A stretch of DNA of 64,000 nt from Parcubacteria group bacterium GW2011_GWD2_38_12 (lineage in GTDB: Bacteria > Patescibacteriota > Minisyncoccia > GWC2-36-17). Shown in pieces: positions 1 to 64,000 of the stretch. The position numbers and the translations under genes were made by a program. The DNA is taken from NCBI GenBank assembly GCA_000992345.1, contig LBUA01000001.1, forward strand, positions 81,711 to 145,710, in the 5' to 3' direction. The notes beneath the pieces were generated by a model. The model was not told the DNA's origin, did no database searches, and worked only from the letters and a program-made list of their open reading frames with translations. Each line of letters begins with the position of its first letter. The stretch's first letter is position 1.

Positions 1-42
1 ATTGTTACTAGCGACTATTCAAAATAGTGAAAAGATGATAAG

Positions 43-501
43 ATGTTAAATATGATAACATTCCAAGGACCCAAATCACACATTCATTCAATTGCTCGCG
101 GTCTTCTTGTACACGGAGAAGAAATTATACTATGCCGAGTAAAGGATGCTAAGTGGTTTTTTCTTCCCGGGGGACACATCGAGGATGGAGAATCAGCAAG
201 AACAGCGCTTTTGAGAGAATTGCACGAAGAAATCGGTAATAGTAATTATAAAATCAATTCTTTTATCGGTGTATGCGAAAACATCTTTTCACTGGAAAAA
301 AATGTTTTACAACACGAAATAAACATTATATTTAAAGTTCATGTCCCTAATGAATTAAAAGTTAATACCAAAGAAGATCATATTGAATTTGTAAGTATTG
401 CTAAAAATAATTTAAAAGATTATAAGATTTTACCTATCGCACTTAAAGATGGCCTTATTGAATGGTTAGAGAATGAAAAGCCATTCTTGAAGGAAATTTA
501 A
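43..501 (+). CDS. Nudix hydrolase
   Basis: Nudix box GGHIEDGESARTALLRELHEEIG (GX5EX7REUXEEXGU). First gene of a tightly packed co-directional six-gene block. Confidence 0.8.
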   Translation: MLNMITFQGPKSHIHSIARGLLVHGEEIILCRVKDAKWFFLPGGHIEDGESARTALLRELHEEIGNSNYKINSFIGVCENIFSLEKNVLQHEINIIFKVHVPNELKVNTKEDHIEFVSIAKNNLKDYKILPIALKDGLIEWLENEKPFLKEI

Positions 502-508
502 ATATGCT

Positions 509-1552
509 ATGTTTATTTGCCTCGAAGGTATTGCCGGTAGTGGAAAGACCACACAAACAAAACTACTTGCTGATTACCTAAAAAATGTAAAGGGAAAAGA
601 TATTTTTATAAGTGCTGTTTATGAAGGAGAACGCCGTAGTGTGGTCTCCGATTTTATGAATGCTTCAGGAATCAAGCTTGATCAGAATGCGGTAATGTTT
701 TTATTTCAAGCATTGCATGCGGCACAGTATCATGAAGTTAAGAACGCACTCAGTATCAATAAAACTGTTATAGCAGATAGATGGCGCTATTCTTTTTTTG
801 CACATCATGTATATCAAGACACTTTTGGTAAAAATGAAAATCTTATGTTCCAACTTGATTTACTTGCATACAGATCGTTAGAACCAGATATTTGTTTCCT
901 TATCGATATTCCAGCAAAGATTGCATATAACCGATACATAGAACGAGAGCGATCTATTAACGATAATGGTCTTGATTTGAGAATGGAAATGCTTAAAAAT
1001 ATCGAAAATCAATTCAAGCAAGATCATCTCAATTTTTACGGCATACAAGCAAGCGCAAAAGATTTGCCGATTACTGATGAATCTGTTGATTTTGTTCATC
1101 AAAGATTTGTATTGATGCATTTGTCGCCAGAAGATCAGAAAAGAGATATTAAAGAGGTTTTAAGGGTGGCTAAAGACAAGGTTTTCTTGTTGGAATACGA
1201 TTGGGAGACATTGAGTAGTAGAGAAAATGAGGACATTTTGAAAGAATTTAGGGATTTATCATTTCAGTTAATGGGAAAATCCAAAATAGATCCTTTTATG
1301 GGAGCTAAATTAGAGATGTTATTAGGGGAGGTTGGGCAAGGCTTAGATACTGATATTAAGAAATTTTCAAGGGAAGAATCGGATTATACCGATGAGTTGA
1401 TTGACCTGTGCGTGATATCCAATAAGATGGCAACAAGCATCTTGAAGGACGAAGATTTAGCCAGTAAATTTAGTGCATTAAGAGATAAATTGAGTAATAG
1501 TCATATTAAATTTACTCCACCGAGTATTGTCGCGGTGACCGTGAGAAAATAA
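509..1552 (+). CDS. Thymidylate kinase-like P-loop kinase with ~130-aa C-terminal extension of unknown function
   Basis: N-terminal LEGIAGSGKTT P-loop and DRWRYSFFAHHVYQ (DRY-like) motifs typical of the Tmk/dNK fold. At 347 aa it is much longer than Tmk (~210 aa). The C-terminal third has no recognisable motif. Confidence 0.55.
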   Translation: MFICLEGIAGSGKTTQTKLLADYLKNVKGKDIFISAVYEGERRSVVSDFMNASGIKLDQNAVMFLFQALHAAQYHEVKNALSINKTVIADRWRYSFFAHHVYQDTFGKNENLMFQLDLLAYRSLEPDICFLIDIPAKIAYNRYIERERSINDNGLDLRMEMLKNIENQFKQDHLNFYGIQASAKDLPITDESVDFVHQRFVLMHLSPEDQKRDIKEVLRVAKDKVFLLEYDWETLSSRENEDILKEFRDLSFQLMGKSKIDPFMGAKLEMLLGEVGQGLDTDIKKFSREESDYTDELIDLCVISNKMATSILKDEDLASKFSALRDKLSNSHIKFTPPSIVAVTVRK

Positions 1553-1586
1553 TTTTAATAATCAGCTATAAAATATAAAATAAGTA

Positions 1587-2663
1587 ATGAAAGGCATAGA
1601 ACAAGTTTATAAACCAATAATAATAAAGGATAAAAACAAATTAAACAGTTTACTGGAAGGCAAGCCGGACTTGGTTTTTGTGGATGCGTTTTCAAAGCAA
1701 TTGAAAGAATTGTTTTTTATTGACAATACTAAGTATATTGGCGAAGATAAAGAGAGTATTTATGGTAGCGATGAATTCAAAAAATATGCGGATAGTAAAG
1801 ATGGGCAATATCAATATTTCTATTATCCGTGGAATGGGCATATTGTTAAATGTATAAATGGAGAAGATTATTTTAGACTTAAAACGAATCGCAATCAGGA
1901 TTTAATTACCGCCAGCGAACAAATTAAATTATATAACTATAAAGTTGCCGTGTTCGGAATGAGTGTTGGTAGTAATATTGCCTTTGTCTTAACACAAGCA
2001 GGAATTTCAAAAAGAATAACGATAGCAGATTTTGACGAATTAGACACAACTAATTTAAATCGAATTTTAGCGGGGGTTCATCAGATCGGAGTTAATAAAA
2101 CAATAGTTGCAGCTAGAAGAATATACGAGGATAATCCGTATGCTGAAGTGAAAATTTTGCCTGACGGGATATCTGAAGATAAGCTTGAAGAGATGCTAAA
2201 AAATAAAGAAATTGACTGTATTGTAGAAGAGATTGATGATATTCGCGTGAAATTACAAACACGCATTCTGGCCATTAAATACAAGATTCCAGTAGTAATG
2301 ATTACTGATAATGGCGATGATGTAGTGCTACATATAGAGCGTTATGATTTGGGACATAATAAAATTTTCGGGAAAGAAGTTGAGTCTTGGCAAGAAAGAA
2401 TAAATAATAAAACGCCATTTACTAAAATGGAGGCAGGACAAATTATAATAGGAGATATTGTTGGCGGTTCAGACAAGGTGGATCCCAAAATGATGGCTTC
2501 GGTAAAAAGAGTATTGAATAAAGAGCTTGTGTCGTGGTCTCAGCTTGGAAGTGCGGCATTGCTGGGAGGTGTGGTTTCTACAGTGGCTATAAAAAGAATT
2601 GTTTTGGGAGAAACGAGAGATTTGGATATTAGGGAATATATTGGTGTTCCGAAATTTAAATAA
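1587..2663 (+). CDS. ThiF/MoeB/MccB-like E1 adenylyltransferase with N-terminal extension
   Basis: RLKTNRN...KVAVFGMSVGSNIA (glycine-rich nucleotide loop) and DFDELDTTNLNRI match the E1/ThiF ATP-binding signature. ~95 aa precede the E1 core. There is no obvious CxxC zinc tetrad. Confidence 0.7.
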   Translation: MKGIEQVYKPIIIKDKNKLNSLLEGKPDLVFVDAFSKQLKELFFIDNTKYIGEDKESIYGSDEFKKYADSKDGQYQYFYYPWNGHIVKCINGEDYFRLKTNRNQDLITASEQIKLYNYKVAVFGMSVGSNIAFVLTQAGISKRITIADFDELDTTNLNRILAGVHQIGVNKTIVAARRIYEDNPYAEVKILPDGISEDKLEEMLKNKEIDCIVEEIDDIRVKLQTRILAIKYKIPVVMITDNGDDVVLHIERYDLGHNKIFGKEVESWQERINNKTPFTKMEAGQIIIGDIVGGSDKVDPKMMASVKRVLNKELVSWSQLGSAALLGGVVSTVAIKRIVLGETRDLDIREYIGVPKFK

Positions 2664-2668
2664 ATTTT

Positions 2669-3724
2669 ATGATTGATTATTTGAATGAAAATAAGGATCT
2701 AATAGAAAAGTTGCCAGAATTTGATAACCATGAAGCAGTCAAGTATTTTGACGATCCCGTGTCTGGATTAAGAGGTTTTATTGCAATACATAGAAAAAAT
2801 CAATCTACGCCTTCTTTTGGGGCAACAAGGCTTTGGTCTTACTCAAATGATATTGACGCCCTCAAAGATGCTCTAGAGTTATCTAAAATGATGTCATATA
2901 AATCGGCTTTAGCCGGATTAAAATATGGTGGAGCAAAAGGAGTGATTATAGCGCCAAGAGGCAATTATGATAAAAACAACATTATGTCGGCGTATGCTGA
3001 TGTCGTAAACGAGATGAATGGGCAATTTATTACTGGCACTGATGTTGGATTGACATTGGCAGATATTAAATCAATTAAAGATAAATGCGATTATTTAGTA
3101 GGATTCAATGGCGACCCTACGGAATTTACGGTATTTGGATTATATTTTTCTATCAAATTATCTGTTAAGCGAATATTAAAAAAAGAATCACTGAGTGGAA
3201 TAAGTATTGCCATACAAGGAGTCGGAAAAATAGGAGGTGAATTGTTGAGGTTGATTTACGAAGATGCTGATAAAATATTTATTTCTGATACGGATAAATC
3301 ATTGACCGATTCAATGAAAAATAAATTTCCAAAAGTTGAAGTGGTAAGTCCCGATGAGATTCATAAGCAGGCTGTTGATATTTTTTCTCCTTGCGCCCTC
3401 GGACACTCATTAAATAATAAATCAGTTTCAGAGCTGAGATGCAAAATAGTAGCAGGAGGAGCGAACAATCAACTTGCTAGTGAAGATATTGGAGAGATAT
3501 TGCATAAAAATGGAATTTTGTATGCTCCTGACTATGTTGTTAATTTAGGAGGGTTGATTAGTGTAGTTGATGAATATGAAAATAGCGAATATGATGAACA
3601 ACGAATTTTAAAGAAGATTGAAAAAATCGGCGAAAATCTCGATAAAATTTTTGAGATAAGCGCAAATAATGATAAACCAACAAATATTGTCGCCAATGAA
3701 ATGGTTAAAAAAATAGTCGGATAA
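2669..3724 (+). CDS. Glu/Leu/Phe/Val-family amino acid dehydrogenase
   Basis: GATRLWSY and KYGGAKGVI catalytic-lysine motifs. Rossmann IQGVGKIGGEL in the C-terminal half. Length (351 aa) fits Leu/Val-type dehydrogenases. Confidence 0.7.
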   Translation: MIDYLNENKDLIEKLPEFDNHEAVKYFDDPVSGLRGFIAIHRKNQSTPSFGATRLWSYSNDIDALKDALELSKMMSYKSALAGLKYGGAKGVIIAPRGNYDKNNIMSAYADVVNEMNGQFITGTDVGLTLADIKSIKDKCDYLVGFNGDPTEFTVFGLYFSIKLSVKRILKKESLSGISIAIQGVGKIGGELLRLIYEDADKIFISDTDKSLTDSMKNKFPKVEVVSPDEIHKQAVDIFSPCALGHSLNNKSVSELRCKIVAGGANNQLASEDIGEILHKNGILYAPDYVVNLGGLISVVDEYENSEYDEQRILKKIEKIGENLDKIFEISANNDKPTNIVANEMVKKIVG

Positions 3725-3729
3725 TAAAT

Positions 3730-5253
3730 ATGGAAAAAATAAATTTTTTTAAATACCCAAAAAGCATAGAAAAAGAGATTTCTTTATTAAAATTTAAGCC
3801 ACCGTCATACTGGGAGAAAATTGGCGAAAAGAATGTGCTAGATATTTTTAAATATTCAGCAAAAACAGTGCCGGCTTATAAGAAATTTCTAAAAAAACAC
3901 AAAATTAACCCAAAAAATATAAAAATAATTGTAGATTTTAAAAAAATACCGCAAATCAGCAAGAAAAATTATATTAGAACCTCTGAGTTTATAGATCTTT
4001 TTCCCGATAGAGATATCTCTCACTTAACCACATTTTCTGCCACATCCGGATCTACCGGCGAGCCAACTTATTTTCCTCGCGGGGAGAATGGAGATAGTCA
4101 ATATGAATATATAGCGGAAATATTTTTGAGAAATCAGTTTGATATTTATAATAAAAAAACCCTCGGCATTGTAGGTTTTGGGTTGGGTATTTGGATTGGT
4201 GGCCTGTTTACTTATAAGAATTTTAATAAAATCGCGTCCAAAGGATGCCCCCTAGCGCTCATTCCCGTCGGACCAAACAAGGATCTCTATTTAAAATCAA
4301 TTTTGAAATTCGGGCACCTGTACGATCAAATTATTTTAATGGGATATGCTCCATTTATAAGAGATGTTATAGACGATGCTCCTACTTACGGTGTGGATTT
4401 TAAAAAATATAACATTAAGATTTTTACAGCTGCCGAAGGATATTCGGAAGAATTCAAAGATTATATTGCGGAAAAAACCGGAGTAAAAAATAAATTTACA
4501 GATATGGTAAATCTTTATGGCACGGTTGAATTGGGGACTATGGCCCACGAGACATCTTTTTCTAATTTAATTCGTGATATTGCTAATAAGAATATAGCCG
4601 TAAAAAAAGAATTATTTAAAGATAGATTGACATTGCCTACTTTAGCGCAATATTATCCGCATCTTACATATTTTGAAGAAATTAATGGTGAGGTTGTTGG
4701 ATCGGGAGCGTTTTCTATGCCTCTTTTAAGATATAGTTTTCCCGATGTAGGAGGGGTGATAAAATTTGACGAAATGATAGCCAAATTAAGATTGGTAGGG
4801 GTTGATGTAATAAAAGAGGCAAAAAAATACGGTATTGATAAAAAGATATTAAAACTTCCATTTGTCTATGTTTATGAGAGGGCGGATTTTACTATTGTGG
4901 TAAGGGGAGTAAATATTCATCCAGCGGAGATAAAGCATTCAATAGAAAATAAAGATTTTCAGGAGTATTTTACCGGGAAGTTTACATTAATTAAAAAATA
5001 TAATAAAAATTTTGATGAATATTTTGAAGTAAATATTGAAATGAAAAAAAATATTAAACCAAGCAAGGGGTTGAATAAAAAAATAAAGCAAGCCGTGGTA
5101 GAATATCTTAATAAGACAAATTCTGAATTTAATGATCAATATAGATCTGCGCCAAACAAAATAACTCCGAAAGTTATTTTTTGGTCATACCAGCATCATA
5201 GATACTTTCAATCAACCGCAAAACATAAATGGGCAGTGCATGATAATAAATAA
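3730..5253 (+). CDS. PaaK/CapK/F390-synthetase-like adenylate-forming enzyme
   Basis: AMP-binding core motif FSATSGSTGEPTYFPRG, with overall length and layout of COG1541 ligases. Confidence 0.65.
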   Translation: MEKINFFKYPKSIEKEISLLKFKPPSYWEKIGEKNVLDIFKYSAKTVPAYKKFLKKHKINPKNIKIIVDFKKIPQISKKNYIRTSEFIDLFPDRDISHLTTFSATSGSTGEPTYFPRGENGDSQYEYIAEIFLRNQFDIYNKKTLGIVGFGLGIWIGGLFTYKNFNKIASKGCPLALIPVGPNKDLYLKSILKFGHLYDQIILMGYAPFIRDVIDDAPTYGVDFKKYNIKIFTAAEGYSEEFKDYIAEKTGVKNKFTDMVNLYGTVELGTMAHETSFSNLIRDIANKNIAVKKELFKDRLTLPTLAQYYPHLTYFEEINGEVVGSGAFSMPLLRYSFPDVGGVIKFDEMIAKLRLVGVDVIKEAKKYGIDKKILKLPFVYVYERADFTIVVRGVNIHPAEIKHSIENKDFQEYFTGKFTLIKKYNKNFDEYFEVNIEMKKNIKPSKGLNKKIKQAVVEYLNKTNSEFNDQYRSAPNKITPKVIFWSYQHHRYFQSTAKHKWAVHDNK

Positions 5254-5256
5254 AAA

Positions 5257-6327
5257 ATGAACAAAGAAATAATCAATAAAATACTTGAAGTTGCAGTCAA
5301 TGCGCCATCTGGAGAAAATTCTCAGCCCTGGAGATTTGAAGTAAATAGCAATAAAATCCATATTTTTAATCTTCCAGAAAGAGATCGGTCGCTTTATAAT
5401 TTCGGACAAAAAGGATCTTTGGTTGCGCATGGAGCTTTGATTGAAAATATATTAATAACCGCTCCCATTTTTGGATATAATGCAGAAATAGATTTATTGC
5501 CGGATAATAAAGATTTTGACTTCATCGCCACCATTAGCCTTGTAGAATTATTGCCAGATCAGCAGAAAAATGAATCCCTTTATTCTTGTATTGTTAAAAG
5601 AGTAACGAATAGGAAGCCCTACAAAAATATACCCCTAAGCGATGAGCAGCTTAAAGATTTAAAAAATGTAGAAAATGAAATAGGGGAAGGTAGGGTTATC
5701 TTTGTTTATGATCCCGAAAAAATGAAAGATATTGCAAATTTATGCAGTGTCAACGAGCGAGTAATGTTTGAAAACAAACTCATTCACAATTTTTTCTTTG
5801 ATCATATTAATTGGACAGAAAAAGAAGAATTGGAAAAAAGATTGGGTTTTTATATAAAGACGCTTGAATTGCCATCCCCAGTCCAATTCGCATTAAAGTT
5901 GTTCAGGTATTGGCCAGCAATGAATCTGTTCAATAAATTGGGATTAAATAAAATTATAGCCAAGGGTAACGCGGTGAATTATGCCAATGCTTCGGCAATG
6001 GTTGCCTTTGCTGTAAAAAATAACACCTCTAGGGATTTTATCATTGCCGGAAGGTTAATGCAGAGGTTGTGGCTCAAGGTCACTAAGATGGGTCTAAGCG
6101 CTCAGCCTATGGCGGGGATGCTTTTTTTCATGCAAGCAATATCCGGTGGAGAAACTAGTAAATTTTCTTCATCACAAATTGAGCTAATAAAAAATGCTCA
6201 CGAAAACGTTAAAAAAACTTTTGACATTAACAATGAGATGCCTGTTATGATTTTCAGAGTCGGCTACGGCGGAGAGCCAAGCGCCAGATCGTCAAAAAAA
6301 CCTCCAGAAATTATCTTCAAGAATTGA
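5257..6327 (+). CDS. Nitroreductase-family flavoprotein (long form)
   Basis: N-terminal AVNAPSGENSQPWRF nitroreductase signature. At 356 aa it is far longer than the ~200-aa nitroreductase core. The C-terminal part (SAMVAFAV...RLMQRLWL...GLSAQPMAG) resembles the second half of the fold, so a large internal insertion is likely. An intrinsic terminator follows at 6383-6410. Confidence 0.65.
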   Translation: MNKEIINKILEVAVNAPSGENSQPWRFEVNSNKIHIFNLPERDRSLYNFGQKGSLVAHGALIENILITAPIFGYNAEIDLLPDNKDFDFIATISLVELLPDQQKNESLYSCIVKRVTNRKPYKNIPLSDEQLKDLKNVENEIGEGRVIFVYDPEKMKDIANLCSVNERVMFENKLIHNFFFDHINWTEKEELEKRLGFYIKTLELPSPVQFALKLFRYWPAMNLFNKLGLNKIIAKGNAVNYANASAMVAFAVKNNTSRDFIIAGRLMQRLWLKVTKMGLSAQPMAGMLFFMQAISGGETSKFSSSQIELIKNAHENVKKTFDINNEMPVMIFRVGYGGEPSARSSKKPPEIIFKN

Positions 6328-6382
6328 GCGCGATTTATTAAACAATGAATTACGGGGGCTATTAAATAACAAAATATAAAAA

Positions 6383-6410
6383 GACGGCTTGAAAACAGCC
6401 GTCTTTTTTT
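6383..6410 (+). terminator. Rho-independent terminator ending the 43-6327 operon
   Basis: GACGGCTTGAAAACAGCCGTC hairpin followed by a T7 run. Confidence 0.7.
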
Positions 6411-6456
6411 GTGCGTCATTTTTTGGTATAGTTTATGTATAATATGAATTAAAATT

Positions 6457-8103
6457 ATGATAATTTCTCCGGAAATCAGCTTTATTTCTGTAATGATAAT
6501 GATTGTTGCGATCGGTATTTTAGGTTTTTTGGTGTTTTTTAGTAATCGCAAAAGTGCAACAAATAAAGCTTTTTTGTTTTTTTCTACAATGACGATTGTT
6601 TGGAGTTTGTTTAATTATTTAAGTTACCAATTTAGTTCATCGAATTTTATTTTATGGACTCTGCGTTTAGTGATGTTTTCTGCGGTATGGCAAGTGTTCA
6701 GTATTTTTACTTTGTTTTATGTTGCACCACAAGAAAAAGTGATATTCCCCAGATTATATAAATTTTGCATTGTTCCCTTGGTAATTATTGTTTCTATTCT
6801 TACTTTAACGCCAGTTATTTTTAGGGGAATAAAAAAACTAGCTCCAGCTGGACAATCTTCAGTGATGGATATTGCTCCAGGAATAATATTTTTTGGTCTA
6901 TTGTCTATTGGGTTAACAGTAGTCGGATTTTTTATTTTAATTAAAAAAATCATCAATAGAAAAGGGGCTGAAAGAACCCAATTGGTATTTTTATTAATAG
7001 GAGCATTAATATTTTTTGTATTTCTCATCTTATTTAATTTTATATTGCCAGCATTTTTTGATAATCCTAGGTTCACTCCTTTAGGTGCAATATTTGCATT
7101 TCCGTTTATCGCCCTCACATCCTACGCGATTCTAAAGCACGGTCTTTTTAATGTAAAAGTCATTGCCACCGAATTACTGTCTTTTGCTATTTGGATCGCA
7201 GTATTGGCACAGTTTTTGATGGCCAATACACTCAATGATAGACTATTAAGCGGGGGCGTATTTGTTTTTGTGGTAATTTTTGGAATATTCCTTATTCGCA
7301 GCGTGAAGAAAGAAGTTTCGCAGCGTGAAGAATTAGAAGAGCTGACTCATGAATTAAAGCATGCCAATGAGGAGCTCAAGCAAATAGATAAAGTAAAATC
7401 GGAATTTATCTCTATTGTGTCTCATCAGCTACGCACTCCTTTATCTATTACCAAAGGATATGTATCAATGATTTTGGAAAATATTTATGGCGAGGTAAGT
7501 GATAAGATAAAAAATGTTTTGCAGAAAGTTTATGTATCAAACGAGGGATTGATTGCGCTTGTGAATAATTTGCTGGATTTATCGCGTATGGAGGCGGGCA
7601 CGATCAAATATGAGTTTACCAACGAATCTTTTGAAAAAATGGTTGATGAGATAGTAATGGAACTTGAGCTTGAGGCAAAACATAGAGACCTTTGGTTGCG
7701 CTGGAATAAACCGAAAAAGCCAATGCCCCTTATTAAAGCAGATGGTATAAAATTGAAACAAGTTATTGAAATTTTAATTGAAAACTCTTTGAAATACACC
7801 CCCAAAGGCGGAGTTGATGTTAGCTTAGGGAAAGATGGTGATGCGTTATTGTTTAAAGTCAAAGACACCGGCATAGGCGTAGATTCTAAAGAACTTGGTC
7901 ACTTATTCAATAAATTTGGCAGGGGATCGGAAGGAAGCAAAGTCAATGTTACCGGAGTTGGTCTTGGTCTTTATGCGGCCAAGCAAATTGTCCTTGCTCA
8001 TGGCGGTCAAATTTGGGTGGAATCCGAAGGTATTAAAAAAGGCAGTACTTTCTGCGTGAAGTTGCCCCTTGATTCTACTCAGGTCAAGCCGACGGTCACA
8101 TGA
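6457..8103 (+). CDS. Membrane-bound sensor histidine kinase
   Basis: About 7-8 N-terminal TM helices, a coiled coil, the H-box SHQLRTPLSITKGY, and HATPase G-boxes DTGIGV / GVGLGLY. Confidence 0.85.
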   Translation: MIISPEISFISVMIMIVAIGILGFLVFFSNRKSATNKAFLFFSTMTIVWSLFNYLSYQFSSSNFILWTLRLVMFSAVWQVFSIFTLFYVAPQEKVIFPRLYKFCIVPLVIIVSILTLTPVIFRGIKKLAPAGQSSVMDIAPGIIFFGLLSIGLTVVGFFILIKKIINRKGAERTQLVFLLIGALIFFVFLILFNFILPAFFDNPRFTPLGAIFAFPFIALTSYAILKHGLFNVKVIATELLSFAIWIAVLAQFLMANTLNDRLLSGGVFVFVVIFGIFLIRSVKKEVSQREELEELTHELKHANEELKQIDKVKSEFISIVSHQLRTPLSITKGYVSMILENIYGEVSDKIKNVLQKVYVSNEGLIALVNNLLDLSRMEAGTIKYEFTNESFEKMVDEIVMELELEAKHRDLWLRWNKPKKPMPLIKADGIKLKQVIEILIENSLKYTPKGGVDVSLGKDGDALLFKVKDTGIGVDSKELGHLFNKFGRGSEGSKVNVTGVGLGLYAAKQIVLAHGGQIWVESEGIKKGSTFCVKLPLDSTQVKPTVT

Positions 8104-8167
8104 TAAATTGCTTCAATTTTATTATTTTGATAGTATAAAACTGGCTATTAGTGCCAGTTTTATTTTT

Positions 8168-9595
8168 ATGCTGAAATTTTATAACACTCTTACCAGGAAA
8201 AAACAGCTATTCAAGCCAATAAAAGATAGAAAAGTTTTGATGTATTCTTGCGGACCGACGGCGTATAACTATGTTCATATAGGTAATTTACGCGCCTATA
8301 TTTTTGTTGATATTTTGAAGCGTTATTTGCAATATTCCGGATACAGCGTGAAGCATGTTATGAATATCACTGACGTGGATGATAAAACCATCAGAGATAG
8401 CAGAAAAGCGGGAAAGTCTCTGAAAGAATTTACAAAATTTTATGAGAAAGAGTTTGTAAGTGATTTAAGATCTATGAATATTGAAATGCCCGATGTGATG
8501 CCAAGGGCTACGGATTATATTTTCGAAATGGTCAAAATAATAAAAAGGTTGGAGACGAAGGGTTTGGCATATAGATCCGACGGATCAATTTATTTTAAAA
8601 TATCTAAATCTAAAAATTACGGGCAACTGGCTGGACTGGAAAAACGGACATTAAGAGAAAATGCCAGCGGAAGATTGAGTATTGATGACGAATATAAAAA
8701 AGAAGATATCAATGATTTTGTTTTGTGGAAAGAGTGGCGTCCCGAAGACGGAGACGTGTATTGGGACACTGAGATTGGTCGTGGTCGTCCAGGTTGGCAT
8801 ATTGAGTGTTCGGCTATGTCGATAAAAAATCTAGGGGAGACATTTGATATTCATTGCGGCGGCGAAGATTTGATTTTCCCCCATCATACCAATGAAATTG
8901 CTCAGTCTGAAGGCGTAACCGGTAAAAAATTCGTGAATTATTGGCTGCATAACGCGCATTTGTTGGTGGATGGTCAAAAAATGTCCAAATCTCTCGGAAA
9001 TTTTTATACATTAAAAGACGTGATTAAAAAGGGGTATAACCCACTGTTTCTGAAGATAATTTTAATCAAGACTCATTATCGGCATATTTTGGATTTTAAT
9101 TTTAATAATTTTATTGAAGTTAAATCAATTGCCGAGAAATTAATAAATTTTCTTTTTAATTTGGATTTAATAGAAAATAACGGTAAAAATAAAGTGGATA
9201 TTGATAAATTAATCGGCAATTGCGAAAAGGAATTCAGGAAAGCGATGGATGACGATTTAAATATCAGCGAAGCGTTGGCAAAGATATTTAATTTTATAAA
9301 TGAGGTGAATAAATCCATTGATTCTATAAATTTTCAGCAGGCCGGTAAAATCAGGAAATTTATTTTAAAGATTGACGGGGTTTTGGGATTTATTGAGAAA
9401 ATTTACGATAATTATTTAATTAAATTGGGAAATAAAATAAAAGATACCGGGGTCGGGGAGTTGTTGAAAAAAAGAGAAGAGGCGAGAGGGAGCGGGGATT
9501 ATCGGGAGTCGGATATTTTGAGGGATAAAATTCAATCGCTAGGATTTTTATTGGAAGACACAAAAAGCGGTTCTGTGTTAAAATTAAAAGAGTGA
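8168..9595 (+). CDS. cysS: Cysteinyl-tRNA synthetase
   Basis: CGPTAYNYVHIGNLR (HIGH) and KMSKSLGN motifs. The track ORF starts at 8069 overlapping the upstream kinase. The ATG at 8168 (MLKFYN...) is the likely start. Confidence 0.85.
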   Translation: MLKFYNTLTRKKQLFKPIKDRKVLMYSCGPTAYNYVHIGNLRAYIFVDILKRYLQYSGYSVKHVMNITDVDDKTIRDSRKAGKSLKEFTKFYEKEFVSDLRSMNIEMPDVMPRATDYIFEMVKIIKRLETKGLAYRSDGSIYFKISKSKNYGQLAGLEKRTLRENASGRLSIDDEYKKEDINDFVLWKEWRPEDGDVYWDTEIGRGRPGWHIECSAMSIKNLGETFDIHCGGEDLIFPHHTNEIAQSEGVTGKKFVNYWLHNAHLLVDGQKMSKSLGNFYTLKDVIKKGYNPLFLKIILIKTHYRHILDFNFNNFIEVKSIAEKLINFLFNLDLIENNGKNKVDIDKLIGNCEKEFRKAMDDDLNISEALAKIFNFINEVNKSIDSINFQQAGKIRKFILKIDGVLGFIEKIYDNYLIKLGNKIKDTGVGELLKKREEARGSGDYRESDILRDKIQSLGFLLEDTKSGSVLKLKE

Positions 9596-9669
9596 TAAGG
9601 GTTTGTGGGTGCGAAAGAACATAGAATTGAAAATTTAGTTTAATAATATTTTCAAAGTAACTCGCATAA

Positions 9670-10698
<1,029 letters not shown>

Positions 10699-10706
10699 AA
10701 AAGTTA

Positions 10707-10742
10707 ACAGAAAATCGCGGGAATGTCGCCGCGATTTTCTGT
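10707..10742 (+). terminator. Intrinsic terminator after trpS
   Basis: ACAGAAAATCGCGG/CCGCGATTTTCTGT 14-bp stem. Confidence 0.6.
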
Positions 10743-10829
10743 TACTGACTTTTAGTATTTATTATGTTAAAATATAAATAAATGCGAGTTTTTTATAGGT
10801 ATTTGGTGGTATATTATTTTAATTCCTAA

Positions 10830-13127
10830 TTGTCATTTTGCATTTTGCATTTTGACTTTTACATTTTCACGGTGTCCATAATTACAAAATTTATTATTCT
10901 TTTCGTCATCATTTTTTCTATTATTTCTTTCGGTGTTTTTTATTTTTTACTCGGTTATTCGGAAATTAATTTAAAAAAACAAGTATTTGAAGATTTGACC
11001 GTACTCGCTGAGGCGGAAGAGGGTTTTATTATAACTTTTTTAGAGCAAATAAAGGGCAGAGCAGTTGATTTTAGCAGTGACGGATTGATTCGTGAGAGCG
11101 TTGAAAAAATTATTACAGTGAAAAATCAACCCCAAGATATTGTCAATGAATTAAATGTCCATTTACGAAACAATAAGCAAAGCATTGACCCCACGATATT
11201 GGGAATTTTGATTATTGATACCAATGGAAAAGTTATAGCCAGTACCGACGAAAGAGAAATCGGATTTGATGAGTCAGTTGATGAGTATTTTAAAAATCTC
11301 TCCCAAACCAATCTGACTTATGGGTCGGTATATATATCGGATGTATTTATTGCTTCTCATTTTAACACAAGGGATCCGGTTTTAATGGTTGCCGCGCCTC
11401 TTTTCACCGTGGATAAAAGTATTAAGTTGGGATATATAATGAATGAAATTTCTCTATCCGAGATCAATAAAGTTTTAAGCGGGCAAAAACAAATTGAACT
11501 CGGAGCATTGACCGGAACCAGAGGACGTAGAACGACTCTAAATATATATTTAGTTAATAAAGATGGCTTGTTAATTACGCCCTCAATTTACGAAAATGAA
11601 GGACTATTAAAACAACAAATTGATTCACCTCTCGTTGAAGCTTGTCGCCGCAAAGAAGAAACAACCTCTATTTATAAAAATCATTTAGGCATAGAAGTTT
11701 TAGGGGCTTCTATGTGCTTGCCGACGCACGGCTGGACTTTGGTCGTAGGGCTATCAAGCGAAGAAGCTTTTTCTGTAATTTCTGATTTAAGAAAAGAAGT
11801 TTTAATTTCCGGGTCTGTTTTGCTGGTTATTTTGATAATTATCGCGGTATTATTTTTATATTATTTTATTATTCGGAATATTTTAAATTTAAAGCGTGGC
11901 GCAAAAATTATAGGCGCAGGCAATTTTGATTATGAAATAAAATTAGAATCAAAAGATGAATTTGGAGATTTGGCCAATGATTTTAATATAATGACTAGAA
12001 AATTGAGGGAATTGTTTGGTGACATTAAGGCATCTTCTTTAAAAATAAAAGAATCGGAAGAAAAATATAAAATCATGTTTAATGGCGCTGTTGATGCAAT
12101 TTTTATATCTGATGCTGAGGGAAATTTTTTAGAAGTGAATGAAAATGCAATAAGAATGACCGGATATAAAGCGGGTGAATTGTTGGCAATGAATCACCTC
12201 CAGATTTACAGCAAGGAAGATATGGCAAGGTGCCAAGAGCAATTTAAGGTTGCTTTGCAAAAAAACATTTGTTTTATTGAAAATGTCAGTATTTTGAAAA
12301 AAAATAATCAGATTTTGCCGGTGGATATCGGCATCAGTTTATTGAGATACGGCAATAAAGAATTCCTGCAGTTTATAGTGCGCGATGTTTCGGAAAGAGT
12401 GGCATTAGAAGAGCATCATAAAGAGATAGACCATATTAAATCGCAATTTATCAATGTCGTATCTCATCAATTGCGAACGCCGTTAAATTCCATTCGTTGG
12501 AATCTGGAGGTGCTGCTTGGCGGCGATATCGGGTCATTTAAAAAAGATCAGGAAAAGTTTCTTAAGACTGTGTATCTTAATAATCAGAATATCATAAATA
12601 TCATTTCGGATTTATTTTTGGCGCTTGAGATAGAGGAGACGGAAATCGGACTTAAAAAGGAGGCAGTGGATATAGAAGCGTTATTGAGTTCTGTTGCCGA
12701 GGGATTTAAAAATAGTTTGGCCATAAAGCGCATCAAATTGGAAGTTGGTAAGCTAAAAAGCGGAAAAATTATAAACGTGGATGGCGATAAGGATAAATTA
12801 ACTCAGGTTTTCTCAAGATTAATAGATAATGCGGTTAAGTATAGCAAAGAAGATAGCAAAATTACTATTAAGATTGAAAAAATTGATAATAGCGCGGTGG
12901 TATCTTTCATTGATAGTGGCATAGGAATCCCCGTGGGGGAACATCCAGCTTTATTTAGTAAGTTTTTCAGGGCGTCCAATGCGGCTGTTATGCATCCGAA
13001 TGCTTCCGGATTGGGACTTTTTATATCCAAGAAAATAATTGAAGCGCATCACGGAAAAATTTGGTTTGTTTCAACAGAGGGCAAGGGCACGACATTTTTT
13101 GTGAGTTTGCCCAGTAGTGAATTTTGA
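10830..13127 (+). CDS. Sensor histidine kinase (TM, periplasmic sensor, HAMP, PAS, HisKA, HATPase)
   Basis: Two TM segments flank a ~280-aa extracytoplasmic domain. HAMP-like linker, PAS (FISDAEGNFLEVNENAIRMTGY), H-box SHQLRTPLNSIRWN, and G-boxes DSGIGIP / GLGLFISKKII. Confidence 0.85.
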   Translation: MSFCILHFDFYIFTVSIITKFIILFVIIFSIISFGVFYFLLGYSEINLKKQVFEDLTVLAEAEEGFIITFLEQIKGRAVDFSSDGLIRESVEKIITVKNQPQDIVNELNVHLRNNKQSIDPTILGILIIDTNGKVIASTDEREIGFDESVDEYFKNLSQTNLTYGSVYISDVFIASHFNTRDPVLMVAAPLFTVDKSIKLGYIMNEISLSEINKVLSGQKQIELGALTGTRGRRTTLNIYLVNKDGLLITPSIYENEGLLKQQIDSPLVEACRRKEETTSIYKNHLGIEVLGASMCLPTHGWTLVVGLSSEEAFSVISDLRKEVLISGSVLLVILIIIAVLFLYYFIIRNILNLKRGAKIIGAGNFDYEIKLESKDEFGDLANDFNIMTRKLRELFGDIKASSLKIKESEEKYKIMFNGAVDAIFISDAEGNFLEVNENAIRMTGYKAGELLAMNHLQIYSKEDMARCQEQFKVALQKNICFIENVSILKKNNQILPVDIGISLLRYGNKEFLQFIVRDVSERVALEEHHKEIDHIKSQFINVVSHQLRTPLNSIRWNLEVLLGGDIGSFKKDQEKFLKTVYLNNQNIINIISDLFLALEIEETEIGLKKEAVDIEALLSSVAEGFKNSLAIKRIKLEVGKLKSGKIINVDGDKDKLTQVFSRLIDNAVKYSKEDSKITIKIEKIDNSAVVSFIDSGIGIPVGEHPALFSKFFRASNAAVMHPNASGLGLFISKKIIEAHHGKIWFVSTEGKGTTFFVSLPSSEF

Positions 13128-13246
13128 TGCTATAGAAAGGTCGGAAATTTAATTGAAAGTAGAAAGAGGGAAAATATGAACATTTTTACACTTAAAAAAT
13201 GGATGTTGCGGGCAGTGGCTCGCTGTAGTGAGGGTTGTTAGTTTTG

Positions 13247-13286
13247 CCCCTCCCCAGTTTTTACAAAAACTGGGGAGGGGCTTTTT
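13247..13286 (+). terminator. Intrinsic terminator after the kinase gene
   Basis: CCCCTCCCCAGTTTTT...AAAAACTGGGGAGGGG perfect hairpin plus a T-run. It lies inside the 5' part of the track ORF 13228, which argues for the later start of mgtE. Confidence 0.75.
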
Positions 13287-13311
13287 GTTTTTTTATGATA
13301 AAATATTGGTA

Positions 13312-14328
13312 ATGAATAATAACAAAGTGGATCAACAAGAAACCAAATATCTGCCTCCCGAGTCTGCAGGAAGGATAATGACCGCCAACATTCCAATTGC
13401 CGGACCATCATCAACAATCGAAGAGATTGAGAAATTGCTGCTTGAAAAAACCAAAGATTTTGAGACAATAAATTATATTTATATTGTTAATACTGAGAAT
13501 AAATTAGTAGGCGTTACGTCCATAAAAGAAATATTTCGTCGTCCCAAAAATAGTGTTGTCTCTGAGATTATGGAAACTAATCTGATCGTCGTAAGACCCC
13601 ACACCGACAGAGAGAGGGTGGCGTTATTGGCCATTAAATATAACTTGAAATCAATACCGGTCGTTGATAATGAAAATAAATTTTTAGGCATTGTTCCGTC
13701 TGATGTGATTTTGACGACCTTGCACCAGGAAAATATTGAAAATGTTTTACGATCAGTGGGTATTCATAATTTCGAAAACCCGATAAAGGATTTAATATTC
13801 GCTTCAGCTTTTACTCATTTTAAAAAGAGATTTCCTTGGCTCATTGTCGGGCTTTTGGGAGGTATAATTGCGGCAGTGATGGTTGGGTTTTTTGAAAATC
13901 TTTTTGCAAAAATGGTGGCTCTTGCCGCGTTTATTCCGGCGGTAGTTTATATGGCCGATGCGGTCGGTAGCCAAACGCAGACAATCTTAATACGCAGTTT
14001 AGCGATAGAGCATAACCTTATTTTTAAAAAATATTTATGGCGTGAATTAAAAGTAAGTTTTTTTCTTGCCTTGATTTTGGGTATCGTAATATCACTGGTA
14101 TTATTTTTATGGTGGTCTTCGTTTCTACTTGGGTTTATTTTAGGAATATCGTTTTTTATTACTATATTGGTCGCGTCTTTTTTAGCGCTATTTATCCCTT
14201 GGGTTTTTTATAAATTTAAATATGATCCAGCGATAGTGACTGGCCCCCTTGCCACTGCCATACGCGATGTGCTGAGTATTATATTATATTTTGCTGTTGC
14301 TTCCGTTGTTTTAAGGTATTTTTTGTAA
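13312..14328 (+). CDS. mgtE: Magnesium transporter MgtE (CBS pair + MgtE TM domain)
   Basis: Tandem CBS domains followed by 5 TM helices with the MgtE-like layout. The start is placed at MNNNKVD, after the upstream terminator. Confidence 0.7.
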   Translation: MNNNKVDQQETKYLPPESAGRIMTANIPIAGPSSTIEEIEKLLLEKTKDFETINYIYIVNTENKLVGVTSIKEIFRRPKNSVVSEIMETNLIVVRPHTDRERVALLAIKYNLKSIPVVDNENKFLGIVPSDVILTTLHQENIENVLRSVGIHNFENPIKDLIFASAFTHFKKRFPWLIVGLLGGIIAAVMVGFFENLFAKMVALAAFIPAVVYMADAVGSQTQTILIRSLAIEHNLIFKKYLWRELKVSFFLALILGIVISLVLFLWWSSFLLGFILGISFFITILVASFLALFIPWVFYKFKYDPAIVTGPLATAIRDVLSIILYFAVASVVLRYFL

Positions 14329-14330
14329 TC

Positions 14331-15290
14331 TTATTTTAAAATTTTATTGATAAGGAATGAATAGCCACCAATAAACCCCGTGGCATTAATTTGATTTTTC
14401 CCTTCAGGCTGGATTTTTGTTAGTTTTAAACAGTCTTTACCGGTTTTAACGAATAAATTATTTTTTCCGTCCGTAAATAAAAATCCGTAATCTTTCAATT
14501 TTTTATTTGCGCAAACCGTAATGTCGGCTTCAAGTATTTTTAGCCTTCTTTCTTTGCCATCCCGGTCTTTAAAAAAACAAAATGTTCCAGGCCAAATATT
14601 AAAAGCCCTGATTTGCCTTTCAATTTTTTCTGCGCTGTTTTGCCAGTTTATTTTTCCGTCTTCTTTTGAGAGTATTTTAGTTAACGTCATTTCATCGTGA
14701 TTTTGTTCGGTCACTTTCAATTGGCCGGATATCCATTTTGATATGGTTTCAATTAAAAGCGATGCTCCGATTTTTGCCATTTTTTCGAATAATGTTTTTG
14801 ACGTTTCTTTTGGTTCAATTTTGATTTTTTTTTGGGAAAGAATCGGTCCGTGGTCCATTAATTCGTCCATAATCATTATTGTCACTCCGGTTTTTTCATA
14901 TCCTTCCAATATGGCAAATTGCACAGGGGAAGCGCCGCGAAGTTTTGGCAAAAGCGAACCGTGGACATTGATTGCTTTGTATTTTGGAATATCAAGAATT
15001 GTTTTTGGTATTATTTGGCCAAAGGCCGCAACTACAATCAATTCCGGATTCAGTTCTTTTATTTTTTCCGTCCATTCAGGTTTGCGTATTTTATCCGGTT
15101 GCAGGACGGGGATATTGTATTTTTCGGCCAATATTTTTGTCGGTGGGGGAGTAAGAATTTGTTTTCTGCCGACTAGCTTATCTTGATTGCAGACAGTAGA
15201 AATAACCTCAATAAAATCAGATTTAATAAGCGCCTCCAGTATCGGCACGGCAAATTCCGGAGTGCCCATGAAGATTGTTTTTATTTTCAT
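14331..15290 (-). CDS. fmt: Methionyl-tRNA formyltransferase
   Basis: MKIKTIFMGTPEFAVPILEAL N-terminus, HGSLLPKLRGASPVQ motif, and a formyltransferase C-domain. Confidence 0.9.
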   Translation of the reverse strand: MKIKTIFMGTPEFAVPILEALIKSDFIEVISTVCNQDKLVGRKQILTPPPTKILAEKYNIPVLQPDKIRKPEWTEKIKELNPELIVVAAFGQIIPKTILDIPKYKAINVHGSLLPKLRGASPVQFAILEGYEKTGVTIMIMDELMDHGPILSQKKIKIEPKETSKTLFEKMAKIGASLLIETISKWISGQLKVTEQNHDEMTLTKILSKEDGKINWQNSAEKIERQIRAFNIWPGTFCFFKDRDGKERRLKILEADITVCANKKLKDYGFLFTDGKNNLFVKTGKDCLKLTKIQPEGKNQINATGFIGGYSFLINKILK

Positions 15291-15306
15291 GAAAATAAAA
15301 AAGCTT

Positions 15307-15780
15307 TTAGCTTTTAGCTGTTAGCTTAAAAACTTCCCTTGTTTTGTCTATAAATAAAATACCATCCAAGTGATCGACTTCGTGTTGAAAAGCTTGAGCG
15401 AGAAGACTGTCGGCTTTTAATTGGAATTTTTTTCCAGTTTCGTTAAGAGCCGTTATTTTTGCGGTTTTTGATCTTTTAATTTTTCCATAAATTTTAGGCA
15501 AAGAAAGACAACCCTCCGTGACAAGAGTTTTTCGAAAGGATTTTCTGATAATGGGGTTTATGAACACGGTTTGTTCACTAAGTTCTGGAGATAGAATAAA
15601 AATACGGATATTCTTGCCGATTTGCGGAGCGGCGAGTCCAACACCCTCTTTTATGGAGGAGAGGGTTTCTTTCATGTCAATTATCAATTTTTGAATTTTT
15701 GGATCCCTAAAATCAGCTACTTTTTGCGACTTTGCCCGTAAAATCTTATTATCTTTTCCAGTTTGTATTGGTAAAATCAT
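15307..15780 (-). CDS. def: Peptide deformylase
   Basis: GVGLAAPQIG, EGCLSLP and QHEVDHLDG motifs. Confidence 0.9.
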   Translation of the reverse strand: MILPIQTGKDNKILRAKSQKVADFRDPKIQKLIIDMKETLSSIKEGVGLAAPQIGKNIRIFILSPELSEQTVFINPIIRKSFRKTLVTEGCLSLPKIYGKIKRSKTAKITALNETGKKFQLKADSLLAQAFQHEVDHLDGILFIDKTREVFKLTAKS

Positions 15781-16646
15781 ACATCTAGCGGGCTTTTAAT
15801 GTTTTTTAAACTTGGATTTGTCACCTTTGTGTAAAGTTGCGTTGTCCTGATGTTTTGATGTCCCAATAATTCTTGCACATAACGCACGTCAACGCCATTT
15901 TCAAGTAGGTGAGTGGCGAAACTATGACGCAGAGAATGAAAGGTCGCATCTTTTTGTATGCTGGTTTTTCGCAGGGCGTTTTCAAAAACCTTTTGCGCCG
16001 TCCGTTCCGTCAATTTTCCGCCTCGCTCACTATTAAACAAGTAATCGTTTCCCGTCCTGTTGTTGATTAAACTTATAATATCATTTTTTATTTTTTTTGG
16101 GAAAATAGTGATTCTATCTTTATCTCCCTTGGCTCCTTTTAGATGTATGGTCAGTTCAGTTAAATCAATATCTTTAATTTTTAGGTTTGTAGTCTCGCTC
16201 ACGCGCAGACCGCCGGCATAAGCTAAGGCAATTATTAATTTATGCTTGAAATTGGAAATACTGTCTAAGATTTTGTTTATTTCAGCGCGGGATAAAACAA
16301 TAGGCAATTTATTCGATGTTTTTGCAAACCTGAGATTGATATTACTGTTTGATTTAATAATGTTCGAATAAAAAAATTTTATAGAGTAAAGATAGACGTT
16401 TATTGTGTTGGAAGAAAGCCCCCCTTCTTTTTTATGGAGCAAAAAATTTCTTATAAAATCAATATCGGCAAATTGCAAATTATCATTTTTTGCGAGAAAA
16501 TAATCTCTAAGGCAGGTTAAATAACTTTTAATTGTTTTCCCGCTATAATTACGAATTTTAAGCTCATTTTCAGCTTGTTTTAAATAATGCTCCATGATAA
16601 TATTTGATATAGGTCGAAGTATATAGATATTTCGGATAAAATGCAA
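15777..16646 (-). CDS. Tyrosine site-specific recombinase (XerC/XerD-like)
   Basis: C-terminal HSLRHSFATHLLENGVDVRYVQELLGHQNIRTTQLYTKV (R-H-R-Y catalytic motif region). SAM-like N-domain. Overlaps def by 4 nt. Confidence 0.8.
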   Translation of the reverse strand: MHFIRNIYILRPISNIIMEHYLKQAENELKIRNYSGKTIKSYLTCLRDYFLAKNDNLQFADIDFIRNFLLHKKEGGLSSNTINVYLYSIKFFYSNIIKSNSNINLRFAKTSNKLPIVLSRAEINKILDSISNFKHKLIIALAYAGGLRVSETTNLKIKDIDLTELTIHLKGAKGDKDRITIFPKKIKNDIISLINNRTGNDYLFNSERGGKLTERTAQKVFENALRKTSIQKDATFHSLRHSFATHLLENGVDVRYVQELLGHQNIRTTQLYTKVTNPSLKNIKSPLDV

Positions 16647-16718
16647 TATCCTGTATATTATCAGAAAACACTTCGCATATAAACGAGTTAGCTGAAATGC
16701 GCATTTATTTTAAAAACA

Positions 16719-17234
16719 ATGGAATTGCAAAATTTGACCACAACTGATTTATTAATTGCTTTCTTTAGCGGAGTTGGAGCCACTGTCTTTGGTTTTGTTT
16801 TAACAATGCTATGGGAATGGAGAAAATCAATAAAACAGGAACGCGCCATTATTGACGCTTTAAAACAAGAATTGCAGACTAACAAAGAAACATTGGAAAG
16901 TAATCTTGCATATATAAATCAAGAACTTGGAATAATCGATCAAGGCAAATCTCTAGTTATTCCACTTAATTTATTAAATGGAGATTTTTCTGACCTTTTA
17001 TTTATCAGTATTCCAAAGAAATTAAAAAAAGACACCAATATACTAATGGAAATCAGAAAAATCTCCAGACTTTCCAAAGAAAACAACGAGACTATAAAAA
17101 GTCGAGAAACATATAGAGTCAATAACGGCGCTATGTCTAATTACAACTCAAGGATGAAAATATACGGTCAAATTTTGCAAACACAGACAAATCAATTAGT
17201 TTTAATTACTGAGACAATATTAACTAAAATATAA
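16719..17234 (+). CDS. Hypothetical protein with N-terminal TM helix
   Basis: ORF with a hydrophobic N-terminus. No recognisable motif. Confidence 0.4.
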   Translation: MELQNLTTTDLLIAFFSGVGATVFGFVLTMLWEWRKSIKQERAIIDALKQELQTNKETLESNLAYINQELGIIDQGKSLVIPLNLLNGDFSDLLFISIPKKLKKDTNILMEIRKISRLSKENNETIKSRETYRVNNGAMSNYNSRMKIYGQILQTQTNQLVLITETILTKI

Positions 17235-17254
17235 ATGTGCACATCAGCTAACAC

Positions 17255-17900
17255 GGCATATCTGGCTCGAAAAATTGACACATTTAAATCTTAAAGGAAA
17301 GTCAATTTCCCTCGACCCAAATTTCGCCACTCTTTTATATTTTTAATAATGAAGTGTCGAAACCTCAGATGATGCCGATACGTTAGACGAAATTTTGTTC
17401 AAAAATATTTTTTCATTTTATATTTGAGCCCTTTTGAAATTTTTTTTGGAAAAGAAAAAACCGCTGGGCGTACCATGCGGTTTTGGACTTCGTAATAAGG
17501 CTATGCGGCCTTGCCAACGAAACCATTAGCAGGCTTATTTGGGATAGTATATCCTCCTTTCTCTAAAAGAGCGACGAGCTTCTCTTCCTTCACCGATATT
17601 TTATGCCAGTCCTTACCAGCATAAATCTCTGCCACCATCTTGCATATTTCTTTTTCCATTGCTCCTCCTTTTGAAACAGGTTATTTGAATGACAGCTTTG
17701 AATAAGTTTACTGCAAAAAAAGGAAATGTCAAGCCAACCGCCAAAAAAAATTTCAAAAGGGCTCTTTTAACAAGGCATATCTGGTTCAAAAATTTTGCTC
17801 TTTATAGTAAATAGGTGAAGGCAAAATTTTTTCTCCCAAATTTTCTTCTGCTACGCTCCAGAAAACTTCGCTTAATCCCGATACGTTAGGCGTAATAATA
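17255..17900. repeat. Pair of diverged ~120-bp direct repeats enclosing a 22-bp perfect inverted repeat pair
   Basis: GGCATATCTGG(C/T)TC(G/A)AAAAATT at 17255 and 17774. CCGATACGTTAG at 17375 and 17878. GAGCCCTTTTGAAATTTTTTTT at 17426-17447 and its exact reverse complement at 17743-17764. The inverted repeats bracket the 52-aa ORF. Confidence 0.6.
17501..17659 (-). CDS. Small hypothetical protein (52 aa) with a strong RBS
   Basis: Manual translation gives MEKEICKMVAEIYAGKDWHKISVKEEKLVALLEKGGYTIPNKPANGFVGKAA. AAAGGAGG sits 6 nt upstream of the ATG. A hairpin plus T-run terminator lies downstream on the minus strand at 17456-17485. Too short for the ORF track. Confidence 0.45.
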   Translation of the reverse strand: MEKEICKMVAEIYAGKDWHKISVKEEKLVALLEKGGYTIPNKPANGFVGKAA

Positions 17901-18002
17901 AAAAGTTTTTTAATTTATTTTTTTATAAATTTCGGCAATTTATTTTAGGCTGGTCGAATAACTTAAGTTAAGTTAAATAATAATTTAATAACAATAAAAT
18001 TT

Positions 18003-18290
18003 ATGAGTAAAAATCCAATGGAGGAAATGCCACAGGCGGGCAAGTCGCCATCTTAAAAGTTTTGAACCTTCTGAGGATAAACAAATTCAGGCATTTAAAA
18101 TATTAGAGGATAAATTGGGAATAAACGAAAAATTTACCATTTATGATTTTTTTAGAGTATTACGAGAAGAAATTGGAGATGTTGATGCTAATCTGATCAA
18201 ATATAGACGAAAAGTGAATGAATTAGGTCTCAAGCTTGAAGATTTGTTGCAACCCCCTTCCTTATTTTCATTCTAATGTATCCACTCAAA
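18003..18290 (+). pseudogene. Possible frameshifted or degenerate small gene
   Basis: An ATG frame (MSKNPMEEMPQAGKSPS*) stops at 18056. The +1 frame continues without any Met as ...HLKSFEPSEDKQIQAFKILEDKLGINEKFTIYDFFRVLREEIGDVDANLIKYRRKVNELGLKLEDLL... Confidence 0.25.
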
Positions 18291-18577
18291 ATGAAATGGC
18301 AGAAAGAAAAAATGTATATAGTGAAGGTGAAATAAAAATCATTCTAGACGAGATTAAAAAAGAACAGGACGAAGGAATTGCTTTGGTTTTGCCTGCATAC
18401 AAGAAAGCCCAAAATCTTTATCAATCCACATCGGAGGTCTTGGTGGCGGTAGATAATAAAGGAGTATTTTATAATAATATCAATCGCGGAGTAAAAGAAT
18501 TATTTTCACAGTTTGTTAGTAATATTGCTTATAATTTAAAATTAGGACTAGGAGCGGGATTAAGTTGCAGTGGATAA
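18236..18577 (+). CDS. Hypothetical protein
   Basis: ORF only. No motif recognised. Confidence 0.35.
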   Translation: MKICCNPLPYFHSNVSTQNEMAERKNVYSEGEIKIILDEIKKEQDEGIALVLPAYKKAQNLYQSTSEVLVAVDNKGVFYNNINRGVKELFSQFVSNIAYNLKLGLGAGLSCSG

Positions 18578-18749
18578 TGGAAGTTCGATAGTACTGATAT
18601 AGAAGAATTTGGGAAGGATGGTATTAAAAAGCGTCTACAAAAACAATGAAGCTGCGTGAGAGCAGGCATGGAATAAGTAAAGAGATGGGCTCTATCAAAC
18701 AATTAGGAAAGAGATAGATTAAGTAGAAAAAATCTATAAAAAATCAAAA

Positions 18750-18797
18750 TTAATCTTAACCTTAAGTTCGCCATGGCGAACTTAAGGTTAAGATTAA
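18750..18797. terminator. 48-bp perfect palindrome; bidirectional terminator candidate between convergent genes
   Basis: TTAATCTTAACCTTAAGTTCGCCATGGCGAACTTAAGGTTAAGATTAA. It overlaps the priA stop codon. Confidence 0.55.
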
Positions 18798-20782
18798 ATC
18801 AGCGATATCGGATCTATATCTATTGTCCAATCTTTTGTCGGGATGATGTTTAAAATATTATTTCTATCTTTTATGCCGAGATTTGATTTAATGATTATAT
18901 TGTAGACATATTGATTTTTAATGCGAGGGATGAATCCGGCCGCAGGGCCAATAATTTTAAAATTTTCCGAGTTACCGGAGAGTACGTTGATTTTTTCAGC
19001 AATCTTATGTGATTCTTTAAATGCTAATTGGGGATTAGAGTTTCTATGGGTAAGTTTTATTAACCGGAAAAATGGAGGATAATTGAATAATTTTCTTGCT
19101 TCTATCTCACGCTCGTATAATTTAGCAAAATTGGAATTTAGAGCAATGGGAAATATTTCGCTTTCCGGCTTGAATGTCTGGAGTAAAAACGTCCCGCCGT
19201 TTCCTCGGTATTTTTTAAGCTGATTGATTATTTGATAAATCCTTTCATCGGTTCTAAATTCCGGCAAATTCAAAATAGTATCAATGCTCAATACAGCAAC
19301 AATATCCGCTTTTGGAAAATCTTTATTTAATATTATTTGCGTGCCGAGAATAATATCCACCCTTTTTTCCTTAAAATCGGAAATTGCTTTTTGAATATCT
19401 TGTGTTGATAATACCGTTTCAGAATCCAGGCGTTTTATTTTTAAATCTGGAAATAATTCTTTTATTTTTTCTTCGGCTTTTTGGGAGGCAATGCCGCTGT
19501 ATCTTATTTTATGTCCGCCGCATTTTGGGCATATATCCGGGGATTTTTCTCTGTGTCCGCAATGATGGCAAAGTAATTGTTTTTCGCCCTTAATTTCTTT
19601 ATGAAAAACAATTGGTACGTCGCAATTTTTGCAATGCAGAGAAAATCCGCATTCTCGACAGAAGATAAAAGTAGCTGATCCGCGACGATTGATAAATAAA
19701 ATTGCCTGCCTACTATTTTGCGAGATTTTTTCAAGCTCCGCCGCTAAATCTTCAGATATGATTTCGTTGCCTTTTCTGACTTCGTCTCTCATGTCAATAA
19801 TTTGATGTTGGGTCTGGATTCCCGATTTCTCGGGAATGACATAGGGAGGCGCGGAAGCAACTATCGAAGTTGAACTTCGATAGTTGCTTTTTTTTGATTC
19901 TTGTCCGCCAGCTGGCGGATGGATTCTTGATTTTGTTTTATGATAAGTTTCAATTGATGGAGTACTGCTAGCCAAGATGGTTTCCGCTCCGAAAATTTCC
20001 CCGAGTTTTATGGCGCATTCGCGGCTATTATAATATGGACGCATATTCCATGATTTGAAACTTTGGTCTTGTTCTTCGTCAATTATTATCAATCCCAAAT
20101 CGGAAAACTTAGAGAAAATGGCTGATCTTGCGCCGATTATTATTTTTGTGTCGTTTGACGCGATTTTCAGCCATTCATCGAGATATTTTTTCGGCGCAAG
20201 ATTTCCAGATAAAAAACTGATTTGATTGGGTTCAAAAATTAAGTTCACTTGATTAAAAAATGACAAGGCATTTATTTGTTCTGGAAATAGAATTAAAGAT
20301 TGTTTGTTATTTTTTAAGTTTTCTTTAATTTTTTGAATATAAAAATCAATACGATCATCAGAAAAATAGAGAGAAGAATTAGATTCAAGGTTGCGTAATT
20401 CATAATTCGTAATTCGCAACCCTGTTTTTAATGGCCCTTTCGCTTTCAGTAGTTTTGTGGGTAGAATTGTTTTTAGAGCCAGTCCGAGCGGCAGAAAATA
20501 ATAATCAGCGAACCATTTTAAAAAAATAAATTCTTTTTCCGAGAAAATCGGTTCAAGAGAAATTATTTTATTTATTTTTTTTAGCGTAAAAGACGATTTT
20601 TTAAGTTGAGTTTTTTGGGAGCTAATGTCTGTCTGGGAAAGAACTATTGCGGGGGTTGGTTTGTTGCGAAGGGGTATTAGTATTAATGTTCCGCGGCTAA
20701 CTGGTTCATTGGAAAAATAGCTCAAAATTTGAGGATGTTCGCGGGGGATATTTACGGCTGGAATTGTTTCCAATAAATACAT
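18794..20782 (-). CDS. priA: Primosomal protein N' (PriA helicase)
   Basis: Walker B IIIDEEQD, the Cys-rich zinc module CRECGFSLHCKNCDVP...CHHCGH...CPKCGG, and a helicase C-domain. Confidence 0.85.
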   Translation of the reverse strand: MYLLETIPAVNIPREHPQILSYFSNEPVSRGTLILIPLRNKPTPAIVLSQTDISSQKTQLKKSSFTLKKINKIISLEPIFSEKEFIFLKWFADYYFLPLGLALKTILPTKLLKAKGPLKTGLRITNYELRNLESNSSLYFSDDRIDFYIQKIKENLKNNKQSLILFPEQINALSFFNQVNLIFEPNQISFLSGNLAPKKYLDEWLKIASNDTKIIIGARSAIFSKFSDLGLIIIDEEQDQSFKSWNMRPYYNSRECAIKLGEIFGAETILASSTPSIETYHKTKSRIHPPAGGQESKKSNYRSSTSIVASAPPYVIPEKSGIQTQHQIIDMRDEVRKGNEIISEDLAAELEKISQNSRQAILFINRRGSATFIFCRECGFSLHCKNCDVPIVFHKEIKGEKQLLCHHCGHREKSPDICPKCGGHKIRYSGIASQKAEEKIKELFPDLKIKRLDSETVLSTQDIQKAISDFKEKRVDIILGTQIILNKDFPKADIVAVLSIDTILNLPEFRTDERIYQIINQLKKYRGNGGTFLLQTFKPESEIFPIALNSNFAKLYEREIEARKLFNYPPFFRLIKLTHRNSNPQLAFKESHKIAEKINVLSGNSENFKIIGPAAGFIPRIKNQYVYNIIIKSNLGIKDRNNILNIIPTKDWTIDIDPISLI

Positions 20783-20896
20783 AAGCGATCAATAATTGAC
20801 AGTTACTATTTAGCATTTGACGGAAAACGCAATGTTTAACAATTAACTAATAGTGTGTAATAATTATAGCAGATAATTTCAAAATCACAGTTTTAA

Positions 20897-21619
20897 ATGA
20901 AAATCGAAATTTTAGGAGTAAAAATAGACAATATAACTTTTCAAGACGCTATTGAGAAAGCCCGGGCGCTTTTGGGTGATGATAAGCAAAATTTGATGGT
21001 GACTTGCAATCCGGAGATACTTTTGCATGCAGACAAAGATAATTTTTTTAGGGACATATTAAACTCCGCTTCTATTTGTGTTGCCGACGGCTTTGGGTTG
21101 ATATTGGCATCAAAATTTTTGAAAGATTCCCTAATGGAGAGGGTAGTGGGGGTTGATTTTGTCGGAGATTTTTGCAAAATTTGCGAGAAAGAGAGTAAAT
21201 CCGTTTATTTGCTCGGAGGCAGGGATGGCATTGCTCAAAAAACCGCAGATAGATTAAAAAAGAGATTTCCTGATTTAAAAATTTCCGGTTGGTTGGATGG
21301 GGGCATCAATTTAAAAGATTGCTGTAAATTAATAAAATCGGCTAGTCCCGATGTTTTGTTTGTGGCTCTTGGAGCGCCAAGGCAAGAGAAATGGATTTAT
21401 GATAATCTAAGAGAAATTCCTTCGGTAAAATTGGCGATTGGAGTGGGAGGCGCTTTTGATTTTATATCCGGCAATGTTAAACGCGCCCCAAAATTCATGC
21501 GTCGCCTGGGGTTGGAATGGTTGTGGCGGCTTATTATCCAGCCGTGGCGGATAAGAAGAATTTTTAATGCTGTTATTGTTTTTCCTATATTATTTTTTGC
21601 GTCTATTATTAAAAAGTAA
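20897..21619 (+). CDS. WecB/TagA/CpsF-family glycosyltransferase
   Basis: ILGVKID...NPEIL...VYLLGGRDGIAQK...FVALGAPRQEKWI family signature. Confidence 0.8.
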   Translation: MKIEILGVKIDNITFQDAIEKARALLGDDKQNLMVTCNPEILLHADKDNFFRDILNSASICVADGFGLILASKFLKDSLMERVVGVDFVGDFCKICEKESKSVYLLGGRDGIAQKTADRLKKRFPDLKISGWLDGGINLKDCCKLIKSASPDVLFVALGAPRQEKWIYDNLREIPSVKLAIGVGGAFDFISGNVKRAPKFMRRLGLEWLWRLIIQPWRIRRIFNAVIVFPILFFASIIKK

Positions 21620-21636
21620 TTGAAAATTGCAATTTT

Positions 21637-21960
21637 ATGACTATAAATTTTGAAGAATTTAAAAAAGTTGAATTAAGGGTGGCTAAAGTGATTACCGCAG
21701 AAAAAGTTGAGGGATCAGAAAAATTGTTGAAGTTAAGAGTTAATTTAGGGGAAGATGAAAGGCAAATTATTGCTGGCATTGGCAGGGCATATAATCCAGA
21801 AGGCTTGATTGGAAAAGAAGTAATAATAGTCGCTAATTTAGAACCGAGAAAATTAATGGGCCTTGAAAGTCAGGGAATGGTTCTTGCGGCGAGTGATGAA
21901 ATCGGCCTCGCGCTTTTATCGCCAGACAGAGAAATTCGGTCAGGGAGTCTAGTCGGATAA
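21637..21960 (+). CDS. tRNA-binding domain protein (CsaA/Trbp111-like OB fold)
   Basis: VELRVAKVITAEKVEGSEKLLKLRVNLGE...IVANLEPRKLMGLESQGMVLAA matches the MetG C-terminal / EMAP-like tRNA-binding domain. Confidence 0.75.
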   Translation: MTINFEEFKKVELRVAKVITAEKVEGSEKLLKLRVNLGEDERQIIAGIGRAYNPEGLIGKEVIIVANLEPRKLMGLESQGMVLAASDEIGLALLSPDREIRSGSLVG

Positions 21961-21965
21961 ATTTT

Positions 21966-23201
21966 ATGATAAAGAAAATTATAATTGGCATATTATTGTT
22001 AGCCACAGTGGTTGCGGGTGGTTTTATTATCAATTTTTATTGGAAAAATTTGCGCGGCATTTGGCCTGCGATTAAAAGTCCGGCAGAAGATATCTCAAGA
22101 ATTATTAAAGAGCAATCCAGAGTAGAGCAAGCGATAAATAACACATCTTTTCCATTGAAACTTCCTCCTAATTTCTCTATTTCTATTTTTGCGGAAAATC
22201 TCGGGGGTCCGCGCGTTATGACCTATGATTATGCGGGAAATATTATTACGAGCATACCGTCGCAGGGAAAAGTTGTTGCTTTGCCGGATAAGAATTCCGA
22301 TGGAATTGCTGATGAGGTTGTAACTGTTGTTGAGGGACTTAATCGGCCGCATGGACTTATAACGCGTTGTACTGAAAAGTGCGAATTTTATATCGCGGAA
22401 ACGGATAAAGTCGCGGTATATGATTATGACGCGGAAAAATTAAAAGCATTTAACAAAAGAAAAATTATTGATTTGCCCGGGGGCGGCAATCATTTCACAC
22501 GAACAATTCTTTTTCTGCCAGAACCAAATGACCATAAATTATTGACTTCAATCGGGTCGTCTTGCGATACCTGCGAAGAAAAAGATTGGCGAAGAGGAAG
22601 GATTTTGATTTCTAATGCCGATGGAAGCGATTTGAAGGAATTTGTCAAAGGACTTCGCAATTCCGTATTTATGGCGATACATCCCGTGACTGGTAAGATT
22701 TGGGCAACGGAAATGGGGCGGGATTTTTTGGGCGATGATTTACCGCCGGATGAGATAAATATAATTGAAGAAGGCCAGTGGTATGGCTGGCCATGGTTTT
22801 ACGGTAAAAATATCGAAGATTATGAATTTAGTCCATATAGTCGTCCACTGTTTGTAAAAGAGCCACAATCAAGTTATATAGATATTCCCGCGCATTCCGC
22901 GCCGCTTGGTCTTGCGTTTTTTCCGGAAGAGGGCTGGCCGGAGGAATATTGGCATAATTTGCTTGTAGCGTATCATGGATCATGGAATCGTACAGAGCCG
23001 ACGGGATATAAAATTGCCCGTTATAAATTAGACTCACAAGGAAATTATTTTAGTGAAGAAGATTTTATTTCCGGTTGGCTTCAAAGTGACGGCACGGCGC
23101 TTGGCCGACCTGTTGATATTTTGATTCAACCAGGCGGGATTATTTATGTTTCCGATGATAAAGCGGGAGTGATTTATCGGATTATTCATAATAAGACTTG
23201 A
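21966..23201 (+). CDS. PQQ-dependent sugar (glucose/sorbosone) dehydrogenase-family beta-propeller protein, secreted or membrane-anchored
   Basis: N-terminal TM/signal segment. EINIIEEGQWYGWPWFYG resembles the SGDH NYGWP motif. Repeated propeller-like segments. Confidence 0.6.
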   Translation: MIKKIIIGILLLATVVAGGFIINFYWKNLRGIWPAIKSPAEDISRIIKEQSRVEQAINNTSFPLKLPPNFSISIFAENLGGPRVMTYDYAGNIITSIPSQGKVVALPDKNSDGIADEVVTVVEGLNRPHGLITRCTEKCEFYIAETDKVAVYDYDAEKLKAFNKRKIIDLPGGGNHFTRTILFLPEPNDHKLLTSIGSSCDTCEEKDWRRGRILISNADGSDLKEFVKGLRNSVFMAIHPVTGKIWATEMGRDFLGDDLPPDEINIIEEGQWYGWPWFYGKNIEDYEFSPYSRPLFVKEPQSSYIDIPAHSAPLGLAFFPEEGWPEEYWHNLLVAYHGSWNRTEPTGYKIARYKLDSQGNYFSEEDFISGWLQSDGTALGRPVDILIQPGGIIYVSDDKAGVIYRIIHNKT

Positions 23202-23306
23202 CAGTATTTATATAGTAGTATAAACTCTCACCCTGTTCTTTAAAGGGGATAAGCCTCGGCGAAAGGTTATCCAAAACAAAAAAACAAAAAAACGGAGGAA
23301 CACAGG

Positions 23307-24146
23307 ATGCCGAAGAAACCGATCGAGATTCAGATACATGAGATAACGGATCCAAAGCTTTTGGCGGAGTTTGACCCGAAGCGGATCGTGGGCCTTATCT
23401 CGCCGGACCAGAAGTCGCTGAGTGTCGCTTACCTTTCGGAGCTTGTATCACTTTCCGAAAAGGTGAGAGTCAGGATACCGGCGGTATTCTGCGGAAAGAA
23501 CGCGCATCCCACAGTCATAGGCAACATACAGATAAGGAAAGACGTTGCCGGCCATAATTTCGCGTTGAACGAGATTATAGGCCCCATCAACCCGACAGTT
23601 TTTTCGTGGATCACGGCTATAACCGCGAACATGCAAAAAATCGGGTTGGTAAATGCCTTTTTTCCCGCTTACAAGGCCGAAAAGGAGGAGTCAAGATTTC
23701 TTTACGGCATCATCGATCCAAAAGGAAGCATGATGTCCGCGGGAATAGTCTTGGATGAAGCCGTTAAGAACATCCGGCTGACCCAGGGCAACATGGTCTT
23801 CTTCACGGTCAAAGAGGAGGTCAGAAGGATCTCTTTTAAGGATATCAGCAAGAAGGATTGGCTGGCGCATTCATGGCCTGTCACATCCTACAAAGCCGAT
23901 ATCGTGTTTCTGGGCAGGCCGAACAGAAGCGCAATGACAGTGGTTCTGTCTAACGGGGAAACGCACAGCATCGGTCTGGGACACGGAGGATCCACAATCA
24001 ACGTAAAAGGGGGCGCAGACAACAAGGTCGTCATTCTCGAGCCGGTATCGTCATTATTGTCAATCGGCGCGGGAATAATAGCGGCTGTTTCGCAGGAAAA
24101 GGAGGATTTATTCCTCTATCCCGAGTCCACCGTCGCCGTCGCGTAA
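23307..24146 (+). CDS. Hypothetical protein encoded by a compositionally anomalous (~50% GC) gene
   Basis: Strong RBS GGAGGAACACAGGATG. GC content is far above the flanking ~33%. No recognisable motif. Flanked by 13-bp inverted repeats at 23254-23266 and 24176-24188. Terminator at 24198-24230. Confidence 0.6.
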   Translation: MPKKPIEIQIHEITDPKLLAEFDPKRIVGLISPDQKSLSVAYLSELVSLSEKVRVRIPAVFCGKNAHPTVIGNIQIRKDVAGHNFALNEIIGPINPTVFSWITAITANMQKIGLVNAFFPAYKAEKEESRFLYGIIDPKGSMMSAGIVLDEAVKNIRLTQGNMVFFTVKEEVRRISFKDISKKDWLAHSWPVTSYKADIVFLGRPNRSAMTVVLSNGETHSIGLGHGGSTINVKGGADNKVVILEPVSSLLSIGAGIIAAVSQEKEDLFLYPESTVAVA

Positions 24147-24326
24147 CGGAGCAGTAAGCAATAACAGCAAAAAATCCTTTCGCCGAGGATATATCCTAAA
24201 CGCCGGAATCAAAAGATTCCGGCGTTTTTTATTTTATTGTAGAATTGATTTCTGATTAATTTTATAGTATTCTTTTTTAAGAAAGTATTTGGCTCATTTT
24301 AAAATAAATAAAAAAAGAGGCGCGCT

Positions 24327-24713
24327 ATGGGGAGAGAGATTCGAGTTCCTTCTGATGTGGTGGTGGCTATTTTCGCTTTTATCGGGGCAAGGAAAAGATT
24401 TCCATATAACAGAGAGAAAATAGATACGGTTTTATATAAGTTGTCTCAAGAAAATGAGTTTGCGGATTTATTCAATGATTTTAGTTTCGCGCAAAATTAT
24501 ATATGGTCTTTTCCATACTGTGAAGAGATTGGGTATGCGTTAGATGGACTATTTTTTTCGGGATTACTTGAGTGCATCGGTCCATATATGCAGGAATGCG
24601 AAGTTACGGAAAATTTGGCAAAAAAAGATTTTTCAGACATATTTACTCAAGAAGAGATGGATCTCTTAAGGAGGGTATCGGAAAAATTTCAAAAATATGT
24701 GGAAGAGGTTTGA
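24327..24713 (+). CDS. Hypothetical protein
   Basis: ORF with an AGAGG RBS. No motif recognised. Confidence 0.4.
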   Translation: MGREIRVPSDVVVAIFAFIGARKRFPYNREKIDTVLYKLSQENEFADLFNDFSFAQNYIWSFPYCEEIGYALDGLFFSGLLECIGPYMQECEVTENLAKKDFSDIFTQEEMDLLRRVSEKFQKYVEEV

Positions 24714-24753
24714 TCTTTTTTTAAGATAAACAATTAAAATAAAAGAGCCGATT

Positions 24754-24990
24754 TTATCGGCTCTTTTTATTTTTTTTATGAAGCGACCAGATTGCTAAAG
24801 GCTTTTTATTTCCATGAAAAGAATCGGCATTTTTATAAACTTCAATTAATGCAAGACCGGCGAAATGGCTATGGCCCTTGCGGGTTCTGATAATAGCATC
24901 TTCTGGTGTTTTTGCCTTCATATAAATATCATATTCATCCGAAAAAAAAGGCGCGTGATTACTTTTTATAAAAATGAAATATTTTTTCAT
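24754..24990 (-). CDS. Small hypothetical protein (78 aa)
   Basis: AAGGAGG sits 5 nt upstream of the ATG on the minus strand. Shares the 24744-24764 hairpin with the convergent gene. Confidence 0.45.
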   Translation of the reverse strand: MKKYFIFIKSNHAPFFSDEYDIYMKAKTPEDAIIRTRKGHSHFAGLALIEVYKNADSFHGNKKPLAIWSLHKKNKKSR

Positions 24991-25037
24991 AAAAGACCTC
25001 CTTTATTCGTTTTTGTAAAAGTACTAAATTTCCTGTC

Positions 25038-25114
25038 TGGTGCGCCGGGGGGGAATTGAACCCTCGACCGTCTGCTTAAAAGGCAGCTGCTCTACCGACT
25101 GAGCTACCGGCGCG
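25038..25114 (-). tRNA. tRNA-Lys (anticodon TTT)
   Basis: Reverse complement reads GCGCCGGTAGCTCAGTCGGTAGAGCAGCTGCCTTTTAAGCAGACGGTCGAGGGTTCAATTCCCCCCGGCGCACCA. Anticodon loop CUUUUAA. Encoded CCA. Confidence 0.85.
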
Positions 25115-25241
25115 TGAATTTACAGAATTTAGTCTGCCGTGGCGGATAGAATTTAGAATGAAGGAATGAATGTAAAATTCTGAAAAATATGTTATATAAT
25201 ATATAGGAATTTTTATTTATAATCAAGTATCATAAAATATA

Positions 25242-26237
25242 ATGACTCATAATTCTAAATTAAAAATTGGCGTTTTGATGGGTGGACCGTCGTCGGAACA
25301 TGAGGTGTCTTTGGAAACTGGTCGAAAAGTAATGAAGCATCTTGATAGTAATAAATATGAAGTTAAACCGATTAAAATATCAAGAGACGGTGAATGGCAT
25401 ATTAATGGAGCAAAAGCTAAGATAGAAACAGCGCTTCATGATATAGATTTGGCATTTATCGCGATGCATGGCGAATATGGTGAAGATGGGCAAATTCAAG
25501 TTATTTTAGAGCAGTATAATAAGCCCTATACGGGGTCTGGCGTGTTTGCTTCGCAGATTGCGATGGATAAATCCCAAAGCAAAAAACTATTTGAAAGTCA
25601 CGGATTTCTAATTCCTAAATCAGCATTATTGAAATATGGCGAAAGGGGATTTTTACAGAAATTCGAAAGTGTTTCAAAGGACGGCCCTTGGGTGGTAAAA
25701 CCATGTTCTCGCGGTTCCAGCGTAGGCACATCCATTATTAAAAATAAAAAGGATATTTTTGATGCAGTGCATAAAGCGTTTGAATATGACAATCAAGTTT
25801 TAATTGAAGAGCATATAAAGGGCAGGGAATTCACTTGCGGAGTTTTGGAAAATTATCCGTCTCGGGAGAATAGAAAATATTTTGCTTTACCGGTTACAGA
25901 GATAATACCAAGAAAGAGTTATCAATTTTTTGATTATGAAGCAAAATATAAAGAGGGAGCGACAAAGGAGGTGACGCCAGCCGAGATTTCAAGAGATTTA
26001 ACTCAAAAAATTCAAGGAATTGCTGTTGCGGCTCATGCCTTGCTCGGTTGTAGTGGATATTCAAGGTCGGATTTCATAATAACTCCAAAGAATGAAATAT
26101 ATATTTTAGAATTAAATACATTGCCCGGTATGACCCAGACTTCGCTTTTGCCTCAAGCCGCAAAAGCCGCAAAAATAGAATTTCCGGAGTTATTGGATAA
26201 AATAATCTACAATGCTCTGAAAAAGTATTATGCTTGA
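25242..26237 (+). CDS. ddl: D-alanine--D-alanine ligase
   Basis: GGPSSEHEVSLETG and IAMHGEYGEDGQIQ motifs with an ATP-grasp fold layout. Confidence 0.85.
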   Translation: MTHNSKLKIGVLMGGPSSEHEVSLETGRKVMKHLDSNKYEVKPIKISRDGEWHINGAKAKIETALHDIDLAFIAMHGEYGEDGQIQVILEQYNKPYTGSGVFASQIAMDKSQSKKLFESHGFLIPKSALLKYGERGFLQKFESVSKDGPWVVKPCSRGSSVGTSIIKNKKDIFDAVHKAFEYDNQVLIEEHIKGREFTCGVLENYPSRENRKYFALPVTEIIPRKSYQFFDYEAKYKEGATKEVTPAEISRDLTQKIQGIAVAAHALLGCSGYSRSDFIITPKNEIYILELNTLPGMTQTSLLPQAAKAAKIEFPELLDKIIYNALKKYYA

Positions 26238-26288
26238 TTTTTATTAATATTTTTTATATTGTATTTTAGCTTCTAATTTCTAAATTAT

Positions 26289-26364
26289 GGGCCCTTAGCT
26301 CATTTGGTAGAGCACCTGCTTTGCAAGCAGGGGGTGATCGGTTCGAGCCCGATAGGGTCCACCA
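26289..26364 (+). tRNA. tRNA-Ala (anticodon TGC)
   Basis: GGGCCCTTAGCTCATTTGGTAGAGCACCTGCTTTGCAAGCAGGGGGTGATCGGTTCGAGCCCGATAGGGTCCACCA. G3:U70 identity pair is present. A terminator hairpin follows at 26367-26394. Confidence 0.85.
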
Positions 26365-26424
26365 AACAAAACCCTCTTCATATGAAGAGGGTTTTGTTAT
26401 ACAAACGCAAGCGAAAATGTCATA

Positions 26425-27138
26425 ATGGATTACATGAATATACCGCAACATATCGCTATAATCCCGGATGGTAATAGACGTTGGGCAAAAAAGAATTCAT
26501 TGCCGGTTTTTAGGGGTCATCGCCAAGGGATTAAATCCATAGAAGAAGTAATAAAATGCGCCCTAGATTTAAAGATACCCTATCTTACTTTTTGGGGTTG
26601 CTCCATGAGCAATATTCTTAACAGATCCAAATTGGAGGTAAATTTTTTAATGAAAATTTTCGAGCAGAATTTCAGAAAAATAGTTCAAAATGAAGACATA
26701 CATAATAAAAAGGCGGGGATTGCCGTTGTGGGGCGATGGCGGGAATTATTTCCCAAAAAAACAAAAGAATCTATAGAAAAAGCCATTGATGCAACCAAGA
26801 ATTATCAAAATTATCATTTAACATTCTTGATGGCTTACAGCGGAATGGATGAAATGCAGACTGCAATACAAAATATTATAAAATTAAAGACAGGGAATAT
26901 AAATTTGAAAATCGATGAAAATGTTATAAAAAATAATCTTTGGACTAATAATTTGCCTCCGGTTGATTTGGTGATTCGCACGGGAGGAGAGCCTCATTGG
27001 TCGGATGGTTTTATGATGTGGGATGTGGCCAATGCCCAGTTGTATTTTACGGAAACTTTATGGCCTGATTTTTCGGGGAAAGAATTTAGAAAAGTAGTGG
27101 ATAGATATAGTAAAACAGAGAGACGAATGGGAAAATAA
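26425..27138 (+). CDS. uppS: Undecaprenyl-diphosphate synthase (cis-prenyltransferase)
   Basis: HIAIIPDGNRRWAKK motif and UPPS family length. Confidence 0.85.
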   Translation: MDYMNIPQHIAIIPDGNRRWAKKNSLPVFRGHRQGIKSIEEVIKCALDLKIPYLTFWGCSMSNILNRSKLEVNFLMKIFEQNFRKIVQNEDIHNKKAGIAVVGRWRELFPKKTKESIEKAIDATKNYQNYHLTFLMAYSGMDEMQTAIQNIIKLKTGNINLKIDENVIKNNLWTNNLPPVDLVIRTGGEPHWSDGFMMWDVANAQLYFTETLWPDFSGKEFRKVVDRYSKTERRMGK

Positions 27139-27172
27139 TAAAGATGAGCTTCATATTGAGTGTAATGAATTT

Positions 27173-28207
27173 ATGCAATATAAATTTTATACAACCTCGG
27201 AGAAGGCCTGGGACGCGATGCTGGAAGCGATTAAGGACGCGAAAAAATTTATTTTTCTGGAAATGTATATTTTTATTGATAATACCGAGGGGTATAATTT
27301 TTTTGAAATCTTAGAGAAGAAAGCAAAAGAGGGCGTGAGGGTGAAGATAATCATTGATTCCTTCGGAAGCCAGGAACTAAATAAAGAAGTAATTGAAAAA
27401 ATCAGAAAAGCCGGAGCAGAATTGTTATTTTTCAGTTATTGGCTTAGTCGCGCGCATAAGAAAATTTTAATTATTGACGGGAATATCGCCTTTTTGGGAG
27501 GCGTTAATATCCATAAATCATTCCAGAAATGGAATGATTTACAGGTTAGATTTACGGGGGTTATGGTAAAAAGCGTTATTCGTTCGTTCGCAAAAAGTTA
27601 CGAAATGTGCGGAGGCAAAGATGTTGAAGTCCTTATTTATAATAATAAAAAAAATATTTTCAGAAAAACGAAACTTTGGTTTTTAGAGCATCAGCAATTA
27701 GGCAAAAAGAAATTGCTTAAAAAGCATTATCAAAACAGAATTAAAAATGCCAAAGAAAAAATAATTATAGTTACGCCCTATTTTATTCCGCGCAGATGGT
27801 TAATAGGTGTTCTGCATCAAGCGATTCTAAGGGGGGTTCGCGCGGAAATCATATTGCCGCTTTATACTGACCACTGGATTTTCAACAGAGTGAATTATTT
27901 TTATATTTCAAAATTTCATCGGATAGGCATAAATTTTTATCTGCAAAGAGAAATGAACCATGCCAAAGCGATGATAATCGATAATGCTGAAGGGATGGTT
28001 GGATCGCAAAATATTGATCCACTGTCTTTTGACCATAATTTAGAAGCCGGTATATTTTTTCGCGATAAAAAAATGGTGGATGACCTCGGAAAAATAATTT
28101 CGGATTGGAAGCAAAATTGCGTGATTTTTGAACCGTCAATGTATAAGAAAATATGGTTTGATTATTTTCTTGCGCCAGCAATGCGCATTTTTCAGTCGGT
28201 ATTTTAG
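27173..28207 (+). CDS. Phospholipase D-family protein (cardiolipin synthase-like, two HKD motifs)
   Basis: HKKILIIDG...GGVNI and NHAKAMIIDNAEGMVGSQNID HxK(x4)D motifs. Confidence 0.75.
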   Translation: MQYKFYTTSEKAWDAMLEAIKDAKKFIFLEMYIFIDNTEGYNFFEILEKKAKEGVRVKIIIDSFGSQELNKEVIEKIRKAGAELLFFSYWLSRAHKKILIIDGNIAFLGGVNIHKSFQKWNDLQVRFTGVMVKSVIRSFAKSYEMCGGKDVEVLIYNNKKNIFRKTKLWFLEHQQLGKKKLLKKHYQNRIKNAKEKIIIVTPYFIPRRWLIGVLHQAILRGVRAEIILPLYTDHWIFNRVNYFYISKFHRIGINFYLQREMNHAKAMIIDNAEGMVGSQNIDPLSFDHNLEAGIFFRDKKMVDDLGKIISDWKQNCVIFEPSMYKKIWFDYFLAPAMRIFQSVF

Positions 28208-28239
28208 AGTTTACTCATTAACTGAAATATGATAACTTA

Positions 28240-28635
28240 TTGATGATTATGATTAAAAAACTGCTTAAATTTTTTGATAAAACAGAGGATAAGGTGAGGG
28301 AAATTTTAAGCCGCTATGTGATTTTATATGCGTTTATTGGCGGTGTGGCAATTGTTCTTTTTTGGCGCGGTGTATGGAAAATCGCGGATGGATTATTCTT
28401 TATGACCGGCGTCATGTCTGTTATAATCAGCTCCGCCATACTTTTGCTCACGGGATTATTTGTTTCCTTTTTTATCGGCGATCGCATTATATTGTCGGGA
28501 TTAAAAAAGGAGAAAAAATTAGCCGAAAAAACAGAAGAAGAAATAAAATCAGAGCTTGAGCGAAGCATAAGAATAATTGATAAATTAGAAAAAATAGAAA
28601 AAGATTTAGAAGAGGTTAAAAATAAAATTAAATAA
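28240..28635 (+). CDS. Hypothetical membrane protein with C-terminal coiled coil
   Basis: Two predicted TM helices and a charged KE-rich tail. Confidence 0.4.
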   Translation: MMIMIKKLLKFFDKTEDKVREILSRYVILYAFIGGVAIVLFWRGVWKIADGLFFMTGVMSVIISSAILLLTGLFVSFFIGDRIILSGLKKEKKLAEKTEEEIKSELERSIRIIDKLEKIEKDLEEVKNKIK

Positions 28636-28719
28636 CTTAAAACTTGAAACCTAGAGCTTGAAACTTAATCTGTGAGGCGGACAAGCTTCAAGATTTAAGC
28701 TTCAAGTTTCAACTTTTAT

Positions 28720-28875
28720 ATGGAACCAAAAGAACAATTTAAAGAATGGGAATGGAAATGTACCGAGTGCGATTATATTTATAGCGGCGAGGAGTCGCCA
28801 GAGCAGTGCCCTAAATGCCACGCTCCAAAAGAAGCATTTGTGTTGTTGGAGGAATTGGAAGAAGAAAGCAAATAA
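28720..28875 (+). CDS. Small rubredoxin-like/zinc-ribbon protein (51 aa)
   Basis: Manual translation gives MEPKEQFKEWEWKCTECDYIYSGEESPEQCPKCHAPKEAFVLLEELEEESK, with a CxxC...CxxC pair. The stop is 1 nt before the tyrS ATG. Confidence 0.5.
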   Translation: MEPKEQFKEWEWKCTECDYIYSGEESPEQCPKCHAPKEAFVLLEELEEESK

Positions 28876-28876
28876 T

Positions 28877-30076
28877 ATGGCTAAGATAATTACTGACGAG
28901 AATAAAATAAAAAAAATATTAACTCGTGGCGTTGAGGATGTTATTGTTAAAGAGCACCTTGAAGCTCAATTAAAATCCGGTAAAGAGTTACGGATTAAAT
29001 TTGGCATTGATCCGACAACGCCAGATATTCATCTTGGCCACTCCATTCCGTTTCGCAAATTAAAACAATTTCAAGATCTTGGCCATAAGATTATTTTAAT
29101 TATTGGTGATTTTACGGCTATGATTGGCGATCCATCGGGTAGATCGGAGACTCGGAAACAATTGACTAAAAAAGAAATCAAGAATAATTTAAAAAATTAT
29201 CTTTCTCAAGCCGGGAAGATAATTAATATTAAAAAAACTGAAATTCATTATAACAGCAAGTGGTTCAGCAAGAATGCCGATTCTATTTTGGAACTTTCTC
29301 GCATTGGCAGTATCCAGCAAGTTTTGCATCGCGCCGATTTTCAAAAAAGAATCAGTGAAGGGAAAGATATTACTTTACTTGAAGTTTTTTACCCGCTTTT
29401 TCAGGGCTATGATTCTTTTAAAATAAAATCTGACATTGAAATCGGTGGGACAGACCAGAGATTTAATTTATTAATGGGGAGGCAAATCCAGAAGCATTAT
29501 AATATGCCGGAACAAGATATTATAACTTTGCCGCTTATTGAGGGTACAGATGGAATTCGTAAAATGAGCAAGAGTTATGGCAATTATATTGGCATTAACG
29601 AACAGCCGAATAATATGTTTGGTAAAATAATGTCCATTCCGGATAATTTAATAATAAAATATTTCTTGCTTTGCGCTGATTTGCCGGAAATAGATATTGA
29701 GGCGATAGGCAACAATATGAAATCTGGGAAATTAAATCCCCGTGATGCAAAATTAAATTTAGCTTTTGAGATCGTGAGAATTTATCATGGGGAGAAAAAA
29801 GCTCAGAAAGCGAAAGACGAATTTATAAGAGTATTTTCCAAAAAAGAATTACCCAAAAAGATAGATGAGTTAAAAATTCAGAAAGGAAGGATTGGTATCG
29901 TTGATTTACTTTTGAAATGCGGAGCGGTAAAAAGCAAGGGAGAAGCGAAAAGATTAATAGAACAAAAAGGAGTTAAACTAAATAATGAAGTTATTGGCAG
30001 TTGGGGCGCGGAAATCACGCTTGATGGAGGAGAAATATTGCAGATTGGCAAGAGAAAATTTATAAGAATTGGTTAA
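28877..30076 (+). CDS. tyrS: Tyrosyl-tRNA synthetase
   Basis: DPTTPDIHLGHSIP (HIGH), KMSKSYGN, and a C-terminal S4-like domain. The start is placed at MAKIITD. Confidence 0.85.
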   Translation: MAKIITDENKIKKILTRGVEDVIVKEHLEAQLKSGKELRIKFGIDPTTPDIHLGHSIPFRKLKQFQDLGHKIILIIGDFTAMIGDPSGRSETRKQLTKKEIKNNLKNYLSQAGKIINIKKTEIHYNSKWFSKNADSILELSRIGSIQQVLHRADFQKRISEGKDITLLEVFYPLFQGYDSFKIKSDIEIGGTDQRFNLLMGRQIQKHYNMPEQDIITLPLIEGTDGIRKMSKSYGNYIGINEQPNNMFGKIMSIPDNLIIKYFLLCADLPEIDIEAIGNNMKSGKLNPRDAKLNLAFEIVRIYHGEKKAQKAKDEFIRVFSKKELPKKIDELKIQKGRIGIVDLLLKCGAVKSKGEAKRLIEQKGVKLNNEVIGSWGAEITLDGGEILQIGKRKFIRIG

Positions 30077-30115
30077 AATAAAAATCCTCTCACCGATTTT
30101 TTGGCGAGAGGAAAG

Positions 30116-30469
30116 TTATTTTTTATTTTTTTTATTTCTGTCAAGCAGAAAGTATATGCCAAACGATACTATTGCTCCCGAGAAAAGATATACCTGAAGT
30201 ATGACTAGTCCAGGAAATTTACTAAACATAGATATTTCTTTTCCTGCGAGCATTATTTCAGCTGTTCCGCCCATTATAAGAAAAAGCGAAATAAAAAGGT
30301 AACCCATTTTCAAACTGATTGGCGAGCCAATAGTTCTGGAGTGCAGAAAAGCATAGAGAGAAGCAGTCATTATTCCGGCGACAGATGCGTATTTAATTCC
30401 GCTTAGATCAAGTATCATAAATATTAACAAGAAGACCGTAAAAATCGCGTTCACTATCTTATTATTCAT
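30116..30469 (-). CDS. Small integral membrane protein (4 TM)
   Basis: Hydrophobic 117-aa ORF. Confidence 0.4.
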   Translation of the reverse strand: MNNKIVNAIFTVFLLIFMILDLSGIKYASVAGIMTASLYAFLHSRTIGSPISLKMGYLFISLFLIMGGTAEIMLAGKEISMFSKFPGLVILQVYLFSGAIVSFGIYFLLDRNKKNKK

Positions 30470-30556
30470 TTTAATGCCTCCAGATTGGATTTGAAATGTA
30501 CGAGATTTATTTTATGGTAAGATAAATTATTATTTAAGTCAATGAGATTTAATGGG

Positions 30557-32509
30557 ATGACATCGCAAGAATTAAGAATAAAATTTCTGAAATTTTTCGA
30601 ATCAAAAGGACATACGATAATACCGTCTGCCTCTTTGGTGCCGCGTGAAGAAAATCAATCCGTGCTTTTTACGACAGCCGGCATGCATCCCTTGGTGCCA
30701 TATTTTTTTGGTAAAAATCATCTAGGCGGGAAAAGAATCGCAAATTCTCAAAAATGCATAAGAACGGCTGATATTGACGATGTTGGCGATAATCGCCATT
30801 TAACTTTTTTTGAAATGATGGGCAACTGGAGCTTTGGTGATTATTTTAAAAAAGAAGCAATTGAATGGAGTTTCGAATTTTTAACCGGTAAAGAATGGCT
30901 TAATATGGATCCGAAAAGAATTTATGTGACAGTTTTTAGAGGTGAAGATGGAATACCTTGCGATGATGAGGCGATTGAGATTTGGAAAAACGTTTTTTCA
31001 AAAATTGGCATGAATATTAGAGTGGCTGGCAAAGATGAGATCATGAAAAATGATATTCGCATAATCCCGCTCGGGGTAGATGATAATTTTTGGATCGCCG
31101 GAGAAACCGGGCCTTGCGGACCGGATACAGAGATATTTTATGATACAAGACCGGAAGAAGGCATACTGGAAGGCAATTTTTCCGACTTTGTAAAGAATTT
31201 CCGATTGATAGAAATTTGGAATAATGTTTTTATGGAATACGAGAAAAAATTAAAAATTAAAAACGCAAAACTAAAAATAGAAGAAGCAAAAGAATACGAA
31301 TATATAAAACTAAAGCAACGGAATGTAGATACGGGAATGGGACTGGAAAGAACAGTCGCGGTGCTTAATGGCAAGGAAACTGTTTTTGAAACGGATATTT
31401 TTGAGCCTATTTTTGACGCGATTTCGAAAGTTTGCGGTAAAAAATACAACGAAAATCCGGAAATAAAAAAAGCATTTAGAATTATCGCCGACCATATAAA
31501 AGCCAGCGCTTTTATTATTTGTGATGGTGTTATGCCCTCAAATATCGGTAGGGGATATGTTTTGCGCAGACTAATACGCAGAGCTGTCAGATATTCAAGA
31601 ACTTTAGAGCTAGAATTAAATTTCAAACTAATTATTGATGCAATAATTGATATATATAAAGTTCAATATCCTGAACTTGATTTGAAATCACCGGAAATAA
31701 TAAAAGCTATTCGGCAGGAGGTGGATAAATTCAATAAGACACTTGAAAGAGGGCTTAAAGAATTTGAAAGGACGGTTTCCGCCGTGTTTGGCGACACTAC
31801 AATGAGAGAAGAGAAAGATGCGCGAGAAATGGCATATGATGCGCTTAAAAAAATATCCGGAAAAATAGCTTTTGACTTATATCAAACTTATGGTTTCCCG
31901 ATTGAGATGATAAAAGAATTGGCGCGGGAGTATGGTCTGGCTGTTGATGAAATAGAGTTTAATATTGAGCTGGAAAAACATCAAGAAGTGTCTCGTAAGG
32001 GGGCAGAAGTAAAATTTGGCGGGCATGGTATGGAAGTTGAAAGTTTAAAGTCAAAAGTTGAAAATTTTGAGGAGATTGAAAAGAAAAAAAAGTTGCATAC
32101 TGCGACGCATTTGTTGCATCAGGCCCTACGTATAATACTGGGCGTGACAGTTGGACAAATGGGGTCGGACATAAATTCTGAAAGATTGAGATTCGATTTT
32201 ACTTTTGACCGAAAAATGACACCGGAGGAAATAAAACTTGTGGAGGAGTTGATAAATGAACAAATCAGAAAAAATCTCAATGTAAAATATGAGGAAATGC
32301 TTTTTGAAAAAGCGGTTCATCTGGGGGCTTTAGCATTTTTTAAAGAAAAATATCCGGACAGAGTGAAGGTTTATAGTGTGGGGGGATTTTCAAAAGAGGT
32401 GTGTGGCGGACCCCACGTAGAAAATACATCCGAGATGGGGGAATTTAAAATACAAAAGGAGGAATCTTCTTCTGCGGGCGTGCGTCGGATAAAAGCAATC
32501 CTAAGATAG
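30557..32509 (+). CDS. alaS: Alanyl-tRNA synthetase, short form lacking the C-Ala/DHHA1 domain
   Basis: MTSQELRIKFLKFFESKGHTIIPSASLVP...FTTAGMHP catalytic N-terminus. Editing-domain HTATHLLHQALR and CGGPHV motifs. About 650 aa versus ~870 typical. Confidence 0.8.
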   Translation: MTSQELRIKFLKFFESKGHTIIPSASLVPREENQSVLFTTAGMHPLVPYFFGKNHLGGKRIANSQKCIRTADIDDVGDNRHLTFFEMMGNWSFGDYFKKEAIEWSFEFLTGKEWLNMDPKRIYVTVFRGEDGIPCDDEAIEIWKNVFSKIGMNIRVAGKDEIMKNDIRIIPLGVDDNFWIAGETGPCGPDTEIFYDTRPEEGILEGNFSDFVKNFRLIEIWNNVFMEYEKKLKIKNAKLKIEEAKEYEYIKLKQRNVDTGMGLERTVAVLNGKETVFETDIFEPIFDAISKVCGKKYNENPEIKKAFRIIADHIKASAFIICDGVMPSNIGRGYVLRRLIRRAVRYSRTLELELNFKLIIDAIIDIYKVQYPELDLKSPEIIKAIRQEVDKFNKTLERGLKEFERTVSAVFGDTTMREEKDAREMAYDALKKISGKIAFDLYQTYGFPIEMIKELAREYGLAVDEIEFNIELEKHQEVSRKGAEVKFGGHGMEVESLKSKVENFEEIEKKKKLHTATHLLHQALRIILGVTVGQMGSDINSERLRFDFTFDRKMTPEEIKLVEELINEQIRKNLNVKYEEMLFEKAVHLGALAFFKEKYPDRVKVYSVGGFSKEVCGGPHVENTSEMGEFKIQKEESSSAGVRRIKAILR

Positions 32510-32618
32510 GTAAGACTCGTAAAAATGTGGTATAATTATTTCAAAATCAGAGTTTAACATTTGATAATTTCGAATTTTGTATTGGTATTCTTAATTTCGA
32601 TATTTACATTCTAAAAAA

Positions 32619-34265
32619 ATGGAATATTTTTCAAAAATTTTACATATTGATTTAGAAGAAAGCGCGCAGTCTGTCATTGAGAGGTTCAATATTCTTGATG
32701 ATCATAATATTATTTTTGCTATTCCGATGGGAGCGCAAATCTTTCACAACCTTTCTGAATTGAAACTGTTAAAACAAGATATTGATAAATCCGGGAAGAA
32801 TGTAGTTTTGGTAAGCCAAGATGAGGTTGGCCTTGAATTGGCTCGCGATATTGGTTTCAAGGTTGAGAAGGAGTTTTTAGAATTATTGTCGCCGACCGAA
32901 GATACTCACAGATATTCCGCGGATACCCACAAACATCCAAAAGTTTTGGATATAATTTATCGTCAACCGGAACATAAAACGGCAGTTCAAGGAAAAACGC
33001 CTGGATTGCAAACAGAAAAACCCATTGTCAAAAGAGACCTAAGAGAGTCCGTAATTGACGAAAAAGAGGGGACTGGATTTTGGGGGGAAGAAAAACCTCA
33101 TAAATCTACGGGAAGAATCTTTACAACAACCAACGTAATAATCTTTTTTATCATTGCATCCGTTATTGTGGCAACTATATCCGCAATAATTGTTCTCCCG
33201 AAAACGACAATCACTGTTTTACCCAAGAAAGAAACGGTTGTTGTGGATATACCGATTACTGCCGATATTTCAATGTCAGAAATAGATACCATTAAAAATA
33301 AAATACCCGGACAAATAGTTAAGGTGGAAAAAGAAAAAACCGCGCAATTTAAAGCAACGGGGAGAACGGGTTCTGAAAGTAAGGCGAGGGGAACTATCGT
33401 TATATATAATGTTTATACACCGCCGCAAAGTCCGACGTGGATTGGAGGCACAAGATTTGAAACATCCGATGGCAAAATATTTAAGACTATTCAAAAAATC
33501 ACCGTTCCTCCTGCTAAAATAGAAAATGAAAAAGTCGTGCCAGGGACGATAGAGGTTGAAGTTGTCGCTGATATTGCCGGTTCCGATTACAATATATTGC
33601 CGAGTGAATTTACTATGCCGGCTTTTAAGGGAACTTCAAAATTCAATGTATTTTATGGAAAATCAACATTGGCGATGCGGGGAGGATCAAAAGGCGAGGG
33701 AATAGTCATAGTTTTAGATGACATAGAAAATGCCAAAAAAGAAATAGAGGGTGAATTATTGGAGGCAGCTAAAAATGAATTAAAAGAAAATCTACCAAAA
33801 GACTTGGAATTTATGGAAAATGCGATTGCTGTTAAAATTTTAGAAGAAAAAATTTCCGACCAAGCGGGGACAGTTATTGAAAATTTTTCCGTTTCATTAA
33901 AAGTTTCAGCTATGGCATTTTTGTTTAAAGAGGATGATATGAAATCTCTTGTTGCGAAGAATATAGAAACAAAAATAATGCGAAATGAAATAGTATTTAA
34001 GGATATACGCAAAAGATATAGTAATGTGGATATTGATTTTTCTGCCGGAATAATGACTTTTAATGCGAATATAGAACAAGATATCGCAGCTTCTTTTAAT
34101 GAGGAGGATTTAAAGACGGCATTTGCCGGAAAAAATGAATCAGAAATAAGAGATTACGTTTTGAGTCAGGATTTAATGGACGGTGCTCAGGTTAACTTCA
34201 GTCCATTTTGGGTAAAAAAAGCTCCCAGCAATAAAAACAAGATAAATATTATCATAGAGAAGTAG
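32619..34265 (+). CDS. Hypothetical protein with a single TM helix (548 aa)
   Basis: ORF. TM segment around residues 165-195. No motif recognised. Confidence 0.4.
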   Translation: MEYFSKILHIDLEESAQSVIERFNILDDHNIIFAIPMGAQIFHNLSELKLLKQDIDKSGKNVVLVSQDEVGLELARDIGFKVEKEFLELLSPTEDTHRYSADTHKHPKVLDIIYRQPEHKTAVQGKTPGLQTEKPIVKRDLRESVIDEKEGTGFWGEEKPHKSTGRIFTTTNVIIFFIIASVIVATISAIIVLPKTTITVLPKKETVVVDIPITADISMSEIDTIKNKIPGQIVKVEKEKTAQFKATGRTGSESKARGTIVIYNVYTPPQSPTWIGGTRFETSDGKIFKTIQKITVPPAKIENEKVVPGTIEVEVVADIAGSDYNILPSEFTMPAFKGTSKFNVFYGKSTLAMRGGSKGEGIVIVLDDIENAKKEIEGELLEAAKNELKENLPKDLEFMENAIAVKILEEKISDQAGTVIENFSVSLKVSAMAFLFKEDDMKSLVAKNIETKIMRNEIVFKDIRKRYSNVDIDFSAGIMTFNANIEQDIAASFNEEDLKTAFAGKNESEIRDYVLSQDLMDGAQVNFSPFWVKKAPSNKNKINIIIEK

Positions 34266-34353
34266 CTCTGAGCTATTAGGTATTGACTCATGGTGAATAA
34301 TTTGTTAATTTATATTTAAAATAAATCCCCAAATTTGGGGAATTATATTTTTT

Positions 34354-34608
34354 ATGACTCAAGAAAATCAAAATAATCAGGATGTTGTAGTCAATAAAAG
34401 CGAAGAATATGAGGTTGATGGAATAGTGGAGGAAGCTTTGCCATCGGCAACCTTTAGAGTAAAGTTGAATAATGATTCTGTGATTTTGGCGCATCTTTCC
34501 GGTAAAATGAGATTGCATTATATAAGGGTTCTGCCGGGAGATAAAGTGGTAGTTAAGATGAGCCCTTATGATAAAACCAAAGGACGTATTATTAAAAGAT
34601 TAAAGTAG
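34354..34608 (+). CDS. infA: Translation initiation factor IF-1 with ~20-aa N-terminal extension
   Basis: [60 protein letters not shown] is the S1-like IF-1 core. Confidence 0.85.
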
Positions 34609-34729
34609 GGGATTCGTTGTTAAACCCCGCTTCACGGGGCGCAAAAGGCGCATTTAACAGGGTACTCGATTTTGAAACTAAATTTTGCGCACTCCGCAAA
34701 GCTCCGTTTTAAAATTTCGAAAAAATCGG

Positions 34730-34846
34730 TATGAGGGTTCGAGCTTCCGTTAAAAAAAGGTGTGTAAATTGCAAGATTGTGCGCAGGCAGGGTCGTATTT
34801 TTGTTATCTGCTCAAAAAATCCGAAACATAAACAAAGACAAGGTTA
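34730..34846 (+). CDS. rpmJ: 50S ribosomal protein L36
   Basis: Manual translation gives [38 protein letters not shown]. Too short for the ORF track. Canonical position between infA and rpsM. Confidence 0.85.
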
Positions 34847-34928
34847 GAGCAACAAATGACAACTGACAAATGACAACTGACAAAAACATGTCAAGAGTCC
34901 TCTGTTAAATGTCATATGTTATTAAAAA

Positions 34929-35315
34929 TTGATTCGTATCGCAGGAGTTACAATTCCAGAGAATAAAAGAATAGAAGCGGCTTTGCCGTACATTTATGGC
35001 ATTGGCCAATCTTTGGCTGTTAAAATTTTAAATGAAGCAAAAATAGATCCGAATTCAAGAGCCAATAAATTAACACAAGAAGAAATAGGAAGATTAAGAG
35101 ATATTGTAGAGAAGAAATATCGGGTGGAAGGCGATTTAAAAAGAGAGATAATAATGAACATTAAAAGATTGAAAGACATTAGTTCATATCGCGGAATCCG
35201 TCATATGAAGGGTTTACCAGCCAGAGGACAAAGAACGAAAACTAATTCGCGCACCAGAAGAGGCAACCAGAGAAAAACTGTCGGTTCCGGTCGCAAGGCG
35301 GCAGAGAAGAAATAG
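34929..35315 (+). CDS. rpsM: 30S ribosomal protein S13 (TTG start)
   Basis: IRIAGVTIPENKRIEAALPYIYGIG...RGIRHMKGLPARGQRTKTN. Confidence 0.85.
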   Translation: MIRIAGVTIPENKRIEAALPYIYGIGQSLAVKILNEAKIDPNSRANKLTQEEIGRLRDIVEKKYRVEGDLKREIIMNIKRLKDISSYRGIRHMKGLPARGQRTKTNSRTRRGNQRKTVGSGRKAAEKK

Positions 35316-35343
35316 ATAATAAAATAAATAATAAAATCGGAGA

Positions 35344-35793
35344 ATGGTCACAAAAAAAATTACAAATAAATCAGAGGCGTCACCAGAGGAGATTAAGCCT
35401 AAAAAAGAAACTGGATCAGAAACTTCCAGTAGTATTGCGATAAAAAAAATTGTTCATGGACAAGCGCATATTAGCGCTTCTTATAATAATACTCTTTTAT
35501 CGATTACCGATGATAATGGCAATATGGTCGCATGGTCTTCGGCTGGATCACTTGGATTTAAGGGAGCTAAAAAAGCAACTCCTTATGCTGCTACAAAGAT
35601 TGTAGAAACCATTATGGAGAAAATCAAGAAAATGGGGATTTCTGATGTTTCCGTGTTTGTAAGGGGGGTTGGTGGTGGCAGAGAAGCCGCTATTCGCGCT
35701 CTCGCCAATAAAGGCATGAATATAATATCAATCAAAGATGTTACGCCTCTTCCCCATAACGGATGTAAGCCGAAAAAAGTCAGGAGAATTTAA
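35344..35793 (+). CDS. rpsK: 30S ribosomal protein S11 with N-terminal extension
   Basis: AHISASYNNTLLSITDDNGNMVAWSSAGSLGFKGAKKATPYAA. Confidence 0.85.
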   Translation: MVTKKITNKSEASPEEIKPKKETGSETSSSIAIKKIVHGQAHISASYNNTLLSITDDNGNMVAWSSAGSLGFKGAKKATPYAATKIVETIMEKIKKMGISDVSVFVRGVGGGREAAIRALANKGMNIISIKDVTPLPHNGCKPKKVRRI

Positions 35794-35811
35794 AATATAT
35801 ATTATAATCGC

Positions 35812-36429
35812 ATGAAAATTGATCAAAAATGTAAAATTTGCAGAAGAGCCGGTGAGAAATTATTTCTTAAAGGCGATCGTTGTTTTTCTCAAAAATGCGC
35901 GATGGTTCGCAATGCAACAAAGCCCGGAGTTCACGGAAAATCGAGATCTAATCTCTCTGAATTTGGCATACAATTAAGGGAAAAACAAAAGGCGAGATTC
36001 GCTTATAATTTATCGGAAAAGCAATTTAAAAATTATGTGACGAAGATTTCTCAAAAAAGAGGAACTGGCGATGCTTTAATATCAAAATTAGAAAGAAGGC
36101 TGGATAATGTTGTTTATAGATTGGGATTCGCCAGATCAAGAAGTATTGCCAATCAAGCGGTCGGACACGGTCATTTTTATATAAATGGAAGGAAGATGGA
36201 TATACCATCTTATGAGGCAAGGATAGGCGATGTCATTGAAATCAGGCCTAATTCCAAGAATTCCGCCGCTTTCAAAGATTTAAAAGAAACATTGAAAAAA
36301 TACAACCCTCCATCATGGTTGAGCTTGGATAAAGAAAATTTAAAAGGGGAAATGAAATCATTACCTGCGAAAGAAGATTTAGCAGTGCCGTTTAATTTAA
36401 ATTTAATCATAGAGTATTACTCAAGATAA
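35812..36429 (+). CDS. rpsD: 30S ribosomal protein S4 (zinc-finger form)
   Basis: CKICRRAGEKLFLKGDRCFSQKC N-terminal zinc module and an S4 domain. Confidence 0.85.
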   Translation: MKIDQKCKICRRAGEKLFLKGDRCFSQKCAMVRNATKPGVHGKSRSNLSEFGIQLREKQKARFAYNLSEKQFKNYVTKISQKRGTGDALISKLERRLDNVVYRLGFARSRSIANQAVGHGHFYINGRKMDIPSYEARIGDVIEIRPNSKNSAAFKDLKETLKKYNPPSWLSLDKENLKGEMKSLPAKEDLAVPFNLNLIIEYYSR

Positions 36430-36520
36430 TAAAATCAATAATCAACAATTAATAGCTAACAATTAACTAAAGGCATCATAGCGAACAAGTTAAATGTTAA
36501 ATATTAAATGTTAATAAAGT

Positions 36521-37468
36521 ATGGAGATTACTCTCCCGTCAAAGTATAAAATTATTAAGTCAGAGGGGAATTCAGCGGTTTTTGAAATAGAAAATCTTTA
36601 CCCCGGATATGGCATTACCATCGGCAACGCTTTGCGTCGTGTGCTTTTATCGTCTCTTAAGGGCGCCTCTGTTACATTAGTTAAAATAAAGGGCGCAAGC
36701 CATGAATTCTCGACAATCCCCAATATCATAGAAGATGTCGTTGAAATTATTTTGAATTTAAAGCAAGTTCGTTTTAAATTGGATGGTGATCAACCTCAAT
36801 ATGCGACATTGAAAGTTAAGGGCGAGAGAAAGGTTACCGCTAAAGATATTGACGCCCCAAGCCAAGTAACGGTTATAAATAAAGATACTCACATTGCCAC
36901 TTTAACAGATAAAAAAGCTGAGCTTGAAATTGAGTTGACCATTGAAAAGGGTCTTGGTTATGTTCCTGTAGAACGAAGAGGGAAAGAGAAATTGGAAATC
37001 GGAGCAATTGCCATAGATGCCATTTATACTCCTATAAGAAAAGTTAATTACGAAGTGGAAAATATGCGCGTAGGGGACAGAACCGATTTTAATCGCATCA
37101 AATTATTAGTGGAAACAGATGGCAGTATATCTCCGGAAGAATCTTTCCGGAAAGCTATAAATATTTTAATTGATCAATTCAATTCTCTTATTCAGGGCGC
37201 AGAGGTTTCCAACGGGAAATCATCAAAAGAAATTATTGAAGTGGAATCAAAGGAATCAATAGAAGATATTACAAAGATGAAAATAGAAGATTTAAATCTT
37301 TCAACAAGGACAATAAATACCCTTACTGCTGGAGGCGTAAAAACTGTCGGCGGTTTAATCAAGAAGACGGAATCTGGATTAAGAGAAATAGATGGTATGG
37401 GAGATGCAGGAGTTAAAGAAATCAAAAAATCATTAATGAAATTAGGACTTTCATTTAGGGAAGAATAA
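36521..37468 (+). CDS. rpoA: DNA-directed RNA polymerase alpha subunit
   Basis: ENLYPGYGITIGNALRRVLLSSL N-domain, a C-terminal HhH alpha-CTD, and position in the alpha operon. Confidence 0.9.
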   Translation: MEITLPSKYKIIKSEGNSAVFEIENLYPGYGITIGNALRRVLLSSLKGASVTLVKIKGASHEFSTIPNIIEDVVEIILNLKQVRFKLDGDQPQYATLKVKGERKVTAKDIDAPSQVTVINKDTHIATLTDKKAELEIELTIEKGLGYVPVERRGKEKLEIGAIAIDAIYTPIRKVNYEVENMRVGDRTDFNRIKLLVETDGSISPEESFRKAINILIDQFNSLIQGAEVSNGKSSKEIIEVESKESIEDITKMKIEDLNLSTRTINTLTAGGVKTVGGLIKKTESGLREIDGMGDAGVKEIKKSLMKLGLSFREE

Positions 37469-37523
37469 AATAACGATTGACAATTGACGAGATTAAGTCA
37501 AATGTCGAATATCTGCGAAGCGC

Positions 37524-37874
37524 ATGAAACATTTAAAAAACAATAGAAAATTTGGCAGGCCGGCAAGTCAAAGAAAAGCATTAAAAAAGGGCGTGATTTC
37601 GTCATTGTTTTTATACGGAAAAATAGAAACGACCTTGGCAAAAGCGAAAGAATTCGCTCCGGAAGCGGAAAAAATCATTACTAAAGCAAAAAATAATAGT
37701 TTACACTCACGTCGGATTTTATTAAAATTATTAAATCCAAATATAGTTGATAAGTTAATTCATGAGATCGCTCCAAATTATAAAAACAGAAATGGCGGAT
37801 ACACGCGCATAATCAAACTTGGCGCTAGAAAATCCGATTCCGCGAAAATGGCTTTGCTTGAACTTGTAAAATAA
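37524..37874 (+). CDS. rplQ: 50S ribosomal protein L17
   Basis: MKHLKNNRKFGRPASQRKAL...GYTRIIKLG. Confidence 0.85.
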   Translation: MKHLKNNRKFGRPASQRKALKKGVISSLFLYGKIETTLAKAKEFAPEAEKIITKAKNNSLHSRRILLKLLNPNIVDKLIHEIAPNYKNRNGGYTRIIKLGARKSDSAKMALLELVK

Positions 37875-37887
37875 ATTTAAAATTATT

Positions 37888-38271
37888 ATGAAATCAATAG
37901 AACGAAAAAAACATACAATCGACGCAAAAGACCAGGTTTTGGGTCGTCTTGCGACACGAATTGCCACGTTGCTTCGCGGTAAGCACAAGGTCATTTTTAG
38001 CTATCAATCGGATAATGGTGATTTCGTTGAGGTTGTTAACGCTGATAAAATAGTGGTGACCGGAAAAAAAATGCAACAAAAAACTTATTATAGACATAGC
38101 GGGTGGATAGGTAATTTAAAAAAAGAACAAATGGATAAATTATTTGCAAAAAATCCTGCAAAAATATTGGAATTGGCAGTTTCCAGGATGCTTCCTAAAA
38201 ATAAACTAAGGGCCAAGATGTTATCGCGACTTTCTGTTACCAAAATAAATGCCGATGAAAATAAACAATAA
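37888..38271 (+). CDS. rplM: 50S ribosomal protein L13
   Basis: HTIDAKDQVLGRLATRIATLLRGKHK. Confidence 0.85.
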   Translation: MKSIERKKHTIDAKDQVLGRLATRIATLLRGKHKVIFSYQSDNGDFVEVVNADKIVVTGKKMQQKTYYRHSGWIGNLKKEQMDKLFAKNPAKILELAVSRMLPKNKLRAKMLSRLSVTKINADENKQ

Positions 38272-38284
38272 ATAAAATATTAAA

Positions 38285-38773
38285 ATGACAAAAACTCACA
38301 CAATAGAAAAAAAGGACGTCCCAAATGAAGAGAGTAAGGATAGTGTAAAACTAGAAAAATCCCCAAAAGAAAAAAATTCCAAAGGAGACAGGTATTATGA
38401 AGCTATTGGCAGAAGAAAAACATCCTCAGCTCGCATTAGATTATTTACAAAGGGGCAAGGTATTATTGTAAATGACAAAGATTACAAGGAATATTTCCCT
38501 ACTGATATTTTGCAAAGAATAGCCGAAGCATCTCTAAAAAAGATGAAAAGTTTGGATAGATTCAAAATAAGCGTTAAAGTTTCAGGCGGAGGATTAAAGT
38601 CTCAAGCAGAAGCTATCCGTCATGGAACAGCAAGAGTGCTTGTGATATTTAATGCTGATTTTAAAAAAAGATTACGAAGAGCGGGATATTTAACGAGAGA
38701 TCCGCGGATGAAAGAAAGAAAGAAATACGGCCTTAAAAAAGCAAGGAAATCTCCACGTTGGTCAAAGCGTTAG
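38285..38773 (+). CDS. rpsI: 30S ribosomal protein S9 with N-terminal extension
   Basis: YEAIGRRKTSSARIRL...RDPRMKERKKYGLKKARKSPRWSKR. Confidence 0.85.
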   Translation: MTKTHTIEKKDVPNEESKDSVKLEKSPKEKNSKGDRYYEAIGRRKTSSARIRLFTKGQGIIVNDKDYKEYFPTDILQRIAEASLKKMKSLDRFKISVKVSGGGLKSQAEAIRHGTARVLVIFNADFKKRLRRAGYLTRDPRMKERKKYGLKKARKSPRWSKR

Positions 38774-38781
38774 TTATAAAT

Positions 38782-38818
38782 AAAAATCCCCGTCCGTTTT
38801 AAACGGACGGGGATTTTT
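38782..38818 (+). terminator. Intrinsic terminator after rpsI
   Basis: AAAAATCCCCGTCCGTTTTAAACGGACGGGGATTTTT perfect hairpin. Confidence 0.75.
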
Positions 38819-38856
38819 ATGATTTTGACACCCATGGTTTTATAGCACTGTTAATT

Positions 38857-40272
38857 TTAGATAGCGCTAAAATTTATTGTATACATATTCTCGTTACTCA
38901 AAATATACAGCATTTCATTGATACCATCATAAAAAATATCGGGACTTGAGGAGTCGATTATATGGGCGATGTTTTGATTGTCTCTATTGTCAAGTTCAAT
39001 GAATTTTATGCTATCGCCGAAACTATAGAAAACATGTTTATTTGTTTCAAACCATTGGCTGGATATTATTTCTTGCGGAATATTTAATACAACTTCTTTT
39101 TGGTTGGCGTATTTATACGGCTGAATTTTTATATCTTCAAGATAATAAACCATTAAGTCGTTTTTCTTTTGATATAATATCTTTTTTTCATCATCAGATA
39201 GATAAAATTTTGTTACGTTCTCATCTATTTTTAAAAAGCTATTATTCTGACTTAAAAATTTTAATAATAGTCCGGTTGTTGCTTCATCTATAAAAATATG
39301 ACCGGAGTTTAGTATATTTATCTTGGGGGTGATATCTTCGCCCAGTTTGAATTTGATGGTTCCCAAAATTTCTTCGGAAATCAGGGATTTATCTTTAAAA
39401 AATGATTTTGTGAACAAGAAATCTGGTTTTGTTATGTAATAAATAGAATCCCCATTGGCCGGCTCTATTGAGGCGATATTCTTTTTCAAGAACATCAATA
39501 ATCTCAAAGAAGTATTGAACATATATAAATATGAATCTTTTAGTATAAAAATGTTGTCTTGGGACCCCAATTTTATATCAGTAATGTCTTTTATTGATAT
39601 TTGAGGAGGTAAAATAGCATCAAGATTTTGTACTTTTCCGTCAATGACATTTATAATTATAAAATCGCCCTCGTTCTTAGAATGAAAAACAATCCTATTA
39701 TTATCTTCTCGCCAATCTTGCAAATTAAGAGTAATAATGTTTTTTGAGATCAATATTTCTGTTTCATTTCGGCTGTCTAAATTTAATATTCCCAGGATTG
39801 TTTGGTTTTTTTCGTTGTATTTTATGAGAGCCAACGATTTTTTACTCGGAGACCAGTAAAAATCTTTTATTTTTTGAGTTGGTTTATTATATAATTTTAA
39901 TTCTAAATCTTCGGGTATTAAAACTATATCTTGGGCTTCTGTAACGAGTTGTGGTTCAATTTTGAGTATTTTGCGCCAATCTTGATAATTGTCTTTTGAG
40001 ATTTTGACGTTATATGTTCCCGGAGTCAGGTTTTGTATAAAAGCATTGTTGAAATATGAAAAAGCACTAGTGGTTTTTACCGACTTATCGTCTAACGATA
40101 TTTGCGCTTCCGTAGGGGAGTGGATTCTAAAGAAAAACCCCCCTGTTTCTACAAATTGCCAGGTTTTAAAATTAAATCTAAATCCGCGGGAGTATTCCAC
40201 TAATATGGGGGTCAGTATTAAAAAAAATACTATAGATATAAAAAATAAAATGCGCCTTTTGCGTAAAGTCAT
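38857..40272 (-). CDS. Hypothetical secreted/membrane-anchored protein with PEGA-like domain
   Basis: N-terminal TM. TPGTYNVKISKDNYQDW matches the PEGA motif. Beta-rich remainder. Confidence 0.5.
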   Translation of the reverse strand: MTLRKRRILFFISIVFFLILTPILVEYSRGFRFNFKTWQFVETGGFFFRIHSPTEAQISLDDKSVKTTSAFSYFNNAFIQNLTPGTYNVKISKDNYQDWRKILKIEPQLVTEAQDIVLIPEDLELKLYNKPTQKIKDFYWSPSKKSLALIKYNEKNQTILGILNLDSRNETEILISKNIITLNLQDWREDNNRIVFHSKNEGDFIIINVIDGKVQNLDAILPPQISIKDITDIKLGSQDNIFILKDSYLYMFNTSLRLLMFLKKNIASIEPANGDSIYYITKPDFLFTKSFFKDKSLISEEILGTIKFKLGEDITPKINILNSGHIFIDEATTGLLLKFLSQNNSFLKIDENVTKFYLSDDEKKILYQKKNDLMVYYLEDIKIQPYKYANQKEVVLNIPQEIISSQWFETNKHVFYSFGDSIKFIELDNRDNQNIAHIIDSSSPDIFYDGINEMLYILSNENMYTINFSAI

Positions 40273-40404
40273 GCCGATTTTATAAAAATTTTGAACCAGA
40301 GTTTTGCGTGATGCGCAAATTTTGTTTCAAAATCGAGTTCGCCGCGGCGAACCGCGGCGGATGGAATAATGATAATTGATATCCGCCCGAGGCGGACAAA
40401 GTCC

Positions 40405-42195
40405 TTATTTCTTTTTCTCAACTTCAATTTGTACTTGTTCTAAAAATTTCTTGAATTTTATAGCTCCAATGTCGCCTCTACCAGCTTTTCTGACGGAAAC
40501 AGATTTAGATTTTATTTCTTTATCGCCAACTATCAAAAGGTAGGGGATTTTTTGTATTTCCCCTTCGCGAATTTTTTTACCAACTGTCTCGTCTTCATCT
40601 TTTAATTCCGTTCTGAATCCCGCTTCGATTAAGTTTTCATCTATTTCTTTGGCATATTTTTTATGGGTTTTTGAAATTGGAAGTATATGAATTTGCGTTG
40701 GGGCAAGCCATAAAGGAAAAACTCCGGCAAAATGTTCGATCAATACACCCATAAATCTTTCTGGGGAACCGACCAAGGCGCTATGAATCATGATTGGAGT
40801 ATGTTTTTGTCCATCTTGACCAATATATTCAAGATTAAAATTAGAGGGCATGTTGAAATCCAGTTGGATTGTGGAGAGTTGCCACTCTCTGCCTAAAGAA
40901 TCTTTCACAATTAAATCCATTTTAGGACCGTAAAAAGCGGCTTCCCCCTCGCTTCTAATATATTCAATTTTCTTTTCTTTCAATAAATCTTCCAGGATTT
41001 TTTGGGATTTTTTCCAAATTTCGTCAGTTCCTAGGTATTGTTCCTTCTTATTCTCGTCACGTAAAGACAATCTAATATAGCATTTCATCTTATATGTCTT
41101 CATTGCCTTCTCTATCGCTTTAAGCACCAAAGTAAACTCATCTTTTATTTGATCTTCACGACAAAAACAATGGCCATCATCTTGAGAAAAAGCGCGCAGG
41201 CGAGTAAGGCCGGAAAGCTCTCCTGGGCGTTCATCTCTATATAGGTTAGCAAAATCAGCAATACGTAGAGGAAGATCTTTGTAGCTACGCAATTGAGAAG
41301 CGTATATCTGGGTATGTTGAGGACAATTCATTGGCTTCAAAAAGTATTCTTCTTTGGTATAGTTAGAGACTACCCTAAGCATATCGTCTTTATATTTTAC
41401 ATAATGACCCGAGATTTTAAAAAGTTCAGCTTTATTGATATTTGGCGTATGTACTTCCTGATAACCAATCTCCTTTCTCAGTTCATTGGAATAATTTTGA
41501 ATTTGCTTTCTAATAAAAGCGCCCCTGGGTGTATAGAGTGGCAGTCCCGGACCCACTAAATCAGAGAATACAAATAGTCCGAGATCTTTTCCTATTTTGC
41601 GATGGTCTCTTTTTTCAAGCTCTATTTGCAATTTCAAATAATCTTCCAACTCTTTTTTACTTTCAAAAGCCACGCCATAGATACGAGTGAGCATTTGATT
41701 TTTTTCGCTTCCGCGCCAATATGCACCTGCGATTTTAGTGAGTTTAAAGGCCTCCGGATCTATGTCTTTTGTTGATTGGACATGCGGACCGGCGCATAAA
41801 TCCGTAAATACAGAGTTTTGGGGTTGGAGGTTGCTTGCCTGCCGGTAGGCATGGGAGATTGGAAAAGTCTTATAGACTGTAATGGGTTGATTAGCCGGTC
41901 CGGAAATAAGTTCAGAAATAAGATCTAATTTAAACGGCTGATTTTGAAATAATTCTCTAGCTTGATTAGCTGTAACTTCTTCCTTTCCAAACTTGATATT
42001 TCTTTTAATTAAGGCCTTTATTTTATTTTCCAGATTAAACAAATCCTGCTGTCCAATAGGGGACGGCAAAAGAAAGTCATAATAAAAACCATTTTCAATA
42101 GTCGGGCCAATACCTAATTTTGAGCCAGGATATTTTTCAAGTATTATCGCCGCGAGCAAGTGAGCGAGCGAGTGTCGTATTTGTTCGATATTCAT
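40405..42195 (-). CDS. thrS: Threonyl-tRNA synthetase (short form, no N-terminal TGS domain)
   Basis: HSLAHLLAAI editing-like N-region, EKRDHRKIGKDLGLF, class II motifs, and a C-terminal anticodon-binding domain. Confidence 0.85.
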   Translation of the reverse strand: MNIEQIRHSLAHLLAAIILEKYPGSKLGIGPTIENGFYYDFLLPSPIGQQDLFNLENKIKALIKRNIKFGKEEVTANQARELFQNQPFKLDLISELISGPANQPITVYKTFPISHAYRQASNLQPQNSVFTDLCAGPHVQSTKDIDPEAFKLTKIAGAYWRGSEKNQMLTRIYGVAFESKKELEDYLKLQIELEKRDHRKIGKDLGLFVFSDLVGPGLPLYTPRGAFIRKQIQNYSNELRKEIGYQEVHTPNINKAELFKISGHYVKYKDDMLRVVSNYTKEEYFLKPMNCPQHTQIYASQLRSYKDLPLRIADFANLYRDERPGELSGLTRLRAFSQDDGHCFCREDQIKDEFTLVLKAIEKAMKTYKMKCYIRLSLRDENKKEQYLGTDEIWKKSQKILEDLLKEKKIEYIRSEGEAAFYGPKMDLIVKDSLGREWQLSTIQLDFNMPSNFNLEYIGQDGQKHTPIMIHSALVGSPERFMGVLIEHFAGVFPLWLAPTQIHILPISKTHKKYAKEIDENLIEAGFRTELKDEDETVGKKIREGEIQKIPYLLIVGDKEIKSKSVSVRKAGRGDIGAIKFKKFLEQVQIEVEKKK

Positions 42196-42280
42196 AAATA
42201 TGTTATTGGCGCTAGCAATGCAAAATTTAAATTAGAAACTATCAACTAGCTTAGCATATTTAGGTCGATTTTTCTAGTGT

Positions 42281-45200
42281 TTATCCGTTAACTGGAAGCG
42301 ATTGTTTTTCTAAAATCTTCGCTTTATTGGCGATTATTTTAAATTGCCCGTCTTTGTCACTGACCTTGCCTTTTACCAGTATGATGGCGCCGGGTTGCCA
42401 AATATTTGCCGCTTCCGTTTCTTTCAAAACTCGCGGGAAAACAATTATTTCCGATTTGCCGGATAAATCCTCTATTTTTACAAAAAGCATAGATTCATTG
42501 CTTTTGGTTAAAATCTTTTTTATTTCCAAAACAAGGCCGCCGGTTATGATTTCTTCGCTTTTTTTAACTCCCGCCAGCTTTGCAAAAGGCACAGAAATTT
42601 TAGCTAAATAATCTTTATGTTCGTTCAATGGGTGGTCAGAAACATAAAGACCTAAAAGTTCTTTTTCCCAGCCCAACTTTTCTTCTTTGGTAGCTGGCGG
42701 AGAATTTTTTAATTTTATCGAGGGTTCAATATCTTTAATCGGCAAATTACTGAATAAACTGTCTTGTCCGCTGGAAACTGATTTTTGCGCTTCCCTGGAA
42801 TAATTAAGCAATATATCTATTGATTCCAGCAATTGTTTTCTTTCTTCAAGCGAATCAAGCGCCCCGCATCTTATCAAACTTTCCAAGGATTTTTTATTTA
42901 AATCTTTGTGTTTTACTTTATTGATAAAATCTTCAATATCCGTAAATCTTCCCTCTTTTTCGCGCGCATCTATGATTGCCTGCACGATATTTTTTCCGAC
43001 ATTTTTCACACCGGTCAATCCAAAACGAATAGTATTAGGCCCCGTTGTATTAAAAATACTGAAACTTTCATTGATGTCTGGTGGCAAAACATCTATACCC
43101 AGCGATTTGCACTCATCAATTAAGAAAGCGGCTCTTTCAATATCTCCAATTTCAGCGGTAAGTAAGGCGGACATAAATTCGTTTTGATAATTTGCTTTAA
43201 GATATGCGGTTTGATAGGCGACGAGAGCATAACATGCGGCATGAGACCTGTTGAAACCATACCTTGAAAACGGCTCCAATAAATCGGCAAGCTTCTGGGC
43301 AATGGCTTTTGGCACGCCGTTTTTCAGACATCCTTGCATAAAAACTTCCTGTTGTTCAAGCAATAATTTATGAATCTTTTTTCCAATAGCTTTTCTCAAA
43401 GTATCAGCTTGTCCGGGAGTAAATTTAGCGATTTGTTTTGCCATTTCCATAATTTGTTCTTGATAAACAGCAATGCCATGAGTATTTTTTAAGATTGTTT
43501 CAAGCGCAGGATATAGATATTCAATTTTTTCTTTCCCGTGTTTACGGGCGATAAAACTCGGGATAAGCTCCATTGGGCCAGGACGATAAAGCGCCACCAT
43601 GGCGATTAAATCTTCAAATTCTGTCGGTTTTAATTCTTTTAAATATCTTTTCATTCCGTCAGATTCAAATTGAAAAACTCCCGTTGTTTTTCCATTTTGA
43701 AAAAGTTTATAAGTTTTTTTATCGTCAAGAGGCAGTTTATCAATATCAATTTTTACGCCGTGATTTTTTTCTATAAGATTTAAAGTATTTTCAATGATAG
43801 TTAAATTTTTAAGACCCAAAATATCCATTTTTAAAAGACCTAGATCCTCAATAGCGTGCATTTCGTATTGCGTAACAATAATATTATTTCCATCTTGGGC
43901 GGCATTTTGCAATGGCACGGATTCTATCAGGGGATCTTTAGTGATTACAATCCCACAAGCATGAGTGGAAGCATGGCGTACTACGCCCTCCAATTTTATG
44001 GCTGAATCAATTAATTTTTTCGCCTGCGCGTCATTATTGTATTGATTTTTAAATTCCGGTGTTTCCAGAGCCTCTTTTAAATTTGACCCCAGCGGTATTA
44101 ATTTTGCCAATTGATCGCAAAAATCATAAGTATAGCCCAAGGCGCGGCCAGCATCGCGAATTGCGGCGCGTGCGGCCATAGTCCCAAAAGTGATAATCTG
44201 AGCAACTTTATCTTGACCGTATTTTTGAGATATATAATTTAAAACTTCCTGTCTGCGCGTATCGGCAAAGTCCAAGTCAATATCAGGCATGGAAATTCTG
44301 TCGGGATTTAAAAATCTTTCAAAAAGCAATTCATATTTTATTGGGTCGATATTGGTGATATTTGTCAAATAGGCGACAATGGAACCGGCGGCAGAACCGC
44401 GGCCCGGACCCACGACTATGCCGTTTGATTTTGCCCAATTCACGAAATCCTGAACAATCAAAAAGTATGGTTCATATCCCATTTTTTCTATAACCGATAA
44501 TTCAAAATCCAACCTATCCAGAATAGATTTTATAAAATCTTTCGGATTTTCAATATCTTCCGGATTAATATCGTATCTTTTTTTAAGGCCATTAAAACAC
44601 AATTCCTTTAAATATGTTTGGGGAGTATATCCTCCAGGCACTTTGAAATGGGGGAGTTGGATTTTCCCAATCTCAATTTTTAAATTACAAGAATCGGCAA
44701 TGATTTTTGTGTTTTCTATAGCTTCCGGAGCACGCTCAAATGAACTGATCATCTCCTCGGTTGGTTTTAAGGAAAAATCTTCCATTTTCATCGTTAGACG
44801 ATCTTCGTCATCCATAAAATTTGAAGTTTGAACAGCCAATAAAATGTCCTGCGCCTCAGCGTCTTCTTTTTTTAAATAATGGGAATCATTTGTGGCAACA
44901 AGCGGTATGCCGGTTTTCTTTGAAATTTTTATTAATTCGTTATTTACGGAATCTTGTCCCTCAAGATTGGGGTGGGGCTGAATTTCCAGATAAAAATTTC
45001 CTTTGCCGAAAATTTCTTGGTATTCCAGGGCTAATTTTTCCGCTTTTTCAATGTGACCGGCGTGAATTGCGCGGGGAATTTCTCCACCAAGACAAGCTGA
45101 CATTGCGATAAGTCCTTTAGAGTATTGCCTGAGCAATTCTTTGTCCGCACGAGGCTTGTAATAAAATCCTTCAAGATGAGCCTTGCTGACAATTTTTAAA

Positions 45201-45502
45201 AGATTTTTATAGCCCTCGGTATTTTTAGCGAGTAAAATTAAATGATGTCTTTTATCATCTATTCCCGATCGTTTGTCATGTCTTGTGTTATTAGCCAAAT
45301 ATATTTCGCATCCTATAATCGGCTTGATGCCGGCTGACGTCGCTTTTTTGTAAAATTCAATGGCGCCATACATAACACCGTGATCGGTCAATGCTAAAGA
45401 CTCCATGCCCAAAGATTTAGCATATTCAACAAGGGCGTCTATTTTTGATAAACCATCCAAGAGAGAATAATGGCTATGAACGTGAAGGTGAGTGAATTTC
45501 AA
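42281..45502 (-). CDS. dnaE: DNA polymerase III alpha subunit (TTG start)
   Basis: MKFTHLHVHSHYSLLDG PHP domain, a polymerase core, and an OB domain. 1073 aa. Confidence 0.9.
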   Translation of the reverse strand: MKFTHLHVHSHYSLLDGLSKIDALVEYAKSLGMESLALTDHGVMYGAIEFYKKATSAGIKPIIGCEIYLANNTRHDKRSGIDDKRHHLILLAKNTEGYKNLLKIVSKAHLEGFYYKPRADKELLRQYSKGLIAMSACLGGEIPRAIHAGHIEKAEKLALEYQEIFGKGNFYLEIQPHPNLEGQDSVNNELIKISKKTGIPLVATNDSHYLKKEDAEAQDILLAVQTSNFMDDEDRLTMKMEDFSLKPTEEMISSFERAPEAIENTKIIADSCNLKIEIGKIQLPHFKVPGGYTPQTYLKELCFNGLKKRYDINPEDIENPKDFIKSILDRLDFELSVIEKMGYEPYFLIVQDFVNWAKSNGIVVGPGRGSAAGSIVAYLTNITNIDPIKYELLFERFLNPDRISMPDIDLDFADTRRQEVLNYISQKYGQDKVAQIITFGTMAARAAIRDAGRALGYTYDFCDQLAKLIPLGSNLKEALETPEFKNQYNNDAQAKKLIDSAIKLEGVVRHASTHACGIVITKDPLIESVPLQNAAQDGNNIIVTQYEMHAIEDLGLLKMDILGLKNLTIIENTLNLIEKNHGVKIDIDKLPLDDKKTYKLFQNGKTTGVFQFESDGMKRYLKELKPTEFEDLIAMVALYRPGPMELIPSFIARKHGKEKIEYLYPALETILKNTHGIAVYQEQIMEMAKQIAKFTPGQADTLRKAIGKKIHKLLLEQQEVFMQGCLKNGVPKAIAQKLADLLEPFSRYGFNRSHAACYALVAYQTAYLKANYQNEFMSALLTAEIGDIERAAFLIDECKSLGIDVLPPDINESFSIFNTTGPNTIRFGLTGVKNVGKNIVQAIIDAREKEGRFTDIEDFINKVKHKDLNKKSLESLIRCGALDSLEERKQLLESIDILLNYSREAQKSVSSGQDSLFSNLPIKDIEPSIKLKNSPPATKEEKLGWEKELLGLYVSDHPLNEHKDYLAKISVPFAKLAGVKKSEEIITGGLVLEIKKILTKSNESMLFVKIEDLSGKSEIIVFPRVLKETEAANIWQPGAIILVKGKVSDKDGQFKIIANKAKILEKQSLPVNG

Positions 45503-45504
45503 TT

Positions 45505-45540
45505 TAGCTCGTTAGCTCGTTAGCTCGTTAGCTCGTTAGC
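45505..45540. repeat. Tandem octamer repeat (TTAGCTCG x4.5) immediately upstream of the dnaE start codon
   Basis: Direct reading of 45505-45540. On the minus strand it reads (GCUAACGA)n, ending 3 nt before the TTG start. Confidence 0.8.
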
Positions 45541-45681
45541 AAATTAATCAAAATGCCAATAAACTAAAAACATAGAGCAAGTTTATTTTCTAATTGAATT
45601 TTAAAGGTTTAAAGTTAAATTGCAATACTTGATTATAAGCATCATTATGATAAAATATTAATCAAAAATAAGAGGTGTTAA

Positions 45682-45870
45682 ATGGCGCGTATAAAAATAT
45701 ATTATACGAAAGAAAGCCAACCGGTAATAGAAAGAATTCTTCTTGATTTATATGAAATATGCCCAATAGAAAATTGCGGATTTCAGGAGGGGTGCAACGG
45801 AAAACGAAAAACAAGAGATAATGAATTTGAGTGCTATTTGGAAGAATTATTAATGCTTTTTAAAAAATAA
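45682..45870 (+). CDS. Small hypothetical Cys-containing protein (62 aa)
   Basis: AGAGG RBS and four Cys residues (C27, C32, C38, C51). Confidence 0.35.
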   Translation: MARIKIYYTKESQPVIERILLDLYEICPIENCGFQEGCNGKRKTRDNEFECYLEELLMLFKK

Positions 45871-45889
45871 AAAGGGAGGTTTAGAAGCT

Positions 45890-46099
45890 ATGGGAAGGGG
45901 GATATTTTTAATACTCGTGGCGCTCGGCATGGGAAATCATCTGCCTACTATACCCACATGGACTATGCCCACCAGGAAGGGTGATCATCCAGCTTTATCG
46001 CGAAAAATAAAGAGTAGGACGGGAAAAAGAAAATGGCAATATTGTGGTGGAAGGTCAAGAAAAAAGAAAAGAAAAAAGAAACAATCAAAAAAGCTCTGA
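45890..46099 (+). CDS. Small hypothetical protein with hydrophobic N-terminus and Lys-rich tail
   Basis: GGGAGG RBS 8 nt upstream. Low-complexity KKRKKKQSKK tail. It could be spurious. Confidence 0.25.
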   Translation: MGRGIFLILVALGMGNHLPTIPTWTMPTRKGDHPALSRKIKSRTGKRKWQYCGGRSRKKKRKKKQSKKL

Positions 46100-46145
46100 G
46101 AAATCAGGGCTTTTGTTATTTTTAAAATAGATTTATTATTGTGAT

Positions 46146-46841
46146 ATGGATTTCTCCACTGAACAAAAATATATAAAACAAGGTTACGATTTTGTGATTG
46201 GAATAGACGAGGCGGGGAGGGGGCCACTGGCAGGACCGGTTATTGCCAGCGCGTTGGCAATAACCAAGTTTAAAGTTGAAAGTTTAAAGTTGAAAGTGGG
46301 GGATTCGTCCTTGGCGAAAGACTTATGGTTAGAAGTGAAAGATTCTAAAAAATTATCGCCGAAAAAACGAGAAAAGCTTTTTGAAATTTTAACAACTGAC
46401 CCTGATATTAAATATGGAATCGGAATCATATCGGAAAAAGTGATTGATAAAAAAAATATTTTACAAGCAACATTGATGGCGATGAAGATAGCGGTAGAGA
46501 ATCTAATAAAAAAGGAACCAAAAATTTCCCCACTCGCCAGTCCGACGATCGTCGGACTGGCGAGTAAAAGAAAATCCGTTATATTAATTGATGGAAGAGA
46601 TATTATTGAAGATTTGGATTTTGACCAGCATTCCATTATAAATGGAGATAATAAAGTTTGGTCTATCGCCGCGGCTTCTATTATTGCTAAAGTCACGCGC
46701 GATAAGATAATGATAAAATATCACGAAAAATATCCTCAATATTGTTTTGACAGGCATAAGGGTTATGGCACAAAACTACATTTCGAAAAAATCGCCGAAC
46801 ACGGCCAATGCGAAATACACAGAAAAAGTTTTTTAGATTAA
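46146..46841 (+). CDS. rnhB: Ribonuclease HII
   Basis: VIGIDEAGRGPLAGPVIASAL active-site N-terminus. Contains a low-complexity tandem insertion and a 32-bp GC-rich perfect palindrome at 46533-46564. Confidence 0.85.
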   Translation: MDFSTEQKYIKQGYDFVIGIDEAGRGPLAGPVIASALAITKFKVESLKLKVGDSSLAKDLWLEVKDSKKLSPKKREKLFEILTTDPDIKYGIGIISEKVIDKKNILQATLMAMKIAVENLIKKEPKISPLASPTIVGLASKRKSVILIDGRDIIEDLDFDQHSIINGDNKVWSIAAASIIAKVTRDKIMIKYHEKYPQYCFDRHKGYGTKLHFEKIAEHGQCEIHRKSFLD

Positions 46842-46886
46842 TTGAATTGGGGTATACTGAGATAATAATCATTAAATTTTTACACG

Positions 46887-47450
46887 ATGATATTGTCAGA
46901 TAAAGATATTAAAAAAATCCTTAAAAAAGGGGATTTATTATTTAGTCCGGAGCTAGAACCCGATCAAATCGGTCCAGCTTCCATTGATTTAAAATTAAGT
47001 CCGATTTTCAAAACATTCAACACTCAAAAACATAGTTTGCTTGATATTAAAAAAGGATTGCCGCCCAACTTTACGATAACCCACAAACTTAATATCGGCG
47101 AAAATTTCATTTTGCATCCCGGAGATTTTATTCTGGCCAGCACGGTGGAATATATAAAAGTTCCCGATAATATTGCGGTCAGGGTGGAGGGAAAAAGTTC
47201 TCTCGCTCGCATGGGAATACTGGTGCACACAGCCGGCTTTATTGACCCTGGCTTTGAGGGAACAATTACCCTGGAAATCAGCAACCAATCAAATTTGGCC
47301 ATCGCCATCTATCCTGGCATGTATATCTGTCAGGTTGCCGTTGAATATTTATCCTCTCCCGCAGAAGTGCCTTATAATAAACGAAAAAAATCATTATATT
47401 TAAAACAGAAAGAACCCACTGAAGCGGATATAAAGAATCTTTTTAGTTAG
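46887..47450 (+). CDS. dcd: dCTP deaminase (dUTPase fold)
   Basis: PASIDLKL, GKSSLARMGI and VHTAGFIDPGFEGTITLEISN motifs. Confidence 0.8.
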   Translation: MILSDKDIKKILKKGDLLFSPELEPDQIGPASIDLKLSPIFKTFNTQKHSLLDIKKGLPPNFTITHKLNIGENFILHPGDFILASTVEYIKVPDNIAVRVEGKSSLARMGILVHTAGFIDPGFEGTITLEISNQSNLAIAIYPGMYICQVAVEYLSSPAEVPYNKRKKSLYLKQKEPTEADIKNLFS

Positions 47451-47535
47451 TCATCTAAATTGACAGAGGTGCCTATTTCTTATAATCTGATTTTAGAGTT
47501 TTTTTACAATTGAAAAATGGATAAGGGAGGAAACG

Positions 47536-47958
47536 ATGAGAGTAAAAACCGTATTTATCGCGCATCCGATTAGCGGCGACATTAAAGGAAATGTGGTAAA
47601 AGTATTGGCAATTTGCGAGAAAATTCATTCAAAAGAGATAATTCCTGTTGCTCCGTATCTTGTGTCTTTGCAATATCTAGATGATGAGATTATTGAAGAC
47701 AGGAAATTGGGTATAGCCGCAAACTTAGAATGTTTTCGCAGAAAATATATTGATGAGCTCTGGCTTTATGGCGATAGAATTTCCAAAGGAATGGAACAAG
47801 AGATAAAACTGGCATTGAAATTGCGAATTCCCATTAAATCAAAAACCGCAATAACAAAAATAGCCCTGAAACTTTTTATTATGAAATCAGCGTTGAAATA
47901 TACAGAAAAATTCATGAAAACTGAAAACAAAAGGAGAGGCGGAAATGATAAAAGTTGA
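47536..47958 (+). CDS. Nucleoside 2-deoxyribosyltransferase-like (DUF4406-like) small protein
   Basis: VFIAHPISGD N-terminal motif and C-terminal ELWLYGDRISKGMEQEI resemble the NDT-superfamily fold. Weak assignment by pattern only. Confidence 0.35.
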   Translation: MRVKTVFIAHPISGDIKGNVVKVLAICEKIHSKEIIPVAPYLVSLQYLDDEIIEDRKLGIAANLECFRRKYIDELWLYGDRISKGMEQEIKLALKLRIPIKSKTAITKIALKLFIMKSALKYTEKFMKTENKRRGGNDKS

Positions 47959-49375
47959 ATTGCTTGGGTTGACGATGCTTGAAGAAGAATCAGGCAAAAA
48001 AGAAGTTGCTTGTGGCAAGGAGCTTGAAGCACTGATGTCTTTTGCGGCCTATGGATGTTATGAAGGCGAAAAGCCGCATATAGGCAAAGTGATTAATTTG
48101 AAAAACAGGATATTTGACACGGGACATCACACAATACTTCAGCATATATATGCGACATTTTGGCTGGAGGGGTTGGCAATCAGCGATTTTACCTTTGGAT
48201 TGCATCTTGCGCATTCGTTTTATAATTCCAGCCAGCGATCAGGCCGGTTTTGTTCCAGTATGTTTTCCAAGCCCGATTTTACGGCTCTGGCAAACTATAT
48301 TCATGCGTACTGGCCAACATTGAAAGACAGGCAATTTGCCGCTATTTTAGGTCTTGTGAGAAAAGGCGCGAAAATCTATGAAGATAATCTCATCGTTGCG
48401 ATGGAACACGCCGCGAAATATATCAAACAAGAACGGCCTCTTGCCACAGAAAAATATATCAATCAAAATGCTCTGAAATTTGCGCAAGAACAGTTAAGGG
48501 TATTTCTGCCGACCATATTTCCAACAGCCGCGACTTTCACAATCAACCTTTCAACACTTTCCAGTTTATGCCAAACAGCATGGTCTCCGACATTAAAAGA
48601 TATCTCTAGAAAAATGGCGGATTTAATCATCCAAAAGTGCCCAAATATTGCTTTTATGTTTGAATCAGTTAATTCCAAAGAATCAGAGAAATTCTGGAGA
48701 TGGACGCCGGATTTCAATTATGGAGATAATATCGAGGTTTTATACAAACCAAAAATTAAATTAATTGATTTAGAATATAATCCTGAATCTGCATTTCCCG
48801 AGGAATCAATGACTCACCCAGCTGATTTACTAAATTTTCACCCTTGTTTTATGAAAAACAGGAAAACAAGATTCAAGACAAAGGTGGAAATATCGGTGGC
48901 TACCATGGGACAAGATCAAAGGCACAGGACAACGAATAGAACTGAGCCGCGCATAACGGGAAATTTTTATTTGCCGCCGCTCGCAGCGCTTTGCAGATTA
49001 GAAGATGAAGCATTGGAAATTATGAATTTATATAGGGATATTGCCTGGGATTTATCGCAAGATCAAGATAATAAAACGCTTGTGACAGCGATTATTCCTT
49101 ATGGCGCGATGGTTGAATACGAAAAAGAATTTGATTTAAATTCTGCCATCCATGAGATGTCAAAAAGAGGATGCTGGTGCGCTCAAGAAGAGATTTATCA
49201 TTTGGCTAGCGGATTAAGAAATTTGATAGATCAGGGATATATGGATTTTCAGGAGAGAGATCTTTTAAAAATTTTTCTCCCCGCGTGTTTGAAAAACGGT
49301 AAATGCGGAGAAGGCGCAAGATATTGCGGACGCGATATCGGGCAAAAACCGCATTTTCCTGAAAGAAAAATATAA
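47945..49375 (+). CDS. ThyX-family (flavin-dependent thymidylate synthase-like) protein, elongated, with non-canonical active-site motif
   Basis: GHHTILQH aligns to the ThyX GHETPFEH motif. AHSFYNSSQRSGRF aligns residue-for-residue to RHRIASYNELSGRY, with both arginines replaced (A-H-S). At 476 aa it is about twice ThyX length, and the C-terminal half contains a QRHRTTNRTEPR stretch. Overlaps the upstream gene by 14 nt. Confidence 0.6.
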   Translation: MIKVELLGLTMLEEESGKKEVACGKELEALMSFAAYGCYEGEKPHIGKVINLKNRIFDTGHHTILQHIYATFWLEGLAISDFTFGLHLAHSFYNSSQRSGRFCSSMFSKPDFTALANYIHAYWPTLKDRQFAAILGLVRKGAKIYEDNLIVAMEHAAKYIKQERPLATEKYINQNALKFAQEQLRVFLPTIFPTAATFTINLSTLSSLCQTAWSPTLKDISRKMADLIIQKCPNIAFMFESVNSKESEKFWRWTPDFNYGDNIEVLYKPKIKLIDLEYNPESAFPEESMTHPADLLNFHPCFMKNRKTRFKTKVEISVATMGQDQRHRTTNRTEPRITGNFYLPPLAALCRLEDEALEIMNLYRDIAWDLSQDQDNKTLVTAIIPYGAMVEYEKEFDLNSAIHEMSKRGCWCAQEEIYHLASGLRNLIDQGYMDFQERDLLKIFLPACLKNGKCGEGARYCGRDIGQKPHFPERKI

Positions 49376-49400
49376 TCCATCAGTTGGCGGATTGAAATTT

Positions 49401-49537
49401 CGTCGGGTCTCGCAAATGAATTTAGAAAGATTCATTTGCCTCGCCCCTAGAAATTATATTTGTTTCACGCATATAATTACGTCGGGTCTCGCAAATGAAT
49501 TTAGAAAGATTCATTTGCCTCGCCCCTAGAAATTATA
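49401..49537. repeat. Two ~58-bp direct repeats, each with a 10-bp-stem hairpin, 21-bp spacer
   Basis: CGTCGGGTCTCGCAAATGAATTTAGAAAGATTCATTTGCCTCGCCCCTAGAAATTATA at 49401-49458 and 49480-49537. The internal inverted repeat is GCAAATGAAT/ATTCATTTGC. A terminator follows at 49544-49578. Confidence 0.8.
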
Positions 49538-49631
49538 AAAAATAAAGCGGCGATTTCTTAAAGAAATCGCCGCTTTTTACTTGATAAACAAACTATTGAC
49601 TCCATCACAATTTTCATATAAAATAATGTTC

Positions 49632-49913
49632 ATGCTAAAAATCAGATTACAAAGAGTCGGGAAAAGAAATGACGCAAAATTCAGATTAGTGGTCATTGAA
49701 CATACTGGCAAACCCAAAAGCGGATCTTTAGAAACCTTGGGTTTTTATGATCCCAAAACCGATGAAAGGGGATTTAACGCCGAAAAAATAAAATATTGGA
49801 TTTCAAAGGGCGCCAAAGCTTCCGATACTGTGCATAATATGCTTATTAAAAATCAGATTATTTCCGGGAAGAAAATTGCCGTTCACAAAATAAAAAAAGA
49901 GAAAAAGAAATAA
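49632..49913 (+). CDS. rpsP: 30S ribosomal protein S16
   Basis: MLKIRLQRVGKRNDAKFRLVVIEHTGKPKSGSLETLGFYDPKT. The start is placed at the internal Met of the track ORF. Confidence 0.8.
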   Translation: MLKIRLQRVGKRNDAKFRLVVIEHTGKPKSGSLETLGFYDPKTDERGFNAEKIKYWISKGAKASDTVHNMLIKNQIISGKKIAVHKIKKEKKK

Positions 49914-50186
49914 TAAAGATTTAGTGTTGACAAGTTTATAATTTCGACTAAAATATAAATCTATTCCATTAAATTCAAATAGTTGGGTTAAGTAGTTCAA
50001 CCGCGAAGACTTTTACTATATGAAAGTCTTCGCGGTTGTGTTATTCATAAAGACATAACCGAAGAGTTTTTTAAAAAATAAATAGTTAATTGAGAGTCCA
50101 AATTTTTATAGTTGTTCCGAATAAAAATCCTCTTTTTTATTTATAAAAACGAGGTAGATTTCATTTGAGCAATGAAATCTTCTAGT

Positions 50187-51745
<1,559 letters not shown>

Positions 51746-51974
51746 CTAGGGAGTCCGTTCAGTCGGACAAATCTCAATATATTTTTACCTCTGCCAATCC
51801 TTTGCGGGATAGACACGTAAAAATAGAGATGCTTTTCTCTGGAGGAGTCGATTGGATTGATTGTTGGAATTCGACAATTAATCTCAGGGCATTAGCCGAA
51901 CGCCCCAAACATCGGCTGGCTATTTTGAGGCCTAAATCAAAATACTCGGAACAACTATAAAGATTTGAACAACA

Positions 51975-52009
51975 AAAACCCCCACTGCCTAGGCAAGTGG
52001 GGGTTTTTT
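51975..52009 (+). terminator. Intrinsic terminator downstream of 16S
   Basis: AAAACCCCCACTGCCTAGGCAAGTGGGGGTTTTTT. Confidence 0.7.
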
Positions 52010-52021
52010 GTTGTAAGATGA

Positions 52022-53266
52022 ATGCATATGATATCCGCCTACATATATATTTCTATTTTAGCCGCGCTTCTTATAATATTTTTTATTTTAAGCGCTGTTT
52101 TAATTATTTTAATAAGAAGAAGGCCGGGAAAAAATATTGAAGCGAGCATAAAAACGATAATTCCCATAGTGTCGCCCCTATTAGACAACGCATTTTTCTG
52201 GGTTAATCTTGACGGGTTTATATCTTTCGCGAATGATCACGCCCTGAAAATTCTAAAAATAGACAGTAAAGAAATAGAAAAGACTAATCTGGCGTCGATT
52301 TTCGCATCGAATGAAGACGTTAATAAAATACTCCTGATGGAATCGGACAGACCGTTAAAATTACAAACAAATCTCATTTCCAGAGACAAAGAAATCATCC
52401 CGACTCAATTAAACGCTGTCTTGATAAAAGCGCTCAATAATCCGATAGGATATATTTTAATAGCAGACGACATTCATCTTCGCGAAATAATGAATGCGCG
52501 TCTAGAGATGGAGAAATGTAAAAAATCCGCCGATGATCACAGTAGAATTCATCATGAATACTCCGAAAAAATAAATAAATTAAATACAATTATTCAAAAA
52601 ATCTTTAGCGCGCCTCAAAATGATTTAATAAATATTATTAAGGAATTTAGCGGGGAGTTGCATAATCTTTTTGAATCATATATGACAACCTGCTGGATAC
52701 TGGAAGATGGCAACGAGAAATTAAAGTTAATTGCTCAATATGGACTATCAGAAAAAGGAATAGAAAAATTTGAAAAAGATTTTCCGACAAGCAATAAAAT
52801 AATACAATCCCTTGACCGTAAAGAAGTAACTCTCAACGATATTTCGCTTATGCAAAATTCTCTACGCGTTTTATTGACACAGGAGGGAGTTTCCAATATT
52901 GCTGAAGTCCCATTTTTTCGCAAAGATGCGCCATGTGGCGTATTGGAATTTTATCTAAAAAATAAGAGCGATAGCGAAGTAACCAAACAACTCTTAAATC
53001 ACATTTCTGTTTTACTCACCACAATATGCAGTATCTTTTATATAAAAATTTCCAACGATAATGAGGTTAAGAGGTTGCATGAAGAAAAAACGGCAACAGA
53101 AAAAAGGCTAATGGAAAAAGTGGAATCTTGCAGTCTTGAACTTGAGGAGTTGAGACAATTGCAAAAACTGACAATCGGCAGAGAATTAAAAATACTGGAA
53201 TTAAAAAAGAAAATAAGCGAATTGGAAGACGCTATGCCTGACGGCAGGCAGGCCACGCAAGAATAA
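52022..53266 (+). CDS. Membrane-anchored PAS/GAF-like sensor protein with C-terminal coiled coil, no kinase domain
   Basis: N-terminal TM, a PAS-like segment (FWVNLDGFISFANDHALKIL), a GAF-like middle, and a coiled-coil tail. Lies directly upstream of a cytoplasmic PAS histidine kinase. Confidence 0.5.
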   Translation: MHMISAYIYISILAALLIIFFILSAVLIILIRRRPGKNIEASIKTIIPIVSPLLDNAFFWVNLDGFISFANDHALKILKIDSKEIEKTNLASIFASNEDVNKILLMESDRPLKLQTNLISRDKEIIPTQLNAVLIKALNNPIGYILIADDIHLREIMNARLEMEKCKKSADDHSRIHHEYSEKINKLNTIIQKIFSAPQNDLINIIKEFSGELHNLFESYMTTCWILEDGNEKLKLIAQYGLSEKGIEKFEKDFPTSNKIIQSLDRKEVTLNDISLMQNSLRVLLTQEGVSNIAEVPFFRKDAPCGVLEFYLKNKSDSEVTKQLLNHISVLLTTICSIFYIKISNDNEVKRLHEEKTATEKRLMEKVESCSLELEELRQLQKLTIGRELKILELKKKISELEDAMPDGRQATQE

Positions 53267-53274
53267 GCGCTGTC

Positions 53275-54699
53275 ATGATACTTGTAATTCCGTCACTCGC
53301 TCCAGATGAAAGTAAATTTTCACCTGTGGACTCGCTAGAATTACAATTTCACAATATAGCTATGGCAAATAAAGATATTTTTTTAAATAAATACGAAACC
53401 AAAGAATACAGCAAAAAGGAAGAAGAGAAGGCAATCATAAATTTGCTCGAAGACTTAAATATAAAATTTCAAGAAATTGATCGATCCAACAAGTCTCTTA
53501 GAGATTCGGGAATAGCAACACTTAATATACTTGACGACTATATTACCCTAAATAAGTATATTGAAAAAGAAAGCGCGAAAACACAAGCCATACTGACCAA
53601 TATGAATGACGGACTTTATGTAGTTGATTTCAATGAAAAAATAATGCTTTTTAATTCGGCTGCAGAAAAGATGTTTGGCTGGACACAAGAAGAAGTACTC
53701 GGTAAGAAAGATTCTGATATCTTTACTAAAATAAAATTTGCTAATTTAGCGACATATGAAACCGGGGGACTATCAAAAATGATTCATAATACATGGAAAC
53801 AAGGAAAAACCATAAATCTATCCTTTCTTTCTTTGCCACAAAAAAATAATACTGAGGTTATAGTGTCAATTTCCGCGGCTCCCATCCTTGATGCCAATAA
53901 AAATATCATCTCCGGAGTTGTGACCCTACGCGATATGCGACATGAATTTGAAATAGACAGGGCAAAAACTGAATTCGTATCAGTGGCCTCCCATCAATTA
54001 CGTACTCCGCTTGCCGCGATTAAATGGTTTTTAGAGTTAATATTTGACGGAGATGCAGGAAAAATAACAGCAAAACAAAAAGATTTTTTTTCTCAAATCA
54101 ACGAATCCACTGAAAGAATGATAGACTTAGTTAATGCTCTTTTGAATGTTTCTAGGATAGAAACCGGCAGAATTATTATTGATCCCCAGCCAACGGATCT
54201 CGTAGCATTAACTCAAAAAACAATAGCAGAAATGAATCCGATTTTTGAAAAACGAAAACAAGTTTTCACATTCATTAAGCCCAAAGACGATATCCCCAAT
54301 ATCAATATAGATCCCAAACTTGTTTTTGAAGTAATAATCAACATTCTTTCCAATGCTTCAAAATATACGCCAGAGAAAAAATCAATAAAATTAAGCATTG
54401 AAAAAATTGATAAAGAGGTGCTATTCAAAATAACTGATACGGGATACGGGATACCGGCTCATCAGCAACACAGGATATTTGAAAAATTCTTCAGGGGAGA
54501 AAATATAATGAAACATGCGCCAGAAGGCACGGGGCTTGGTCTTTACATAGTGAAAGCTATTGTGGAATCATCGGGTGGACGTATTTGGTTTAGTTCGGAA
54601 GAAGATCGCGGAACGACTTTTTATTTTGCTTTGCCACTTACAGGAAGCGTGGCAAGAACAGGAGATAAAAGCGTAGAACTGACGAAGAGATTCATCTGA
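53275..54699 (+). CDS. Cytoplasmic PAS-domain histidine kinase
   Basis: PAS (LYVVDFNEKIMLFNSAAEKMFGW), H-box SVASHQLRTPLAAIKW, and G-boxes DTGYGIP / GTGLGLYIVK. Confidence 0.85.
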   Translation: MILVIPSLAPDESKFSPVDSLELQFHNIAMANKDIFLNKYETKEYSKKEEEKAIINLLEDLNIKFQEIDRSNKSLRDSGIATLNILDDYITLNKYIEKESAKTQAILTNMNDGLYVVDFNEKIMLFNSAAEKMFGWTQEEVLGKKDSDIFTKIKFANLATYETGGLSKMIHNTWKQGKTINLSFLSLPQKNNTEVIVSISAAPILDANKNIISGVVTLRDMRHEFEIDRAKTEFVSVASHQLRTPLAAIKWFLELIFDGDAGKITAKQKDFFSQINESTERMIDLVNALLNVSRIETGRIIIDPQPTDLVALTQKTIAEMNPIFEKRKQVFTFIKPKDDIPNINIDPKLVFEVIINILSNASKYTPEKKSIKLSIEKIDKEVLFKITDTGYGIPAHQQHRIFEKFFRGENIMKHAPEGTGLGLYIVKAIVESSGGRIWFSSEEDRGTTFYFALPLTGSVARTGDKSVELTKRFI

Positions 54700-54775
54700 A
54701 GTAACTCCCAACGATTGACATTTGACGATTGACAATCAAAAACTCGGCAGATCTGCCGAGTTTTTATAATTATAT

Positions 54776-54850
54776 TGGTGCGCGTGGAAGGAATCGGACC
54801 TTCTGCCACTTCATTATCAGTGAAGTGCTCTACCAATGAGCTACACGCGC
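54776..54850 (-). tRNA. tRNA-Ile (anticodon GAT)
   Basis: Reverse complement reads GCGCGTGTAGCTCATTGGTAGAGCACTTCACTGATAATGAAGTGGCAGAAGGTCCGATTCCTTCCACGCGCACCA. Anticodon loop CUGAUAA. Confidence 0.85.
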
Positions 54851-55188
54851 AAAATTGACTAAATTTACAGTTAGTAGTTAACAATTAACCATATAAATAT
54901 ATAGAGATTTTAGTGAAAAATCAAGGCGCCCAAGTTAAATGTTATTTGTTAAATGTTAAATGGCGGCTTTTTGAGGTTATCCACAGGAGATGGCAGAATG
55001 GGTATATTATTTAAGCCAAATTTTTGGTATAATTTAATCAGCAGAACTGTTTTAAAGACAGTCCTATCTGCTTTAACTGGTCGATATTACTTATTTGAAA
55101 GTTCTTAATTACTAGTAGTTAATAATTTAAATTAATAATCTAATAAAGCACTAATGATTTTAAGGGTGGCCACTTTTAAAATCAATAA

Positions 55189-55896
55189 ATGCGAATAAAC
55201 AAACAAAAAGTGATTTATCAAAACTGGTACGATATTTTTGCTGTTTCATTCCAAGCGGTATGGGATAAATTCTTTTCTGCATTGCCAAATGTTTTTGTGG
55301 CAATCATTATCTTCATTATCGGTTGGGTTTTGGCGCATGCTGTTAGCAAAACAATCAAAAGCATAGTTGCTCTCACAAAGATTGACAATGCTCTAGCTAA
55401 ACTTAAAGTTGATCAAGTTATTTCAAGATTCGGTTGGAGACTTGATGCCGGAAAATTTATTGGGGAATTAGTGAGGTGGTTCTTGATTATCGCGTTCTTA
55501 TTGGTATCGTCCGATATTGTCGGTCTTTCAGCAGTATCTCAATTCTTAAGCGACATTTTACTCTACATTCCTAATGTAGTAATAGCCGCTGTTATTTTGT
55601 TGATAGCCGCTATCGTTTCCAATTTCTTACAGAGAATCGTTGTTGCATCCGCTTCGGCTGCGCAACTTGCCGCTGCAAATTTTGCTGGTCTCGTAACAAA
55701 ATGGGCGGTATTGATATTGGGTTTCTTAATTGCTGTTGAACAGCTCGGCATTGCCCAAATTTATCTTGGTACTCTCTATACCGGAATTATTGCCATGCTA
55801 GCTATTGCTGGCGGTTTGGCATTCGGTCTTGGAGGTAAAGATCAAGCATCCGCATTTCTTTCACGACTTAGCGAAGAAGCAAGAGAGAGAAGATAA
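55189..55896 (+). CDS. Integral membrane protein with conserved TM-helix repeats (mechanosensitive-channel-like)
   Basis: Repeated amphipathic TM segments with Ala/Gly-rich helices, similar to the Conserved-TM-helix (TM_helix) family. Confidence 0.45.
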   Translation: MRINKQKVIYQNWYDIFAVSFQAVWDKFFSALPNVFVAIIIFIIGWVLAHAVSKTIKSIVALTKIDNALAKLKVDQVISRFGWRLDAGKFIGELVRWFLIIAFLLVSSDIVGLSAVSQFLSDILLYIPNVVIAAVILLIAAIVSNFLQRIVVASASAAQLAAANFAGLVTKWAVLILGFLIAVEQLGIAQIYLGTLYTGIIAMLAIAGGLAFGLGGKDQASAFLSRLSEEARERR

Positions 55897-55990
55897 TTTC
55901 TTCAAAGAATTAGAATTCTTTTAAAACAAAAACCCCTTAATCGGGGTTTTTGTTTTAAAATATATTATTAATATTTCTGTGGATAAACTC

Positions 55991-56227
55991 TTATAAATTC
56001 GTATACGGCATCAAGGCCATAAATCTGGCCCTTTTAATTGCCAAAGCTAAGGCTCTTTGGTGCTTTGCGCAACATTTACTGCGTCTTACTGGCTTAATTT
56101 TAGCTTGCATAGAGACAAACTTTCTTAAAAGTTCAGACTCTTTATAATCAATATAGCCAATGTTCAACCTGCAAAAATAGCAGGATTTTTTTTCTAAAAT
56201 CTCAATGGTATTTTGTTTGTGATACAT
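55991..56227 (-). CDS. rpsR: 30S ribosomal protein S18
   Basis: CYFCRLNIGYIDYKESELLRKFVSMQAKIKPVRRSKCCAKHQRALALAIKRARFMALMPY. Confidence 0.85.
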   Translation of the reverse strand: MYHKQNTIEILEKKSCYFCRLNIGYIDYKESELLRKFVSMQAKIKPVRRSKCCAKHQRALALAIKRARFMALMPYTNL

Positions 56228-56340
56228 GTAAACGCGATACTAATATACTAATACATGCTAATGATACGAATAATACTAATGAAATTCATTCGTATTATTC
56301 GTTGCATTCGTACCGATTCGTATATTGGCATTATATTTTC
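56228..56340. repeat. ~100-bp intergenic repeat copy A (ssb/rpsR spacer)
   Basis: Shares GCGATACTAATATACTAATA, TACGAATWATACTAAT and ATTCGTAYCGATTCGTATATTGGYATTATATT blocks with 56782-56884. Contains an internal inverted repeat ACGAATAATA/TATTATTCGT. Confidence 0.75.
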
Positions 56341-56781
56341 TTAAAATGGTATATCTTTCATCTCTATTTCTCCATCGCTCTCAATAACCGGGATTTCCTC
56401 GCCGGAACTCGATTGTTTTTCATCACTCAATCTATTATCAGAAGAATTGCCGCTCAGCTTCGGACCCATTTGCATTCCCTCCGCGATAACCTCTGTTTTA
56501 TATTTTTTTGTGCCATCTGGCGCATCCCATGACCTTGTCTCAACACGACCCTCAATAAAAACCAGTTTTCCCTTTTGAAGATATTGGGCGCATATCTCTC
56601 CCAACTTTCCCCAAGCCACGATATTATGGAACTCCGCCTTTTTTTGTTTCTGTCCTTCTTTATCCGTCCACATTCTATTTGTTGCTATTGAGAAATTAGC
56701 AACAGTTTGTCCGGAGGGAGTAGTTCTTGATTCCGGATCTCTGGCTACATTACCGAGAAGAAATATTTTATTTAAATTCAT
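56341..56781 (-). CDS. ssb: Single-stranded DNA-binding protein
   Basis: OB-fold MNLNKIFLLGNVARDPESRTT...AEFHNIVAWGKLGE and a C-terminal acidic DIPF tail. Confidence 0.85.
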   Translation of the reverse strand: MNLNKIFLLGNVARDPESRTTPSGQTVANFSIATNRMWTDKEGQKQKKAEFHNIVAWGKLGEICAQYLQKGKLVFIEGRVETRSWDAPDGTKKYKTEVIAEGMQMGPKLSGNSSDNRLSDEKQSSSGEEIPVIESDGEIEMKDIPF

Positions 56782-56884
56782 ACACTTTGCTTGCGCGATA
56801 CTAATATACTAATAGCATACGAATTATACTAATCCGCCGCCGCGGATTCGTTGTATTCGTATCGATTCGTATATTGGTATTATA
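56782..56884. repeat. ~100-bp intergenic repeat copy B (rpsF/ssb spacer)
   Basis: See copy A. Same orientation, about 75% identical. Confidence 0.75.
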
Positions 56885-57343
56885 TTAGCTAGTTTTTTCT
56901 AGGATTTCTTCCAATTTCTTTTCTATCTCCGCTTCCAATTTCAGTTTATCTTCGGATTTTACAGATTTTCTTGATTGACTTTCGCTTGGCTGAGTAATTC
57001 TTTGGAACTTTTCCTTGATTTCTTCTTCTTGGCGCTTCATGAAGGACAAATAATTATTATCAACAGTAATAACAAGATATCTTAAAATATAATCCTCTAA
57101 TCTTAATTTTTTGTCCAGGGATTTCAAATCCCTTGGGTTGAGATTAAAAAGCATATAGCCAAAATAACCCTGCTTTGCTTTTTTTATGGGGTAGGTGAGT
57201 TTTTTTTTCTGGACTGTTTGTTCTTTGATGATTTCACCGGAAAATTCAGCAATTGAATCTTTTATTTTCTGAAGATAGACGTTTTGTACTTCCTCTTCTT
57301 TAATATCCGGATTTAAAAAATATGCTATTTCGTATTGTGTCAT
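56885..57343 (-). CDS. rpsF: 30S ribosomal protein S6 with C-terminal extension
   Basis: MTQYEIAYFLNPDIKEEEVQNV...KQGYFGYMLF. Heads the rpsF-ssb-rpsR operon. Confidence 0.8.
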   Translation of the reverse strand: MTQYEIAYFLNPDIKEEEVQNVYLQKIKDSIAEFSGEIIKEQTVQKKKLTYPIKKAKQGYFGYMLFNLNPRDLKSLDKKLRLEDYILRYLVITVDNNYLSFMKRQEEEIKEKFQRITQPSESQSRKSVKSEDKLKLEAEIEKKLEEILEKTS

Positions 57344-57464
57344 GCCGATTTTGTCCCCATGGAATATAAATTATTTAATTAATTTATAATTGAAAGGGAA
57401 TTAATCAATTATTTACTTTGAAAATGTAGCGCCTAATTATTTTATTTCATGGGGCTACAAAATT

Positions 57465-57610
57465 GAGCACCCTGTTAAATAAAATTTGAGAATACCCCTC
57501 AAATTTTAACTTTGATTTTTTAAAAATCAAAGTTATTTAACGGGGTAAGGTTTTGTATCTAAAATTTATACGTTCTGCGGACTTCAAATTTTAGACAAAA
57601 CCCTTAGATA
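57465..57610. ncRNA. Highly structured non-coding region (candidate rpsF 5' leader or small RNA)
   Basis: A 12-bp helix CCCTGTTAAATA/TATTTAACGGGG encloses two hairpins: AAATTTGAG/CTCAAATTT, and CTTTGATTT/AAATCAAAG around a TTTAAA loop. A 17-bp near-perfect hairpin GGTTTTGTATCTAAAATTT/AAATTTTAGACAAAACC follows. No ORF. Confidence 0.35.
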
Positions 57611-57735
57611 CCCCTACCAAAGTTGAGTATAATCTACTATGAAATAATAAAAAAAGCAAGCAAAAACCCCCAGATATCGGGGGTTAGTAATGGTCTTTGA
57701 CCCTAGAATATAATACCTTATTAATAATATGACAA

Positions 57736-57939
57736 TCAGCAACCGTTTTGGTCCCGTATATAACTTACCGCGCCGCATTTTTTGCAATACTTGTAAAAAA
57801 ATACTGGAGGGATCAATCTATCACCAGTCGGCGTATTAAATGTAGTATGCACAAGACCTGTTTCTAAAATTTCTCCTCCGCATTCTTTGGGACGCCCCTC
57901 TTTTATGTATGCCAGTCTGCATATCTTTGACATACCCAA
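57736..57939 (-). CDS. Small Cys-containing hypothetical protein (67 aa)
   Basis: CxxxxxxxxxxxxC...CxxC pattern (ICRLAYIKEGRPKEC...YCKKCG). A terminator hairpin lies at 57665-57690 on the minus strand. Confidence 0.4.
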   Translation of the reverse strand: MGMSKICRLAYIKEGRPKECGGEILETGLVHTTFNTPTGDRLIPPVFFYKYCKKCGAVSYIRDQNGC

Positions 57940-57980
57940 CCTCCTTATTTTATTGTTCTATTCTTCACATTTTCATTATA

Positions 57981-58469
57981 TCAAGCACCCGCGTCCTTCT
58001 TTTTAATATCATATTGCTTCAGAAGGGCATCAACTATAATTTTTATTCCTTCTTTGTTGCGATATCGGAAGGTTATATTCTGGCACTCACAGATATTGTA
58101 ATCAACACCACATAAAGCTTGTCTTATGTGCAACTCAAGAGCATTCTCTATGCGTCCATAAAACTCCTGCTGATCCTTGAATTCTTTGGCTCTCTTAGTA
58201 AACAAAGCATCATCTTTTTCCTTTACGGCTTCAACCGATTCTTTGGTCTTTGGCTGAAAATATAAGGCCTTTCTACCACACCGCTCCTTTTTGGGCCAAA
58301 AAACACCAAACAAAGCATCAAGCATCCCATCATCCATGCGAAAGCCGCAACAAGAATGCTTATTATTTTCAGGGTGATAGCAACCACCGCCTATTTGATT
58401 ATCCGAATAAAATGCACATTCCCCACAGACAAGTAGCCAGTTGAATTCATCTTTATTATTTTTCTGCAT
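57981..58469 (-). CDS. Cysteine-rich hypothetical protein (162 aa)
   Basis: CGECAFY...GGGCYHPENNKHSCCGF...CGVDYNICECQ. GC content (~42%) is above the local mean. Confidence 0.4.
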   Translation of the reverse strand: MQKNNKDEFNWLLVCGECAFYSDNQIGGGCYHPENNKHSCCGFRMDDGMLDALFGVFWPKKERCGRKALYFQPKTKESVEAVKEKDDALFTKRAKEFKDQQEFYGRIENALELHIRQALCGVDYNICECQNITFRYRNKEGIKIIVDALLKQYDIKKKDAGA

Positions 58470-58565
58470 TTCGATTAACCCCCCCCTTTTTTAAGAACCT
58501 TCTTTGCCATATTTATAATCCAAAGATTAACCAAAGTCAATTATTTCGTTTTCAATAATGTCCTC

Positions 58566-59666
58566 TTAAACCTTAAACTCCATAACATCACCATCTTTTA
58601 CAATGTATTCCTTGCCTTCGGTACGCAAAAGTCCCTTATCGCGGGCGGCGGCAAATGAGCCAGTATTTAATAAATCTTGCCAGAATATCACTTCCGCGCG
58701 AATGAATTTTTCTTCAAAATCGGAGTGGATGGCGCGGCCAGCGCGAGGAGCGGCAGAATTTTTCGGTATAGTCCAAGCTCTCGTTTCTGTTTCACCGGTC
58801 GTAAAATATGTTATCAATCCTAAAAGTTCATAACCTTTGTGAATCAATTGATTGATACCGCCATCATCCTTAACACCAAGCTCTTTTTTGTATTCAATCT
58901 TTTCCTCCTCGGAAAGCTCGTTTAATTCTTGTTCGATTTTAGCGTCAACCGTAGTCCAAATGTTGCCGTTTTTTTCAAAAAATTCTATTAACTTTACATA
59001 CCTTTCATCATTTATCTCGTCTAAATTAACCGCTCCTGATTTCTTGTTTAATACATACAATATTGGTTTGATAGTCAAAAGACCAAAAGATTTTATAAAT
59101 GGCTTTTCCGCTTCGGAAAATTCAATAGAGGAGGCGAGAATGCCCTTCTTTAAAGCGTCTTGGATTTTTGTCAGCGCCCCAAGCTCCAAAATAGCGTCTT
59201 TGTTGCCCGTACGAGTATTTCTTTGCGCGCGTTCGATTTGTTTGGTCACCGAATCTAAATCAGCCAAAATCAGTTCTGTGTTTATAACCTCAATATCCGA
59301 GAGGGGATTAATCCTGCTTTCAACATGTATGATATTGGGGTCTTCAAAAATTCTCACTACTTCAGCGATCGCATCCGTCTCGCGTATATGCGAGAGAAAT
59401 TTATTGCCTAATCCTTCGCCCTGCGAAGCACCCTTAACCAACCCTGCGATATCCACAAATTCAATGGTGGCAGGCACAATTTTTTTGGTTTTTGAAAAAT
59501 CGGCTAATTTTTGCAATCTTTCATCGGGCACGGCAACAACACCGACATTCGGGTCGATAGTGCAAAATGGATAATTGGCGCAGTCCACCTGTTTTTTGGT
59601 TAATGCCTTAAATAAAGTTGACTTCCCGACATTGGGTAAACCAACAATTCCTATTTGTAATGCCAT
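58566..59666 (-). CDS. ychF: Ribosome-binding ATPase YchF (Obg-family GTPase)
   Basis: MALQIGIVGLPNVGKSTLFKALT P-loop and a C-terminal TGS domain. Confidence 0.9.
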   Translation of the reverse strand: MALQIGIVGLPNVGKSTLFKALTKKQVDCANYPFCTIDPNVGVVAVPDERLQKLADFSKTKKIVPATIEFVDIAGLVKGASQGEGLGNKFLSHIRETDAIAEVVRIFEDPNIIHVESRINPLSDIEVINTELILADLDSVTKQIERAQRNTRTGNKDAILELGALTKIQDALKKGILASSIEFSEAEKPFIKSFGLLTIKPILYVLNKKSGAVNLDEINDERYVKLIEFFEKNGNIWTTVDAKIEQELNELSEEEKIEYKKELGVKDDGGINQLIHKGYELLGLITYFTTGETETRAWTIPKNSAAPRAGRAIHSDFEEKFIRAEVIFWQDLLNTGSFAAARDKGLLRTEGKEYIVKDGDVMEFKV

Positions 59667-59738
59667 AATTTTTGGTTTTTATTTTTTTATGATAAACTAA
59701 ACAAGATAAAATCATAATTTATTTTTGTATTAAAATCA

Positions 59739-61136
59739 ATGGAAAACCGCGAAACAATAAATAAAATTTTCAAAGCATATGATATAAGAGGAAAATACCC
59801 AGAAGAGTTGAACGAAACTATCGCCTATAGAATCGGGCAGGCGGTTAGTGATTATTTTTTTCCGACACAAATTTTAGTTGGTCGCGATCATCGAGATTCT
59901 TCCTATCCCTTATTTCAGGCTATTTCCGGAGGGATAATGAATCAAGGTGTTGATATTGTAGATATCGGCGTTTGCACAAGTCCGATGTTTTATTTTGCCG
60001 TGGCAAAGGGAAATTACGAAACAGGGGTAATGATTACCGCCTCGCATAATCCGTACATATATAATGGCGTAAAAATCGTTAAAAAAATGGCTGTTCCGCT
60101 GGGAATTGGCTTAGGACTGGAAAATATAAACGATCTTGTCACAGAGGGTAATTTTCACAAATCGCAAAAACAAGGAACGGTAAAATCAATTGACTTAACA
60201 GATGAATACGTAAATTATCTAAAGACATTCCAAAGCGTAGCTCTTGATAAAAATTTGAAAATTGTGCTGGATCCGTCAAATGGCCCGGCTGGGAAATTGG
60301 CATATAAAGTTTTCGGGGACGAAATAAATTCAATAAATATAAACTTTGAGCCTACGGATGACAAGAATAAAGATCCCAATCCCCTAAAACCAGAGACCAG
60401 AAAGCAAGCGGAAGAAATCGTAATAAATCAAAAGACCGACGGAGCATTTTTATGGGATGGCGATGGAGACAGGTTTTTCGTGTTGGATGAAAAAGCCAGA
60501 TTAATACCTGGAAATTTCGTGACCGCAGTACTTGCCGAATACATTCTCAAAAAACATCCCAACGAAAAAGTTATCTGTGATTTAAGGCTTTCAAGGGCGG
60601 TATTTAAAATAATAGAAAGAAGTGGGGGATTGCCGATAATGAACCGCGTTGGACACTCTTATATTAAGGACCGGATGCGGAAAGAAAATGCGATTTTTGG
60701 CGCGGAAATGTCCGGACATTATTATTTCCGCGGCCAATCAAGCCAAGGACTTCATGAGTTTTATTCTGATAATGGCATCATACCGGCTCTGTATTTACTG
60801 GAGATAATGAGCCAAAAAACAAAAAAACTCTCTGAACTTTTTGACCCGTTTTTTGAAAAATATTTTATAAGCGAGGAGTTAAATTTTAAAGTTCGCGATT
60901 CTCAACAAACCTTGAAATTAATTGAAAATGAATTCTCTGGGACAAACAAAGAAGGCGAGCAAGCGGAAATAATAAAATTGGACGGATTAACCATTCAATT
61001 TAAAGATTGGTGGTTTAATATTCGTCCATCCAACACCGAACCAGTTATGAGAGTCATTATCGAAACCAGCACAAAAGAATCCTTAAAAGATAGGATAGAT
61101 TTACTCACCAGGATGCTTTCTGTGAATACAAGATAA
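59739..61136 (+). CDS. Phosphohexomutase (phosphomannomutase/phosphoglucomutase/GlmM family)
   Basis: Active-site TASHNPYIYNG and metal loop WDGDGDRFF. Confidence 0.8.
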   Translation: MENRETINKIFKAYDIRGKYPEELNETIAYRIGQAVSDYFFPTQILVGRDHRDSSYPLFQAISGGIMNQGVDIVDIGVCTSPMFYFAVAKGNYETGVMITASHNPYIYNGVKIVKKMAVPLGIGLGLENINDLVTEGNFHKSQKQGTVKSIDLTDEYVNYLKTFQSVALDKNLKIVLDPSNGPAGKLAYKVFGDEINSININFEPTDDKNKDPNPLKPETRKQAEEIVINQKTDGAFLWDGDGDRFFVLDEKARLIPGNFVTAVLAEYILKKHPNEKVICDLRLSRAVFKIIERSGGLPIMNRVGHSYIKDRMRKENAIFGAEMSGHYYFRGQSSQGLHEFYSDNGIIPALYLLEIMSQKTKKLSELFDPFFEKYFISEELNFKVRDSQQTLKLIENEFSGTNKEGEQAEIIKLDGLTIQFKDWWFNIRPSNTEPVMRVIIETSTKESLKDRIDLLTRMLSVNTR

Positions 61137-61138
61137 TA

Positions 61139-61170
61139 AAATACCGCGATGGTTTTTCCATCGCGGTATT
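61139..61170. terminator. Bidirectional terminator hairpin
   Basis: AATACCGCGATGGTTTTTCCATCGCGGTATT lies between convergent genes. Confidence 0.7.
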
Positions 61171-61184
61171 ATCATTTAAACGAG

Positions 61185-61526
61185 TTACTCAAGTTGCTTT
61201 TCTGTCAATGACACGAGGCACTTTACGGATCCATCAAATCTTTGAGAGCCAATCCATTGATCACATTTTGCGCAAATCAAGAAATATTCAAATGAAGCGT
61301 CGCTTCTGGCATTATATCTCTTAATTATTTTTCCATTATGTTTGCATCTTTTTGATCTTGCTTTTTTTAATGTGCTCAGTTTCATCTCCAATGTAGTTTT
61401 CTCGTCTTCCAATTTCTGTATTTCCGCCTGCACCCTTTTTTGCATTTTTTCTATTTTAATGTTCCAATAAGCAACCCCTTTGTCTATCTTGTTGATTTGA
61501 TCTTTTATTTTCACTTCTCTTTTCAT
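61185..61526 (-). CDS. Hypothetical coiled-coil protein with C-terminal zinc ribbon
   Basis: Coiled-coil N-region. CKHNG...CAKCDQ pair. Confidence 0.4.
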   Translation of the reverse strand: MKREVKIKDQINKIDKGVAYWNIKIEKMQKRVQAEIQKLEDEKTTLEMKLSTLKKARSKRCKHNGKIIKRYNARSDASFEYFLICAKCDQWIGSQRFDGSVKCLVSLTEKQLE

Positions 61527-61649
61527 CTCTCCCTCCTTACTGGGTTTGTAAAATTAAAGTTTTTTTGTGAAATCCGCTCTCTGGTATTGTTTGTTTCGAC
61601 TGTACGTTGGCTTTGCATTTTGCATTTTTAGTTTTACGTTTTCTTTGTA

Positions 61650-63764
61650 TCATATCTCTATAATTACTGGCAATATCATCGGACGGCGTTGAGTTTGTTG
61701 AAATAAATATTGTCCGATTTTATCGCGAATATTATCTTTGACATATTCATAATTTGCCTCTGCATCCGCTCTGGATGCTGATTTCTCAACAATATATTTG
61801 GCGCGTTTTCTTACTTCGGAAAGCAATTCTCTCGCTTCGCGAAGGTATACAAACCCGCGCGAAATAATATCGGGGTTACCACGCACTTTACCCGTTTTAC
61901 TGTCTATCACTGCAATGATTACAAACATTCCGTCTTCCGCAAGCATTCTTCTATCGCGAAGCACAACTTCTCCAATATCTCCGACGCCAAGTCCATCAAC
62001 CATAACATAATTTGCCGGAACAACCTGCTTAATAATATTTATCTTGGACGGATTTAATTCTAAAATATCGCCATTTTCAATAAGGCCTATATTTTCATCG
62101 GTATATCCCAAACCCTTAGCCAATTCAGCATGAAGCTGTAGCATATAAAATTGACCGTGAATGGGCACAAAATATCTCGGCTTTATCAGAGATATCATCA
62201 TTTTTAGATCTTCCACCTGCGCATGACCGGAAGCGTGAATATCCATCATTTTATAATGGAAAATTTTCGCACCTTGACGCGCGATTAAATCTTTTAAAAA
62301 CTGCACTGTCCTTTCATTGCCCGGCACCACAGAAGAGGAGAATACAACAGTGTCGTTTTTATGAAGACGGACAAATCTATGCTCACGATTAACTATACGC
62401 ATCAGCGCTGCGCTACTTTCTCCCTGCGCGCCCGTGCATATAATCACGGCTTTATTATGCGGATATTCATCAATATCTTTTATATCAATTATTGTGCCTT
62501 TCTGAATTTTTAAATATCCCAATTCCCTCGCGATTTCCACATTAGATTTCATACTATACCCCTCAATAGCAACTTTGCGGCCATGAGCTTCTGCCAGCAT
62601 GATTATTTGTTGAACCCTGGATAAAAGAGAGGAAAAGGTGGATACAATTAGTCTGCCTTGAGTGTTCTGAAAAACTTCATCAAGATTTTTCATAATAACC
62701 GATTCGGATAAAGTACTGCCAGCCTGTTCCACGCCGGTGCTGTCGGAAAGTAACGCTAAAATACCTTTCTCGCCAAATTTGGAAAATACATTTAAATCAG
62801 TCGGATAGTCACCAACCGGAGTAAAATCAAATTTAAAATCGCAAGTATGAATAACCGTTCCGACAGGAGTATGTATGGCAAGCCCGATGGCATCGGGAAT
62901 ATTGTGATTTATATGGTATGCCTCAACAGTAAAATGCCCAAGGGAAATCGGCTCTATTTTTGATTTATCAATTGGGTGTATTTCCAGTTTGAGCAAATTA
63001 GGAAATTCCTCTTGCCTTTTTAAAATTATCCCGCGCGAAAGGGGGGTGGCAAAAATCGGCGGATTACCCAATTTTTCAATCAAATAAGGAATTGCTCCAA
63101 TGTGGTCAAAATGTCCATGAGTGATAAATATGCCGCGAATATTCTTTTCTTTTCCCTTGAGATAAGAGATATTGGGAATAATAAAATCTACGCCAGGCAT
63201 ATCCTCTTCGCGGAAACGAAGTCCCACATCTACAATTATAATATCGTCTTTATATTCTAAAACCATCATATTGCGTCCAACTTCACCAAAACCTCCGAGC
63301 GGCACAATTTTTAAATTCTCGTTTGCAATATCAATCGGAAAAGTTGGCATCTCCTGAAAAGCAAATTCCCCCTCTCTTGGGATAGAAGGGTGAAATCTCA
63401 TCTGTTGCGGCCTCATTCTTGATCGTCCGGATCGTTTCGATTCCGTCTGTCTTGTTTCTCCGGCAGACTCGCCTGTACGAGTAGGTCTTCCTGCATAAGC
63501 AGGTCTTCTTTGCCCATCGCGAGATTGGAGCGGCGGACGAGAACCAGCAAATCTACTGCGCTCCGGGACTGTTTTTTGCAAATCTCGTTTTGGTTGAATT
63601 TGTCCGGCTTGACCCAAGGATACATCTTTACGCCCAAAACCAGCGCTAAAACCAGGGGGGGAATATTTTCTTTGCCCCTGTCCGTATCTTCTTCCCGTAT
63701 GACGTTGTCCCGGATACGCTCTTCTTATGGGCGTATGGGATGTTTTTTTCTCTTGTTCTTCCAT
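61650..63764 (-). CDS. rnj: Ribonuclease J (beta-CASP metallo-beta-lactamase) with ~125-aa Arg/Gly/Gln-rich N-terminal extension
   Basis: IFITHGHFDHIGAIPYL (HxHxDH), beta-CASP motifs, and a C-terminal domain. The N-terminal region is low-complexity and GC-rich. Confidence 0.85.
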   Translation of the reverse strand: MEEQEKKTSHTPIRRAYPGQRHTGRRYGQGQRKYSPPGFSAGFGRKDVSLGQAGQIQPKRDLQKTVPERSRFAGSRPPLQSRDGQRRPAYAGRPTRTGESAGETRQTESKRSGRSRMRPQQMRFHPSIPREGEFAFQEMPTFPIDIANENLKIVPLGGFGEVGRNMMVLEYKDDIIIVDVGLRFREEDMPGVDFIIPNISYLKGKEKNIRGIFITHGHFDHIGAIPYLIEKLGNPPIFATPLSRGIILKRQEEFPNLLKLEIHPIDKSKIEPISLGHFTVEAYHINHNIPDAIGLAIHTPVGTVIHTCDFKFDFTPVGDYPTDLNVFSKFGEKGILALLSDSTGVEQAGSTLSESVIMKNLDEVFQNTQGRLIVSTFSSLLSRVQQIIMLAEAHGRKVAIEGYSMKSNVEIARELGYLKIQKGTIIDIKDIDEYPHNKAVIICTGAQGESSAALMRIVNREHRFVRLHKNDTVVFSSSVVPGNERTVQFLKDLIARQGAKIFHYKMMDIHASGHAQVEDLKMMISLIKPRYFVPIHGQFYMLQLHAELAKGLGYTDENIGLIENGDILELNPSKINIIKQVVPANYVMVDGLGVGDIGEVVLRDRRMLAEDGMFVIIAVIDSKTGKVRGNPDIISRGFVYLREARELLSEVRKRAKYIVEKSASRADAEANYEYVKDNIRDKIGQYLFQQTQRRPMILPVIIEI

Positions 63765-63795
63765 AATTTAATATCTTAGTGTGTTAATTAATAAT

Positions 63796-63879
63796 GGTGC
63801 CGATGGAGGGATTTGAACCCTCAAGCCTTGCAGCACACGCTCCTGAAGCGTGCGTGTTTGCCAATTTCACCACATCGGC
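63796..63879 (-). tRNA. tRNA-Leu (anticodon CAG), type II with long variable arm
   Basis: Reverse complement reads GCCGATGTGGTGAAATTGGCAAACACGCACGCTTCAGGAGCGTGTGCTGCAAGGCTTGAGGGTTCAAATCCCTCCATCGGCACCA. Anticodon loop UUCAGGA. Confidence 0.8.
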
Positions 63880-64000
63880 ATTGGAGAGTGAAATAAATCT
63901 GCGCCTTGCCCCGCCCCAAATACGCAAAATTTATTTATTCAAGGCGTTTTTTAATTCATCTATTAGGGGGGTCAAAATCGGATCCTGATTTTTTATATCA

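Follow-up and report, generated by a model that had tools for sequence, protein, structure and literature searches.

A putative oxazolone-type biosynthetic module with a linked sensor kinase in CPR bacteria

What do the six tightly packed genes at 43–6327 make, and which of them belong to one system? The window, by which we mean the whole 64,000-nucleotide stretch analysed from Parcubacteria group bacterium GW2011_GWD2_38_12, carries them as co-directional plus-strand open reading frames (ORFs) with spacers of, in order, 7, 34, 5, 5 and 3 nt. The enzyme operon is closed by a strong intrinsic terminator, a 12-bp G+C-containing hairpin at 6378–6408 leading into a T7 tract that ends at 6410 (Table 1). 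A sequence-only reading had described six co-oriented, close-set genes with a single terminator and a gene mix that is not housekeeping; both descriptions are borne out, the former by the ORF list and by the hairpin with its T7 tract. The six genes are probably co-transcribed in the source genome. The earlier domain calls were essentially right, as judged by profile and structure matches, except that the domain attached to the Tmk part and the N-terminal extension of the ThiF-family protein had been misread.

Table 1. Features of the operon and the adjoining kinase gene, in window coordinates
Feature	Assignment	Length (aa)	Position	Strand	Basis or detail
g1	Nudix hydrolase	152	43..501	+	Pfam NUDIX, E 1e-13
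g2	Chimeric ORF	347	509..1552	+	Tmk part + class-I SAM methyltransferase part
g3	ThiF-family ATP-dependent cyclase, TrzS/OxzB (Rv1355c) type	358	1587..2663	+	NCBIfam NF005901
g4	NAD(P)-dependent amino-acid dehydrogenase, Leu/Phe/Trp type	351	2669..3724	+	Pfam ELFV_dehydrog_N, ELFV_dehydrog
g5	PaaK-family adenylate-forming ligase	507	3730..5253	+	AF2 model vs PaaK1
g6	Single-chain double NTR fold	356	5257..6327	+	Corresponds to C-terminal half of TrzS/OxzB-type fusions
Terminator	Intrinsic; closes enzyme operon		6378..6410	+	AAAAAGACGGCT-tgaaaac-AGCCGTCTTTTT, then more T residues
g7	Sensor histidine kinase, 7-TM N-terminal domain		6457..8103	+	Pfam HisKA_7TM (14-233), HisKA, HATPase_c

To assess conservation, Patescibacteria/CPR loci were collected with the PaaK-like gene (g5) as anchor; of these 80 loci, 43 are flanked by 5 kb or more on either side. 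Homologues of g3 were found at 74 of the 80 loci, of g6 (NTR) at 59 and of g4 at 52, a class I/II aminotransferase taking the place of the g4-type dehydrogenase in 10; a homologue of g7 lies 3′ of the enzymes at 69. In the well-flanked subset, ThiF is present at 41 loci, the kinase at 40 (though the enzyme genes are often rearranged), an ELFV dehydrogenase or aminotransferase at 36 and NTR at 34, with 27 different gene arrangements and only 11 foreign genes inside any cluster. An NTR gene is missing from about 20% of these loci and about 15% have neither dehydrogenase nor aminotransferase, so the invariant core consists of ligase, ThiF and kinase only. Conservation across CPR holds for four of the six genes, which co-occur in the 80 loci, and the extent of the unit changes: it keeps the four enzymes, leaves out the first two genes and runs on to the kinase at 6457–8103.

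Natural fusions tie the four enzymes (g3–g6) into one pathway: ELFV::PaaK (P0054 and P0306), ELFV::PaaK::ThiF (P0337), PaaK::ThiF (P0276), ThiF::PaaK (P0339) and ThiF::NTR in five CPR loci (L046, L054, L062, L073 and L081). Among the accessory genes, those for alpha/beta hydrolases are frequent, and fusions of these hydrolases to ThiF or NTR are also found; a HutH-type ammonia-lyase occurs in one locus, L022.

No homologue of g1 was found by tblastn at any of the 80 related loci. On the source contig, g1 falls within the ~4.5-kb stretch that separates a response regulator of the cluster-linked family, 2.6 kb upstream of g1, from the cluster; it is a lineage-specific passenger outside the conserved module. 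In g2, Tmk residues 1 to ~156 are joined to methyltransferase residues 67–260 at a junction around 975–984, and Pfam places Thymidylate_kin at 5–172 and Methyltransf_11 at 154–224, the latter covering profile positions 23–90 of 95 only. In a sibling genome, L005 (GCA_001775855.1), the tmk 3′ end is intact, as is a 260-aa methyltransferase complete with motif I, and the two are parted by 4.5 kb of other genes; relative to L005, their sequences meet in the window at the common sequence CTTGATTTGA. g2 is a deletion chimera of a truncated tmk and a truncated methyltransferase gene, without the Tmk C-terminus and without the SAM-binding motif I, and its product is probably non-functional; its Tmk equivalog score is 73 bits against a cut-off of 83. 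The ‘unknown 130-aa domain’ to which Tmk had seemed to be fused is a class-I SAM methyltransferase minus motif I. The Tmk part has homologues at none of the 80 loci and the methyltransferase part at one; g2 thus falls outside the conserved module as well, and g1 and g2 are co-transcribed passengers.

The pairing of an E1-like protein with a long nitroreductase is already known, as the ThiF–FDO oxazolone synthetase (PMC10404671, PMC12856293). g3 matches the NCBIfam model NF005901 (‘Rv1355c family’) with 218 bits over profile positions 22–325 of 722, the next-best ThiF model scoring 65 bits. Its N-terminal extension of ~100 aa, earlier put at ~95 aa and likened to that of MccB, has no similarity to the MccB clamp; its homologue is the N-terminal part of proteins in the Rv1355c/TrzS family. 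The protein is colinear with an Rv1355c-family protein of M. dioxanotrophicus, WxYYPW and RTNRN..IT..EQ motifs included, and the EExDD Asp is conserved as D217. Foldseek matches of its AF2 model (pLDDT 92) to AclA, ThiF, PaaA, MoeB, MccB and TcdA run through the Rossmann domain only (for MccB, ~260 columns, TM 0.47), and the closest solved structure by sequence is TcdA (E 4e-8).

The best model for g6 is NCBIfam PRK14851, a 679-aa ThiF–NTR fusion family that recalls OxzB (247 bits, positions 324–666 of 679), followed by the Rv1355c family (189 bits, positions 374–714 of 722) and the Acg family (144 bits); the best PDB sequence match is Acg, 2ymv. g6 is colinear with the mycobacterial fusion, R168 and Q283 aligning with R522 and Q635. 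Together, g3 and g6 align end to end with the 718-aa mycobacterial Rv1355c-family protein at ~22–30% identity, with the ATP-site Asp of g3 and the FDO Arg and Gln of g6 conserved. The residues mutated in M. smegmatis TrzS (D217, R540 and Q651) were placed on this alignment via an assumed offset of 16–18 residues. A divergent NTR subtype (21–27% identity) lacks the Arg/Gln positions. On this homology, g3 and g6 are a split form of the ThiF–FDO oxazolone synthetase (OxzB/TyzBC/TrzS = Rv1355c).

Oxazolones derived from N-acyl amino acids have been described for OxzAB, TyzACB and TrzAS between 2021 and 2025. Rv1355c (TrzS), a fusion of ThiF cyclase and flavin oxidase, cyclises and desaturates N-acyl-Trp (PMC12856293), and TyzB/TyzC and OxzB do so with N-acyl-Tyr (PMC10404671; bioRxiv 10.1101/2020.06.11.147165). 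The Mycobacterium tuberculosis systems for N-acyl tryptazolone and tyrazolone, TrzAS (Rv1356c/Rv1355c) and TyzACB (Rv2336–2338c), share with the CPR cluster a ThiF-type ATP-dependent cyclase and a nitroreductase-superfamily flavin oxidase (FDO), which are fused in TrzS, encoded by adjacent genes in TyzB/TyzC and also found fused in CPR relatives; the N-terminal domain of TrzS is likewise kept. Unlike them, the CPR cluster lacks the TrzA/TyzA acyl-CoA N-acyltransferase (FeeM/AHL-synthase fold), has a PaaK-family ligase and a dehydrogenase or aminotransferase, both found fused to ThiF, adjoins a 7TM histidine kinase and a CheY-like regulator, and resides in CPR rather than in an actinomycete. 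OxzAB of Pseudoalteromonas rubra applies the same ThiF–nitroreductase di-domain chemistry to a small-molecule N-acyl amino acid, but OxzB is a single fused protein with the acyltransferase OxzA as partner, and the 56 homologues in that study were all proteobacterial, with no ligase, dehydrogenase or kinase partner described (de Rond et al.; bioRxiv 10.1101/2020.06.11.147165). TcdA, the tRNA t6A dehydratase, uses ATP to close an N-acylated amino-acid moiety into an oxazolone ring (PMC12596934), as is proposed for g3; it differs in acting on tRNA, in having neither the N-terminal extension nor an FDO partner, and in its genomic context.

The enzyme upstream of ThiF elsewhere is an N-acyl-amino-acid synthase, as in FeeM::ThiF::NTR of the D. 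vulgaris Hildenborough plasmid pDV and GNAT::ThiF of Streptomyces, and the CPR clusters have the PaaK-like ligase in that place, which argues for g5 as a substitute. The pDV protein (NCBIfam PRK14852; 989 aa, uncharacterised), in which the synthase directly precedes ThiF, parallels the CPR fusions PaaK::ThiF and ELFV::PaaK::ThiF; it differs in that an acyltransferase domain of the FeeM type replaces the adenylating ligase, and in sitting among PEP-CTERM genes. No FeeM-like protein was found among the 1328 ORFs of the CPR loci. g5 has no match in Pfam and scores 46 bits against the PaaK equivalog (cut-off 646). Foldseek matches of its AF2 model (pLDDT 89) are led by PaaK1, 2y27 (E 1e-23, TM 0.80), followed by the CoA-independent PaaK-family ligases NatL2 and ClxA. 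PaaK1/2 are phenylacetate-CoA ligases, while NatL2 and ClxA are CoA-free amide/ester-forming ligases of benzoxazole pathways. g5 has the two-domain ANL fold of these ligases and keeps their P-loop-like motif, SATSGSTGEP, as well as the catalytic Lys near the C-terminus (Lys498), motif and Lys being invariant in the g5 family; unlike the PaaK family, to which its identity is ~15%, it is ~80 residues longer. The family comprises 785 representative clusters (E ≤ 1e-30), PaaK::ThiF, ThiF::PaaK and ELFV::PaaK::ThiF fusions among them. Its position, the fusions and the CoA-independent precedents suggest that g5 most likely does the work of the FeeM/OxzA acyltransferase and makes an N-acyl amino acid; it could instead be an ordinary CoA ligase.

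g4 scores 292 bits against the ScyB-like Trp-DH model, under the cut-off of 600, and its best PDB relatives are LeuDH 6acf (E 1e-73) and TrpDH 5b37. The pocket positions of its family are PheDH-like, with TGTD in 46 of 50 members and GGL in 41 of 50.

On balance we lean, narrowly, towards reading 1587–6327 as a four-enzyme, ATP-driven route to an oxazolone (azlactone) built from an N-acyl amino acid, or to something closely derived from it; with g7 the four enzymes would form a module conserved in CPR/Patescibacteria. g4, or in some lineages the aminotransferase, would feed the pathway with one substrate of g5 by interconverting a 2-oxo acid and the corresponding amino acid, which is probably a bulky or an aromatic one. 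g5 would then activate a carboxylic acid as acyl-AMP and join it to an amino acid, replacing the acyl-CoA-dependent FeeM/OxzA/TyzA/TrzA acyltransferase of known clusters. g3 would adenylate the carboxylate of the resulting N-acyl amino acid, the amide oxygen closing the oxazolone ring, and g6, as FDO, would desaturate the Cα–Cβ bond. For these last two steps the homology comes from this analysis and the chemistry from the literature on homologues; because the acyltransferase that defines the known clusters is absent, we infer the substrate of g3. Known FDOs use O2, and an anaerobic life is assumed for many groundwater CPR, which counts against the oxazolone reading.

The sensor kinase is linked to the enzymes as strongly as they are to one another. 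The closest relative of the g7 sensor domain (P0123, 55% identity) also lies in an RR-PaaK-ThiF-NTR...HK cluster; more distant HisKA_7TM kinases are also found without the cluster, and in the source genome the terminator separates g7 from g6. In about half of the loci a CheY-like regulator lies beside the cluster, and the linked regulators are receiver-only, without a DNA-binding output domain. From this conserved linkage, the kinase and regulator most likely sense the pathway product or a related cue, so that the module would combine signal synthase and receptor; linkage by itself is no proof that the kinase senses the product. The agrBDCA and cqsA/cqsS cassettes also couple small-molecule biosynthesis genes to a polytopic membrane histidine kinase, a functional analogy only: their components have no homology to the CPR module, for which product sensing is a hypothesis.

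Other readings of the same genes fare less well. The nucleotide–amino-acid conjugate originally proposed, involving the Nudix hydrolase, the Tmk-like kinase and two adenylating enzymes, draws on the co-orientation and probable co-transcription of the genes in the source genome. It is hardly credible given a g2 that is a deletion chimera with a sub-threshold Tmk score and whose two parent genes a sibling strain keeps intact, and as a conserved system it is refuted by the absence of Nudix and Tmk from all 80 loci together with that chimera. Modification of a ribosomal peptide or protein as MccB or TOMM/E1 systems perform it, the analogy drawn in the sequence-only reading, with ThiF adenylating a C-terminus and the nitroreductase-fold enzyme oxidising a heterocycle, is very improbable, even though the C-termini of peptides or proteins are the usual target of ThiF-family enzymes (PMC12596934) and MccB, PaaA and AclA are among the structural matches of g3. 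The microcin-C analogy breaks down on the missing clamp similarity and on the absence of any small ORF family common to two of the 78 cluster loci, the TOMM analogy on the lack of both YcaO and a precursor. The clusters also contain no ThiS/MoaD-like gene, the intergenic spacers of the window measure only 3–34 nt, and the g3 extension is common to small-molecule TrzS-type enzymes.

Two further alternatives, each unlikely to a similar degree, keep the enzymes together and change their purpose. In the first, the cluster would break down or salvage an aromatic or branched-chain amino acid: deamination would fall to the dehydrogenase or aminotransferase, the PaaK-like enzyme would turn the (aryl)acid so formed into its CoA thioester, as happens in phenylacetate catabolism, ThiF/NTR would perform an unknown accessory step and the two-component system would be a substrate-triggered inducer. 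The nearest characterised relatives of g5 are indeed phenylacetate-CoA ligases, the dehydrogenase, the aminotransferase and the ammonia-lyase of L022 all deaminate amino acids, and substrate-sensing kinases beside catabolic operons are common. Yet no cluster contains other paa-type or beta-oxidation genes, g5 falls far below the PaaK cut-off, several proteins join the ligase to ThiF, the ThiF/NTR pair belongs to an oxazolone-synthetase clade that is biosynthetic in every studied case, and the regulators lack a DNA-binding output. Alternatively, N-acyl (dehydro)amino-acid lipids or oxazolones could serve as envelope or stress-protective lipids, the kinase being an envelope-stress sensor and not a product receptor. 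This rests on the same enzyme homology as the oxazolone reading, and ring opening by the alpha/beta hydrolases could yield N-acyl dehydroamino acids. However, fatty-acid synthesis is generally missing in CPR, both the PaaK-like pocket and the PheDH-like feeder favour small aromatic acids over long acyl chains, and the kinase is as closely linked as the enzymes are. A precedent is the role proposed for C12 tyrazolones in M. tuberculosis; the role of oxazolones is open in the literature, where tyz genes are tied to oxidative-stress tolerance (PMC10404671, PMC12856293).

Returning to the oxazolone reading, what is new here is the exchange of acyltransferase for ligase, the dehydrogenase or aminotransferase feeder and the conserved sensor kinase. 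The module would be a CPR-wide pathway of the oxazolone-synthetase type with a different first enzyme, and the two-component system so closely linked to it is a hint of a signalling role for the product.

The six ORFs at the start of the window are co-directional and tightly spaced (7, 34, 5, 5 and 3 nt, in order) and are followed by a single terminator, a 12-bp hairpin with a T7 tract. Profile searches identify their products as a Nudix protein (gene 1), a protein with a Tmk-like N-terminus (gene 2), a ThiF protein with an N-terminal extension of ~100 residues (gene 3), an ELFV amino-acid dehydrogenase (gene 4), a weakly PaaK-like protein (gene 5) and a long nitroreductase-fold (NTR) protein (gene 6). 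The source organism, Parcubacteria group bacterium GW2011_GWD2_38_12, is a groundwater bacterium of the candidate phyla radiation (CPR), and the same operon recurs in at least five independent assemblies. The ORFs, the terminator, the domain calls and this recurrence together establish that the operon described by the sequence-only reading is real. Since the terminator separates the enzymes from gene 7, a 7TM sensor histidine kinase, the kinase is a neighbor rather than a member of the operon in this genome. A PADLOC scan of the six proteins returned generic E1, Tmk and Nudix similarities alone, with no defense-system assignment. Further along, the window holds a complete bacterial 16S rRNA gene; neither 23S nor 5S has an Rfam match within the 64 kb, so the rRNA genes appear unlinked.

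Positions of the features discussed, in the window (from the ORF listing for genes 1 to 6) and in the loci retrieved for comparison (L numbers)
Feature	Sequence	Positions	Strand	Remark
Gene 1, Nudix	window	43-501	+	
Gene 2, Tmk/methyltransferase chimera	window	509-1552	+	junction ~975-984; compared with L005:1-310 and L005:4486-5268
Gene 3, ThiF	window	1587-2663	+	
Gene 4, ELFV dehydrogenase	window	2669-3724	+	
Gene 5, PaaK-like ligase	window	3730-5253	+	
Gene 6, NTR	window	5257-6327	+	
Terminator hairpin	window	6378-6408	+	3' of last ORF
Gene 7, histidine kinase	window	6457-8103		
16S rRNA gene	window	50180-51745		
Nudix fragment	L001/L003	~8004-8408		just before window position 1
Histidine ammonia-lyase	L022	3511-5040		
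FeeM::ThiF::NTR fusion	L088	5162-8131		
GNAT::ThiF fusion	L094	4993-7907		
Distant HisKA_7TM kinase context	L089	2122-8476		
Distant HisKA_7TM kinase context	L090	1990-6765		
Apparent operon with ligase	L093	6729-12678		HK(HisKA_3)-RR(LuxR)-ligase-734-aa protein (weak peptidoglycan-binding match)

Conservation was scanned in one genome per GTDB species, anchored on an alignment of the PaaK-like protein, which gave 80 loci. Most are titled as Patescibacteria/CPR (Paceibacteria, Magasanikbacteria, Doudnabacteria, Woesebacteria, Roizmanbacteria, Gottesmanbacteria, Saccharimonadales and others), and some are automatically labelled MAGs under other names. With the window proteins as tblastn queries, ThiF was found in 74 of the 80 loci, the histidine kinase in 69, NTR in 59 and the dehydrogenase in 52. 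Neither the Nudix protein nor the Tmk part of gene 2 has a match in any of them, and the C-terminal, methyltransferase part of gene 2 has one in a single locus. De novo clustering of the 1328 ORFs in these loci recovered the same five families (ligase, ThiF, NTR, dehydrogenase and kinase) and added two more: receiver-only response regulators, in 26 loci, and class I/II aminotransferases, in 10. Where at least 5 kb was available on both sides (43 loci), ThiF was present in 41 and the kinase in 40; 36 have a dehydrogenase or aminotransferase, 34 have NTR and 22 have the regulator. The 43 loci show 27 different arrangements, with the kinase at the 3' end of the enzyme genes in nearly all. Only 11 foreign genes were found within the clusters; they comprise alpha/beta hydrolases, one methyltransferase, one HutH and three ORFs of 50-266 aa without an assignment. 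The sequence-only reading had treated all six genes as one system; across CPR genomes, genes 3 to 6 are linked rather than scattered, and genes 1 and 2 drop out.

The history of gene 2 can be read from a sibling genome (GCA_001775855.1, locus L005), which matches the window at 100% identity from position 971 on. On the 5' side of that point, L005 keeps a class-I methyltransferase gene in full (260 aa, SAM-binding motif FLDVGAGSNS), and the end of its contig matches window positions 813-984 before running into a normal Tmk C-terminus. A 10-nt microhomology, CTTGATTTGA, is common to both L005 sequences and falls precisely at the switch from tmk to methyltransferase in the window. Because the L005 sequences match on either side of it, gene 2 is, by sequence comparison, a deletion chimera in which Tmk residues 1 to ~156 are joined to methyltransferase residues 67-260. 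The deletion removed the Tmk C-terminus, motif I of the methyltransferase and the ~4.5 kb between the two genes, a stretch that in L005 holds a polysaccharide deacetylase, a 439-aa ORF, another methyltransferase and another Nudix protein. The chimera is found in five independent assemblies. It scores 73.4 bits against the dTMP kinase model TIGR00041, below the cut-off of 83.25, and the match stops at profile position 171 of 196; with its C-terminus replaced, it does not qualify as a genuine Tmk. We also considered L005 as a variant operon with a different gene 2 and rejected this, as in L005 both genes, tmk and the methyltransferase, keep their ancestral form.

In the source contig, a response regulator of the family associated with the cluster sits 2.6 kb 5' of gene 1, so that genes 1 and 2 occupy variable sequence bounded by this regulator and the enzymes. 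Directly 5' of gene 1 there is a 65-aa Nudix fragment, and one assembly also has a 64-aa RNHCP fragment directly upstream; both are further signs of rearrangement in this stretch.

Gene 3 matches the NCBIfam 'Rv1355c family' with 218 bits (E 2e-64, profile positions 22-325 of 722), and the next ThiF model reaches 65 bits; the score lies below the full-length cut-off of 476 because the protein spans only half of the model. Gene 6 scores 247 bits against PRK14851, a ThiF-NTR fusion family, 189 bits against the Rv1355c family (positions 374-714) and 144 bits against the Acg family, the first two matches being to the C-terminal halves of those models. Concatenated, the products of genes 3 and 6 are colinear with an Rv1355c-family protein of 718 aa encoded on a Mycobacterium dioxanotrophicus plasmid, in an alignment that takes in the N-terminal extension of gene 3 with its WxYYPW and RTNRN..IT..EQ motifs. 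ThiF and NTR are fused in five CPR loci and are separate genes of one operon in the window. We assign gene 3 as a predicted ThiF cyclase of the TrzS/OxzB/TyzB clade, TrzS being Rv1355c (PMC12856293), and gene 6 as its predicted partner, a nitroreductase-superfamily flavin-dependent oxidase (FDO). Three residues aligned with D199, R522 and Q635 of the M. dioxanotrophicus protein are kept: the ATP-site Asp (D217 in gene 3) and, in gene 6, the FDO Arg and Gln (R168 and Q283). If an offset of 16-18 residues is assumed, they probably correspond to the residues altered by mutagenesis in TrzS (D217, R540 and Q651 in M. smegmatis numbering). In a plasmid collection, used to look for the cluster in cultured organisms, almost all tblastn matches to ThiF and NTR are to 'Rv1355c family protein' sequences, ordinary actinomycete genes. 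By sequence, the closest solved structure to gene 3 is TcdA, which also forms an oxazolone (PMC12596934). The gene 3 model (pLDDT 92) matches AclA, ThiF, PaaA, MoeB, MccB and TcdA through the Rossmann domain only. Of all matches to gene 3, AclA from Tenacibaculum discolor, solved with substrate (PDB 9egb/9egc, released 2025), ranks first by structure and second by sequence; its chemistry might be informative.

Pairs of ThiF and FDO enzymes are known to make oxazolones: OxzB in Pseudoalteromonas rubra (bioRxiv 10.1101/2020.06.11.147165), TyzB/TyzC (PMC10404671) and TrzS (PMC12856293). In these systems, ring closure is the work of the ThiF part, which adenylates the carboxylate of an N-acyl aromatic amino acid (bioRxiv 10.1101/2020.06.11.147165; PMC10404671; PMC12856293), and the clusters add to ThiF-FDO an N-acyltransferase that has the FeeM/AHL-synthase fold and depends on acyl-CoA (PMC10404671, PMC12856293). 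As the pairing is of a known kind, the earlier claim of an undescribed pathway was too strong. Whereas OxzAB, TyzACB and TrzAS include the acyltransferase OxzA, TyzA or TrzA, the CPR clusters have the gene 5 ligase instead. No FeeM or GNAT family match was obtained for the six window proteins, phmmer with the FeeM domain found no FeeM-like protein among the 1328 ORFs of the 80 loci, and none of the 11 non-core genes inside the clusters is an acyltransferase. The acyltransferase plus ThiF logic of the known clusters is visible in gene fusions too. Plasmid pDV of D. vulgaris Hildenborough encodes a 989-aa 'ThiF family adenylyltransferase' (PRK14852 type) that is a FeeM::ThiF::NTR fusion, a putative whole oxazolone pathway in one polypeptide, with PEP-CTERM/XrtA-system genes as neighbors. 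A Streptomyces sp. NBC_01431 plasmid encodes a 622-aa protein in which a weak GNAT match is fused to a TrzS-clade ThiF, without NTR; a KAS III gene lies directly 3' of it and a lipase and a methyltransferase nearby, and it may be another variant.

In the CPR loci, the constant partner of ThiF is the 507-aa gene 5 protein, whose AlphaFold model (pLDDT 89) is that of a PaaK-family ANL enzyme (Foldseek E 1e-23, TM 0.80 to PaaK1, 2y27/2y4n). Its structural neighbors include the PaaK-family ligases NatL2 and ClxA, which form ester or amide bonds without CoA. The C-terminal Lys is invariant, as are the adenylation motifs, and the score against the PaaK equivalog TIGR02155 is 45.8 bits, compared with a cut-off of 646. 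A profile search of 1.84 billion representative proteins delimits the family at 785 representative clusters at 50% identity (E <= 1e-30), and it includes PaaK::ThiF (863 aa), ThiF::PaaK (880 aa), ELFV::PaaK (847 and 878 aa) and ELFV::PaaK::ThiF (1242 aa) fusions. Together with the ThiF::NTR fusions, these tie each enzyme to the next, from dehydrogenase through ligase and cyclase to oxidase. By position, gene 5 would occupy the slot of the N-acyl-amino-acid synthase.

The gene 4 dehydrogenase is LeuDH/TrpDH-like. The two pocket positions that tell PheDH from LeuDH carry Gly and Leu in it, as they do in 46 and 41 of 50 family members; this hints at a bulky or aromatic substrate, like those of all known oxazolones. 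Loci of Saccharimonadales type have an aminotransferase, transcribed divergently, in place of the dehydrogenase, and this non-orthologous displacement points to interconversion of amino acid and 2-oxo acid as the dehydrogenase role. The step could supply either the 2-oxo acid as acyl donor or the amino acid as acceptor. One locus (L022) lacks both dehydrogenase and aminotransferase and has a histidine ammonia-lyase (663 bits; hutH equivalog cut-off 539) between an NTR fragment and the NTR gene, a single case that gives a hint in favor of a 2-oxo or deaminated acid as the acyl donor. Alpha/beta hydrolases are frequent accessories of the clusters, as separate genes (L013, L014, L046, L054, L061, L076 and L095, with a second type in L031 and L034), and they are fused in three loci, as ThiF::hydrolase (L051) or NTR::hydrolase (L019, L057); the window cluster has none. 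Such a hydrolase could open the ring or transfer the acyl group. As a whole, the dehydrogenase, PaaK-like ligase, ThiF cyclase and flavin oxidase, acting in that order, would form an ATP-driven, CoA-independent synthase set. There are caveats to the oxazolone model: NTR is absent from about a fifth of clusters, a divergent NTR subtype lacks the conserved Arg/Gln positions, and known FDOs need O2.

The kinase has a HisKA_7TM sensor, HisKA and HATPase_c domains. Its linkage to the enzymes in the well-flanked loci equals the linkage among the enzymes themselves and survives many rearrangements. The regulators nearby, 87-181 aa long, all consist of a receiver alone. Used as a protein query, the sensor domain gave only 28 matches, most of them fragments. 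Four contexts were examined: the closest relative (55% identity, Wolfebacteria) accompanies an RR-ligase-ThiF-NTR...kinase cluster, and three distant ones have no cluster, so in these contexts the reverse association, from kinase to cluster, is seen for close relatives alone. Distant CPR HisKA_7TM kinases (L089 and L090) lie near PlsC-type acyltransferase genes, not a ThiF cluster, and L089 has an aminotransferase there too. Outside CPR, the sole gene 5 match in the plasmid collection is in Nonomuraea gerenzanensis (L093, NZ_LT559118.1; 32% identity, E 5e-61), with no ThiF or NTR near the ligase in that context. This ligase directly follows a histidine kinase and a LuxR-type regulator, one case but a suggestive parallel to the kinase linkage in CPR. 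A second two-component pair, RR-SpoIIE plus a hybrid kinase, lies on the opposite strand. The same record contains a second match.

Several other explanations of the cluster have to be weighed. The nucleotide-amino acid (peptide) conjugate favored by the sequence-only reading depended on genes 1 and 2 and falls with them, as neither belongs to the conserved module and gene 2 is chimeric; we now find it hardly credible. Peptide or protein modification is very unlikely. For an MccB-like peptidyl-nucleotide synthetase, the gene 3 sequence match is confined to residues 112-189 and the structural match to ~260 columns of the Rossmann domain (TM 0.47 normalized to MccB); the MccB clamp finds no similarity in the gene 3 sequence or model, the N-terminal extension aligning instead with TrzS-family proteins. 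The analogy with TOMM clusters founders on YcaO cyclodehydratase, which is absent from the window operon and from the 11 foreign in-cluster genes of related loci. A precursor is lacking for the MccB and TOMM analogies alike: spacers in the window operon measure 3-34 nt, and no ORF of 18-70 aa is common to any two cluster loci, although very short or fast-evolving peptides could escape this comparison. Nor does MoeB beside MoaD account for gene 3, since models of ThiF/MoeB sulfur-carrier enzymes give it 36-65 bits against cut-offs of 152-633 and the neighborhoods of related loci hold no conserved small protein family that could be a ThiS/MoaD-like partner.

A catabolic route, in which deamination is followed by CoA activation, would fit the resemblance of gene 5 to PaaK. 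However, no paa gene occurs in any related locus and no other catabolic gene lies in the clusters, the ligase-ThiF fusions do not fit, and the ThiF/FDO clade has a biosynthetic pedigree; we consider this route unlikely. The product may also be an envelope or stress lipid.

Returning to an oxazolone-type product, the authors of the TrzAS study speculated that oxazolones may be signals, and c-di-GMP genes adjoin trzAS (PMC12856293). The CPR kinase linkage is an independent hint, not proof, in the same direction. We tentatively raise the possibility, without expecting it to prevail, that the module is a self-contained, CPR-native chemical signaling system, whose oxazolone-type autoinducer would signal through the co-inherited 7TM kinase together with a CheY-like regulator.

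CPR bacteria have minimal metabolism, and few specialized-metabolite pathways are known from them. The ThiF/FDO enzyme pair is now extended to these bacteria, where the clusters probably provide an alternative, CoA-free route to the N-acyl amino-acid substrate. What appears new in CPR is the ligase in place of the acyltransferase, the dehydrogenase or aminotransferase feeder, and the dedicated 7TM kinase with its CheY-like regulator; this architecture is not mentioned in the literature searched, including bioRxiv 10.1101/2020.06.11.147165, PMC10404671, PMC12856293 and a 2025 ThiF review. Oxazolone synthetases came to light only in 2021-2025, from work on proteobacteria and mycobacteria, and the TrzAS study explicitly leaves their physiological role unresolved (PMC12856293). 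The near-obligate two-component linkage is an independent genomic clue to a signal role of such molecules. With four small genes and one kinase, the CPR cluster is directly testable and could bear on what oxazolones do. If the signaling proposal is true, the module would be the first pathway defined in the candidate phyla radiation that is dedicated to cell-cell or symbiont-host signals, and the first genomic answer to the purpose of bacterial oxazolones.

Follow-up and report, generated by a model that had tools for sequence, protein, structure and literature searches.

The locus described here lies within a window of 64,000 nucleotides (the whole stretch of DNA analyzed) and comprises forward-strand genes for RNase HII, dCTP deaminase, a small DUF7768 protein and a ThyX-related protein of 476 aa, the last of which is deposited as 'hypothetical protein' (Table 1). 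Three open reading frames from dcd onward, a 14-nt overlap between the last two and several ThyX-like motifs had been reported in a first-pass annotation, and all of them were recovered as described. The overlap, ATGATAAAAGTTGA at 47945-47958, is shared by the end of the DUF7768 gene and the start of the ThyX gene, and a Shine-Dalgarno-like AGGAGAGG precedes it, still inside the DUF7768 reading frame at its 3' end. The start codon of the ThyX gene is supported by its homologues, which likewise start with MIKV.L. Between its stop codon and rpsP, a perfect hairpin with a terminator-like appearance likely marks the end of the operon.

Table 1 Features of the tandem ThyX locus (positions refer to the window; conservation was counted in 77 species-level genomes).
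Feature	Position	Strand	Evidence
rnhB (RNase HII)	46146..46841	+	PF01351 E 2.8e-34
dcd, dCTP deaminase (dUTPase fold), 187 aa	46887..47450	+	TIGR02274 182 bits; PF22769 E 4e-44
DUF7768 protein, nucleoside 2-deoxyribosyltransferase-like, 140 aa	47536..47958	+	PF24963 E 5.9e-24; PHROG 355
Shine-Dalgarno-like AGGAGAGG	47932..47939	+	Sequence inspection; 5 nt upstream of ThyX ATG
Tandem (two-domain) ThyX, 476 aa, stop codon included	47945..49375	+	Pfam Thy1 in two stretches, E 1.6e-16
N-terminal ThyX domain, aa 1-245	47945..48679	+	Thy1 E 9e-11; hhalign vs canonical ThyX
GHHTILQH, aa 60-67, = T. maritima G52-H59 (H53, T55, H59)	48122..48145	+	phmmer and hhalign
AHSFYNSSQRSGRF, aa 89-102: degenerate Arg-His-Arg, then Ser99-Gly100-Arg101-Phe/Tyr102	48209..48250	+	Conservation, n=77
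E182-Q-L-R185 = T. maritima E144/R147, dUMP phosphate site	48488..48499	+	hhalign to E-D-A-R
C-terminal ThyX domain, aa 269-476	48749..49372	+	Thy1 E 1e-4, 22.6 bits; fold; hhalign
Q323-D-Q-R326-H327-R328 = Gln75 and Arg78-His79-Arg80 equivalents	48911..48928	+	Conservation, n=77
R408-G-C410-W-C412-A-Q-E-E-I417 = R174-x-x-x-H178-A-Q-x-E-I	49166..49195	+	hhalign to Cys-type ThyX
C448-x5-C454-x6-C461, with C410 a putative metal site	49286..49327	+	Conservation, n=77
Perfect hairpin, 15-bp stem, between ThyX stop and rpsP	49544..49576	.	Consensus scan only

The assignment of dcd by the first-pass annotation was confirmed, the TIGR02274 score standing against a cut-off of 92.8 bits. Its description of the small protein as NDT-like and DUF4406-like stood in the first part, as the protein matches the PHROG 355 family 'nucleoside 2-deoxyribosyltransferase' (E 9e-12), but not in the second, since the protein is filed under DUF7768. 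A phmmer search of the PDB with this protein gave no match, and no solved relative is detectable by sequence. The rnhB gene is the upstream gene in an order conserved with the two nearest relatives, RNase HII also lying upstream of the ThyX gene in L087 and L088, and has no functional tie to ThyX. A 142-aa open reading frame upstream of ThyX in L088 was considered as a diverged DUF7768 gene and rejected. Whether the genome holds a canonical thyA or thyX had been raised as a check on the annotation; within the 64-kb window, there is no other thyA or thyX.

The 476-aa protein is a tandem ThyX, consisting of two fused and diverged domains with the ThyX fold in each half independently. Both halves, profiled separately as the first-pass annotation had proposed, matched Thy1. 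As a whole, the protein reached 61.1 bits against Pfam Thy1 (PF02511), above the family cut-off of 24.8, and 41 bits against the NCBIfam ThyX equivalog TIGR02170, below its cut-off of 87.9. In hhalign comparisons with the canonical ThyX profile, the N half was aligned over 186 columns (98.7%, E 3.7e-16) and the C half was matched at 93% (E 3.5e-7). The structure models agree with these results: for the full-length AF2 model (pLDDT 88, pTM 0.88), all 50 PDB matches listed by Foldseek were ThyX, each with a probability of 1.00, and for the C half modelled alone (pLDDT 82), ThyX proteins were likewise the only ones among the 50 PDB matches listed (E ~1e-6, probability 1.00, TM 0.52-0.60, ~189-229 alignment columns). 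An hmmsearch of PDB sequences with the C-half profile returned no ThyX and chance matches only, and the alignment of the N half with the C half was non-significant in hhalign; by sequence, the two halves are no longer recognisably alike. The assignment of the C half is therefore based on the Pfam HMM, the fold search and the hhalign comparison with Cys-type ThyX. None of the PHROGs families fits the tandem protein. With at least 740 homologues and motifs that are invariant in 77 species-level genomes, the tandem ThyX is an observation far beyond chance.

The distribution of catalytic residues over the two halves is complementary. The N half has lost the equivalents of the Arg-His-Arg motif and of R174/H178 and has retained those of GHxT, of Ser-Gly-Arg-Phe/Tyr and of E144/R147. 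Within its GHxT stretch, H61, T63 and H67 are each found in 77/77 genomes, and the same holds for E182 and R185. Ser99, Gly100, Arg101 and Phe/Tyr102 correspond to S88, G89, R90 and Y91; S99 and G100 are present in all 77 genomes, R101 and F/Y102 in 75/77 each. At the preceding positions 89-91, the genomes show A/T/V, H/S/N and P/S, and never R-H-R. When the protein is aligned by phmmer to the ThyX of M. tuberculosis and C. glutamicum, R-H-R falls opposite A89-H90-S91, while hhalign against the canonical ThyX profile moves the pairing by four residues to G85-L86-H87, so that the exact counterpart is alignment-dependent. The loss of the canonical arginines in the N half, as claimed in the first-pass annotation, is nevertheless robust because aa 69-97 contain no Arg or Lys at all. 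Such motif substitutions characterise the tandem family as a whole, its members from non-CPR phyla included.

The C half, for its part, has retained the Gln, the Arg-His-Arg and the R174 equivalent. It contains QRHRTTNRTEPR at aa 325-336, and Q323, R326, H327 and R328 are each found in 77/77 genomes and are invariant in a second, 515-aa class of tandem proteins as well. The Ser-x-Arg-Tyr loop is deleted, with hhalign placing a five-residue gap where the canonical profile has S-Q-R-Y-V. Further downstream, the R408-I417 stretch aligns to R-x-C-x-R-A-Q-W-E-I of Cys-type canonical ThyX; here, R408, C410, Q414 and I417 are each conserved in 77/77 genomes, C410 being the first invariant Cys. The equivalent of R165, a FAD phosphate ligand from a third subunit, is not clearly kept in the N or the C half. 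Across an alignment of 12 sequences including distant tandem proteins (~24% identity), S99, R101, E182, R185, Q323, R326-R328 and R408 are invariant, and conservation reaches 90% or more at H61 and T63. The motif RHRxxSxxxxSxR is thus complete only across both domains, and in neither alone.

Active sites shared between subunits are a textbook feature of ThyX, which is also a target for antibacterial drugs. In the enzymes of M. tuberculosis and H. pylori, subunit A supplies the RHR motif together with the R174 equivalent, subunit C supplies the Ser/Arg/Tyr loop, and these form one active site (PMC6514825). Since these residue sets belong to different subunits in ThyX tetramers, two fusion proteins could rebuild a pseudo-tetramer. 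Overall, we consider it likely that the gene product is a true flavin-dependent thymidylate synthase built of two fused, sub-functionalised ThyX-fold domains. Arg-His-Arg for FAD binding, the equivalent of Gln75 and that of R174, which polarises the uracil, would come from the C-terminal domain; the Ser-Gly-Arg-Phe/Tyr substrate loop, the Glu/Arg pair that binds phosphate and the histidine of GHxT would come from the N-terminal domain. Two such chains would then form two complete and two dead sites, and the most likely arrangement is a dimer of fusions mimicking the tetramer with two sites live and two dead. To judge from the residues present, the tandem ThyX is probably catalytically active, and the reaction would be dUMP + CH2-THF + NAD(P)H -> dTMP. 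The upstream dcd would supply the deoxyuridine nucleotide (dUTP or dUMP), and the NDT-like gene would be a lineage-specific salvage companion. Of the two scenarios put forward in the first-pass annotation, the fused pseudo-dimeric ThyX with an asymmetric active site is the one supported by the Thy1 matches and the ThyX fold of both halves and by their complementary split of invariant residues. PGAP and JGI also name homologues of the protein FAD-dependent thymidylate synthase. Three observations speak against this reading, namely the score under the TIGR02170 cut-off, the R165 equivalent that neither half clearly keeps, and the second thymidylate synthase next to the tandem gene in 3 of ~80 loci. 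Such a natural fusion with complementary half-sites would be the evolutionary counterpart of mixed-mutant tetramer experiments, and per domain it would be expected to hold half as much flavin and half as many active sites.

A protein in which no single domain carries the complete ThyX motif might also be a pseudo-enzyme that no longer catalyses any reaction, or else have a regulatory role as a subunit working only with a separate canonical ThyX, as could be the case in L084, where a canonical ThyX is encoded in the same operon. However, a canonical ThyX lies nearby in just 1 of ~80 loci, and the catalytic residues are under very strong conservation; such conservation of complementary catalytic residues would be unexpected for a dead enzyme, and we regard this explanation as highly improbable.

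The genomic neighbourhood of the family points to the dTMP pathway. Over 80 genome loci, the neighbours include thymidylate kinase, often directly adjacent, as well as dCMP deaminase (26 copies), dCTP deaminase and dUTPase, and further SHMT (glyA; 14 loci) and MazG. A second thymidylate synthase adjoins the tandem gene in 3 of ~80 loci, namely L037 (ThyA with DHFR), L084 (a canonical ThyX) and L001 (a ThyA-like fusion), and in these three cases the two enzymes could be non-redundant. The translational coupling of an NDT-like gene to ThyX recurs in the 86%-identical relative L087, with a 4-nt overlap. Neither the other 80 genome loci nor the relatives of 54-58% identity have the NDT-like gene beside ThyX; the coupling is limited to one genus.

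These observations bear on a further explanation, according to which the protein is a neofunctionalised ThyX-fold enzyme that acts on another pyrimidine substrate (UMP, dCMP or a nucleoside) or makes another C5 product (such as hydroxymethyl), as part of a base-modification or salvage route shared with the NDT-like protein. It could draw on the coupling to the NDT-like gene here and in the 86% relative, on the second synthase adjoining in L001, L037 and L084, and on the score below the ThyX equivalog cut-off. There is also a precedent in PolB, which consists of a single domain and whose gene belongs to an antibiotic cluster. This Streptomyces paralogue of ThyX shares the ThyX fold, with an altered function, and was recruited to polyoxin synthesis (PMC5954106), but the gene in the window stands in a housekeeping dTMP context. 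Moreover, every counterpart of a uracil, phosphate or FAD ligand survives, invariant, somewhere in the chain, including the R174-type Arg that reads uracil O4; the NDT-like neighbour is confined to a single genus; and the family partners tmk, dCMP deaminase, dut and glyA are the textbook dTMP set. In addition, Chloroflexi outside Dehalococcoides were reported with a domain-duplicated ThyX only (Valas & Bourne 2009, PMC3224940). Taken together, we consider a changed substrate or product unlikely. The non-phosphorylated or different pyrimidine substrate suggested in the first-pass annotation is not supported, as the dUMP-phosphate and uracil ligand equivalents are all retained (the N half has those of S88/R90/R147, the C half those of R78/R174), and neither is the non-canonical or modified-pyrimidine route that it derived from the layout, as the neighbours found across the family include tmk, dCMP/dCTP deaminase, dut and glyA. 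The locus probably stands for plain dTMP synthesis by an under-studied structural variant, with no new pathway.

Compared with the canonical homotetrameric ThyX/FDTS (T. maritima TM0449, 1O26; M. tuberculosis Rv2754c, 2AF6/3GWC), the tandem protein has the same fold in both halves, the same overall set of catalytic residues, the same pathway neighbours and presumably the same reaction chemistry. It differs in having two domains per chain, with RHR and Ser-x-Arg in separate domains, and an additional four-Cys motif, and half of the tetramer-equivalent sites are predicted to be dead. The literature on tandem, fused or pseudo-dimeric ThyX that we found consists of a single sentence, in which Valas & Bourne (2009) mention an uncharacterised 'duplicated ThyX' in Chloroflexi and a few other species, with no residue analysis (PMC3224940). 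The proteins meant are likely those of a class of 515-535 aa from Ardenticatena (Chloroflexi), Kryptonia, Armatimonadetes, Fidelibacterota and other phyla; if so, and given that Chloroflexi outside Dehalococcoides were reported with no other ThyX, the tandem form must be a working thymidylate synthase in those organisms.

This longer class shares with the window protein its database annotation and its domain order, the RHR-less domain coming first and the RHR-bearing one second. In its N half, RHR is likewise lost (S-H-P) and S-Q-R-Y kept, and its C half has SQDQRHR, R-x-C-x-x-AQEEI and C...C-P-E-G-x-R-Y-C-G. An alignment of both tandem subfamilies has invariant columns at H87, Y93, N94, Q97, S99, R101, E182 and R185 in the N half and at Q323, R326-R328, R408, C410, Q414, C448, C454 and C461 in the C half. 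The two subfamilies are 22-26% identical, and the alignment shows an inter-domain linker that is tens of residues longer in the 515-535-aa class; with its 476 aa and shorter linker, the window protein therefore falls into a compact subfamily from Patescibacteria, 441-478 aa in length. Much of the Patescibacteria, with at least 740 clusters of proteins at 90% identity, would accordingly make thymidylate with a never-characterised form of the enzyme, a large set of other phyla separately has a likewise never-characterised tandem form, and curated equivalog models score the tandem form under their cut-off. The Chlamydia ThyX is reportedly ~529 aa long and reportedly active. The two-domain form also occurs among phage thymidylate synthases of tandem length, as indicated by the structural alignment of the window model with, for example, the predicted structure of the 491-aa protein of Microcystis phage Ma-LMM01 (BFVD A0A7D4; ~500 columns, E 3e-8, TM 0.55), which differs from it in sequence (12% identity).

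Single-domain Cys-type ThyX proteins of Patescibacteria and DPANN (~237 aa) share R-x-C-x-R-A-Q-x-E-I and a Cys-rich C-terminal tail with the C half of the tandem protein and are likely of its ancestor type. In contrast to the tandem form, they carry the complete RHRIASYSQQSQRY motif in one domain and presumably form ordinary homotetramers. The four cysteines C410, C448, C454 and C461, each conserved in 77/77 genomes, are common to the 515-aa tandem class and the ~237-aa single-domain CPR ThyX, and the motif is covered by no solved ThyX structure. C410 lies two residues past the R174 equivalent, and C412 takes the place of the FAD-contacting H178.

One possible explanation for this pattern is a redox-active iron-sulfur cluster, with ferredoxin or some other low-potential donor replacing NAD(P)H as the source of electrons. 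The invariance of the four cysteines, their sharing with the 515-aa class and a very large set of single-domain CPR/DPANN ThyX, the closeness of C410 to the R174 equivalent, the replacement of H178 by C412 and the lack of the motif in any solved ThyX are in line with such a cluster. However, four-Cys sites are more commonly structural zinc, the spacing of the cysteines differs by subfamily (x5+x6, x5+x7, ~x11+x6), and the neighbourhood shows no recurrent ferredoxin or related gene; we therefore hold an iron-sulfur cluster to be improbable. Put more broadly, there is a small chance that either the four cysteines hold an iron-sulfur cluster or another redox-active metal that connects the flavin with a low-potential donor, or the two dead pockets serve as regulatory nucleotide sites. 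In either case, there would be a class of ThyX with a distinct mechanism that had gone unrecognised. It would comprise the tandem enzymes along with single-domain ThyX from CPR/DPANN in their thousands, none of them structurally characterised. Besides that, stand-alone C-half-like proteins of ~240 aa were considered as a possible two-gene form and rejected, as they look like gene fragments or frameshifts; for one of them, a 190-aa piece lies on the same contig and its cluster contains a 446-aa protein.

The 476-aa protein encoded downstream of dcd, deposited as 'hypothetical protein', fits best into a class of tandem ThyX proteins, with two ThyX domains in one chain, as a compact member from Patescibacteria. 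As the first-pass annotation had noted, the preceding NDT-like DUF7768 ORF overlaps the tandem ThyX ORF by 14 nt (ATGATAAAAGTTGA), and the protein contains each of the motifs given there, GHHTILQH, AHSFYNSSQRSGRF and QRHRTTNRTEPR. A Shine-Dalgarno-like AGGAGAGG is found 5 nt before the ATG, and this start codon is supported by the N-terminus MIKV.L, which is shared with the homologues.

Features of the window, with orientation and supporting matches
Feature	Position	Orientation	Match
GC-raised segment	22001-24000
ORF in GC-raised segment	21966-23201
ORF in GC-raised segment	23307-24146
rnhB (RNase HII)	46146-46841	+
32-nt palindrome within rnhB	46533-46564
dcd, dCTP deaminase, 187 aa	46887-47450	same direction as two next ORFs	TIGR02274, 182 bits
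NDT-like DUF7768 protein, 140 aa	47536-47958	co-directional	Pfam DUF7768 E 5.9e-24; PHROG 355 ('nucleoside 2-deoxyribosyltransferase') E 9e-12
Tandem ThyX, 476 aa	47945-49375	co-directional	Pfam Thy1 in two stretches
Hairpin, 18-bp stem	49998-50038
16S rRNA gene, complete	50180-51745	+

Scanned alone, the N half (aa 1-246) matched Pfam Thy1 with an E-value of 9e-11, and the C half (aa 247-476) with 1e-4 (22.6 bits, slightly below the family cut-off). The full-length AlphaFold2 model, for which 37 homologues served as input, was confident (pLDDT 88, pTM 0.88), and all 50 PDB matches listed were ThyX. A C half devoid of a ThyX fold had been named in the first pass as part of a refuting outcome, but the separate model of aa 250-476 (pLDDT 82) showed that it has this fold, with ThyX only among the 50 PDB matches listed (E ~1e-6, probability 1.00; TM 0.52-0.60 across ~189-229 alignment columns). 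Judged by its sequence, the C half is strongly diverged. Its profile found no ThyX among PDB sequences, and no significant sequence similarity was detected between the two halves. Against a profile of single-domain Patescibacteria ThyX, the C half matched with 93% probability (E 3.5e-7) and the N half with 98.7% (E 3.7e-16).

Residue equivalences are given in the numbering of what we take to be the T. maritima ThyX sequence, which behaved as ThyX in our searches and alignment. In the N half, H53/T55/H59 (as H61/T63/H67) are retained, together with the loop for the substrate, S88-G89-R90-Y91 (as S99-G100-R101-F102), and E144/R147 (as E182/R185); this half has no Arg or Lys at aa 69-97, the expected place of R74/R78/R80, and no equivalents of R174/H178. 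The C half has retained Q75 and R78-H79-R80 (Q323 and R326-H327-R328) as well as R174 and the AQxEI motif (R408 and A413-I417), lacks E144/R147 equivalents and, aligned to the canonical profile, shows a five-residue gap exactly at the S-x-R-Y position. Among 77 full-length tandem ThyX proteins, each from a different species-level genome, H61, T63, S99, G100, E182 and R185 of the N half and Q323, R326, H327, R328 and R408 of the C half were invariant (each 77/77), and R101 and F/Y102 were each found in 75/77. Positions 89-91 were A/T/V, H/S/N and P, and the reported loss of both RHR arginines from the N half is therefore a family trait and no local accident. Our literature search found no description of such a complementary motif split between fused ThyX domains.

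Together, the two folds and the complementary invariant residues support the earlier idea of a fused pseudo-dimeric ThyX with an asymmetric site. According to a review of the Mtb and H. pylori ThyX structures, subunit A supplies the RHR and the R174 equivalent, subunit C the Ser/Arg/Tyr loop and subunit B a further Ser/Arg of the same active site (PMC6514825). From this assignment we infer that a dimer of fused chains could rebuild a D2 pseudo-tetramer, in which only two complete sites would form, pairing the C half in the role of subunit A with the N half in that of subunit C.

The C-half profile, searched against 1.84 billion representatives, yielded 102 clusters at E <= 1e-30, mostly of 440-480 aa, and a second tier of mostly ~430-560-aa proteins. 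The latter share the design of the window protein, their own N half carrying ...LHSHPFYNSEQVSQRY and their C half SQDQRHR, R-L-C-x-N-AQEEI and C...CPEGxRYCG; in the alignment, the same catalytic residues and cysteines were invariant at only 22-26% identity. Searching with these proteins retrieved a set of at least 4,607 sequences 510-560 aa long. The set spans Kryptonia, Armatimonadetes, Bacteroidota, Fidelibacterota, Saccharimonadales and Ardenticatena maritima, a cultured member of the Chloroflexi, and many of its sequences are already named FAD-dependent thymidylate synthase. Chloroflexi outside Dehalococcoides are reported to possess only a domain-duplicated ThyX and no other thymidylate synthase (Valas & Bourne 2009, PMC3224940); this is likely the same kind of protein, in which case those organisms must rely on a working tandem form. 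The 491-aa 'thymidylate synthase' of Microcystis phage Ma-LMM01 (BFVD A0A7D4) and a viral one of 461 aa (A0A6B7EUB9) both align structurally with the whole window model over ~500 columns, and given their tandem length, two-domain ThyX thus occurs in phages too. Close homologues of the compact tandem ThyX (40-43% identity) were also seen in MAGs from gut and rumen whose titles name Alphaproteobacteria, Rickettsiales or Candidatus Enterousia (L051, L056, L060, L061, L064, L072, L073, L085); if these bins are correctly assigned, the compact form would extend beyond Patescibacteria.

Four cysteines (C410, two residues past the R174 equivalent, C448, C454 and C461) were likewise invariant (77/77) and are common to the longer 515-aa class and to ~237-aa single-domain ThyX, frequent in Patescibacteria and DPANN. 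None of the solved ThyX structures reaches this motif; a structural zinc site is our conservative guess, with a redox cluster as a conceivable alternative. The pattern R-x-C...C-x5-C-x7-C is kept in the single-domain proteins (alignment A4; L084:4928-5545), with at least 8,000 proteins scored in the search, and may be a metal site of these ThyX proteins, an unstudied subfamily. Both the half-site architecture and the Cys4 site merit biochemical study.

To address function, ORFs were called at 80 genome loci with tandem ThyX homologues, neighbours were clustered and cluster representatives annotated with Pfam. Thymidylate kinase was among the neighbours, often directly adjoining tandem ThyX on the same strand, together with dCMP deaminase (26 copies), dCTP deaminase, a 141-aa dUTPase and MazG; an SHMT-like protein, identified from its sequence without a Pfam scan, was present at 14 of the 80 loci. 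The family-wide neighbourhood is an ordinary dTMP module, which lends no support to the suggested non-canonical route or different pyrimidine substrate. The NDT-like neighbour, previously read as a sign of another pathway, occurs only in the window genome and an 86%-identical relative (4-nt overlap with ThyX), and is missing beside tandem ThyX in relatives at 58% and 54% identity; its coupling was therefore added at the level of the genus, plausibly for deoxynucleoside salvage, and is no sign of a different pathway. The class would best be described as a structurally distinct, functionally ordinary flavin-dependent thymidylate synthase. A non-redundant function beside another thymidylate synthase is a minority possibility, raised by three loci (L037, L084, L001) at which a second such enzyme adjoins the tandem gene.

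At L084:3651-9060, one operon comprises a large two-domain dCTP deaminase, canonical ThyX, SHMT, thymidylate kinase and tandem ThyX, so both forms stand side by side in one genome. At L037:6446-10546, ThyA is followed by a DHFR-like gene of 161 aa and then by tandem ThyX, tmk and dut; the 61% identity of this ThyA to E. coli ThyA suggests that thyA-folA entered the operon by recent horizontal acquisition. L001:3788-5236 encodes a 482-aa fusion of MtrA-like, ThyA-like and PterinBD-DUF4346 domains, flanked on one side by a two-domain dCTP deaminase and on the other by tmk plus tandem ThyX, an unusual ThyA-type architecture for a Parcubacteria genome.

Elsewhere in the window, a hairpin precedes the 16S rRNA gene, which is followed by PAS and histidine-kinase genes; no 23S gene was found in the 12 kb after it, and the rRNA genes thus appear unlinked. 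The GC-raised segment reaches 0.44 against a background of ~0.35 and gave no rRNA hit. Within rnhB, a perfect GC-rich palindrome (CTCGCCAGTCCGACGATCGTCGGACTGGCGAG), present as a single copy in the window, falls together with an in-frame insertion of 12 aa (PLASPTIVGLAS) that neither of the two nearest relatives has in its RNase HII (80% and 68% identity), resembling the in-frame palindromic-element insertions of Rickettsia.
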